The notes under the pieces: model-generated
The model's database searches: none
The model's input: only the letters and a program-made list of their open reading frames with translations
Told to the model about the DNA's origin: nothing
Assembly: GCA_964016885.1 (NCBI GenBank)
Contig: OZ024742.1
Span: 171,802,001-171,866,000, forward strand
DNA length: 64,000 nucleotides
Source: Eledone cirrhosa
Taxonomy: Eukaryota
Direction: 5' to 3'
Position numbers and translations under genes: made by a program
Part shown: positions 1-64,000 of the stretch, piece by piece
Layout: every line of letters starts with the position of its first letter
How positions within the stretch are numbered: position 1 is the first letter of the stretch

Positions 1-82
1 GTATATACAAGTACATACATATGTACATACATGTATATACATATGTACATACACATATATATATGTATATATTCGTACATGC

Positions 83-117
<35 letters not shown>

Positions 118-1007
118 CATATATATATATACAATAAAGAACCATGTCTGTTCCCGTTTATGCATAAATATATCATTAACTACAGATGCACATAAACATA
201 TACTTATATTAGCCATGTATACTTACAGAAGTAATAAATGCTGGTTTAGTATGAAGCACACATTAGATAAGAAGGCTATGTAAATATGTAGGCTTGCAAA
301 TGTGCACCTATGTGTGTCTGAAAATATGTTTTTGTGTCTCTGCATATGAGTATATAATGTGTATGTAATAATTATATGTCTATGCAAATATACGTGTATG
401 TAAATATATATATGTGTATTTGACTATGTGTGTGTTTACACATTTATATTTACGTGTGTATGTAAATGTAAGAATTTATACGTGTCTCTCGTGTTGTGTC
501 TATGTGCATATGTAAATATGTGTGTGCGTGTGTGTGTGATGGGGGTTATCCGTTCATGTAGACAGAGAGGATACAGTAAATGAAAACAAATGTGTTGGGT
601 ATTTGAAGAGAGAGAAAGAGAAATGGATGGAAAGAGAGAGAAGTGCAGAGAGAGCGTGGAGGAACGAGAGAGAAAATGAGTAAGAGACTGTAACGGAGAG
701 AGAGAAATTGTTAGAAAGAAAGAACTATATAGAGAACATTAAAAAGATGGCTAGACAAGGAAGAAAGAAATTAAAATAAAAAGAATAGATGCTGTGGTGA
801 AGGCAGCTGATTAGATAAATGGTTAGCATTATCTCTAACTATCCAAGGTAAGTAAGCTAATAAAATATACAGAATATCGATTACTAATACTGATAGACTG
901 ATTTGCCTGATCATACTAAAAGCAAGTATATGTCTGAATCATTCACTCTCCTTCATAACCTCCCCCTTCTCTCAATCTATCAAAATCTACCACGATGTAT
1001 ATATATA

Positions 1008-1155
1008 TGTAATAGAAAAAAAAACCCAGAAAGTTTCGTTTACATATGAAAAATATTTATTTTGTATCAACCTGTTACGCGCGTTTCGCAGAGGATTAGC
1101 TCGAGGTGGCCAATAGAAATTAGAGACCCGACTCCATTATCGATCTGCTCCTCAC
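1008..1155 (-). mobile_element. PLE-type 3' end with truncated hammerhead ribozyme
   Basis: Minus strand reads TGAGGA-GCAGA...TCTGC-GAAA-CGCGCGTA-ACAGG (stem II GCAGA/TCTGC, palindromic stem III). C3 and the 5' stem I arm are replaced by a CA repeat; the element ends in (TA)n. Confidence 0.55.
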
Positions 1156-1480
1156 ACAAACACACACATATATATAGAAATTATTCCTTTGATTCTACAC
1201 CCTGAAAGTAAACGCCAAAATTCGGCTAGCATATACTTCCTCTTTTGAAGAAGTTCACGTGACGACACAGGCTAAAATGCATCTGTCGTCATAACGATGT
1301 TTGGATACAAGGAACAACACTTGCTGATGGTCGGTTTTCCGGCTCCATAGTGGGAGTGCACACATGTATTGCATGTGCATTATGCAGCTTGTTATGTCAC
1401 TTCCAACATTCCCAGAAACCTATCTGAGATCTTTGTGTAATCTTGATGGTATTATACAATAAGTCAACCATGATACTACA

Positions 1481-2027
1481 ATAATTGTTTCTACTTTTGG
1501 CACAAGGCCAGCAATTAACCAGTACATTACTGGTACTTCATTTTACCGACCCCGTAAGGATGAAAGGCAAAGTTAACCTCGGTGGGATTTGAACTCAGAC
1601 TGTAAAGCGACGTAACTGTGCTGGAAAGCATGGCGTCCGACTCTCTATCATAGAAGTAATAATTGTTTCAACTTTTGGCACAAGGCCAGCAATTACCCAG
1701 TGTATTACTGGTACTTTATTTTATCGACCCGTAAGGATGAAAGGCAAAGTTAACCTCGGTGGGATTTGAACTCAGACTGTAAAGCGACGTAACTGTGCTG
1801 GAAAGCATGGCGTCCGACTCTCTATCATAGAAGTAATAATTGTTTCAACTTTTGGCACAAGGCCAGCAATTACCCAGTGTATTACTGGTACTTTATTTTA
1901 TCGACCCGTAAGGATGAAAGGCAAAGTTAACCTCGGCCGGATTTGAACTCAGAATGGCAAGGGCCGTAACTCTATGCGTCAAAGCATGGCGTCCGAGCCT
2001 CTACCGATACTGCCAATCCACCGCCAT
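1481..2027 (-). mobile_element. Three tandem copies of a tRNA-derived SINE (~178-bp period)
   Basis: Repeated ataattgtttctacttttggcacaaggccagcaatt...ggatgaaaggcaaagttaacctcgg...tttgaactcag. The reverse complement has a B box (GAGTTCAAATCC), an A-box-like TGGCAGTATCGGT and a core GCCTTTCATCCTTACGGGGTCGATAAA resembling the MetaSINE-type domain. Confidence 0.85.
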
Positions 2028-2229
2028 ATCATAGAAGTAATAATGTACGGAAATGAGATATGATAGTTGGCTAAACTCATGGAAGAGAAGCGCTAAGAAT
2101 AACACAAATCTGTTGGCAAATGTACATGTAGGAATCACTAAAATCGATAGAATACTTGTTAATCGATAATAGATCAAATAAATGTACAATATATCAATAA
2201 ATCGTATTAAGAAGACAACAGTCAGGTGA

Positions 2230-2530
2230 GTGTGATGGGCCTACAACGGTTCCGATGACGCGTGTACTAATACCGTGATAAACGGAAATGACTGTTCGTG
2301 AAATTAACGTGCAAATGGCAGAGAATTCCACAGACATGTGTACACTTAATTTAGTTCTCCCAGAGAATCACCGTCACACAATGTGTGGCATGGCCGTTTG
2401 ATTCAGTTGAGTGAATTAGAGTAAAGTGAAATATAATCTTCCTCGAGGACACGACGTGCCGCAAGGTATTGAATTTACATTTACCGTTGTGAGACGTGTA
2501 CAATAAACATTAGGCAAGGCGCCTTCACAA
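2230..2530 (-). mobile_element. Second, older SINE-like interspersed repeat
   Basis: cgtgaaattaacgtgcaaatggcagagaattccacagacatgtgtacacttaat; degenerate relatives at ~10550-10780, 30640-30840 and 54590-54720 (inverted). A tRNA-head-like end lies at 2505-2527 on the minus strand. Confidence 0.5.
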
Positions 2531-2559
2531 TAGGTTTGTTGAGAGAAATATTAGAATAG

Positions 2560-2850
2560 CTAAGAATAAGTGTGAGTGAATAAGTAAAATTAAGAATGTT
2601 AGCATGTGTAACACTAAGATTACTTCAATATAGACGTTAAAGAATAATAGACTGTAATAGGAATATGCAAAAATAAGTGCGTGCGAATATGGAAGACTAG
2701 CAATGATAGAAGAATGTTAGAATATGTAAAATTAGCATTGTTTGAATTGTCCAGAATAGAAATATCAGTACATGTAAGAATAGGAACGTTAAAATATGTA
2801 AGAATAGGAATGTCAGAATATATATGAATAGGAATGTTAGAATAGATAAT
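2560..2850. repeat. Degenerate ~24-bp tandem repeat (aagaataggaatgttagaatatgt)
   Basis: Several imperfect copies are visible. Confidence 0.6.
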
Positions 2851-2958
2851 TTTGGGAAAATAAACACCTGAACTTTAACAGAATTAGATACATACTGAAT
2901 GGCACTGGAAAGAATAATGACTCCATGCTGAAGGGTAAAATATAGCTCTCAGCGTACG

Positions 2959-3018
<60 letters not shown>

Positions 3019-4000
3019 CATCATCATCATCATCCTCGTTTAACGTCCACTTTCCACGCTCGCATATATATATATGTAAAAGGTAATGAGAAATAACAGC
3101 TCAGTCCGTACAGTATATTAGGTTAACGCTTGAAATTGCAGGAAGCGGGTCTCTGTTTGTTTTCGCCAAAATCCTGTTTCTTATATAATTAATTCTGCAA
3201 TTAACACTTGATGTAATCGCGTGGGTCTTGTATCATGTTCGGATGATAAAGCTGTATCATTGAAATATGTATAGGGCTTTCGTAGAATTTAAATGATAAA
3301 TTTTCCAGTCCGGCCTTCTTTTAATGTTTTTAATGAATATTTCACTGCGTTGCTGCACAAACAAATGGATTCCTCATCTACAACGATGGATGAACTCCAT
3401 AACGTCGAGTGCTTTAATTTATTGCATCATTATTCACTACCTGGAAACGCCAGTTCCACCTATTGGTAAATAACGTAACACAAACATGATATATATATAT
3501 ATTCATTCCCAAATGTGCACTAAACATATACTATATTAGCTGACCTACTTCTATATTGGAGTGTTTTAATAACAATTTATACAAATATATTTCTTCAGTA
3601 CTTATATAGTTACCTCTAGATTTCCACCATGTTTGGATAAGACACTAAATATTTCTTTTCTGGCCTTGTGCCGAAAATAGAAACAATTATTATCGTTAAT
3701 ATAATCATGACCGTTGCTACTACAAATACTACTTTCACTGCTAGCATTACGACAAACATGATTACTATTACTAAATGTTTTCGATTACACCAGCTTTCCT
3801 GGTCGTCATTTGCTGTGGTGAGTAATATTGAGAATTCAAACCCAACCCGGCGCTCGATTACTTAAAATCCTTCGAAGGTGATCCAATTTCTGCCACCAAA
3901 AAAATGTACATTTGCAAACTAAATTCCACATCTGTTATTTCACAATCACTCCACAGATTCAAAAGGTTTCTCCTTGACCCCCTAGTATTATTATTCGGAT

Positions 4001-4260
4001 TGGCAGTATCGTTAGAGGGTCGGACGCAATGCTTTACAGCATAGAGTCACGGCCCTTTACGGTCTGAGTTCAAATCCCGCCGAGGTTAACTTTGCCTTTC
4101 ATACTGACGGGATAGATAAAATAAAGCACCAGTAATACACTGGGATAATTGCTGGCCTTGTGCCAAAAGTAGTAACAATTATTATTAGATGACAAAGTAC
4201 CAGTTAATTAAACGATGTTCCATTTCCCAGTAATTGCTGGCCTTGTGCTTAAATTAGAAA
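4001..4260 (+). mobile_element. tRNA-derived SINE with partial tail duplicate
   Basis: tggcagtatcgttagaggg...gagttcaaatcccgccgaggttaactttgcctttcat...gctggccttgtgccaaaagtag. Confidence 0.85.
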
Positions 4261-4329
4261 TCATCCTTATTATTATAATCATATAAATTATCATTGTTAT
4301 TATCATCATCACGCTACGACTACAACATC

Positions 4330-4330
4330 A

Positions 4331-4375
<45 letters not shown>

Positions 4376-4394
4376 GCTGCTGCTGTTGCTGCTG

Positions 4395-4462
<68 letters not shown>

Positions 4463-4474
4463 ACTACTACAACA

Positions 4475-4545
<71 letters not shown>
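4330..4545. repeat. (ACT)n/(GCT)n microsatellite
   Basis: Direct observation; it explains the poly-Y/L/S ORFs. Confidence 0.95.
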
Positions 4546-4547
<2 letters not shown>

Positions 4548-4886
4548 GTCATTGGTATTATTATCCTCATTGGCAAAATTTTCCGCATGCATTCATCTCT
4601 ACAATACATATAACTATATGGCATCCATATTCAAAACTGTGAGGAGGAAGAGGATGAGATGTAATAGTGTAGTAGTAGGAGTGTGAGAAAGTTGGAAAAG
4701 AGAGGGGGGGGGGAGGCGAATAGAAAAGCGAATATTCCTCTATTTGTCTATTTATTTTTCTTTTATTACTTTCTTATCTTACTTATTTATCTCTTTTTAT
4801 TTAACCATGTTTTTTCGAAGAAAATGAATAGTAAACGTAATTAGACTTCGAGTCACAGAAGCACTTGATGGCAAAACTAAATTATC

Positions 4887-4943
<57 letters not shown>

Positions 4944-4950
4944 TTCTTCT

Positions 4951-4985
<35 letters not shown>

Positions 4986-5455
4986 TTCTTATTATTATTA
5001 TTATTATTATTACTATTATTATTATTATATTTTTTATTATTATCATTATTATTATCATTATTATTATTATTGTTATTATTAATATTATTGCTGTTGCTGT
5101 TGTTGTTGCTGTTGTTGTTGTTGTTATCGACTGCAATATGTATATCAGAGAAGATGAAATTTTAATGAATATCGTGGAAGAAAAATAAAATGCCTAATAA
5201 TAACAACAATAATAACATGACAAACGATGCTGGAGAATTAACATTGCCACCATCTTTCTTCTTCCCACGCTTTAATAAAAAACACTACTGTACAGAAATT
5301 TACAGGAAAACTTGTAAATGCAAATGTGAAAAGCTAATTTTCTATATATATATATATATCTGCTGGGAATTTCAATAATATATATATATATGTATGTGTG
5401 TGTGTGTGTGTCTCTGTATATGTATATATGTATGTACGTAAGTATGCATGCATAT

Positions 5456-5511
<56 letters not shown>

Positions 5512-6236
5512 CATATGCATATTATATATAATATGCATACATACGTACATACATATATACATATATACATATATATCTTTCAATAGCGCACTCGTTCTTT
5601 TTTTAATACCGCTTCTTATATATGAAAATATTATATGTTCATGTCACCCGTCGATAGTGTATCATCCATTCCTGCGCATTCATCAGTCGCTGCGGAATAA
5701 CGCGGCAAACAGATAAGTAGTTTATGCGGCTAGTAATATCTATAGAGGAAGACATCTATTAAACGATATTTTGTGGGCTATTTATTGCCACACAATGTTA
5801 ACTGGGATATCCGGTATTAGATTGTCACTGAATAATCATGGTCAGTTCCCACACGGAACATACAAAGAACGAAAGCACCGCTGATTGACATTGGTAAGCA
5901 GTTCACATGTAGGTCAGGAATTGCAGAAGACATACTGATTGTCAATTAAGTGTTTTTGAAGTCGGTTGTTGTAAACGACTGTCACCATCACATTCGAGAA
6001 TTTGAAAATAGGGCTTGTTTGGGAGATGTTTATCAAGAAGAATATGACGAAGGCGATGGTTTCTGACACCTGACTAACACAGGAGGCTTAGCGTTGAAGC
6101 ACAAGTGTTGTCAGTGGGCTCACGATTCGGTCGGGCAACAAACCGCGTATTTCCATGTCCATATGCTAACATGCATTCATGTATATAAATAGCTGACGCA
6201 ACGGCAGGAGTTCGACCGGCGGGGTCCTGACTATTT

Positions 6237-6578
<342 letters not shown>

Positions 6579-7204
6579 TATATATATATATAAATGCATG
6601 TTTGGAGTTTGAAGCCAGACTATAGAAATTAAAGAAGCTTTATCCATCTTCGTGAAAGATTGGGGTGGCATCTCTGTTGAAGAAGTTTTGAAGGATTCTT
6701 TGTCAATAGTAAAGATGTTGCCGGCAGGTAACCAGAAGAATGATCTGCCAACATTAAGCTTTGCAAGACATTCAAAGCATGAAGTCATGAAGTCAGCCTT
6801 TGCTTTACTGATGGTTGATGCCTTAATGGATGAATAATTTCCTTTTGGTAAACGTGAGTGATTTGCACCAGATATTTTGAATAATTTCCAGCTGCATTGC
6901 AGCTGCATTTTAAAGATGTGATCTGTTGAAAATTTGAGCTTCAGTTGTTTGAGCGATTAAGTGGATCATTATGGATAGTTCTGTGTCATTAACCTGTTCA
7001 ACTGATTCTAATATGTTAGAGTTAAGGAACATTTCTTTTGAATTATAGTGCAAAGAGAACTGACAAAGGTCCGATCTGTTTATTTAGATGAAATATGAAA
7101 TAAAATGGAGCCATAAAAAACGACGTGGGCAACATTAGGAACAACCAAGCATAATTCTAAAGACACTACTAACGATGTCCTAATAATTTTTTTAATGTTC
7201 AAGG

Positions 7205-7420
7205 TAACGTTTGCCACGTCATAGATAGTGAGTTTGGCTTTTAAACCTACCTTGCTCATTTTGCTTACCGAATGCTAAAGCTGGCGCATTACTGAACCAG
7301 GCCCAGCAATTCTTGCACTTAATTAAGCCTCCTACCTTCCATCACCCGTTAACACGCATCCGAAATACTTGAAAATCTCCAACCGCTTCAATGGAACTCT
7401 ATTTACATGTAGATTGCGCT
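7205..7420 (-). pseudogene. Decayed RTE-like LINE reverse transcriptase fragment
   Basis: Minus translation NLHVNRVPLKRLEIFKYFGCVLTGDGR*EA*LSARIAG..VMRQL*..KAKLTIY matches the FKYLG...RI..A thumb region of RTE/CR1-type RTs, with in-frame stops. Confidence 0.65.
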
Positions 7421-7887
7421 GCGCAGGTCTCTTTGAGAGGCTTGTTACATACAATTATAATACAAGAATTTAAATATTTATATTTGAAATTAAAAGCGAT
7501 CTAGCATCATGCGTGGTTCAGATGGACTGGTAACAAAATGAGTAATATGTAAAACATATTTCGTAAAGCATCACAACGTGCAATTATAGTGTACTGATTT
7601 TGGGAGGGATTTTACACATACCCTTCCGAGAAGTTATAGGCTTCTCGCATTATAACGTTTCTTTTAAACGTGCTCAAGTCCATGAGCAAAATAGAAACAT
7701 TTAGAGAAGTAATTCTAGGTGTATAGAAGAAAACGTCGGCGGAGTGTCAAGCGTGAGGTTTTGAGGCTAGGTACCAACTATTACAATCATATTAAGTACA
7801 TTAATTTATATGTATTTTGCTTGACGTTCCTTATCGTTGAAACATGAATATCATCGAATAAGATAACATACACACACATTATATATG

Positions 7888-7926
<39 letters not shown>

Positions 7927-7928
7927 TA

Positions 7929-7961
<33 letters not shown>

Positions 7962-8417
7962 GATATATATATAAATATATATATATATAAATATATATAT
8001 ATGTATATATATATATTTATATACGTATATTATATATTTATATATACGTATTTATATATACCGTATATTACACACACACACACACACACATACACACACA
8101 TACACATAAATATATATATATACACATATATATATATGATTTAGTCGTGTGCACTTTGGGCGGATTATGTGTTAGTTAATCCCTTCCAGCTTTAACAAAT
8201 ACCTCATTCTATTGGATTAAATATGACTTGAACCTGTGTTACTACAGTGAGTAGTTAACAACTACAGCTACAGCAGAAACGTCTAATCCCCTCAGTATTA
8301 ATCCTACCTCATGTTCTAAATAATCTTTCTGTATCTCAACCTCATATTTATTCTCTACATGTGTATCATTAAAGCTTATATTATTCCTACTCTGAACTAC
8401 TTTCAATAAACATACAT

Positions 8418-8497
<80 letters not shown>

Positions 8498-8577
8498 ATA
8501 CGCGCACGCACACACACACACACACACAACCACACACACACATATATCTATATATGTGTGTGTGTGCATATATAAAT

Positions 8578-8619
<42 letters not shown>

Positions 8620-8697
8620 ATGTGTGTGTGTAAATATATATATAAATAAATATATAAATAAATATATAAATAAATATATATATACGTCTATAAATAA

Positions 8698-8736
<39 letters not shown>

Positions 8737-8749
8737 TATATATATATAC

Positions 8750-8780
<31 letters not shown>

Positions 8781-8804
8781 TATGTATATATGTAAATGCA
8801 TATA

Positions 8805-8847
<43 letters not shown>

Positions 8848-8955
8848 TTATTTATGTATATATATATGTCCATTTATTTATATATATGTATATATATATT
8901 TATTTATATATGTATTTATACATTTATATGTATATATATATATATATATTAAATA

Positions 8956-9046
<91 letters not shown>

Positions 9047-9048
<2 letters not shown>

Positions 9049-9209
9049 GGAACAAGTATGACCCCGACGGCAGAGCTCAAGCCGTTTCGAAACGCCTTGA
9101 GTTCTGCCGTCGGGGTCATACTTGTTCCTATTATCCACTCTACTACCCTAAGTATTGAGTACTTTGGTGCGTTATGGTACATCTTGTTCCTTACCACATC
9201 TCCTTCGTT
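9047..9209. mobile_element. Fold-back PLE pLTR remnant (hairpin of HHR 3' half) with extension, in (TA)n
   Basis: Near-perfect inverted repeat 9047-9130 centred on TTTCGAAA. Each arm is GAAA-CGGC..GCCG-TC-GGGGTC (stem III plus GUC site). A second family copy is at 53077-53284. Confidence 0.8.
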
Positions 9210-9258
9210 ATATATACATATATACAAATATAGAGAGAGAGCTAGACCACTGGAAGGT

Positions 9259-9299
9259 CCGAGCTGAAGATCCGCATAAGGTGAAACAATTGTTCTCGG
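9259..9299 (+). ncRNA. Minimal type I hammerhead ribozyme motif
   Basis: CCGAG-CTGAAGA-tCCgcataaGGt-GAAA-CAATTGTT-CTCGG: 5-bp stem I and palindromic stem III; stem II is weak and the triplet is GUU. Confidence 0.7.
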
Positions 9300-9347
9300 T
9301 ATGATGAAGTAACTGTTGTGTTACTACTTATATATATATATATATAT

Positions 9348-10035
9348 TTTTGTTTTGCGAGGATTTTGATATGAAATCGTGTGTCGAAACAAATATTGTA
9401 ATACTTGGGGATGGGCATATTGTTGTAATAATATTGCCAGAATTAATAACAGAACACACTCACTGCTTGGTTGGTTTTCGCTTGTGTATCTTTATATCAG
9501 TTAATTCATTCGGTACTCAATGTTTACCATTGACTGACCTACGGTCAAAAATACAGATATAATATAGACACAAACACATACATATAGTCTAACAAACTTC
9601 CTTCGTTGCACATCTGCAACATCGTCAGTGGTGTTATTATGTTCCTCCTGTTGTATTGTATACTTACGCCATCTTTATTTAATCTGTTTATTTATTTATT
9701 TATTTATTTATTTATATTTCTCCTAGGTCAGTATTATTTGTTTGGGTGGTTTTGTTATTCCATTCATTTTTTCTGTTTAGCTTTGCCCTTGTACCTTCTA
9801 TTTCACTTGCCTCTCTGATTTGCCTATCTGCTGGGTCATTTCTATGATTAGATAATATTTTAATTTCTATGTTGTCTATCTTACCGTTATGTTGTTGTCT
9901 GGCGTGTTCGTATAGCACTGAACCGTTTTTTCGTCCTTTTAGTTCCCCCCAGTGATGGTCTATCCTTTCACCTATGCTACGAGCTGTCTCGCTTATGTAT
10001 GTTGACATGTTTCTGCAGAAACATGACAACAACAT
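9348..10035 (-). mobile_element. 5'-truncated Neptune-like PLE (GIY-YIG C-terminus plus pLTR)
   Basis: ORF 9712-10035 (YISETARSIGERIDHHWGELKG...RQIREA...LNRKNEW) is near-identical to 61400-61700, and the 3' UTR matches 61900-62287. Confidence 0.9.
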
Positions 10036-10048
10036 ATGTGTGTGTGTG

Positions 10049-10142
<94 letters not shown>

Positions 10143-10261
10143 CGCGCGCAAATGTATGTAGGCGCCTCCATGTATATATTTATATGATTTTCTTTTCATT
10201 CTGGTGAATAAATAGACCATTAGAACCAAGAACCAACCGTACGTGGCGTCATTATATATAT

Positions 10262-10382
10262 GATCTGAGTTCAAATCCCGCCGAAGTTAACTTTGCCTTT
10301 CATCCTTCCGGGGTCGATAGAATAAAGTACCAGTAATGCATTGGGTGATTGCTGGCTTTGTGCCAAAAGTAGAAGCAATTAT
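10262..10382 (+). mobile_element. SINE (5'-truncated)
   Basis: B box, core and tail of the dominant SINE. Confidence 0.8.
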
Positions 10383-11292
10383 ATAAATGCTTTGAAGAAA
10401 AATGCAGAGCAGACGATGGTTAAAAAATGGTGCTTATAATGATATAAAATGCAGAAGAAACATATAATATCGTATTTAAACACATACTATTATATTTTAA
10501 AAGGTTATATAGTGCTGTATATGCTGTGTTTTTGTTCCCGTCGGTTCCGAAGAGGAGTGTTTCAGTTGCATAATCACGGAACCAGCTTGCTCGTTGACCA
10601 TTCTAATATTGCATGTGCACTTGATATATTTCTCAGGGAGATTCAATATGACAGAATGCGCGATAATGCTGGTCATTCCAATTACAGGATGAACTCTTTT
10701 TTTGAAAACTGAATGAATTGGAGTAACGTGAAATAAAATGTTTTGCTGTATGGAAACAACCCGCCGCCGGAAAACGTACTCACGACCTTTACTAATGTTT
10801 ACTGAACACAAGAACCACCATAAATATGAGCTGAAAACTTTAACGAATATTCTACGCACATTCACAAAGTGTTGTATAATGTAGAAATAAATATTTTCCT
10901 TCGAGAAATTTGTGAAATAATAGTTGATATCATAACATTAAAGATTTGATATCTATCATGCTTGCACTGGCATTTACTCATCTTACATTTACGCCCAGGC
11001 GATGTGTTGTGGTCTGGCACAAAATACTTTATTTTGCATTGCTTCTTCTGAAACGATTTCCGATCAGAGGATATTATCAGCAATGTTAAGATGAATGGAA
11101 ATATTGTTTCTTTGGTTCGGTTAGAGTCTAATCATTAGAGGATAGGCTCGTTTCTTGTCCGACAGGAATTGGGACCAACACATAACAGAGGTATTGGGAA
11201 GTTCAACGGGAATATTGTTTCCTACGTCTGATCACCTAATAGGCTATTTTTACTTCGTATACTCCCCCCCCCCCCCCCCCACACACACACAT

Positions 11293-11336
<44 letters not shown>

Positions 11337-11339
<3 letters not shown>

Positions 11340-11525
11340 CTGTTTCTACTTTTGGCACAAGGCCAGCAATTATCCTAATGTATTACTGGTACTTTATTTT
11401 ATCGACCCCGTAAGGATGAAAAGCAAAGTTAACCTCGGCGGGATTTGAACTCAGAATGGAAAAGGCCGTACCTCTTTGCGTCAAAGCATGTCGTCCGACC
11501 CTCTACCGATGCTGCCAATCCACCG
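11337..11525 (-). mobile_element. SINE
   Basis: Full match to the dominant SINE consensus. Confidence 0.85.
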
Positions 11526-11531
11526 TGTGAA

Positions 11532-11607
<76 letters not shown>

Positions 11608-12157
11608 AGATGTGTAACTACAGTTACGGACGGTGAATCGTTTAAGGCACTCAATAAGGTCCGTCTCGTTTGGGTTGCATTCCAAATTTACAGCGACTGT
11701 AGTGCACACAATGTATATAGATAATCTATCTATTTATTTATCTATCTATCTATCTACCTATCTATCTCTATATATGTATATACTGTTACAATTTGGGAGG
11801 GTCATGCAGCCTATAAAATCACGCGCATCTCCCTCTTTTGTTCTGTTCTACATCATCTTAATTTTGTGTGCTGTGTCATCATACAAACATAAGATGGTGT
11901 AGGACAGAACAAATGAGAGACACAAAACAACAAAATAGACACTGGGGAGATCTCAGAATATATGACGAAAGAGCTTTGACAATAAATAAACACCCATTCG
12001 GTTTTTAATCCAACCAACTAGAAATTTGTAATAAAATGAAGTGAAAACTATCAGGTGCATGTGCTTTTATTTGCAGCATGACCCTCTCAAATTATAACAA
12101 TATCTGTTTCAACACAAGCTTTTAAATAAGAAATCTTGCATAACAAATACAAAAACG

Positions 12158-12206
<49 letters not shown>

Positions 12207-12677
12207 GTGGTAAATATATACGTGTATTATTTGCAGCATATTATTAACACGCATATTGAAGAGAATGTCAAAAAAATTCTGAAAGTCTAACGCCCATCTT
12301 TTGATCAAGTTGAGCCTGTCAATCCGCAAGAAAAATCTGAAAGCCAAAAAATCTATCTATATGCCGGAAGAAAGTCACATGATCAAATGAACAAAACGCT
12401 TATACCGTTCCTTCATGCATGCATAAATACGTGATGGTTTGAGCAGTTTCTATATGCATATGCACTGTTGCTGAACTAAATAACTCCCTGAATTACATGC
12501 TGGGTAGTATGTCAATGCATGTCAGATAGAGGAGATCCTTCACACACCCTCTGCAGCGCCATTGCTCTACAGCTTACTACTATCTTAAGACGTAACACGA
12601 TTTCATTTCTTGTTTTGTTCTGTTATTTGCCTTGCTTTCCTTCATCAATGCAAGTGCTGCTGCTGCTGCTGCTGCTG

Positions 12678-12722
<45 letters not shown>

Positions 12723-13531
12723 CTACTACTAATACTACTACTACTAAAACCAGTACTAAAACTAATAATAATTGTTTCTACTTTCGGCACAAGGTCAGCA
12801 AATACCCAGTACATTACTGGTACTTTATTTTATCGACCTCTGTATGGATGAAAGGCAAATCTAATAACGATAAGATAATAATTGGGAATAAAATCAAAAT
12901 GCAGAAAAGAAGGAGGAGAAGAAGAAGGCAATGGAGGAGGAAGAGGAGGAAGAGGAGGAGGATAAGGCGGACAAGAAGAAGAAGAAGAAGAAGAAGAAGA
13001 AAGGGGGAGGAGGAGGAGAAGAAGAAGAAGAAGACTGAATCGTGGAGAACGCGTCAGAAATCCTGAAATGTGTGTTGGCGTGTATGTATAGCCCTATGTG
13101 CTTATATGCCTCTGTGTGTGTGTGTATGTGTGTGTGTGACTGCGCATCTGTGTATCTGTGTATGTGTGTGCGTGTGTGTTGTTTACTTGTAGCTACTAGG
13201 TTATTTGCACTGCACTGAAGGAAGACATATTTAGTGAGAGTGGAAATGGGTCTTCTTCCTAGAAATAATGGAGTGAATTATTGGCTTGGTGTCAACAGGC
13301 GAAACTGCAGGTATTAATTCTTGGTGTATGTCAGACAAATTTCTATCGATTTATGTATTACATACACAGATACATAGATAAATATATACACAAATACACA
13401 GGTTCTGGTGTTGCTGGTGATGATATTGATGATTTGAGATACACACACACACATATATGAATACGTATTTATATCTATTGCATTATCTATATCTATATGT
13501 ATATATATATATATCTGTGTGTGTGTGTGTG

Positions 13532-13628
<97 letters not shown>

Positions 13629-16445
13629 GCATACACACACATATTTATATGTATACATATATACAGATATACATATATACATGTGTACTCATACCCACAT
13701 GCACACTCTTTTTGGAATTACGTTTGTTGCCCTCTTGTTGAAGTAATGAACATTGCATCAAATGTTTACTTATATTGTAGAGTATTCTGGTTCTGGTGCC
13801 AATTCACCCGTGTCTGTTCTATCTCAACATATACTATGCTACATCAACTTCCTCTTGCTCGACATGATTGTCTATTTAGTCTCATATATTCAAACATTAC
13901 ACGAAAATAGCTGTTGTTCTGTCATCTATTTGTTTATATAGAATGCCATCTTAGATATTACAGAAGGCGTAGGGGTCACGTAGTTCTATACGGCGTGTCA
14001 TGGTCATTGACACCTAATACAGTCCAGCTCACTCTATGTCTGAACGCAACCAATTTATTTAGAAGATCGAGAGAGTGGTGGCGAGTTGAAGAGACACATA
14101 AAGAGAGAGAAGTGATAAATAGATTCAGGAGATAAATCAAACTCCAATTCTCGACTGGTACCTATTTAAATGAAATAGGCACCTACATATGGATGAAACG
14201 CAAATGTGATTCCATTGGCATTTGAACTCAGAGCACAGAACACTGGAAGGAATGCACCGAAACTTATATATGCTGGCGTCCTCTCTGGTTCAATATACTT
14301 AACATTTGTCGTTAGTGTGGACTATTGGGTAGGTTGTTTGACTCAGGATCAAGTCGAATGTTCGATTCCTGGGCCGAACCGTTTGGAGTTTTCTGCAGTA
14401 GAATATTTTATTTCACGTTGCGTCTTCTGCGAATATCAACCACAAGACTAGTACTTTGTTTATTGGCTCAAAATGGATGAGAATGGCGGTATACTTCGAT
14501 TCGATTTTTCGTTGGAGTTACTTCAATATATTTTCTTCCCCTGGTAGGATAGAGATAAACTCAATGTAAAGAATGCAAATTCCTCTATTTCTTCCCCCAT
14601 TACTATCTTCGTGATCAACAGAAATTCACGATTACAGATCGAAACTGCCAATCATGATCATAGCGTCGATTGATGTTCAATAGTAATTTCAGTTATTCTC
14701 TGCGTCTCACACACACTCAAAATGTATCTAAATAATGGTCTCCCCCCTCTCTGTCTCTCTCTCTCTCTCGCTCATATATATATATATATATTCTCTACCT
14801 CTTCCTCACTGTCTCAATGAATTTGTATGTAATTTGATGTTACATTTATGACATATCTTCCTTCTTTTATATCATTATCTCTGCCATAAGCTCGTATTGT
14901 CATTCAAGCCACCCCTCCCATTTTAAAACCTTTCCTGGCGAGGAAGATGAAATATCGGCCGAAATGAAATGATGAGCTAGGCTTGGGTTTCTGATTGAAC
15001 AACAGTACAAAATGGCCGCTGGAAAAAGGCATAAGTAATTGCTCACGTGACCCTGACAACCTCTTACTCTCTAGAAATCTCGACACACAAGTGCATTACA
15101 CAACTGCTTTATTTAGCAAATTGATTCACTACCGTGGTCGTCTTCTTTGCTTTCATTTCCTTCTTAAGACTTTCATTTCCTTTCCTTCCCACATATAATT
15201 TCATTTATTTGTTCAGAAGTGTCCATTTTATAGTATTTATATATTGTTATTTTTGTCGCTGTTGATGTTGTAATTGTTGCTGTTTTTGTTTAATCGCTTT
15301 AAATTAATCCCCGCTGTCCTCAATGTTTTCGACCACAGTCACTAATAAATAAATCATCGTTATTATTTTTTATTACAACAGTAACAATATCAACTACATC
15401 CGCTACAACAACAACAACACCCAGCTTAACAGCTACATCATCAATCTACTCGTTATCTCCAAGAACCACACACCGTGCTTACATTTATATGGTTGATAGT
15501 TCTGCTAGAACATTCAGCCAAATCTCCCTCAAATGACAGTCATCCGGCTTAGCTTATGCTGTACAATGTAGTAATTACACAGTAAAAAAACATGAAATGA
15601 TCATTGCCGGAATGGTCACGGCCAGAATACCGTTGATTCTAGGTTTACTCAATCAGATTTGACCTTGGGCTAAATAACAACAATAACAACGTGAGTAATA
15701 ACATCAAATTCACAAATGAGCGTTGTCATAGAAACAGAGCAGAATGAGCGGCAAAAACGAAAGCATCGATTACAAGAACAGAAGAAGAAGAAGAAGAAGA
15801 AGAAGAAGAAGAAGAAGAAGAAGAAGAAGAAGAAGAAGAAGAAGAAGAAGAAGAAGAAGAAGAAGAATGCTATTATGGGGGAATAACTGCAATAAATTAT
15901 CTGAAAGCTACTGCAGTAACAACAACAGCTGCTGCAACAATGAGAACCACAACGCCAACAACAAGATCAACAACATCAACAACTGCAACAATCGGTATAA
16001 CAGCATTATATTTAACGGAAATATCCAGAACAGAAACTGTGTAGTCAACAGCAACAACACAACAACAACAACTACAACAAGGATAACAACAACATAAAAA
16101 AACACTGTAACAGTATAAGTCCACAAAATCAAGAGCAGCCATATTATTGATAATTATTACATTATCATGTAACAACAACAACAACAACAACAGCACAACC
16201 TCTACAACAACAAAACAACAACGTTATCATCACCCCCCCCTCTCTCCACTAACAACTACAAGAATAATTCTATTAACAGCAGCAGTAACAACATTAACAG
16301 CAGCGGCTATTGTGATTTTCTTGATCCGTTTCCTATCGATGTTGTGTTGTTGTTGTTGTATTTGTGCGTGTGTGTGTGTATGTATGTGAGACAGATACAC
16401 TGTGTGTGTGTTTGTGTGTGTTTGTGTATGTGTATGTGTGTGTCT

Positions 16446-16510
<65 letters not shown>

Positions 16511-16629
16511 AGTAGTCTGTGAATGTGTTCTGTTTTTATATTTTTTTTTCCCTTTACTATTTTCTATCAATTACGTAATCTTCCTGAAAGTATCTCTTTA
16601 GAATGGAACCTCTTTAGAATGAGATTATA

Positions 16630-17680
16630 AGAATAACAACTACTACAGCAACAACAACTACTACTACTACAGCAACGACTACTACTACAGCAGCAACGAC
16701 TACTACTACTACTACAGCAACTACTACTACTACATCAACTACAACTACTACTACTACAGCAACGACTACTACTACTACAGCGACTACTACTACTACTACA
16801 GCAACAACAACTACTACTACTACAGCAACAACAACTACTACTACTACAGCAACGACTACTACTACTACAGCAACGACTACTACTACTACAGCAACGACTA
16901 CTACTACAGCAACGACTACTACTACTACAGCAACGACTACTACTACTACAGCAACGACTACTACTACTACAGCAACGACTACTACTACACCAACGACAAC
17001 TACTACTACAGCAACGACTACTACTACTACAGCAACGACTACTACTACTACAGCAACGACTACTACTACTACAGCAACGACTACTACTACTACAGCAACA
17101 ATTACTACTACTACAGCAACGACTACTACTACTACAGCAACGACTACTACTACTACTACAGCGACTACTACTACTACAGCAACAACAACTACTACTACAA
17201 CAACAACTACTACTACTACAGCAACTACTACTACAGCAACAATTACTACTAATACAACAACGACTACTACTACAGCAACAACAACTACTACTACAGCAAC
17301 AACAACTACTACTACAGCAACAACAACAACTACTACGGCAACGACTACTACTACAGCAACGACTACTACTACTACAGCAACAACGACTACTACTACAGCA
17401 ACAACTACTACTACTACAGCAACGACTACTACTACTACAGCAACGACTACTACTACAGCAACAACAACTACTACTACAGCAACAACTACTACTACAGCAA
17501 CTACTACTACTACAGCAACGACTACTACTACTACAGCAACAACAACTACTACTACAGCAACGACTACTACTACTACAGCAACAATTACTACTACTACAGC
17601 AACAATTACTACTACTACAGCGACTACTACTACTACTACACTAACAACCAAACGAACAATAACAACCACGGCAACAACAC
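16630..17680. repeat. ~18-bp minisatellite (acagcaacgactactact-type)
   Basis: About 1 kb of tandem units; it explains the poly-V/A ORF. Confidence 0.9.
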
Positions 17681-17734
17681 CAACAACTATAAATGTATAA
17701 AGAAAGAAGGGAGTAAGAAGAAAGATCAATTGAT

Positions 17735-18915
17735 AGCGGTGGCTATGGCGGTGGTGGTTGTGGTAGTGTTAATGGTGGTGGTGGTGGTTGTTGTGGTGGT
17801 GTTAATGGTGGTGGTGGTGGTGGTGTTAATGGTGGCTATGGTGGTGGTGGTTGTGGTAGTGTTAATGGTGGTTGTGGTGGTGGTAGTTGTGGTAGCGTTA
17901 ATGGTGGTGGTGGTGGTTGTGGTGGTGGTGGTGGTTGTTGTGGTGGTGTCAATGGTGGTGGTGGTGGTTGTGGTAGGGTTAATGGTGGTGGTGGTGGTTG
18001 TAGTGGTGGTGGTTGTGGTGGTGGTGGTTGTGGTGGTGGTGGTTGTGGTGGTGGTGGTTGTGGTGGTGGTGGTTGTTGTGGTGGTGTTAATGGTGGTGGT
18101 GGTGGTTGTGGTAGTGTTAATGGTGGTGGTGGTGGTTGTGGTGGTGGTGGTTGTTGTGGTAGTGTTAATGGTGGTGGTTGTGGTTGTGGTAGTGTTAATG
18201 GTGGTGGTGGTGGTTGTGGTGGTGGTGGTTGTTGTGGTGGTGTTAATGGTGGTGGTGGTGGTTGTGGTAGTGTTAATGGTGGTGGTGGTGGTTGTGGTGG
18301 TGGTGGTTGTTGTGGTGGTGTTAATGGTGGTGGTGGTGGTTGTGGTAGTGTTAATGGTGGTGGTGGTGGTTGTGGTGGTGGTGGTTGTTGTGGTGGTGTT
18401 AATGGTGGTGGTGGTGGTTGTGGTAGTGTTAGTGGTGGCGGTGGTGGTTGTGGTGGTGGTTGCGGTAGTGTTAATGGTGGTGGTGGTGGTTGTGGTAGTG
18501 TTAATGATGGTGGGGCTTGCGGTAGTGTTAATGGTGGTGGTGGTGGTGGTTGTGGTAGTGTTAATGGTGGTGGTGGTGGTGGTGGTGTTAATGGTGGTGG
18601 TGGTGGTGGTGGTGGTGGTTGTGGTAGTGTTAATGGTGGTTGTGGGGGTTGCGGTAGTGTTAATCGTGGTGGTGGTGGTTGTGGTAGTGTTAATGGTGGT
18701 TGTGGTTGTTCTGGTTGTGGTAGTGTTAATGGTGGTGGAGGTGGTGGTAGTTGTGGTAGTGTTAATCGTGGTGGTGGTGGTGGTGGTAGTGTTAATGGTG
18801 GTTGTCGTGGTGGTGGATGTGGTAGTGTTAATGGTGGTGGTGGTGGTGGATGTGGTAGTGTTAATGGTGGTTGTCGTGGTGGTGGTTGTGGTAGTGTTAA
18901 TGGTGGTGGTGGTGG
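17735..18915. repeat. GGT-derived minisatellite (tggtagtgttaatggtggtggtggtggttg)
   Basis: Tandem 30-45-bp units; gives poly-V and PPPPLTLPQ translations. Confidence 0.9.
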
Positions 18916-19373
18916 AGAGTTGTTGTGTTTGTTGTCGTACGGTGATAGTGGTAGTACCATGGATATTGTATAATGACAGTGGCGATGATGATGACGAAGA
19001 TGATGATGATGGTGATGATGATGATGATGATGGTGACGATGATGATGGTGATGGCGATGATGTTATTGCTGGTGTGAATAGAGATAGTGGAGATGGTGAT
19101 TATGGTCGTGATAGTGGATGGATGTATACGTCAGCAGATCAATCATTGTTCCAGAGATTATATTAGAGTTAAATAAATAAATAAATAAATAAACAAACAA
19201 ACAAACATATGAACATACAGAAAAGGACAGAGGTAAAAACACTAAAAAGAAAATATGGCAAAACAAAAACAAAGACCAGAATAGGGTGAACGAAAGAAAG
19301 AATGTACGAATGGAAGAAAGAACGAATGAAAGGAAGAACGAGAGAAAGAAAGAGAGATGGAAAGAAGAAACGA

Positions 19374-19436
<63 letters not shown>

Positions 19437-20019
19437 TATGATTATGCTTCCTTTCTTTTCATGTAATGGTAAATGGAGATCTTCTCGAAAGTTCCTTTGA
19501 TTCTAAAGTGTCGATAGCGTGACTTAGGTGATAATAGATCACTTTTCTCTCAATAGAACCTTACATTTATCTCTTTTAATTCCTTCTTCAGTCGTTTTAT
19601 CAATTCTCCGACTAATAGCCGGATTAGCGAAACCTTTGCGCCACGAACTGCTCAACCATGACCAAAAACCGGAGAAAAATTCTAAACAACCACAAAACAA
19701 ACAAAATCAGACAAACGTGACCTATACGAATAAAATAAAATATATATAAATAAAACGGAAAAAAAAAAAAAAATCTATAATAAAACAAAGGAAAAATATT
19801 AGAAGTGATGTATATGTTAAGCTAATCTCGCTTCTTAGGAATATCAAAAAATCATGTAAAGAAGAATGTTATTAATATTAGTATCATCACCATCATCATC
19901 ATCATCATCATCATCATCATTATCATCATCATTATCAGAGTATTATCATTATTATCGTTATTATTATTATTATTATTATTATTATTTTTAGTAGTAGTAG
20001 TAGTAGTAGTAGCAGTAGC

Positions 20020-20070
<51 letters not shown>

Positions 20071-20449
20071 TTAGTAGTAGTAATAGCGGTAGTAGTAATA
20101 GCGATAGATGAGTATCTAATGTGTATGTGTAAGAAAGGGCTTTATTAAATAACATCTAAGCCATGCATGTCTCGATGTTCTGAAGATGCCTATAAAATCG
20201 CTTACATAAGTGGTGGATATATCATAAAGATTTCATCTCGTGAGGTATCAAAGCTAATCACATTATAGACACAAAACGTCTCGCTAAGATATTCCATGAT
20301 TCCAGCTTGAAACATTTTTCTTCCGTTGATACTCGAAGCTGTGTGATATATTAAGCACTTATCACATATGATATTAAATCTGTTTCATATTCTGAACAGG
20401 TTCAAAGTATAAGATGAATTATCCTTTATATATATATATATATATATAA

Positions 20450-21052
<603 letters not shown>

Positions 21053-21084
21053 TATATATATATATATATGTGTGTGTATATATA

Positions 21085-21219
<135 letters not shown>

Positions 21220-21436
21220 ATATATATATATATATATATAAACACAGAGAGAGAGAGGGGGAGACAGAGAGAGCCGTACGTATTGATTGTAATGGAGATG
21301 TATATAAACATATTAGGTACAATTTTTCATAGATGGTTCAATCATTAATGGGCAGTCAATACATAAGAGCAGTATATACATACGCACAACTACCCCCCCC
21401 CCCCCCCCAACACACACACGCACGTATATATATATA

Positions 21437-21570
21437 TTTGAAGTCCCACCCACTTCTTCCAACCGAAAATGTGTATGCATATATATATATATATATGCAT
21501 ACACATTTTCGGTTGGAAGAAGTGGCTGGGACTTCAAAGTTTCCTTCATGTTAACTCTTCAGACTGCGAT
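21437..21570. repeat. ~100-bp palindrome centred on (TA)n, adjoining a degenerate HHR-like motif
   Basis: tttgaagtccc...tgcat(AT)n gcatac...gggacttcaaa. Minus strand reads CTGAAGA..GAAA-CTTTGAAGTC, but stems I and II are poor. Confidence 0.65.
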
Positions 21571-21943
21571 ATCTAAGGGATTTTTTTTATCCCTTTAATT
21601 CCTTAATTTCTCTCACTCTCACTGTAAGTTATCCCCTTTCCAGCATTTATCTTTTTCCATAATCTCTCTCTTATTAATATCTCTAATAATGATTTATTTT
21701 ATAAAACAATGGCTGTATATTAATGAGTGAAAGTAAATATTTCATTTCCACCATCCAGACAAAATGTGTTCAATCAAATATGTTTAAACTATGAGAAAGT
21801 AGCTGCCTCCTTGTATTGATTCACTCTCTTGGCTACGAGAAATACCAAGTAAGGATTTGGAAAGATTTCAGCTTCCATAGTGCATGTTAATTACACCAGC
21901 CTGATGTAATGATTCCTCACACTTATATCCGTTTGTCTAGATG

Positions 21944-22074
<131 letters not shown>

Positions 22075-22083
22075 ATATATATT

Positions 22084-22114
<31 letters not shown>

Positions 22115-22196
22115 ATATATATATATATATATATAAATATATATTATTACTATATATAAATATATATATATATGTATAAATATATATATATATATT

Positions 22197-22297
<101 letters not shown>

Positions 22298-22341
22298 AAG
22301 TTAAATAAAAGTCAAATGATTAAAATTTAGCTTCGTTTATT

Positions 22342-22396
22342 ACTGCTATATATATTTCAGTGACATCCATCTTTGGCTGTGACCTCTTCAGGCAGT
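22342..22396 (-). ncRNA. Type I hammerhead ribozyme motif in PLE-type 3' end (22290-22550)
   Basis: ACTGC-CTGAAGA-GGTCACAGCCAAAGATGGATGTCACT-GAAA-TATATATA-GCAGT; same family as 40049-40104. Confidence 0.75.
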
Positions 22397-22549
22397 TTGA
22401 ATTAGTATGGTATAGACGAGTACATATTTTGTTTAGGTGTAGGATATTGTCAATACTCTGATATGCCCAGTTCCTTGGTGGGTTGTTAATTCACTGGGGA
22501 ACTGGAGTCATACGTGAGGTGTTGGTATACAACCAACATAAACTCAAAA

Positions 22550-22583
<34 letters not shown>

Positions 22584-22584
<1 letters not shown>

Positions 22585-24035
22585 TTGTTTCGCGAGGTTT
22601 TTTATATGCAATCGTGTGGCTAAACAAATATTGATATATTTGGGCAGTGGCATATTGTTGTAATAATATTACCAGAAATAATAACCGAACACACTCACTG
22701 TTTGGTTGGTTTTCGCTTCTGCATCTTTTATATCTCCATAGTTAATTCATTTGTTCATCAATGTTTATGACTGACCAACGGTCAAAAATACAGATATAAA
22801 TATATATATATGTAGTCTAACAAAGTTCTTTCGTTGCACATCTGCAACATCATCAGTGGTACTGTTATCATGTTCCCTCCTATTGTGTTGTGTTTACGCC
22901 ATTTTTATTTTATTTATTTATTTATTTGTCTTCTTGTCTCTGTCTCTGCACATTCGTTTGCGTGTGTGTGTTTGCGTTTGAGTAAATGTGTTTTGGTTTT
23001 TTGTACTCTATCTTTGTTTATTAGTGTGTGTTTATATGGGTTTGTTGTTATTGTAAATGTGTATATATTTATTTATTTATATTTCTCTTAAGTCCGTATT
23101 TTTTTCTGTTTTAGCCTTGGCTTTCTAAGCTCTATTTCGATCGCTTCTCTGGGTCATTTCTATGTTTAGATATTATTTTAATTTCTGTTGTTTCTGTTAC
23201 CGTCATGTTTTTGTCTGGCGTGTTCGTATAGTACTGAACCGTGTGTTTTGTCATTTTAATTCTCCCCAGTGTTGGTCTGTTCTTTCTCTAATGCTTCGAG
23301 TTGTCTCACCTATGTATGTCGTTGTCATGTTTCGGCAGGTACCCTCTGTACACCTTATGCTATAGACTACATTTCTTGTTTTACAGTTTATTTGGGGGTT
23401 CACTTTACATATAACACATTCCTTATTAGTACTCTGGGTTTTCTTAAAGGGGTATGTTTTGCTGATCAGGGATTTTATGGTAGTTCCTTTCTTTTCTACC
23501 ACTTTAATCTTTAAGTGGGTCTTTCTTAGAGCCTTTCTACATTGGTTAGCTAATTTCTCCCCAGGGGTAGCATCCACGTACATGTCACTCTGGTATCTCT
23601 GGTTGTCGTAACATGCGATGGCTTTACCTATCTTAATTTTAGTCCTATCTAAGCTATTCCATGATTTGCTCCTGTATCATGGGCAAATTCCTTTCATATC
23701 CAGATCTATGAGGATCATGTACTTCTCCGTGACTCTTTTGTTTGCTCTAATTCTGTCTCTTTGGTGGTAGCTAGAGAACTGCATGCGGCTTAAGCACACC
23801 ACAATAGGAGGGAACATGACAATAGTACCACTGATGATGTTTCAGACCATGTATATATATTTATATCAGTATTTTTGACCGTTGGTCAGTCAGTGATAAA
23901 CATTGATGGCCAAATGGATTAGCTATGGAGATATAAAAGATGCAGACGTGAAAATGAACCAAACAGTGAGTGTGTTCTGTTATTATCTCTGGAAATAATA
24001 TTACAACAATATGACCCTCCCCAAATGTAACAATA
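22584..24035 (-). mobile_element. 5'-truncated, decayed Neptune-like PLE with inverted pLTR at its 5' end (23793-24035)
   Basis: ORF 23251-23583 (VDATPGEKLANQCRKAL...NVVYSIRC...YIGET) matches 61160-61490. 23793-24035 is an inverted, internally deleted copy of 22630-22895. Confidence 0.9.
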
Positions 24036-24078
24036 TATATATATATATATATATATCGACTACCTATATATTAGACTA

Positions 24079-24121
<43 letters not shown>

Positions 24122-24242
24122 CCAGTAAAGAGACGTCGTCGGTTGATAAAATAATCTACTGACTAGTTGTAAATATATGTAAAGCACTCGACAACTTGTG
24201 TTACTTAATGTATTATCAACAAATATCAAACGGAGTGTCGAA

Positions 24243-24425
24243 TTGGTAGTATCGGTAGAAGGTTGGGCGCTATGCTTTCTAGCACAGTTACGTCCCTTTA
24301 CAGTCTGAGTTCAAATCCCGCCGAGGTTAACTTTGCATTTCATCCTTACGGGGTCGATAAAATAAAGTACCAGTAATGTACTAGGTAATTGCTGGCCTTG
24401 TGCCTAAAGTAGAAACAATTATTAT
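24243..24425 (+). mobile_element. SINE
   Basis: Full match to the dominant SINE. Confidence 0.85.
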
Positions 24426-24800
24426 AAATAAGGGAGACGGTTTTAAATGTACATCATCTATTTATTTTACGATCCTGTTATACGTATTTCCAAGACGTCA
24501 ATATATACACTCCCTATGATGACCGGCGGATAAATAGAACCAAATATATATAAGAATGTTCTATACAAATCTCCACTGATGATTTTAAACGAAGGAAACA
24601 GTTATATACCTGTAGAATCCATTTCTATAATGTATTTTGTTGATTCCACTTTACTGATGTATTGCGTATCTTATTTAGTGCGGTTACATCTGATTTCACT
24701 CTGTATCTACACATATAAATTTGCATTATTGAAAAATTATAAATTCCATGTGTGACATCTTCAAGCAACAATACAAACGTGAATAGAGATATTTTCTGAT

Positions 24801-24832
<32 letters not shown>

Positions 24833-25779
24833 TATATTCATGTATATATACATATACATACATAAGTGTGTGTATATGTGTGAGTGAGTGCGGGAGTGTA
24901 CATTTTTGTGTGTTTTATAAATACGTACACACACAAACATTCAAATATGTTATCCTTATATATATTTGACTTTGACAACGGCCGTTTAATTTGCTACATT
25001 ACTTGCATACTTGCTGTCTGCATTTGAAAAGTATATAAAAGAATTAGTTGATAGCTTTGCAAATCAGTAAGTTCTTATCTACGAATCACTGTTATTGCAC
25101 ATCTATTTTAGTCTTCAACATGTGCCATTCGCCCTTAAAGCATAGCGTCTAAACATATGGTAAAGCAGTTGCTGTCACTGATTTTCTATCTAAGTTCTAT
25201 TACGCAGCTAGGCCAAATGTTTCAGAAATTCTCCTCATAAACATTATGTCCCTTGTTTAATCCTTCTCTGAGGTATCTTTGGCAACTGACATTTACCATT
25301 GTCTCGCGTTGACTCAAGCATTAAGAGTGAAATGGAAACGCTTTCGGAGAAGGTCAGATAGATTCTGTTTGTAGTAGAAAAGTGCCAGCTTTGCAACACA
25401 CTGCATGGTATAGTGCATTACCCAGCTGACCTATTGAGTTACGGGGACAGTCCATATGACGCACTACCAAGCAGTTTCCGTCAACCAATTTCCATTTCTG
25501 TTCTGGATAACATCTAGTGTTCTGATAAAGGACATTTGTTCAAGAGCTCATAAAGTGGTATCAAATTCTAGATCTCATGTTCGTGAAGTGAACTTCTTAT
25601 CTATTGACCAAGTCTACACCCATAAAACTATTTAGAAATCAAAGACATTTATAAATTAATTAATGTCATTATTACTGTGCATTCTCTAAACATATTTCCT
25701 CGAATTTCTTTATTACAATAATACAAATGTTAAGTAGAAGTTTGAGGAGGCACGAATTAAGAGCATTGACTTGCTTGGC

Positions 25780-26135
25780 TAAATAAACACTCTCAGATAA
25801 CAATATCATTGCTAGTGTGAGGAGAATATGGTTGAGATTAAAATCGGAAGATTAAAGCTAAGCTAAATAAATAGTTTTCCATAACACTGTGATTGGTAAT
25901 CTCCATTTAATAGTGCAGGGATTAAAATACGAACATTAAGGCTAAGCTGAATAAATGGTTATTTATAAACAACATTGATGTTAACCTGTAGTTAAATGTA
26001 AAGGTAATTAAAGCCTAGTGGTTTTGCTAGGCTGAATAAACAAACTTACAATAATATTTATGCTACCCTGTTGATTATGATGGCGGCTATTGAGAGATGA
26101 AAATCTAAGGTAAACTAAATAAACAGGTTTTCATG
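25780..26135. repeat. Degenerate ~85-bp tandem repeat (..aaggctaagctgaataaa..)
   Basis: 4-5 diverged copies of the motif at regular spacing. Confidence 0.5.
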
Positions 26136-26382
26136 TCAATATGAATGTTTTAAAGTTGTAATTATTGCTGTTGTTTCTTTTGTTTCTAAGACTCTTGTAA
26201 GCCCTAATTGAGTAGACATATGATAAAAGACTTTTGATAAAAGGTAATCAGGTTTGAGTGTTTAGCAGTGTACTTCACAATCAAGAGGACGCAGCTTTAA
26301 GCCCATTGCACGATACCTTGGGCAAGTGATCTCTACCATAGACCAGAGTGAGTGAAATTTGGTACACGAAACCCATCGGCTG

Positions 26383-26421
<39 letters not shown>

Positions 26422-26455
26422 TTAAAAGAATAGAGGTGTAACACACAAGTTATGA

Positions 26456-26792
26456 TATATTGGTAAACGGATAAGAAAATGCTGACAAATTGTTCACAGT
26501 GAAAAATAGTTTAATTTGGAATAAGTGAGAATTGGTAATAGTATTGGTTAGTATTCAGTTTAGGTTTTAAGTTTTACCGGTTGCGCATTTCTAATGCTTT
26601 TCAAAAATAATTTTGAGAGAGAGCGTCCGTGATGTTTGCTCAAAATTATTTTTGAAAAGCATTAGAAATGCGCAACCAGTAAAACTTAAAACCAAAACTG
26701 AATACTAACCATTACTATTACTAATTCTCACTTATTCCTAATTAAACTATTTTTCACTGTGAACAATTTGTCAGCATTTTCTTTTCCGTTTA

Positions 26793-26798
<6 letters not shown>
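26456..26798. mobile_element. Fold-back palindrome (~160-bp arms), PLE pLTR-like
   Basis: Arms 26456-26616 and 26639-26798 are reverse complements with few mismatches; contains a degenerate GAAA-TGCGCA HHR 3' half; bounded by (TA)n. Confidence 0.8.
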
Positions 26799-26835
<37 letters not shown>

Positions 26836-26842
<7 letters not shown>

Positions 26843-27297
26843 AAAGAACACAAGAGCGTCTACAACATCAAAATATTTTTATTGCCTTACAATGTTTCTT
26901 CCTTACGTAACCGTAGGATTCGTCAGAGCTATAAAAGGGGTTTGATTGGTATTATGGACTCTACCAACCAAACATTCAAGGACCCACACCCCACCCTCCC
27001 GCACCAAAATTAGACTTATCGTCCCCTGATTTTGCTCTTTACTCTCTTTACACTTTGTTCTTGAATGTTTGGTGGGTAGAGTCCATAATGCCAATCAAAC
27101 CCCTTTTATAGCTCTAACGAATCCTACGGTTACGTAAGGAAGAAACATTGTAAGCCAATAAAAATCTTTTGATGTTGTAGACGCTCTTGTGTTCTTTATC
27201 ATATATACGGCTCTGCTCCAAAGCATAGAGCTAATTATTATGCTGCCAATACCTTAATGGGACACGGGTATACAATACCTAACTCCTATTAACGTAA

Positions 27298-27300
<3 letters not shown>
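26836..27300. mobile_element. Fold-back palindrome (~145-bp arms) with an HHR in each arm, plus extension
   Basis: Arms 26836-26982 and 27057-27206. The minus arm reads GCT-CTGACGA-aTCCTACGgttaCGTaAGGAa-GAAA-CATTGTA; the plus arm has the core mutation CTAACGA. Confidence 0.85.
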
Positions 27301-27374
<74 letters not shown>

Positions 27375-27791
27375 TATAAATCTAATACCGACCATTCTCT
27401 CTTATGTCATGCTCATAATAATTGAGAATTAAGTTAAATGTATAAGTTATATGTAATACGCAACTACTTTAATCTGGAGTCGAGTCGACTTTACTCTTGA
27501 ATGCTCGTTGTCGAAAGAGAAGAAGGATGCATCAATTCTGTTGCTGTTGTGCCCCTCATTGATAAGAAATATTTTGAGGGCTTCCAGCATCAACAATTGT
27601 GTCATTTCCAGGATAACATGTACAACATTACTGAATGTGTATATTCATATTTTACGGCAATGTGGGGTTTATAGTCGGGAAAATTGAGGGGGATATGGCT
27701 GCTATTTCTAGAAGATACGCCACCCTAGAATAACTGGTGATATTAAGGCATTCAGATTCAGCTGGATGAGTGTAAATTGACTATGAATATA

Positions 27792-27836
<45 letters not shown>

Positions 27837-27869
27837 ATTAACTATGTATGTATGCACCCCTCCCCCCAC

Positions 27870-27908
<39 letters not shown>

Positions 27909-28275
27909 CACACATATATCCAGCCTTAGCTGGCCGAAAATGTCATACTCGACACAGACATCCAAGCTAAATGAACTGAATAGGTTGTTCTGCTCCTCAT
28001 TCATAGACATCGACGGGAGAGTCCATCATCATCATCATCATCATCACCATCATCATACACATATATATACGCACATGTAAATGCGGAAGGGTATACATAT
28101 ATGTATGTGCGTGTTTATTTGTGTGTGCATAGGTGTATATAATTGTGTGCGTGTACTTAGGTATTTCATGCTGTTGAACCATTTAAATATGCCAGCTGTG
28201 GTTGCTTTAGATTTTTTTTATCTTAACTTCTTTTGACAGTTTGATTAGAAAGGTTCAACCCCTCCCTTACTTTTC

Positions 28276-28309
<34 letters not shown>

Positions 28310-29066
28310 CGCTCTCTCCAACTGCTCTCATCCTTCCTTCCTCTCACATACACTTTCTCCCCCCACCCCACAAACACCCTCCGTCTCCATCTGACTTCTT
28401 TCTGTCTATCCACCCCATCTCTCTCACTCTCTCTGTCTCTTTCTCTCACTCACCCCCATCTCTCTTTCTCTCTATCTCTCTTATCGTCCTTTATTGCCGT
28501 TACTGTAACAATTCTATATCTAAGAGACAAAGAATTTAGGGATAACAGGAGTTCGTAACAGCCGCTCTTTTGGAATAATGCATAAGAAAAAATAAAACCC
28601 TGAAGAATTCGAGAATTATAAAGATAAACAATGTCGATGATAGGAAGAAAAAAATAACAATATAACTAAACAAATGAAAAAGAAAAAAAATGAATAAAAC
28701 AAGGGCATAGAATTGCGAAAGAAAACTGACGGAAGCGATAATTGAACATAGCAGAGATTAATTTAATCAATGAAACAAAAGAAATAGGGTTAATTGTTGA
28801 AATTTTTCTGACATATAACATCAAGAAGGAGGAGAAGAGGTAAATCAAGGACAGTAAAAAATAACTACGATATAATTGCGGTGATGAAGAGAAAGGAGAG
28901 ATGAGGATGAAGCTAGAAATGACACGTACACAACACAGACTGCCTCCTCTCAACCCTCTTTTTTCACTACTCTCTTCTCTTCCGTTTTGTTTTTTCCATG
29001 ATCAGCTGTCAACCGCAATTTTTCGACTTTTCTTTTACTTCCTTTCCTTTGATCTAAATCCCATTT

Positions 29067-29104
29067 CTTTTCTGACGAAGATCTCAAGTCTGAAACGTCG
29101 AAGG
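29067..29104 (+). ncRNA. Minimal type I hammerhead ribozyme motif
   Basis: CTTTT-CTGACGA-AGAtctcaagTCT-GAAA-CGTC-GAAGG; followed by a ~110-nt tail ending in TATATA. Confidence 0.75.
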
Positions 29105-29220
29105 CAGTCATTAAAATCCCATTTTCTAAGCGCTAACCTAATAGAATGCATTACATTTTGTTCGCCATTTCATTCTAATGAATTTATTGCTAAAATAACT
29201 AAACTTCTAAACTAATATAT

Positions 29221-29405
29221 ATAATTGTTTCTACTTTTGGCACAAAGCCAGCAATATATCAGTACATTACTGGTACTTTATTTTATCGACCCCGTAAGGA
29301 TGAAAGGCAAAGTGAACCTCGGCGGGATTTGAACTCAGACCATAAAGGGCCGTAACTCTTTGCTGCAAAGCATGGCGTCCGACCCTCTGTTGATACTGCC
29401 AATCC
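29221..29405 (-). mobile_element. SINE
   Basis: Full match to the dominant SINE. Confidence 0.85.
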
Positions 29406-29676
29406 AAACTAATATATATAATGTTATTGACGAAGCACTCCGAGGACATGTTGGCTAGTTAGCGATTGAGATCGTGCAATTTGGTGAGATCATGACACAT
29501 TGTTGCGCAGTAATTTACGTGTGTCAAATATATATGTGTATACTTCTGAGTGTGTGTGTGTAAGAGAGAGAGAGAGATAGAGAGTGAGAGAGAGTGAATG
29601 AGAGAGAGTGAGTGAAAGAGGGTGAGTGAGAGATAGATATATATATAGAGAGATTATGAGATAGATAGATAGATAA

Positions 29677-29707
<31 letters not shown>

Positions 29708-31600
29708 GATAAATAGATAGAGAGATAGATAGAGAGAGAGATAGAGAAAATATTCAATGGAAAGTATTTTCGTTTATTGAATTTCCCCTCCCTTGGGTGA
29801 TACGAAGTGAAGTTCTTCAATGCATCCGTATTCATTTAAGATGTGGAACACTCTAAGTGAAATTTGGTTGCTATTTATTCTACCTCGAGTGAGTGCATTT
29901 AAATTCGCACATTACATTCAATTGTATAGTTATATATACTTATGATGTGTTTGTTGGTGTTTGTTTATTTTTGTTGTTTCTATCTAATTAAATTATGATC
30001 AAATGCTATTCAGCTGTGAATATCTCATCCCTTTTTCGGACATAGAATAATTAATTGTATTTCAATCACCTTATACCGTACGGAAACACATTAATAAGAT
30101 ATTCTTGTGAAATACGAACTACAATATGACTATATTTCATCTAATACTGCAAATTATCACGGCAATCCCATGACCAGTAAATATATTATACGCATTTGAA
30201 TAAACACATCACCTGAAACAACTTTACTAAGGCATTCTTGAAAAGTACAAAATAGCACTATAACATTAAAAATGAAACTCTTTGCTCCAATACTTTAATT
30301 TTTCACAATAATCTCTTCCTTAATAAACATACCATAAGCATGTGAACTAACAACAGTATATTTAGATATTTTCAGCAACATCAATACAGGATGTTAAACA
30401 TCACTCAATTTCAAATGTATTGATGTGTAACATACAGATTTTGCTACTAGTTGTATCAACTTAAGGGAGGTCCTGACTGCTCAATCTTTAGTTCGACTTA
30501 GGTAATCATGCGTTTGTTTTGCTAAAAGTGTCTAAATTGGTAAATAAAAATATCTGATTCTTGGACGTATGTAATATATATGTATGTATGTATGAATGTA
30601 TGTACGGACAAAAAGGAATGAAAAAACGAACGACCAACAGTATCTCATTCATGCCAGTTTCCTCTTTCCACCACACCGACGTCCATGGAAAAGGCAAAGG
30701 GCCGAACACAATTGGCAACAGAGGGGTTGCAACTAAATTTTTATAGCTGGATGAACTGGGGCAACGCGAAATATAGGGTCATGCTCAATTCACCACCTTA
30801 CGATCGTGAGATCAACATTTGAACCACTACGCAATGCACCTTAATCCAACAAATATATAATCAATATTATAAGAACAAGCTAGAAAAAATAAGTAGATGG
30901 GCGCCGAATAATGACTGAACTAATAAACTAATGAAAGAATAAAACAATAAGCTTAACTTTGAAACGAATTTCTATTAAACTTGTAAAAAAATATGTAGGA
31001 GTGTTTCGTTAACAATGTTGAAAGTTTTAATTTCCATTACCGTAGGAGTTATTTCCTCTTTGATTCTCGTAAATATTCTCTGTAACTCTATTAATTCATG
31101 TGTCTTGACGCTCGAATATCTTTCATACAAGATATCTGTCTTCCTTCCAGAAACTAAATATGAACACAATTGCCTTTGGTATTTTCGCTTCATATGGTCT
31201 CTCTCCCTCATTGTACTCCTTCTCTCGTTCCGCAACCCCTGACTCTCTTAACCTCACTTTCTCTCATTATCTCTATCCTGAATTCATGTTGGCTTATCAC
31301 ATATAAAATCGTTTGCAAGCCGACTGTTTTGAGATAAATTAAAAACAAATACAAGAAAATCAGTTTGCAAAGAAACAACAAAAGCAACCATGACAGAACA
31401 AAAGTAATAATATGAACAACAACAATTCCAAAATAATAACTACAAAGGGCCAACTTTTGCCGCAGGAGAATTAATCGGATTTTCAAAAGAAAATGAGCAC
31501 TTTCTGAAATTAAAGATCCTTAGTAAACAAAGACACAACAACAACAACAGCAACAACAACAACAGCAACAACAAAAACAACAACAACAACAGCAATGATA

Positions 31601-31783
31601 ATAATTGTTTCTACTTTTGGCACAAGGCCAGCAATAATTCCACTGTATTACTGGTATTTATTTTATCGACCCCGTAAGGATGAAAGGCAAAGTTAACCTT
31701 GGCGGGATTTGAACTCAGACCATAAAGACCCGTAACTCGTTGCTGCAAAGCATGGCGTCGAATCCTCTACCGATACTGCCAAT
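31601..31783 (-). mobile_element. SINE
   Basis: Full match to the dominant SINE. Confidence 0.85.
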
Positions 31784-31804
31784 AATAATGATAATGATAT
31801 TAAT

Positions 31805-33545
31805 AATGGTTTCTTTATTGACCACAAGGACTAACACGAAGGAAAACATTACAGACGGCACAGAACGATAGAAAGTTGGTTTTGGCCGTGTAAAATGTTA
31901 TAAAAGACAGAAACGTGGAAGCCTCCGAGAGTCACTCGTGGCGAAAACCACACAAAAGACCACGGCCAACCTGACCACCAGGGCAACACCTTCTCTCAAT
32001 TTTCCCACTCCTCAGTCTACAGGCGTATACTCTGAGTGGGCTCGTTCACTCGGACCAGAATCGCCACTTTCACCCACCTTTCATCAAATTTACTAGAAGA
32101 CAGCACTTGCCTCCGAGCCTTGATTCTCCTCTTCAAGTGAAACTTGAAAAAGTTAATCAGGGATTGGCCGTAGAGGAAAGTGTCCGTCTTCAACCCTTTC
32201 AACCTTGTCCATCACACAATCTCTTTTGCCATGGCGACCAGGCAGATGAAAACTGCTTGCCCTTCCTCCTCTTTAAAGGAGGATGGCGGGATTGTACAAT
32301 GGACTCAGTCGATAACCGGATCCGTCCTACACCTGACAGCAACTGCTCGACATAGCTCCAGACGTCAGTTTTCCTCGGGCACTGAACGAGTGCGTGCAGG
32401 ACAGTTTCGTCGTTCTGCGCGCATCTCGGACAGGCTCAGCTGACAGCACCTCCATGCCTGTAGAGCTTATCCCGAAAGGGCAACGCTCCCCTGCAGCACT
32501 GCCAGGCCAGGGATTTCTGGAAATTGTCCATAGGCCCAGGGCTGAAATTTCTCTTGAAGAGAGCAAACAGCTTCGACGCCCACGGTCTCCCCGAGAACGT
32601 CGTCGTTCTTCCTCTACACTAGCTCTCTATAGAACGCCAAGGTGGATGTTCCACTGAAATCTGTGTCCAGCTGTTAGAGGGTGGTGAGCGCTTGGAATCA
32701 TTCAAGCTTGCAAGTGCTATCCCCCGGTCTTTTTCTGATCCAGTACTGCAGCTCCGTCAAGGAGACAAGCTGGGGAAAAGCGTCTCTGGCGAACGGCGAC
32801 CACACCTGTTCACCGTGAAGGAAGCACCGTTGTCGCAGCCTCAGCGCATGTTTGCGCATCATCAGCCATGGCATGCTCAGTTCTCCACGCAACGGGTGCT
32901 GACAGCAGATGGATCGTCTGACCATGGGAGCACGTCCCTTCCACAGAAAGCGGGAGAAAAGTCGCTCCATTTTGGTCAGAGTTGGAAGGGGGCAAGATAC
33001 GACGGTCAGGCGGTAGCAGATGACAGACGCGATGTAAGCATTCGCCACCTCCGCCCGACTTTTCAGAGATAGCTTCCTCTCAGCCCATTTCTGGATGAAA
33101 GTAGCCACCCTGCTCGTCATCTCGCTCCAGTTTTTCTCCATCTGGAGGTTCGAATCGAACAAGACCCCGAGCAATTTAACCGGTCCTTCCATCCATCGCC
33201 CCATGACGCTGTCGGACGGCATGGACTTGCCTCTCCAGGTACTGAGTTGCAAGCCCACCGACCTTTCCTGGTTTATCTTTGCTCCTGTCACTGCTTCGTA
33301 TTCCTTGAGAGCGGTGCCGAGCCTCTGGACGTGTTTGGTTCTCGACACCTCCAAGGTGACGTCGTGGGCTTAAGCCGACACGGATGTCCCGCATCCCAGT
33401 TCGTGAGGCACACCACCCCCTCATGGTCTCCAATTTGTGCAGTAATGGCTCGAGGACCAGTACGTACAAGAAAGACGAGAGGGTACAACTCTGGCGGACG
33501 GACGGCATGATGCTGAACGGCTGCGACACAATCACACACAAACAA
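31805..33545 (-). mobile_element. 5'-truncated Tx1/L1-clade LINE (frameshifted RT C-terminus plus zf-RVT)
   Basis: SVRQSCTLSSFLYVLVLEPLL; LKEYEAVTGAKIN..S; VKLLGV; W..RKLSLKSRAEVAN. GC-richer than the flanks; the 3' end has AATAAAG and an (ATT)n tail. Confidence 0.85.
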
Positions 33546-33606
33546 ATAAAACGGTAGTCCTTAACCGTCCTTATTTTTTTTATTAATGTAAACCCTGTGA
33601 AGAAAT

Positions 33607-33680
<74 letters not shown>

Positions 33681-34372
33681 TGTCGCATCTCGGGCATGTC
33701 CGAGATGCGCGCAGGGCCACGAAACCGTCCTGCACGCACTCGTCCAGTGTCCGAAAATTGCTGACTTGTGGGTTTATGTCGAACACCTGCTGTCGCGTGT
33801 AGGACGGATCCGGCTATCATCTGAGTCCATCGTGAGGATTGCCCCGCCCTCCTCCTTTAGCCGGGAAGGGCAGGCAGTTTGTATCTGTCTGGTGGCCATG
33901 GCGAAAGAGATAGTATGGTGGACACGTTTGAAAGGGCTGAAGACGAGCACTTACCTCTTTGGTGATGCTCTGATTGACTTTTTCAAATTTCATTTGAAAA
34001 GGAAAATCAGAGTAGAGAGGGAAGTGCTCTCTTCCCAGCATTTTGTTGAAAGATGGGTGAGAGAAGCAAGAATGGCCCGAGTGAATGGGCCAACTCTGAG
34101 TATATATCTGTAAATTAAAGGTGGAAAACTGGGAGAGGGCACTTGCCTTGGTGGTCAGGGTCACTGTGGCCTTTTACTGGGCTTTCTCCACAAATGTCCC
34201 TCCGAAGTCTCACCCCTATTGGGGAATTTTTCATTGTTATTTTTTTGTTACATCCTGTGTTTTTGTTTTTTACACGCAGAAATGCCCATTTGTACCGTCC
34301 TGTATTGTCATGCACTGTCCTTAATGTCTACTTTATGTAAACCTTTGTGGTTAATAAAGAAATCATTATTAT
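33681..34372 (+). mobile_element. Tx1/L1-clade LINE 3' fragment
   Basis: C-terminal C..C...ETVLHALVQC region and a 3' UTR homologous to 31805-32420 (inverted) and 35260-35897. Confidence 0.85.
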
Positions 34373-34389
34373 AAACCCTGTGAAGAAAT

Positions 34390-34421
<32 letters not shown>

Positions 34422-34448
34422 TTATTATTATTATCATTGTTCTTTGAA

Positions 34449-34738
34449 GGCGTGAATTGGCAGTATCGGTAGAGGGCTGGACGCCATGCTTTCTAGCATA
34501 GTTACGTCCCCTTACGGTCTGCATTAAAATCCCTCCAAGGTTAACTTTGCCTTTCATCCTTACGGGTTCGATAAAATAAAGTAGCAGTAATGTACTGGAT
34601 AATTGCTGGCCTTGTGCCAAAAGTAGAAACAATTATTATTATTATTTTGCCTTTCATCCTTACGGGGTCGATAAAATAAAGTACCAGTAATGCACTGGGT
34701 ATTTGCTGGCCTTGTGCCTAAAGTAGAAACAATTATTG
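34449..34738 (+). mobile_element. SINE plus partial tandem copy
   Basis: Match to the dominant SINE. Confidence 0.8.
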
Positions 34739-34764
34739 TTATTATTATAATTTATTTTTCTGCT

Positions 34765-35897
34765 GTCAACACCCGCCTCGTGGAGGTTTGGGCATGCAGT
34801 GGCTCTTGATGCGCATACACGCGCTCAGGCAACGACATCTCCACCTCTTCCTCGACGGAGATCAGGCCGTGATCGCCGTTTGCTAGACGCGTCTTTCTCC
34901 AGCTCGTCTCCTTGGCGGAGCTGAAGTCCTGGGTCAAGCGAAGACCGAGAGGGAGCGCTTGAATATGGGAATGTCTTCAGGCGCTCACAGGCCGCGGCCA
35001 GTCGGGCAATGTGATCGGTGGAAACTCCACCTTGGCGTTCTGTAGAGGATTAGTGGAGGAGAAGAGCAACGATGTCCTGGGGAAAACTCTAGGCGTCGAC
35101 GAAAATCAATTAGCTAATCTCTTTCGAAGAACTTTTGGGCCGGGGCCTATGAACAACTTCCAGAAATCCCTGGCCTGGCAGTGCTACCGAGGAGCTTTGC
35201 CAGTTCGGGATAAACTCTACAGGCATAGAAATGCCGTCAGCCGGGCATCTCCGCTATGCCCGTACGAAACCGTCCTGCATGCACTCGTCCAATGTCCGAG
35301 CATTGCTGACTTGTGGGATTATGTCGAACACCTGCTGTCGCGTGTAAGACGGATCCGGCTATCAACTGAGCCCATCGTGAGGATTTCCCCGCCCTCTTCC
35401 TTTAGCCGGGAAGGGTAGGCAGTTTTTATCTGTTTGGTGGGCATGGCGAAAGTGATAGTATGGTGGACGCGTTTGAAAAGGCTGAAGGCGAGCACTTAGC
35501 TCTTCGGTTATGCCCTGATTAACTTTTTCAAATTTCATTTGAAAAGGAAAATCAGAGTAGGGAAGTGCTCTCTTCCCAGCATTTTGTTGAAAGATGGGTG
35601 AGAGAGGCAAGAATGGCCTGTGTGAATGGGCCTACTCTGAGTATGTGCTTGTAAATTGAAGTTGGAAAACTGGGAGAGGGCACTTGCCCTGATGATCAGG
35701 GTTACCGTGGCTTTTTTAATGGGCTTTCTCCACGAATGTCCCTCGGAAACCTTGTGGAATTGTTCCTTGTTTCTTTTTTTTGTTACATCCTCTGTTTTTG
35801 TTTTTTTTTAAACGCAGAAATACACGTTTGTACCGTCCTGTATTGTCCTTAATGTCTTACTTTGTGTAAACCCTTGTGGTTAATAAAGAAAGCATTA
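34765..35897 (+). mobile_element. Tx1/L1-clade LINE 3' fragment
   Basis: FQKSLAWQCYRGALPVRDKLYRH...ETVLHALVQC (zf-RVT-like), with stops and frameshifts. Confidence 0.85.
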
Positions 35898-36423
35898 TTA
35901 TAATTTATTGTGAATTATCAAACTTTATCAATCCTCACATCAAATTCTCTTACTTTTTTTTATGTTTGTGTCGCTGCTGCCCTTGTTATTCGTTTTGCTA
36001 CCGCTGTTATATGCTAATTATGCTAATTAGCATTAGCTTACTAATCAATGTCAATGATGTAATAGTGTTCAGTGTAACCAGAACCTGTATTGATTGAACT
36101 ACAGTATCAGCATGCACCAACCCGTCGATATGACCGACAATTATAAGTACACCCAAAAAAGCTACAATTACAAGAAATATCATCAAAGCTTTTTACACCA
36201 GCTACTCATTGTCTTATTGGCCGCCATATTATATTGGCTATCTGAAATCATTATTTTACAAATTCTATTTCATTTTATTATTATTAATATTATTATTATT
36301 ATTATTATGTGATTTTGTTTATAATTATACATTTATTCAGTATTTCCTTCATAACATTATTCACTCACCTCACAATTCTCTTTCTCTCTCTCTCTCACTC
36401 TGTCACTCTCTCTCTCTCACCCT

Positions 36424-36493
<70 letters not shown>

Positions 36494-36526
36494 TTCTCCC
36501 ACTCTCTCTCCCACTATTTCTCTATG

Positions 36527-36607
<81 letters not shown>

Positions 36608-36767
36608 GTGTGTGTGCGTGTGTGTGTGTGTGTGCGTCCGTGTTTAATATACTACTACCCAATAAAATTAGTAAAGGAATGAAATTACCGTAAAAGTGAA
36701 CGAGCAATAATAATTGCTGTTATAATGGAGATATTTCTTTGAAATGTCTCATTCTATTAAAGAAATA

Positions 36768-37400
36768 ATAATTGTTTCTACTTTTGACACAAGGCCAACA
36801 GATACCTCAGTACATTACTGGTACTTTATTTTCTCGAAGCCGTAAGGTTGAAAGGCAAAGTTAACCTCGGCAGGATTTCAGTTCAGACTGTAAAGGACCG
36901 TATGCAAAGCATCTCGTCGAACCCTCTACCGATGCTGCTAATACTAAACAAATAACGGTTTCTACTATATGCACTAGGCCATCAATTTGGGGGGAGGGGA
37001 AAGTCGATTAAATTGACCCCAGTGCGTGACTGGTACTTTATTTTATCGACCCCGTAAGGACGAAAGGCCGGATTTGAACTCGTATTGTAAAGGGATGTAA
37101 CTCTATACTGCAGAGCATGTCGTCCAACCCTCTACCGATACTGCCAATACTAAACAATTATAATAATAATGGTTTCTGGTTTAGTCACAAGGCCAACAAT
37201 TTCGGGGGATAGTGTTAGGGTTTGCGGCATATAGTTACGCCCCTTTACGTTCTGAGTTCAAATCCCGCAGAAGTTAGCTTGGCGTTTACTCATTGCGACA
37301 TCGATAAAAATAAGGTAGCAGAAACGCCAAGGTGTCTATATAAATGACTTTTTCCTTCCTTTCAAATTACTGGTCTTTTTTCAAAAGGGAAAACAATTAT
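36768..37400. mobile_element. Cluster of SINE copies (two minus, one degenerate plus)
   Basis: Matches to the SINE core and B box. Confidence 0.75.
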
Positions 37401-38574
37401 TATTTAGAGTTAGAGCGTCAAAGACAAATTGTTTGCGATATTTCTTTGGGCTTTTTACGTTTTCAGTTCAAATACCACCAAAATCTTCATTCCGATGTTG
37501 ATAAAATAGAATAACATTCCAGCACTTGTGTCATTTAATCGATTTTCAGTTATCCCAAATATGCTGCATATGTGCCTATGTTAAATATCGTATTCTCACC
37601 CTTGTAACATCCCACACAATGTAAACTGTTGTTGTAATAACCCATTAGTCTGGGTAAATCATTATAATATATAATATTATTACTGTTATTGATAATTATT
37701 TTTTATTTCATAGAGTGGTGGTGGGAGAGGATTAACAGAATAATTAATGCATCAGCAAAATGCTTTATGGCTTTTTCTTACGGCTCTTTGTGTTTTTACT
37801 TCATATCCCTTCAAGGTCTACTTTCCATCCTTCTGCGCTTGAGAAAATAAGGCACCTGTAAATTTCTGGGGTCAATATAATCGGCTTTCCTAACACACAA
37901 CTGGATCCATGTGATGAGATTAGAAATCTTTATTTGTTTTATTATTATTAATTTAGTTTTTATTATTATTGCAGTTACATTTCGCTGGAAGCTCAAGTAG
38001 AAGCAATCTTAAATCTAGGTTAGAAGATTTCAGAATAAAAAAAAAAGCAACAAGAAAATAACAACAAAAAAACAACAACAAAAACAAATGATAGAAAATA
38101 ACAATAAGTAGCAGCATAAATAAATAAAAATAAAATAAAAAACACGACAAGTAATCGATGTATAAGAGTGGGCGGTATCAACGAATTATATTTTAAGAAC
38201 TGTAGAAAGGAAAATAAAAAAACAAAAACCTTCCCCGCTTCAGCACCGCAATCCAAACCAACACCATCATCATCGTCAGAACTTCTAGCGGGATAACCAA
38301 CATTCCCGCAATCAGCACTAATACGACTGCTACAACAACAACAATAATTATTATGATGAGTGCAGCGTAGTGCGGTCTTCATCAGATAATTAGTGACAAT
38401 AATTAGTGAAAAAGGGAGAGAGAGCGGGAAAGAAGAAAGGAGAAGGCGAGGAAGATTTTCAAGAAAGAGATTGCATGAGAACATTACACCATGCTAATTC
38501 TTCACAGAAGCACAGAGAGGCACATAGAAGGATGTAGTAGCAGAGACTCTCAATAAATAGGTACACTCGATTAC

Positions 38575-38717
38575 CTGCCTCTTATTCCAGTCTTCATACA
38601 TTTCGTAGGTTTAATACATTTTATATATTTCAAGTAGAACATGCACTCTAACTCATGCGTGAAAGATTGATCGATATTTATTGATATGTCTCCACCGTCC
38701 CCAATATAAATTCCAAT
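38575..38717 (-). CDS. Candidate internal exon of the minus-strand host gene
   Basis: catctag|...GGCAG|gtaatc; 143 nt open: IGIYIGDGGDISINIDQSFTHELECMFYLKYIKCIKPTKCMKTGIRG. No homology recognised. Confidence 0.35.
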
Positions 38718-38766
38718 CTAGATGTTGCGATTTGCAGAATACACACTGAAAAACTTAGGCATCCGT

Positions 38767-38810
<44 letters not shown>

Positions 38811-39411
38811 TAGATAAATAGATATATAGATATATAGATATAGATATTTATATACATGTATATACATGAATATACATGTATGTATGCATGCATGTGTGCG
38901 TATGTATGTGTTTTGTGTGTATATATGTATGTATTTTGTATATATGTATATGTGTCTGTGTGTATGAGCGTGTTGTGAGCGTGTGTAGTCCCGTGTAGAC
39001 ATATTCATGGTTGTGAGGTTTAAAAGTATTTGTGCAGACTTTGTAAATTGGCCTAATGATCCAAAAAGAACTCTAAGCTGATGAAGATACACGAAGTGAG
39101 CATCTAAACTGCACCGACCTGAAATATAGTGGGGGAAAGGGAGAAAAATATATATAGGTTATAGGTATGTAGTCAGCGGTACGCCTCCTACTTTACCGCC
39201 ACAACGTCCAACTGCCCTAATTAACCTATAAAGCAAAGGAGATAGTATGTAGGAGTGTTTCATTTATCTGATCACTTGCCAGTATATGGCTAACTCCACA
39301 TCAAAATCACTGGGATTAAAGAGAATATAGATATGAACTTTTCAATATCAATGCCAACACACACATGTACTTTATACGCAGACACCCACGCACGTACACA
39401 CACGCACGCAG

Positions 39412-39448
<37 letters not shown>

Positions 39449-39470
39449 CACAGACACACTCAGACACACA

Positions 39471-39616
<146 letters not shown>

Positions 39617-39820
39617 GGTAAGGTGCGTTTGTGTAGAAATCCGTAGATGAAAGATCAAGGAAAACACTGTTCAATCTGTTGCAAGAAAGCTTACTTACTA
39701 TGCACAAATTTCATACACTTATATATATATATATATATGTATGTATGTGTGTGTGAGTGTTTGTGTATATATATATATATATATAAATATATATATATAT
39801 GTGTGTGTATATATATATAT

Positions 39821-40240
39821 AGTGACGAAACATAAGTCAATTGCATGAACTCATAATCCTTTATTTACTGCTATATATATTTCGATGATAGCCATTGAAT
39901 GGCTATGACCTCATCAGGCAGTTAGTCAGTTCTTAGATATGCCAGCTCTGTGTTTGTAGTGTTGATGGTATCAGAGCCTTGGGACGTCCCATAGCTCTGA
40001 TACCATCAACACTAAAAACTCAGAGCTGGCATATCTAAGAACTGACTAACTGCCTGATGAGGTCATAGCCATTCAATGGCTATCATCGAAATATATATAG
40101 CAGTAAATAAAGGATTATGAGTTCATGCAATTGACTTATGTTTCGTCACTATTATAACTCCGGAACTTATATCTTCGTTGAGTGCTCCCTATACGCATAC
40201 TGTAGTACTGGATTTTACCAACACTTACTTTCTTGCTTAT
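39821..40240. mobile_element. Near-perfect 330-bp fold-back palindrome with two intact HHRs, plus extension
   Basis: 39821-40150 is self-complementary about GACGTC (39983-39988); the extension is 40151-40240; (TA)n lies on both sides. Confidence 0.9.
40049..40104 (+). ncRNA. Type I hammerhead ribozyme (mirror copy on minus at 39867-39922)
   Basis: ACTGC-CTGATGA-GGTCATAGCCATTCAATGGCTATCATC-GAAA-TATATATA-GCAGT. Confidence 0.85.
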
Positions 40241-40247
40241 CTATCTA

Positions 40248-40321
<74 letters not shown>

Positions 40322-41038
40322 GGTGAATATACTCAGTATCTGTAGATATGTGTGTATGTATTGCGAATGTAAGAATATGCACAACCAATGAGTGTAAGTT
40401 ACTGAGCAAATAAACTGCCATAAATATCGTAACCGTACAGATTTGTAACCGAAAAACATTGAATATTTCTGGTGACGTTTGCCATAAGGAATCCTGAAAT
40501 ACTGAAAATGTATTCATAGCTGTCACTATGTGACAGTCTATATATGTATATGATGACATTGAGGGAAAATACAAAATACAAGGAATAAATATATACTCAC
40601 ATATCAATGTATTGATTCTGTAGCTTTGACGTTTGTATGAAGGACATAGTATAAGAAGTCTAAGTAACTTATTTGAAACATCTCAAGTGCTGCTCAGGGC
40701 AAGAATCTATTTCTTAACAATAGGGATAGAGATATAACCAGCATTTAATCGATTTCGTTTGAAAGGTATGGAATTTAAGATGAATATAGCCACAGGTATT
40801 TTGTTTATGAGGAGGTTCTTACTGAAATATATCTTCGTATATGTTATCTAAGGAGGTGAATCGTACCTAGAGTTATTTGAATGTCTGTCAAGTTCGAAGA
40901 TCAATTTGGTTCGATTCACATATTTTTTTCCTCAGTTTGATTGCATAATTCTCTTTGTGAAATATGACATATTTATTGAACAATGTTTAATATGGTTTTC
41001 AATGAGATTGAGTGATGTGTCGTTCTGAGATTATATAG

Positions 41039-41091
<53 letters not shown>

Positions 41092-41150
41092 AAGCATATG
41101 CATATATATATACATACATACACACATATATATATATATATATATATATG

Positions 41151-41251
<101 letters not shown>

Positions 41252-41268
41252 AAGCATATGTACATATA

Positions 41269-41312
<44 letters not shown>

Positions 41313-41640
41313 TACATATATATATGTTTGTGTGTGTGGGGATGTGTGTTTGTTTGTTTGTGTGTGTATATATACTATCGAGACGACATAACGTAAAGAT
41401 TCTGTGCATCTGTCCAGTATACATCAGATATGTGTATCAATTCTGAAGAAGTTATCAAAATATTTTTTATATATCATATTTAATGTGTATATAATTTAAA
41501 ATCTATTTTATAATACCTTCCGAAATTACCCCCAGTTCAAGGACAAACTGTTTATTTTAAAATATCTAAAGTTATCTAAATACATTCATCAACATTTTAT
41601 ATAAGCAATTGTGTTAAATTATGTTCTCAGCCCCAGCTTA

Positions 41641-41800
41641 ATAATTGTTTCTACTTTTGGCACAAGGCCAGCAATTAACCAGTACATTACTGGTACTTTA
41701 TTTTATCGACCCCGTAAGGATGAAAGACAAAGTTAACCTCGGCGGGATTTGAACTCAGACCATAAAGCGCCGTAACTCTTTGCTGCAAAGCATGGCGTCC
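41641..41800 (-). mobile_element. SINE
   Basis: Match to the dominant SINE. Confidence 0.85.
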
Positions 41801-43237
41801 AATAATAAAATTAGTTATATTACTAAATCTCTACTAAGTTTTGATTATTTTCACAATTAGTTGAAAATTATAGGTAGTATCTTTCTTTAGAAATATGGTT
41901 ACAAAAGGATTAAAATGTTTATATTTATCTAAAAGCCACCTATCAAAATTTTCTGGCAGAATCATTGTTAAGTTATATTCCAAACACTAGCTTAAAAACA
42001 ATACGGTTTAACCAAATATCTTCATTTTCTTTTTATTTGAAGATCAGAGGCAGTGTATTTCCTTTTAAATATGGTAATGAAAGGGATGAGTACCAGATGA
42101 ACTCTCTAATAACGGGAAGGCGGGAGGAATTATAAAAGACGTTGGTATTGACTATATGTAAGGAGAAAGAATGTGAGAGATGAAAAGACGAGAAGTGAGA
42201 GATGTAGTGGTGGTGGTGGTGGTGGTGGTGGGGGTTGTAGAATAGAGAGATAGAATGTTAGTGGGAAATAGAGAAAAGTTAGGCGTGAGTGTGTAAGTGT
42301 GTATGTGTAAAGTTAAATGTGCGTGTAGGTGTGTGTTGTGTGTATGTGTACCGAGGAAAATTATTCGAACGAGTTAAAATAAAAAAAAACGAGAATGACA
42401 GAAAGTTTAGCGTGAATGAGTAATAGGAATAAGGTGAAGTATGAGTTTGAAGGAAGTGGATCATTTTTTTTAATGATGGGAAGAAAGTTTTAATGGGGTA
42501 GAGAAATAGTTTGAATGAGGCGAAAAACAGTTTGAATGGTGTGAAGGAATGGTTTGAATGATTTGAATACAGAGTTTAAATGATATGAAGAAAGCATTTT
42601 AATGACGAGAAGAATTTAAATGACGAGAAGAAATAATCAAAATGATTAGAAGAAAGCGAATGTGTTAAAGAAAAAATATGAATAAGATGAAAACGAGTTT
42701 GAAGAAGAGATAAAGGAGAGAGGAAAGGGAGAGAGGGTGTTGCTTTGAAAGTATGAGAGGCATTGTTAAAGAAGAAAGGTCATTGTGAATGAGAGATTGG
42801 GAGCATGTATATGTATGAGTGCGAATGTGTGCATATGTGTACATATATGTGCGAGTATGTGAGAGTATATTCGGGCTTATATGAGCATGCATTCGTATGT
42901 GTGTGTGTGTGTGTGTGCGCGCGCGTATGTGACAGATGGAGACAGAGAGTGAGAGAGTGAGAGAGAGAGGGAGAGAGAAATGGAATGGTATGAGGAAGAT
43001 ATTAAATGAGGGAAAGGAAGAGTGAAAGAGAGAAGACAGAGAGAACATGAGTGGGAATGTGTATGTATATGTATGTGTGAGTGAGTATGTGTGAGTGAGT
43101 GTGTGTGTGTGTGTGTGTTGGTGAGGTAGAGTTCCTGTACACAATCCTCCCACACTTCACTCTATTATGATTTGAAACAATGATACTTACTGTATGACTG
43201 ACATGAACAAATATGATCGCATTGTTAACATGACATA

Positions 43238-44800
43238 ACCACCACCATCACCACTTCCAGCACAACCACCACCACCATCACCACTTCCAGCACAACCACC
43301 ACCACCATCACCACTTCCAGCACAACCACTACCACCATCGCCACTTCCAGCACAACCACTACCACCATCACCACTTCCAGCACAACCACTACCACCATCA
43401 CCACCTCCAGCCCAACCACCACCACCATCACCACTTCCAGCACAACCACCACCACCATCACCACTTCCAGTACAACCACTACCGCCATCACCACTTCCAG
43501 CACAACCACCACCATCACCACTTCCAGCACAACCACTACCACCATCACCACTTCCAGCCCAACCACTACCACCATCACCACTTCCAGCACAACCACCACC
43601 ACCATCACCACTTCCAGCACAACCACTACCACCATCACCACTTCCAGCACAACCACTACCACCATCACCACTTCCAGCACAACCACTACCACCATCACCA
43701 CTTCCAGCCCAACCACTACCACCATCACCACTTCCAGCCCAACCACTACCACCATCACCACTTCCAGCACAACCACTACAACAATCGCCACTTCCAGCCC
43801 AACCACTACCACCATCACCACTTCCAGCACAACCACTACCACCATCACCACTTCCAGCACAACCACTACCACCATCACCACTTCCATCGCAACCACTACC
43901 ACCATCACCACTTCCGGCACAACCACTACCACCATCACCACTTCCAGCACAACCACTACCACCATCACCACTTCCAACACAACCACTACCACCATCACCA
44001 CTTCCAGCCAAACCACTACCACCATCACCACTTCCAGCACAACCACTACCACCATCACCACTTCCAGCTAAACCACTACCACCATCACCACTTCCAGCAC
44101 AACCACTACCACCATCACCACTTCCAGCACAACCACTACCACCATCACCACTTCCAGCACAACCACTACCACCATCACCACTTCCAGCACAACCACTACC
44201 ACCATCACCACTTCCAGCCAAACCACTACCACCATCACCACTTCCAGCACAACCACTACCACCATCACCACTTCCAGCACAACCACTACCACCATCACCA
44301 CTTCCAGCACAACCACTACCACCATCACCACTTCCAGCCAAACCACTACCACCATCACCACTTCCAGCACAACCACTACCACCATCACCACTTCCAGCAC
44401 AACCACTACCACCATCACCACTTCCAGCACAACCAGTACCACCATCACCACTTCCAGCACAACCAATACCATCTTCACCACTTCCAGCCCAACCACCACC
44501 ACCATCACCACTTCCAGCACAACCACTACCATCTTCACCACTTCCAGCACAACCAATACCACCATCACCACTTCCAGCACAACCACTACCATCTTCACCA
44601 CTTCCAGCACAACCAATACCACCATCACCACTTCCAGCACAACCACTACCACCATCACCACTTCCAGCACAACCAATACCATCTTCACCACTTCCAGCCC
44701 AACCACCACCACCATCACCACTTCCAGCACAACCACTACCATCTTCACCACTTCCAGCACAACCAATACCACCATCACCACTTCCAGCACAACCAATACC
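43238..44800. repeat. 30-bp minisatellite (cacttccagcacaaccactaccaccatcac), ~52 copies
   Basis: Highly homogeneous tandem array, open on both strands ([10 protein letters not shown] / [10 protein letters not shown]). Confidence 0.95.
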
Positions 44801-46237
44801 AACACCAGCAACATCACCTCTCCCACCCATGCCACCACCGCTACAACCACCACAGCTACCACCACCACTGCAATAACCATTGTCGCAACCACCACCACCA
44901 CTACTGCAGCTACCACCCCTACCGCTACCCTCCACTACCACCACCAACAACCTCACCGCCACCACCACTACGACAACCACAGCTACTACCACCACCACTG
45001 CAATCCCCATCATCGCAGTACCACCACAGCTAACACCACTACCGCTACCCTCCACTACCACCACCAACAACCTCACCGCCACCACCACTGGGACAACCAC
45101 AGCTACCACCACCAACACTGCAATCTCCACCATCGCAGCACCACCACAGCTAACACCACTACCGCTACCCTCCGGCTACCACCACCAACAACGTCACCGC
45201 CACCACCACTACGACAACCACAGCTACCACCACCACCACCACTGCAATCCCCACAATTACCATTACCACTACCATCCCCTAGTCTCCACCATCACCACCA
45301 TCAAGAGCAACAACACGACCAGCAACATCAACACCAACCTTACTATCTCTACTAACAATATTTCAACCACCATTACCACTAACAATACCACAATAACCAT
45401 CAACACTACTACCAATAGCTTCCCAATTATCATCATCTTTAAATGGTTGTGAAATTTCTCTTAAGTCACTCCATACTATTTTCATAAACGAAGGCCATTG
45501 TAAGTAACAATTACATATTCTTTTGGAACAAGGCCAGCAATTTCCCCAGTGCATTACTTTGCTTTATTTTATCAACCCCGTAAGGATGAAAGGCAAAGAT
45601 AATCTCGGCGGGATTCGAACGAACTCAGAACGTAAAGGTCCATAACACTATGCTAACGATACTACCAAAATATTGGATTCTCCGTTCAATTCGACGATGT
45701 CCATTCAATGGTTCGATCAACTGAACTTCCAGCTCATGAAAAATTTGTACCGAAAAATTTGTCTCCTTAAACGTTGTACACATTTATTTCATTTACTATC
45801 ATATGCATAGTAATTTTGATGAGAAAAGAACCAAGCTATCAGCTGTATTAAACGGGAACATTATAACCAATGGAAATCAAACACCTCCACACACACACAT
45901 CTCAATTTTGGCCCGCTCTACCTCTTCTCCAGGACGTAATGACTCTTTCGGGACCTGGAGTTTGAGAACCCAGTTCTGTATAAAAACCGAATATAGAACT
46001 AAGTATTAAAGACTGGATGTGCCTCGTAACCGCATATGTTCTCTATCGGGTTAGTGTTCCGCTAAATACTAACCCATATAATCATGTATGGTACGAATAA
46101 CCGATGGAACATGTTGGTGAACAAACAGCAATGTACTCCAAAGTATACTTTGCCTGGAAAAAAATAGTAAATGTCATTTTCAAGGCAGGAACGCAGGAAC
46201 ACTCTTGATTACATTTCTAATCGATCAAAGCTAATTG

Positions 46238-46316
<79 letters not shown>

Positions 46317-46349
46317 GTGTTATTACTACTACTGCTGCTGCTGTTGCTA

Positions 46350-46463
<114 letters not shown>

Positions 46464-46713
46464 AGCAACAAACGCTCCTAGTACCTTCACTAGAGATACT
46501 ACTACTAAAGATACAACCTCCAAAATTATCCACAACAATGATTTACTGCAACACCACCAATACTTCTACATCAATAACACCACTACTACTATATCACTAT
46601 CTCCACTACGAATGATATATTAAACTACACCGATGTCAGAAGCGCTTTAATACAAAGACAAATGTAAATGTTTTAGTAGAAAGTGAGCTAGCTACCTAAA
46701 TAGAGAGATAGAC

Positions 46714-46786
<73 letters not shown>

Positions 46787-47960
46787 CATAGATAGATAGA
46801 TAGATAGATAGATAAACGGAGGGAGTGAGAGGGGGAATGGAGACGAGAAAGCGCGATGTTACGAGAGATATGAGAAATAGAGGAGCGATTGTCAGAAAGA
46901 TACAGAGAGAGGGGGAAGCAATAGAGAGGTAAAGAATTAGTAAGAGTCGAGGTGAAAGAGAGCGCTAGGCATGTAGTGACGTATTGTGAGAGATAAAGAG
47001 ATAGATAGTTAAACATATAGTAAGAGTGAGAGGGAGCGACATGTATATTAATAATGGATATTGAAAAAGAATGGATAATAAAGAGAAAATGTGTGTGTCT
47101 GTGTGTTTGTGTCTTTGTGAAGTGTATGTTTGTATGTGTGGACGGTGTGTGGGTTAGTGAGTGTGTGAGTGAGTGATAAGCGCATGTTTGTATGCCTGTG
47201 GTTTGAAAGAGTTGATGTGTGAGAATGAACGAGAAGTGAATACGAATGTAAGAGAATGGTACAATTGTTTGGAGAACAAAAGGTAAAAAAGTCAAGGATG
47301 GTTGTCCTCTAGTGGAGAATCATAGAAGATGTATGTTTTTATGTTTTTTGAATGAGCTTTGATTGTAAAGAGAGTTGTACGCCATTCATTTCTACAAAAC
47401 TACTATTAACCCATTGATACCAAATTCTTCTTGGTATAATTATTCCAAAAATTTCATCTTAAAGTTTATATATTTATCTAAAATCTTCCACCAAAATATG
47501 GGAAAAGTTAATTATAATCCTTACACTGTCAAAAATCCTGGATATATATTTGTAAGGACTTAGTAATCATTGACAGCGCCGTTCAATACACATATAGTGA
47601 AGCATTAATCTAAGGAGCACTGATGAGGTTTCAAGGCAGGCAGGCAATCTGACAGGCATGCAGAAAGGGATTTTAAATACATCTAATTATAATAATTGAT
47701 ATAGCTATTGTGGCCTCCAGCTCATAGTTATTATGATTACTGCTATTGTTGTAACAGAAAACAGAGTGGCGGATACTGAAGAGTATTTGATTAAAAGCCT
47801 GAAAAATAGGCTCTCACCACTTGTGTTCGTGTATGCATAAGGTATATATATATATATATGCACATACATATATACACACATTTGTACTCACACATATGTA
47901 TATATATATATATGTATATATATATGTATACATACACACATACATATATACACACGCACT

Positions 47961-48015
<55 letters not shown>

Positions 48016-48721
48016 AAAAGAGTATTGAAGTTTGCTTGAAGCATTGTGGAACAATAAGTAAATATCTTTAAGTCGTTTGAAGCCTCGACAATGCAAATGG
48101 GTAAATATCCGGGTAACCAGGGCCGGTGGTGGAGAGAGAGATGTAAGTGGGTGTACGTTGAGATGTGTGGTGTGTATAAGATGTGTGAGATGTGTAGAAT
48201 GAAGGGAAGAGTATAAAGGATAAAATAAAAATAACAACACAAGAGAGTGTTACCTTGGGAGAGATTTAATAGTCCCTATATATTTCGGATTCACATCCAT
48301 CAACTGGGGTTTTTTTCCGGGGTGGGGGAAAAGGTTGTCTGTCGGACAAGTCCGGAACGCGTCCTTCATATATATATATACACACAAATGCAATGCATCT
48401 CCATATCAATCTCTTACTTTCTGTCGCTGTCTCCCTCTCATTCCATGTATATATATATATATTTATTGAGAATAACTTTTCCTTCAAACATGTATTGAAG
48501 ACATGGCTCTGTTCGATTTGGAACAGTAGATATACTCAGTCCATTAACGTTGCAAAATCTTCTCAACATAATCTCCTCAATGGACATTCAAACGTGGCGT
48601 GTTGTTGTCGTATTCTCCTGTATTTCTCTCTCTCTCTCTCTCGTTCTCTCTCATATACATATATGTATATATATATACATACATATCTACACGCACACAC
48701 ACACACACACATACACACACG

Positions 48722-48808
<87 letters not shown>

Positions 48809-48821
48809 CTACACGCACACG

Positions 48822-48854
<33 letters not shown>

Positions 48855-49140
48855 TCATTTCTTTCATTACTGGTTTCAGACAAACTTCATGCGCTCTTGG
48901 ACACGGCCATAAAGAGATTTAGTCAATTATATCGCTACCAGTACTTAACTTTTTCTAGTCTGTCTTTTATTACATCAATCTTTTGTGTCAAACCTTTAAG
49001 TCACGGAATACACAAAAACCCAGACATTTAAACAAAAACACACATTGTAATTCCATATAAGATTTTAATGCGTGTAGTTTATTCGAAGCTTCTGTCATGG
49101 CACAGTATACACAGAGTTGGCCTTAAAGGACAGTGTGTCA

Positions 49141-49328
49141 TAATTGTTTCTACTTTTGGCACAAGGCCAGGAATTATCGCAGTGTGTTACTGGTACTTTA
49201 TTTCATCGACCCCGTAAGGATGAAAGACTGAGTTAACCTCGGCAGGATTTGAACTCAGACCATAAAGGGCCGTAACTCTTTGCTGCAAAGCATAGTGTCC
49301 GACTCTCTATCGATACTGCCAATCCACC
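49141..49328 (-). mobile_element. SINE
   Basis: Match to the dominant SINE. Confidence 0.85.
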
Positions 49329-50341
49329 AGGTTCGAATTATACAGAGGAATGCAATTGTTTTTTATTGTTAGTTATTACAACAGAGAACCGGGCAAAGAC
49401 AGTATTTGATCTTTGTGTCACACTTTAACCCCATGAGAATCTCCCTGCTTCATGCATATGACCAAAGACATTCCGAGTCGTGGCATGGACACCTCCTTAA
49501 AATTTAAGTCTTGTTTGGTAATTCAGAAAGTAATATATTCCGGCCTTAGTTCAGAGGGTGATTGAGCAGTGATATATAAGGCAGTGAATTGGTAGAAGCA
49601 TTAGTCCCTCAGATGAAATACTTCAGTACATGTTCCAGCACACTGTCCACTGAGTTAAAATCCCACCGAGGTCAATTTTACATTTCAGCCAGTCGCGGTT
49701 GATAAATTAAGTTTCAGCACAGTTAGCAGTGGGTTAGCGAAATTATTAAAGTGACTGACTAGAGGCTTTTCAGTATCTGATCCGGCAATTTGCGTTCGTT
49801 GTTCCAATTCCGATCCATTCTATCAGGAGTTCCGAATATCTGATTGGATTAACAATTGAAACACCAATGGAAACACATATACCTCGTTCAGATATGGAAA
49901 ATTGGTTTCTTTACTTTTATTTAAGCATAACGTAAGACACTGTATAATAAATGACATGTGATTTTCGATATCAGTATATTCACATACGATGGTTTACAAA
50001 TAAAATACTTAATATATAATTTTTGAGCATGTGTATATGTCTATATATGTGTGCGCGTGATTGTATGTGTGCGGGCCATGGATGTATCTATGTCATAGAA
50101 TTTCTAAATCTAGTTTAGAATTATGTGGGTAAAAGGCAATACAATTTATAAAAGAGTTAGTCCACCTCGTGGTTCTGATGGATAGGATGGAAAAGACCTT
50201 GTCCCGGAGTATGGCAATAGAGACGCGCTGTAACAACCACACCACTTCTCAGGAATCGCTGTTGCAGGTTGGCAACTCAGCTCTGTAATACACATAGGCA
50301 CACAGGCTCTCACTCTCTCTCACACACGCATTATAAATAGA

Positions 50342-50557
50342 CGGTGTATTGGCAGTATCGGTAGAGGGTCAGACACCATGTTTTTCAGCATAGAGTAACG
50401 ATCCTTTACGGTCTGAGTTCAAATCCCGCCGAGGTTAACTTTGCCTTTCATCCTTACGGGGTCGATAAAATAAAGCACCTGTAACGTACTGGGGTCGATT
50501 CAATCGACTTTCCCATCCCTCCAAATTACGGACCTTGTGCCTATAGTAGAAATCATT
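50342..50557 (+). mobile_element. SINE (longer-tail variant)
   Basis: Match to the dominant SINE with a ggggtcgattcaatcgact insert. Confidence 0.85.
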
Positions 50558-51529
50558 ATAAATAGGCTATGATATAATTTTATAATGGTAGGAAAATATT
50601 TCCTTTGCTTTTCCTTTACAAATACATTCATTTTAACTGAAACAAAAAAAAAAAAAATAAATAAATTGTATAAGGAGATATGAATGAAAAAGAGAAGAAT
50701 ATGAAGTTTATGACAGAAAAAAATGCACCCCATCCAGTTGGAAAGTATAGAAAAACTAACAATGTAAATAAAACGTAGGATGACAAAACAATGATATCAA
50801 GATGTCAGTGTGATTTATACTTGTCAAATTAAGCTGGAGTGAATTGAAATCTCAGAAAATAATATTATGAATGCGATGAATAAAACATTTTTAAAAGGAA
50901 TAACTATGAGTTGAAATACGAATTACAATGAAAAGAAAACTGCAATGAGCCAGAGAGAGAGAGAGAGAGAGAGAGAGAAAGTCGGTAAAATTCACATAGA
51001 CCGAGAAAGAAGGAGTGAGAGAGGAGGATAAGGTGGGGAGTAGAAAGAGGAGAAAGAGGAGAATGAAGAGATATTATATGTATGCAAATCTCGTTGTTTC
51101 TTTATGCTTATATATATACATATATATATATGTGTGTGTGTGTATGTGTGTGTGTGTTTGGAGTAGGTTGTGTGTTTGCAATTATACAGCGAGACAGGCA
51201 GTGGGGGAGAGAACGAGTGCGAAATTGAGCGGGGAGAATTTACATATTACCGGAATGTGCAGCGTATTTTAATTAGAGGAATAAAATGGACTGAGCTATG
51301 GAAGCGAAACAATATCACAGCATTTAAAACATCAAAGGGAAATTGTATTAAATCTTGTCTATTTGTGCAAAGTAAGCAAATTGATATTTAAATATAAAAC
51401 ATATACATACGTTTAGATATATACATACATACATACATACATACATACATACATGTATATATATTCCATGATATACGAACTACACTGAATATTTATATAT
51501 ATCAAATATATGAAGAGAAAGTTACTATA

Positions 51530-52077
51530 ATAATTGTTTCTACTTTAGGCACAAGGCCAGCAATCACCCAGTTCATTACAGGTACTTTATTTTATCGACC
51601 CCGTAAGGATGAAAGGCAAACTTAACCTCGGCGGGATTTGAACTCAGATCGTTACTATAATAATGGTTTCTTATATAGGCACAAGTCCAGTAATTTTGGG
51701 GGTAGGCGAAAATCGACCCCAGTGCGTGACTGGTACTTTATTTTATCGACCCCATAAGGATGAAAGGCAAAGTTAACCTCGGCGGGATTTGAACTCAGAT
51801 CATAAAGGGCCGTAACTCTATGCTGCAAAGCATGGCGTCCGACCCTCTACCGACACCGCGAATCCGCCGCCCTCAACGTTACTATAATAATTGTTTCTAC
51901 ATTTGGCACAAGGCCAGCAATTATCCTAATGTATTACTGGTACTTTATTTTATCGACCCCGAAAGGATGAAAGGCAAAATTAACCTCGGCGAGATTTGAA
52001 CTCAGATCATAAAGAGTCGCAACTCTATGCTGCAAAGCATGGCGTCCAACCCTCTACCGATACTGCCAATCCACCGC
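51530..52077 (-). mobile_element. Three adjacent SINE copies
   Basis: Each is preceded by gttactataataat; cores match. Confidence 0.85.
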
Positions 52078-52479
52078 GAGAGCAGTAAAGTTGCATAATT
52101 CACTTGATGTCTCCGTACAATTAGAATATATTCAAGTTTATTAACGAAGATTCATTTTCAAAACTTGAGTTAGCTAACTACAACCTACTTATCAACAATG
52201 TCAGCAATTTTTTTTATTATTTTACTGGCCTCAAGTGGTCTCTCAAGAGTTACCTCCCTAGTATTTTAATAACCGCTTTTTGCTATAGTTTTTATTTAAT
52301 TACCTGCCCCTACGTAAACTCTTTTGTTATATCTCCATAGGGAAAGCACAATCAACCAAAGGAGGCCATCGTTTTTATTTGTCTCATGACAGGCTGAATG
52401 AATTGGGGCCTAGAACCCAACGAAACTTGAGTGCCTGTTTATGTCAGTGTTGTAATTATATATATACATACATACATAA

Positions 52480-52536
<57 letters not shown>

Positions 52537-53076
52537 AGTGTGTGCGTGTGTGTGGGGGTGGGGGGGGGGGTGCGCGTGCGTGTGTGTATATGTATTTATG
52601 TATAGTTTCTGCCAAACAAATTTCTTTCACAAGGTTTTGGTCAATCTAAATCTATAACAGATAACATTTAAAAGCTGCCCTACAGTGGGACTGAACACAA
52701 AGCAACGTGGTTACGAAAAGAAATCCTTAACTATCAATCTATCCCTGTGCTGCCATCAACAACAATTCTTAAAGGTTATAAACTCTATTTTATTTTTGAA
52801 GAACATAGCCGAGATCGTCAGTACTTCCTGACTATTTTATGTATATGTGGCCATGTACATTGTCTGTTAAGTATGTAATATATTTTAGAGGGAGTTTTTT
52901 CCTAATAATTGAGTGAAAAATTGGAGTTATTCAACTCACAATATTACAAATTTGACACTAATGCTTGTGTATATAGTATACAGACCGCCATTCTACGCTA
53001 TATTTCTCCCAGTTCTTATGTGAAATATGTCTATATGTATGTGTTAATGTATATATAAATTTATATATATATATAT

Positions 53077-53282
53077 AGTAACAAGTAAGACCCCGACGGC
53101 TGAGCTCAAGCCGTTTCGACAGCTAATTCTGGACAGCCAATTGTGAGTCCAGAATTAGCCGTCGAAACGGCTTCAGCTCAGCCGTCGGGGTCTTACTTGT
53201 TCCTATTACCCACTTTACTACCCTAAGTATTGAGTACTTTGGTGCGTTATGGTCCACCTGGTTCCTGACCACAATTCCTTCG

Positions 53283-53284
<2 letters not shown>
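53077..53284. mobile_element. Fold-back PLE pLTR remnant, same family as 9047-9209
   Basis: Hairpin 53077-53205 whose arms include the stem II 3' strand + GAAA-CGGC..GCCG-TC-GGGGTC; the extension matches 9131-9209. Confidence 0.85.
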
Positions 53285-53328
<44 letters not shown>

Positions 53329-53426
53329 TACCTAGAGTTGCGAACGATAGATAGTATTAGCAATTGGAAAGACCAGCGGAAACATTGTTTCCTCAGTCCG
53401 ATTTGAAGAAAGTCGATCGACTGTTG

Positions 53427-53499
<73 letters not shown>

Positions 53500-53510
53500 C
53501 ATATATATAT

Positions 53511-54120
53511 ATTAGAATTGGTGCTCTGAAATAGCGATGTATATATGAATGTATATATAGTATATTTTGCAATGCACTGTATGCTTAATTAAAAAACATT
53601 TTGAAGACCATACGCTATTGTTTAAAAGTATTGACTATGTCACTTACTTCTTTTTTCAACAAACAAGGGGAGATAAGCTGACATATCTCTGTTTCATACT
53701 GTTGGTATTCGTCAGAGCCTAGCAAACCCCTTGTTTGTTGAAAATTAGAAATGTTGGATTCTTATAGAATTCCAGTTGCCGGTCCAACAAAAATTGAAAA
53801 TTCATATATACATCGCTATTGCAGAGCACCAATTCTAATTTTCAATTTTTGCTGGACCGGCAACCGCTCTGTATAATAAGTTCCTAATTATTACTGGAAT
53901 TCTATAAATCAAACATTTCTAATTTTCAACAGACAAGAGGAGTGCCAGTCCCTGACGAATACCAACAGTATGAAACACCTGTCAGCTTATCTCCCTTTGT
54001 TTGTTGAAAAAAGAAGTAAGTGACATAGTCACTACTTTAAAACAATAGCGCAAGGTCTTGAAAATGTTTTTAATTAAGCATACCATGCATTGCAAAATAT
54101 ACTATATATACATTCATATA
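53511..54120. mobile_element. Nested inverted-repeat PLE pLTR structure with HHRs
   Basis: Outer arms 53533-53775 / 53894-54120; inner IR 53776-53800 / 53839-53864 enclosing an inverted copy of 53511-53548. Confidence 0.85.
53674..53721 (-). ncRNA. Type I hammerhead ribozyme (degenerate mirror at 53946-53989 +)
   Basis: TAGGCT-CTGACGA-ATACcaacaGTAT-GAAA-CAgagataTG-TC-AGCTTA: all three stems and a GUC triplet. Confidence 0.85.
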
Positions 54121-55123
54121 TATATATCATCATCATCGTCGTTTAACGTCCATCTTCCACTCTAGCATGTGTTAGAGGATTTTGTCCCACTTGAGGCGAA
54201 ATTGGGAGACCGTGTCTCGCTCGTGCAGAACTGTATGTATGTCTGTATGCATGTATGTTTGTATGCATGCGTATGATTTCGAGTGTATATATGTGTGTAT
54301 ATATATATATATATGGACTTGTATGTATGTGTTCGTGTATGAGGGCATGCATGTGACAAGTATGCATGCGTATGTGTGCAAGTATGTGTTTGTTTGTACG
54401 TATATCAAAAAGAAGTAAAACTGACATATTAAAGGGATCACTCGTATTCCTTAGTCCTCGGAGACGATCCCACATAATGGCATCTTAGGCAGGTGACATT
54501 TCACATAACCAAGGTTCGATCCATGTCTTTTGAGCGAAAATCTGTAGACGGAAACTTTAATCCAAATAAATAGACTTGTCACAGAATGTGTCCAGCTGAA
54601 TTTCTTCTTGAATAATGTCGAGGGTACACGTGTCTGTGTAATACTCAGCCACTAACACAATTATTTCATAAGTAGGATATTCCGTTGATCAAACCACTGG
54701 AACAAGCATCGTTGGAGCCGACGAAAGTTCCTCATTTAGTGTCACTTTTGCGTAACCGACTTTACTGTATCTGTCATATTCTTTAAATTATATTATATCA
54801 AAAGAAATGCATGGAAAAAACCTCTATGTTCCGCTGTAGGTAATTCTGAAAATGTATGATATTGCTTGTCCCGATATAAACATTAGTTGTTTAAGAGAAA
54901 GAGCATTTTTTAAACGGGTCTTATAAAGGCTAATAAAGGTGGTTGACTGTGGAATACACAGCCACTAGTGCAGTACTTTCGTGAGCAGGATTTTAGTCTG
55001 TCAAACAAATACAATATTCATCGTCGAAATAGATGAAGTTACATTCCAAGGATATGTATATGTGGGGACATGGAAATATTCGGTTTTGTGCTCGAGCAAA
55101 CTGTTAGCATACTCGTAACTCAC

Positions 55124-55403
55124 TTGTATCATTTTAGGAAAGGGAAATTCTGATGTAAAAGCTGCGACTAAATGACAGACAAAGATGATAACCAGTTCTT
55201 CATTTGGGATAGATGTTACTATTGTTCTCAGGTTGGCATTGGTCCAAAGCAAGGACTTGCTTCGCTTAATAAAGATTAAAGTACAGGCATTGCTTGATTT
55301 AAATATCCCACACGTTGCATAAGCATTGCAGACCATAACCACAAAAGGCTTTTTTATCTTACGTTGCAGCATATGCCAAGAGAAATATAATTTCTTGACA
55401 CGA
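55124..55403 (-). CDS. Exon of unidentified minus-strand host gene
   Basis: aatttctctttag|T CGT...ATA CAA|gtgagt; 280 nt open, phase 2->0: RVKKLYFSWHMLQRKIKKPFVVMVC...AFTSEFPFPKMIQ. Confidence 0.65.
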
Positions 55404-55876
55404 CTAAAGAGAAATTGATCAAGTGATTGCAATTCGAAATTGAGATGCAGCCATCATTTATGTATGTATATAAGAGGGTATGTTTGTATGTGTGTGTATA
55501 TATGTGTGCGTGTGTATGTGCGCGTGTGTGTGCATGTGTGTGTGTCTATGTGTATGTGCGTGTATATGTGTGTGTGTGTGTGCATGTGTGTGTGTGTGTG
55601 TCTGTGTATGTGCGTGTGTATGTCCGTGCGTGTGCGTGTGCATGTCCGAGTGTGAGCGTGTGTGTACATGTGTGTGTGTGTGTGTGTACATGCGTGTGTC
55701 CATGTGCGTGCATGTGTATGTGCGTGTGTGTGCATGTGTGGGTGTGTCTATGTGTATGTGCGTGTGTATGTGTGCGTGTGTGTGTGTGCATGTGTGTGTG
55801 CGTGTGTATGTGTGTGTTTGTGTGCATATGTGTCTATGCACGTGAGTTTGTTTTGTGCATGTGTGTATCTATGTGC

Positions 55877-55912
<36 letters not shown>

Positions 55913-56248
55913 ATGTACGTGAGCATGTGTGTGTGTGTGCATGTATGTGCGCATGTGTGTGTGCATGTGTGTACATAAAGTGAAACAGCTAAATCTTCTG
56001 ATTCCACTTCACGTTATTCTTGACACTGTACAAATATTCACCTAACCTTTATATTTATTTATTTATTCTCATTTATTCTCATTTATCTCATTTCCGCAAA
56101 CGTGACTTGCACACTCTTCACTAACATATTAATTTGGTTTTTCTCACCGATTTATTTTCTTACGGCCAATGTTATTATTATTATTAATAGTATTGTTGTA
56201 AAATGAATTAAAATAAATAAAAGCCCTAGATATGTTAGCAGAACTCAC

Positions 56249-56286
56249 TTGTCTTGAGTTGTATATAAGGTCACATTTGAAGAATC
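56249..56286 (-). CDS. 38-nt exon of the same host gene
   Basis: cttttctgaaatag|GAT TCT...GAC AA|gtgagt; phase 0->2 links its neighbours in frame (DSSNVTLYTTQD). Confidence 0.55.
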
Positions 56287-56635
56287 CTATTTCAGAAAAG
56301 TTATGTCAGGTTTCAGACTATTGGAGGTGGACGCACATCTATATCTAGGGTCAATAAAATATAGTACCATTTAAATATTGGTGCCGATGTAAGCAACATG
56401 TACCAACCACACAATTACCATTCCTGTGCCTACATTAGAAATATGCACACACGCACACACACACACACGCACACGCACACACATACACACGCGCCTGCAC
56501 ACACACGCACACACACACACATAATTAAACGTATATATATACATATTTGCATATACACAAATATTAATATATATATATATATATATATATGCATATCTAT
56601 ATATATAAACATATACATACATATATACATGCATG

Positions 56636-56668
<33 letters not shown>

Positions 56669-56672
<4 letters not shown>

Positions 56673-58638
56673 AATATTAAATAAATGGAAACTATATTTA
56701 TAAAACCATATTTATTTCATTATATATATTTCAGGGATATCATATTAACAATATGCTATGCCTTCCTCAGACAAAATACAATATAAACAGTTTTATAGAT
56801 AAATAGATTCGACATACCGTAACAACATCTACTTGCATTTGAGAAGGTTGATTTGGTAGTGACAAAATTGTACACAGAGAGAAAGAAAGAGAGAGAGAAA
56901 GAGAGAAAAAGAGAGAAAAGAGGAAAGAAAGACAGAAAACGAAGAAAAAGAAAAAGAAGAAATGCATGGAACAAAATAGAGAGATGGAAAGATAGATAAA
57001 GAGAAGAACTTCATGTAAAGAAACAGAAAGAGATATATATATAGAGAGAGAGAGGGAATAGAGATAGATACATATATATAGAAAGCTAGGTAGTGGGACG
57101 TCTGTTAAATAACGTATCAATGATACATTTATTTATTTATTTATTTATTTAGCTCTAGTATTAATGTAAGGGAGATATATGGAGGGAAAACCAGCTGTTA
57201 TATAGGGAGAGAAAAAATATAGAGAGAGAGAAAAAGAGAGAGAAAAAATTCAAAAATATCCAGACACAGGCGAGGCGTAAAAACCTCTGTTTTAATGTAG
57301 AGGTATTAGTATTTACAAAACCAGCCTCTACATTGTAAATATCAGTATTCCTGAATGAGATATGTATCCACAATGTGTGAAAATTAATGATCTTATGTTT
57401 AGTTTTTAAAAAAAATTCATATGTTTATGTGATAATTACAAACATCTATGTGAATGTACATGATCAATTCTGCAAACCCCAAGTTCACGGAAAGTATTCT
57501 CAATGCGGTATAAAAATTTAAGTATACATATATGTGTATATAAAGTCAATATTACTATTTCTGTCTCTACTCTACAAGATTATCTATCAAGCAAAAATAG
57601 AGCAGATTTCAATATACTAATAAAAATAAAAATATATATCGGAAACAAAACTAAAAATAAAAATAACAATAATAATAATAAGTAATAATAAAATAGAAAA
57701 CTAAGAAATATTACAAAAGAATATTACATATTAAAAATATTACATATTAAAAAATTTACATATTAAAAATATTAAAAATAAAAATATTAGGAAATACTAC
57801 AATAATAAAAATAAAATAAACCACAAAGATCAACCCTTCAAAATTAATTGACAATATATTGCCAAGTTCATTATAAACATCAGAGTCGAAAAACAGATAA
57901 AGCCAAAAATTATCTATCAAATCGCATCTAGTAAAGATCATTTCAAAAAAGTATAGGATGCCCAATTTGGTCTACATGTGTTCTTATATTTAATATAGAA
58001 GTTTATCTAGTGTAACGTTTATTCGAAATATTTGGATCATCAACTTTTAGGGTAGCTTAATTTTTCATGAAGAATGTTTAAATAAATAAAATAAAAATAA
58101 AAAGAATAAAAAGAGAATCAAAGATTTATCGGCTAGTTTCCCATATAATTATAAATCAAACTAAATATACTACATTTTAAATTTAAATTTATATTTAAAC
58201 GTTGAGTTTAATCTATGTTTGCAACAACTGAATAAATTTGTCCGTAGATTAAGGGAATTTTTAGATTTTAGTATAAAGAATATCTCCTCTGCGCAGAGGT
58301 CACATGTCTCAGAGGATGAATTAAAAGGAATCCCTCTTGAGACTATATTCCAAGCCGTCGAATATCTAACGTTATCTAGCTTAAGTTGCCATAGTACGCC
58401 TGATAGTGCCGTTGAATCTATTTATCTATGAAACTGTTTATATTGTATTTTGTCTGAGGAAGGCATAGCATATTGTTAATATGATATCCCTGAAATATAT
58501 ATAATGAAATAAATATGGTTTTATAAATATAGTTTCCGTTTATTTAATATTGTAAATATACTCCAAATATTTGTCGAGTGCTTTTATATCAGTTATAAAT
58601 ATTTACTACTTGTAACCCAACAATTTAAATATAACTTT

Positions 58639-58640
<2 letters not shown>
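56669..58640 (-). mobile_element. 5'-truncated Hydra-like PLE with long 3' UTR and inverted pLTR at its 5' end
   Basis: Minus 58412-58170 translates TALSGVLWQLKLDNVRYSTAWNIVSRGIPFNSSSETCDLCAEEIFFILKSKNSLNLRTNLFSCCKHRL..* (LS..W.LK..W.I..C.LC..E..I..LN.R....C.H pattern). 56669-56812 is inverted at 58411-58555. Confidence 0.75.
58446..58511 (+). ncRNA. Type I hammerhead ribozyme (mirror copy on minus at 56713-56778)
   Basis: TATTTTGT-CTGAGGA-AGG...CCT-GAAA-TATATATA-ATGAAATA; 8-bp stem I with G-U pairs and palindromic stem III. Confidence 0.75.
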
Positions 58641-58676
<36 letters not shown>

Positions 58677-58993
58677 GCATGTATATATGTATGTATATGT
58701 TTATATATATAGATATGCATATATATATATATATTAATATTTGTGTATATGCAAATATGTATATATATATACATATGTATGTATATATATATATATACAT
58801 ATATAAATATATATATATACATACATATGTATATATATATATATATACATATTTGCATATACACAAATATTAATATATATATATATATGCATATCTATAT
58901 ATATAAACATATACATACATATATACATGCACGTGTATATATATATATATATATATATATGTGTATGCCTGTCTGCATACATATGTATATCTA

Positions 58994-59049
<56 letters not shown>

Positions 59050-59674
59050 CATATGTATGCACACAGGCATACACACATTATATATATATATATATATGTA
59101 CACACAAACATATGTATATATGTGTGTGTGTGTGTGTGTGTGTGAGTGTGTGGCTGTGGTTGTGTGTGTGTGTGTGTGTATGTATGTGTGTGTGTATGTA
59201 TGTATAAAAATCCCATCACATAGGTTTGAATAGCAGGCAAATAGATTCAGAACTATTTAGCTATGTAGTACAAGAAATGTGTTATGAAAGTAATATTGGT
59301 TAAATTCAGTTTATCGGAAATTACTTGGGAGTAAAATATCTGTCTATAGAGATTAGTCTCATTACCCAACCAAAAATGACAGGATGAAAGAACGTAATTA
59401 AGATTTAAATGAATGCATTTCACCTGGATTAATTAGCTAAGTAGATCTGAAAATTATGGTTAATTTCCGTTCTCAATTAATTGAGATCTAATTAGAGAAA
59501 CTTTGCAGTATATTGCATAATCTTTCAGCAAATTTTCAAAGAATAGATAATAAATTGTAGTATAGGAGACAGGGAGGGAGTCGTTACTTTGTAGACATTA
59601 GTGCGCCATATTATGTGTTGAACGTTATATTCAACAACGTAATTTAAAAACAGCAAGTAAGTGTGTTTGATCAC

Positions 59675-59816
59675 CTTATTATATGACTGTGCCATATTAA
59701 CTGTTTTTTCGCCGTTGCTGATACTATGTGCTGGAAATATTGTCTCGTAGAATAAATTGAGATTCGAGCTCAGGGCCCATAGAATCAGATTAGACACCAC
59801 AAAGGATCTTGTCTGA
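59675..59816 (-). CDS. Exon of host gene (alternative donor at 59588)
   Basis: gttttaaag|T CAG ACA...AAT AAG|gtgatc; phase 2->0, in frame with the upstream exon across a 79-nt intron. Confidence 0.55.
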
Positions 59817-59895
59817 CTTTAAAACAATTCAGCAAATCCAGGACCAAATCAGCCCATACTGGAACTTTATGTACTGAATCCAAAATGTTGAATAC

Positions 59896-60097
59896 CAACG
59901 TTGTGATGTTAAGTCGGGAAAGGAATCGGAATTGATACACAAGCATTTAATCTGATCCTCTAAACACTCTGTAAATACGGCGCTATTTTTAACAGACACA
60001 CAAACACTGCAGCAACAAAAGCATTTTAATAACAACGTTTGGTATTCAATATCTTTAATTCCATGATTTAGCAACTTCTTCATAGAGCTAAACGTTA
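59896..60097 (-). CDS. Exon of host gene
   Basis: tactgtttcag|TA ACG...CGT TG|gtattc; 202 nt open: TFSSMKKLLNHGIKDIEYQTLLLKCFCCCSVC...DLTSQR. Confidence 0.55.
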
Positions 60098-60194
60098 CTG
60101 AAACAGTATCAAATCAATTTGTGGATGCTCTAAAGTATAGGATAACTGTTGGCAATATCCATATGTATATGTACGCATGTTTGTACGCACACGC

Positions 60195-60247
<53 letters not shown>

Positions 60248-60424
60248 ATATATATATATATATATATTTTATACACACACACACATATATATTTTATTTT
60301 GATCATGCATTTATTTTTATTTTTATTTTTATTTTCATTTACACCGTTTCTTCCCACCCCCTTTTTGCTATATGTCTCTCCACCACTCCACTACACACCC
60401 TTTGAACTCTCTTCCCACACACCT

Positions 60425-60460
60425 TTCACCTGAAGAAGGGATTATGCCCGAAACGTCGTT
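60425..60460 (+). ncRNA. Minimal HHR motif in a separate PLE-type 3' end (~60345-60538)
   Basis: CTGAAGA-aGGGattatgCCC-GAAA-CGTC; stem I has only 2 bp locally. Confidence 0.6.
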
Positions 60461-60542
60461 CCCCACCACCACCCCACTCTCAAGAGCGTGAAATTAATAA
60501 ACATTCGTTGTTTTGTTCCTGTTAAAATGTTCCATTATATAT

Positions 60543-61709
60543 ATGTACTCTCGTTATGTAGACGATATCAATATAGTTATAAGAACACCCCCACTAGAGA
60601 GCACTAACAAGTTTGATTTAGAACGTAGCACGATGGAAAGCATCCAGCAGATAGCTAATTCCATACACCAGAGTATAACTGTAACTATAGACTTCCCTTC
60701 CAAACACCCTAACAATAGACTACCTGTATTAGACACAGAACTCTGGATTAACACTATAGACGAGAGAGCCCAAATTCTCCACTCACACTATGCTAAACCC
60801 ATGGCCTCCAAATACCTGATACTCAAAAACTCAGCAATGTCCAGTAGTGCTAAGTTTAATATTCTGATCGCAGATTTGGTACGAGTGATGAAGAATGTGT
60901 CCAGCATGTGCGACCCAACAGAAATGGAAGGACACATCCAACACTTCATCAACCGCATGCAGTTCTCTGGCTACAACCAAAGAGACAGAGTCAGAGTATA
61001 CGAAGGAGCCATGGAAAAGTATAAGACCCTCATAGAACTGGACATGAAAGGAATTTGCCCACTATACAGGAGCAAATCATGGAATAGCTTAGATAGGGCT
61101 AGACATAAGATAGGGAAGGCCACATCATGGTACGACAACCAGAGATATCAGAGTGTCATGTTTGTGGACGCCACCCCTGGAGGGAAATTAGCTAACCAGT
61201 GTAGAAAGGCCCTGAGAAAGACCCACTTAAAAATAAAGGTGGTAGAAAAGCCAGGAACCACCATAAAATCCCTGATCAGCAAAACCTACCCTTTTAAGAA
61301 AACCCACTGTACCAATAGGAAATGTATCATATGTAAGGTGAACCCCCGGATAAACTGTAAAACTAGAAACGTAGTCTATAGCATAAGATGTACAGAGGGT
61401 ACTTGCAGAAACACGACAACAACATACATAGGTGAGACAGCTCGTAGCATAGGTGAAAGGATAGACCAACACTGGGGGGAACTAAAAGGACGAAAAAACG
61501 GGTCAGTACTATACGAACATGCTAGACAACATCATGACGGTAACATAGACAACATGGAAATTAGAATAATATCTAAACATAGGAATGACCCAGCAGATAG
61601 GCAAATCAGAGAGGCCAGTGAAATAGAAATTAGAAGACCAAAGCTAAACAGAAAGAATGAGTGGAACAACAACAACACCCAAACACCCAAACAAACAACA
61701 CTGACCTAA
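60543..61709 (+). CDS. PLE polyprotein C-half: RT (YVDD), thumb, Cys-rich linker and GIY-YIG endonuclease; 5'-truncated
   Basis: SRYVDDI; LPVLDTELW; CTNRKCIIC...CKTRNVVYSIRC...YIGETARS...R..QH; RQIREA..I....LNRKNEW. Begins right after a TA run. Confidence 0.92.
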   Translation: MYSRYVDDINIVIRTPPLESTNKFDLERSTMESIQQIANSIHQSITVTIDFPSKHPNNRLPVLDTELWINTIDERAQILHSHYAKPMASKYLILKNSAMSSSAKFNILIADLVRVMKNVSSMCDPTEMEGHIQHFINRMQFSGYNQRDRVRVYEGAMEKYKTLIELDMKGICPLYRSKSWNSLDRARHKIGKATSWYDNQRYQSVMFVDATPGGKLANQCRKALRKTHLKIKVVEKPGTTIKSLISKTYPFKKTHCTNRKCIICKVNPRINCKTRNVVYSIRCTEGTCRNTTTTYIGETARSIGERIDQHWGELKGRKNGSVLYEHARQHHDGNIDNMEIRIISKHRNDPADRQIREASEIEIRRPKLNRKNEWNNNNTQTPKQTTLT

Positions 61710-62289
61710 GAGAAGTATAAATAAATAAGTAAATTAAATTAAATAAAATAAGATAAATAAATACATACACAAGCACATAAACACACACTAGTCACCCAGC
61801 AGACACAACACTATACACACTAGTCACACATCACACATAACACTATACACACACGCAAACGCATGCGCAAAGAAGACAAAATAAAATAAGATAAACAAAC
61901 AAGCAAATAAATAAATAAATATATAGACAGACTGAACAAAAAAAAAAATGGCGTAGACATACAACACAACAGGAGGAACAATGAATATAACACCACTGAC
62001 GATGTTGCAGATGTGCAACGAAAGATTTATGTAAACTATATATATATGTGTTTGTCTATATTGTATCTGTATTATTTTTGACCGCCGGTCAGTCAATGGC
62101 AACATTGAGGACCGAGTAAGTTAGATCGCAGATATATATATATAAAAGACAGCGAGAAGCGAAAACCAACCAAACAGTGAGTGTGTTCTGTTATTAATTC
62201 TGGCAATATTACGCAAATATGACCCTCCCCAAATATAACAATATCTGTTTCGACACACGATTTCATATAAAAAATCTCGCAAAACTAAT
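61710..62289 (+). mobile_element. 3' UTR/pLTR of the upstream PLE, serving as 5' pLTR of the tandem downstream copy
   Basis: Homologous to the ends of the copies at 9348-9710 and 22584-23090; overlaps the downstream ORF start at 62219. Confidence 0.85.
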
Positions 62290-64000
62290 TCATCGCCGCT
62301 ATGGCATTAACTTGTGCCAAGCTGAAAGGTTATTGAAAGACACTGTTTTCTGTTATATAAAAACTACAATAACAGCAGAACAAATCCGCTTCTTATAACA
62401 CTGTGTTTCCTCCAAAACATACACAACAAACATATCAAAACAAGTAAATAATTTATTATTGAACAAAACACAAGCTGAACGGCTAAAACACACAATAACA
62501 GTTAATATGAAAAGAACAACATACACAAAAGTCAACGCACTCTACAGACAAAAACGCATCAACGGTAAGGAAATCCGAAATCTCATCACAGCAAACGAGA
62601 GAGATGACTTCATGAGCGTCATCCGACGCGAAACGAAATATGCTCAAAACGAATGCTGTAGGCATTTCAAGAAGAAATTAGAATGGATGAATAAGAAAAA
62701 ACTACAAGAAAGGAAAATCGAATATTCTCAAAAATACCCAGATAACATCGACAACATCCGTATGAGTGATGTAAAACTACCGGAAGAATTTACCAATGAC
62801 CACACAGTAAATATCTATGGGAACACTTTAATCAGTGAACAAGAACAACAAATCCTAAAGTTACCACCAAAATTTGCCATCTACAAAAAGATTAATCCTA
62901 TGGAATGCAAAACGGAGCTGGAAAAGTGTTTCACAAAAATACGTTGGAATGCAAAGGTAAACAACAACAACAATAATAACGGTAGTAGTAATATAAACAA
63001 TAACTCTGGGTATAGAAATAACAGCCATAACCATAACAATGGCAGGAAAGTGAGAAATAGTGATAATGGTAATAATACTAGCGATAGACAGAACAACAAC
63101 AACCACAATAATAATAATAATAGAAACGTTAACCACAGACACAGCAACAGTGACCACAGTAGTAATAACGGTAACAATACGAACAACAACAACAATAACC
63201 ACAGTGCTAATAATGGAAATAGTACATGTAGCAACATCAACAAAAACAAGAAACATAATAATAGTAACAACCACAATGGTAGAAATAGCAGTAACAACAA
63301 CAACAATAACGGTGAAGTAAACAACAATACATCTAGCAATCATAACAATAATAATATTAATGCTAAGGATAGAAACAACAACAACCACCATGATAACAAT
63401 AATAGCAACACACACAACTATGACGATAGAAATAACGACAACCCCTTAGAGAAACTATTTTTCAACCCAGCTGACAAAACATATAAGATGGGTAATATCT
63501 ATCCTACGAGGTTACCCTTTAATAAAAGAGTTTGCATACCACAACAAATAGATGACGAGACGGAGGCACAGTTCACCATAGCTAGAAATAAGATTAGACA
63601 AGTAGTAGACAGGTACACTATGAGACAGAGCAGACCAGAGGCCCAACAACTTGGGATAAAACCTGTAGAAGGCTTGGTTAGCCTCAAGCAGCGCACAAGG
63701 GATGGTGAGGTAGTGTGTCTACCCACAGATAAGTCTGGTAGGATGTCAATAGATAGCATGCCGAACTACATCGAGGCAATGCAACCCCACATCACCAACA
63801 CGAGCGAAGTTGCACAACTAACACACGATGGGAGAGAAAAAATCCTCAACGCTCACATGATGATGTGGACTGACATCCTAAAGCCAAGCAGACGCACTGC
63901 CAACAACTTCCAGGCGTCTAACATTGGCATACCACCCTTGTATGGGCTCCGCAAAGACCACAAGACAGTCGACGACCCGACAATAGGACCACCAACAAGA
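62219..64000 (+). pseudogene. PLE ORF N-half (runs off window) with a single nonsense codon at 62396-62398
   Basis: Manual translation: MTLPKYNNICFDTRFHIKNLAKLIHRRYG...QIRFL*HC...LKLPPKFAIY...KIRW-(Asn-rich)-...VVCLPTDKSGRMSIDS..Y...IPPLYGLRKDHK...PTR. One frame throughout; absent from the ORF track. Confidence 0.88.

Follow-up and report, generated by a model that had tools for sequence, protein, structure and literature searches.

The closest described relatives of the elements reported here are the Hydra-clade PLEs, for which Craig 2021 (PMC8557442) described protein motifs, a hammerhead ribozyme, a (TA)n target, tandem and inverted copies, and a tail at one end, all of which our elements have in common with them. 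That paper gave tails of 30-40 bp and ascribed them to the endonuclease, whereas we found a spacing of 55-108 nt and a hairpin at both ends, and it called the origin of the PLE tail and of inverted copies 'still undefined'. Its main text uses neither 'hairpin' nor 'stem-loop', although by eye its consensuses carry the motif described below (PMC8557442). The second relative is the Poseidon element PAc (Frangieh 2024, PMC11167929), whose protein, a predicted dimer, cuts and extends both strands and starts internally at both ends of the tail, at sites that are not homologous to the target. Internal starts at the tail ends, the use of both strands, an AT-rich target, a predicted dimer and a stem loop at the start site are the points of likeness with our elements as we read them, but PAc belongs to another clade, its starts lie inside the ORF, and its stem loop is an AC-rich structure of one element. 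Neither a motif that is conserved or duplicated nor a pairing of ends is reported in the available text of that paper, and by eye its printed Poseidon RNA shows no such tandem motif. The tail, its presence at one end, inverted copies and internal initiation are already published.

In twin priming of L1, two cDNAs started from both target strands lead to an inversion with microhomology at the junction; the internal position of the second start varies, and there is no overlap between the arms. Hydra-type elements differ from this in having two starts at fixed positions and a single region that is copied in both arms. The epsilon of hepatitis B, DIVa of group II introns and the boundary stems of telomerase RNA are RNA stems that bind a reverse transcriptase (RT). 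The likeness to these is that a small stem with a bulge would bring in the RT and set its position, and the difference is that there are two copies located 3' of the starts, with the adjacent one uncopied; no sequence kinship is claimed. A tandem hairpin of this kind, its distance rule and the pairing of one end of each sort were not found in the open literature, and the initial annotation knew of no description of the motif; it may be mentioned in Repbase notes or in papers behind a subscription, among them the Penelope papers of 2004-2006, which lay outside this search.

Hairpin sites in the window and their carriers

The window, by which we mean the whole 64-kb stretch of DNA analysed from a genome of 3.0 Gb, contains abundant (TA)n. 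Since microsatellites swamp a plain repeat search, its repeats were mapped by masked self-BLAST, and this showed several (TA)n-flanked, head-to-head inverted structures with hammerhead cores in their arms and a tail on one arm. The initial annotation had read ten strings in the window as a single hairpin motif shared by such structures. All ten were present, and six of them were full members of one motif, while those at 3394, 6485 and 53520 had been misread or were non-members. When the window was ranked by a covariance model trained on foreign hairpins, these six sites were also the six best matches (9129, 58552, 40149, 53204, 20771 on the minus strand, and 27202; E 1e-4 to 0.8), all of them on the ribozyme strand. 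The short-arm junction, which had been placed about 5-10 nt upstream of the hairpin, was located 6-9 nt upstream at the six full-member sites.

In family A, a Hydra-type PLE, hairpin 1 is a bulged stem at 40157-40185 on the plus strand (covariance model E 0.034, junction mapping). End 1 lies 7 nt ahead of it, at 40149-40150 (plus strand, 21 junctions), and the tail, running from End 1 to End 2, occupies 40150-40237 (plus strand, 17 junctions). The long arm contains a predicted hammerhead core, identified by pattern match, at 40054-40092 (plus strand). The inverted short arm at 39822-39985 (minus strand), which contains a hammerhead core at 39879-39917, ends at End 1, meeting (TA)n at 39822, the base equivalent to End 1.

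Family 0 is represented by two plus-strand copies of hairpin 1, one at 9137-9162 (E 1.4e-4), with End 1 at 9129 and a tail to 9208, and one at 53212-53237 (E 0.12), where one stem base is altered and the tail runs to 53283. Hairpin 1 of family 5 was located at 20774-20794 on the minus strand (E 0.16; short arm 20997-21050), and that of family 17, which has a G-C outer pair, at 27210-27231 on the plus strand (E 0.81), next to an inverted structure at 26840-27200 and with a tail to 27298. Family 1 has its hairpin 1 at 58560-58581 on the plus strand (E 0.003; tail to 58640); the partner arm of this insertion ends at 56680 on the minus strand, and the inverted arm of the insertion retains a fragment of a Hydra-type endonuclease C-terminus at 58200-58412 (minus strand; tblastn 40%/72 aa, E 4e-10).

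At 6485-6506 (minus strand) there is a decayed hairpin 1 of family 8, whose family form has a one-base T bulge. The orphan site at 3394-3412 had been mis-paired, because relatives are without the ACTC at 3394, and this ACTC is not the partner arm; the 5' arm of family 6 lies about 50 nt upstream, degenerate, at 3344, so that comparison with relatives gives a decayed long-loop hairpin 1 at 3344-3412 on the plus strand. The string at 53520-53536 had neither a CTC nor a T-N bulge among the 12 copies listed, and it is not a member. The hammerhead-bearing inverted structure at 53513-54114 has a 35-nt tail that carries the 3' half of the motif only. A probable long-loop hairpin 1 of an orphan tail at 24184-24236 (minus strand) gave a weak match (E 4.9) and had no relative among the sampled structures. 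A SINE-like repeat of 170-190 nt was found at 1474-2025, 24240-24426 and about 20 other sites, in tandem in places, and one copy directly adjoins the orphan hairpin at 24236.

Protein motifs, on which the clade labels rest, support the assignment of the carriers to Hydra-clade PLEs. Motif-bearing ends sit behind ORFs with a CxCx5C linker in families 0, 1, 4, 8 and 36, R-x-R-W-R was seen in the ORF starts of families A, 0, 1 and 17, and copies of family A, to which the 40157 site belongs, read through into a Hydra-type N-terminus. In a young family, an unbroken frame of 781 codons encodes RIRWK at 44, DKT (not DKG) at 128, the CxCx5C linker, and CxxC and CxH around conserved E and N, with no CCHH. 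RWK, DKT, CxCx5C, CxxC, CxH and the absence of CCHH are diagnostic of the Hydra clade according to Craig 2021 (PMC8557442). The insertion target of the motif families is (TA)n, and their unit lengths are 3115 nt (young family) and about 3540 nt, the Hydra clade being generally, not strictly, below 3 kb. The hammerhead core in the pLTR was recognized by regular expression and by eye, and is a predicted ribozyme; there was no hammerhead among the best 150 of 198 Rfam matches listed, and the matches listed were far below gathering and almost all on simple repeats, with none listed at the hairpin sites. In Pfam, five frames of the window matched no family, and the Hydra protein matched no relevant one.

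Tandem near-identical 3115-nt units of the young family, with their 781-codon frames unbroken, occur at L154 and L169 (G000:C2:338034528-338041911). With dozens of almost identical copies across the genome, this Hydra family seems to have been active recently. In the youngest family, hairpin 1 has an outer mismatch, and both hairpins were missed by the covariance model. An array of family A at L012:1497-2557 is a retrozyme-like derivative of a Hydra element; it is made up of five hammerhead units of 135 nt, lacks hairpins, and is capped by one End 1 and one End 2.

The motif had been presented as a property of PLE ends at large, and this did not hold in two other PLE types of this genome. The window ORF at 60501-61709 is of Neptune/Nematis type, with a Cx2-5CxxC linker and CCHH, and its family has one-sided tails without the motif (0/8); the same was true of a second family, with a Neptune-like ORF (0/6). 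The Neptune/Nematis-type family is therefore not the carrier, and since these types have tails without the motif, the motif cannot be the general cause of tails. The tandem copy of a PLE with Cx2-5CxxC and CCHH at 60501-64000 of the window, also seen at L141:1-1842, has an N-terminal insert rich in asparagine, and its tail of 47-62 nt is free of the motif. A Neptune-like inverted structure at 26420-26793 has a 40-nt tail, a TA match of 6-7 nt at End 1 and no motif, and no read-through copy of its family was present among the 8 listed. One family (L048, L058, L062, L068), which has symmetric inverted ends in (TA)n and is tailless, is more like a DNA-transposon derivative.

Two hairpins, two junction peaks and the pairing of ends

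Counted as a literal pattern, the motif was not significantly enriched over shuffled sequence in the window (7 matches against a shuffle mean of 3.55, with 8 of 100 shuffles reaching 7). Because the window alone was unconvincing, 1.2 Mb of fresh sequence was taken from eight contigs of this genome, 300 kb of it adjoining the window, and here the literal pattern was enriched about 2-fold (168 matches against 67-86 in shuffles). The strong evidence against chance is the positional signal. Asymmetric TA-flanked inverted structures were gathered by a rule blind to the motif, giving a collection of 122 structures including the window's own (101 asymmetric, 40 single-linkage families). Outside the window, the structured motif was present between -3 and 25 nt from the junction of the short arm in 48 of 92 structures, representing 16 of 37 families, compared to 5 of 552 control windows inside arms. 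The correlation between junction and motif proposed initially was borne out, with 38 of the 48 motif-bearing structures having it at 5-10 nt. A TA-like stretch at the junction, proposed at the same time, was seen in part: the match was 2.9 nt against a background of 1.1 nt, but it was often 0-1 nt.

Hydra-type PLEs carry the motif twice, between the ribozyme and the ORF. The second hairpin was first seen just beyond the tail end in a tandem copy of the young family. Its presence elsewhere was predicted from that family and confirmed by read-through copies in families A, 0, 1, 17, 6 and 7; in family 35 it is present but less regular. In the family A read-through copies L011 and L021 it lies 8 nt past the tail and is followed by a Hydra-type ORF start. 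Read-through copies with hairpin 2 were L214 and L228 in family 1, and L346, L350 and L362 in family 17. An earlier sample of 30 family 0 loci had 0 read-through copies; hairpin 2 was present in 14 of 20 loci of this family fetched by a pattern that contained CTC, and therefore only the rest of the hairpin is an independent result. For family 5, the DNA search returned nothing and the pattern search showed just the 5' half of hairpin 2. The distance from hairpin 2 to the ORF start is 23-66 nt, and the two hairpins are spaced by 76-108 nt in this genome and 55-83 nt in metagenome loci.

Junctions with (TA)n were mapped on read-through references, overlapping loci being counted twice. Four of the junction-mapped families were fetched by queries containing the tail, and three further references had too few or noisy junctions. 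In all five families with enough copies (5/5), nearly all junctions were concentrated in two peaks, one for each hairpin and 6-10 nt ahead of it. The peaks contained 21 and 17 junctions in family A (7 and 8 nt before the hairpin), 29 and 32 in the young family (6 and 6 nt), 4 and 8 in family 1 (7 and 9 nt), 9 and 16 in family 17 (9 and 10 nt), and 10 and 45 in family 0 (8 and 6 nt), with seven stragglers within 4 nt in the tally of the five families. Since there are two peaks, one per hairpin, the tail equals the hairpin spacing. In L174:3151-3415, a deletion in the End 2 arm removes End 1 and hairpin 1, and the partner arm is still at End 1.

To see how the two ends are combined, 32 young-family insertions were chosen from 99 protein matches regardless of their ends, and 24 of them showed two ends. 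In 23 of these 24 two-armed insertions, one End 1 was paired with one End 2, whereas half would be expected if the ends combined independently (P=1.4e-6); the exception, L253, had two End 2-like ends. The remaining eight comprised one insertion that was mixed by eye and missed by the pattern, one that leaves the stretch, and six single-armed insertions, 2 with End 1 and 4 with End 2. Either end thus occurs alone, and each can be a start. The two arms have unrelated 5' stop points, overlap over the same region and are joined mostly via a few bases of microhomology, and the longer reach in the 5' direction belongs in some insertions to the End 1 arm and in others to the End 2 arm. Arm divergence was 1.26/kb within an insertion versus 4.35/kb between insertions (35 versus 2286 arm pairs, some overlapping). 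As the arms of one insertion share variants, both stem from one source; the shared variants could also arise by fold-back copying or gene conversion.

Stem pairing and occurrence in other organisms

The motif consists of NCTC, a variable inner stem of 2-5 pairs, a loop of any length, a two-base T-N bulge on the 3' side, GAGN and then mostly RCT. As a conserved hairpin, the stem of the initial annotation stood; the T-N bulge with its inner stem, the second copy and the limitation to the Hydra clade had been overlooked. Pairing was tested on 67 hairpins, 50 from metagenomes and 17 from the same genome, with about five mis-anchored rows kept. With a two-base bulge, inner positions 1-4 pair in 58, 51, 52 and 34 of 67 hairpins, and other registers (0, 1, 3, 4 or 5 bases) gave 3-38 of 67. 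Permutation gave P <= 1e-4 at inner positions 1-3, kinship among the hairpins being ignored. The finder for this set demanded T in the bulge; when T was not demanded, the first bulge base was T in 71 of 76. The outer pair among the 67, which was partly used for anchoring, was G-C in 42, A-T in 10 and T-A in 7, and on the sense strand G-U was seen 19 times versus 7 for A-C.

Nine of the 50 metagenome hairpins were dropped as mis-anchored, outside the length range or too close to the contig start. In the 41 kept, 96.7% of cells pair versus 79.9% when shuffled, with 24-52% in slid controls, and 42 cells were changed on both sides versus 14, a value reached by 0 of 500 shuffles; counts of pairs and of pair types in the same 41 hairpins were not above shuffles (311 and 73 of 500). 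The expected covariation was therefore present at the inner stem pairs, in metagenome and own-genome hairpins, while the CTC/GAG core showed none, since it is invariant. RNAalifold recovered just three outer pairs from the gappy 41-hairpin alignment, the hairpins are weak, most having about -3 to -4 kcal/mol, and at 40157 the best predicted fold is another pairing. The few RNAalifold pairs and the weakness of single hairpins suggest that the fold probably requires a protein partner.

Other roles for the sequence fit poorly. The spacer lengths take all three frames and the motif precedes the ORF, which excludes a coding explanation, and a double-stranded dyad site is unlikely given an inner length of 4-69 nt and a one-sided bulge. 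The hairpin is not stem III of the ribozyme, because no GAA stands directly before it (the upstream sequence is mostly A/T), its outer pair varies and is not an invariant A-U, and it sits downstream of a complete hammerhead core. Stem III of several published Hydra ribozymes reads ACTC-N-GAGT (PMC8557442 File S2); this form, also seen in many of L261-L337, echoes the hairpin core, and a shared origin or cross-pairing is possible. The bases after the stem make a GAG-NN-CTC near-palindrome in the metagenome upstream regions L261-L337 and in the window hairpins, and this could pair between two copies or give an alternative fold.

A scan of metagenome contigs yielded 77 Hydra loci, 53 of which had upstream sequence and fell into 34 groups. 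Two copies of the motif were found in 19 groups, one in 8 and none in 7, several of these 7 being truncated or having an unrelated flank. There were 70 matches in 43 upstream regions, compared to 19 in 214 ORF windows and 17 on the reverse strand; shuffled sequence gave 16 at most. Metagenome 3' junctions, measured at alignment ends, numbered 18 from 43 loci, and 14 of the 18 were within -4 to +8 nt of a hairpin. As exceptions, L273 and L296 end at the ribozyme, L300 ends after its single hairpin, and L294 is a spurious alignment. Among six published Hydra consensuses (PMC8557442 File S7), clear copies were visible by eye in coral Hydra-2 and in both sea cucumber elements, one of which has two copies; the copepod element has variant copies, and coral Hydra-1 and the octopus element have degenerate traces only. 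The clade-wide occurrence of the motif, in coral, sea cucumber, copepod and this genome, is real, and there is support, within and across genomes, for a sense-strand stem that is conserved, covaries and keeps a fixed distance to the ends of the element.

How the two ends may arise

From its position, its covariation and the pairing of ends, we infer that the stem positions priming by the reverse transcriptase. We believe it rather probable that the two tandem hairpins are RNA docking sites that set two internal RT starts, each 6-10 nt upstream. The protein, likely paired, would bind both hairpins of the sense RNA, and its GIY-YIG domains would nick both strands of (TA)n. Each 3'-OH would begin a cDNA just 5' of one hairpin, aided by 0-7 nt of TA-like sequence, and the two antisense cDNAs would halt at unrelated points and be joined head to head via short microhomology. 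The arm started at hairpin 2 would copy hairpin 1 and the spacer, which together make the tail, and the arm started at hairpin 1 would have no tail copied. A single cDNA, on integrating, would give a direct insertion with either end. In vitro support for such a two-start model comes from another clade, Poseidon, and would extend to Hydra elements by analogy.

It is unlikely that the hairpins act instead in single-stranded DNA, with GIY-YIG cutting the sense strand 6-10 nt upstream and one or both ends being resolution cuts. The tail was attributed to endonuclease resolution by Craig 2021 (PMC8557442), cutting by the D. virilis endonuclease depends on the tail (cited in Frangieh 2024, PMC11167929), Ssn GIY-YIG nucleases cleave ssDNA at hairpin repeats (PMC11893778), and the sense-strand bias and fixed distance are equally compatible with DNA. 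However, in vitro the Poseidon protein begins cDNA synthesis at each end of the tail (PMC11167929), each end occurs alone in single-armed insertions, and the frequent G-U pairs fit RNA somewhat better. Less likely again is a single cDNA that is primed at one hairpin, folds back and is copied to the other hairpin site, the second end being a stop. Each site would then need a double role as start and stop, because the further-5' arm ends at either End, and for a start at End 1 the tail has no cDNA template, even though fold-back accounts just as well for shared variants, for microhomology at the junction and for the pairing of one end of each sort, and self-priming was proposed for head-to-head repeats (PMC3846280).

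There is only a slight probability that the hairpins direct RNA cleavage or termination 6-10 nt upstream and that the two RNA 3' ends are used in end-primed TPRT. This would leave the mixed ends of 23/24 insertions and the shared variants unexplained, and the Poseidon protein favours internal starts on unprocessed RNA (PMC11167929); what speaks for it is the fixed distance, the sense-strand structure and the hairpin beside a used end, which is never copied. A role in translation control or RNA packaging, with ends set only by TA-like sequence, is very improbable: hairpin 2 does sit 23-66 nt before the ORF start and the junction TA match is 2.9 against 1.1 nt in the background, yet TA-like stretches are common in these regions while the junctions are confined to two sharp peaks and in several families match TA only slightly, and the peaks track the hairpins though the spacing varies from 55 to 108 nt.

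Two docking hairpins thus remain our preferred reading. More tentatively, a paired telomerase-related RT may use the two hairpins of one transcript to make two simultaneous cDNAs, a programmed twin priming in which the spacing would set the tail length and the cis element would be portable to any RNA. The two-copy motif predicts both ends to within a few bases and would explain the tail of Hydra elements, and a boundary rule for their annotation follows from it. The unbroken 781-codon frame of the young family is a source of protein for study. Because telomerase and the PLE RTs are sister groups, a stem in the RNA that places the enzyme would bear on how RTs gained internal templates.
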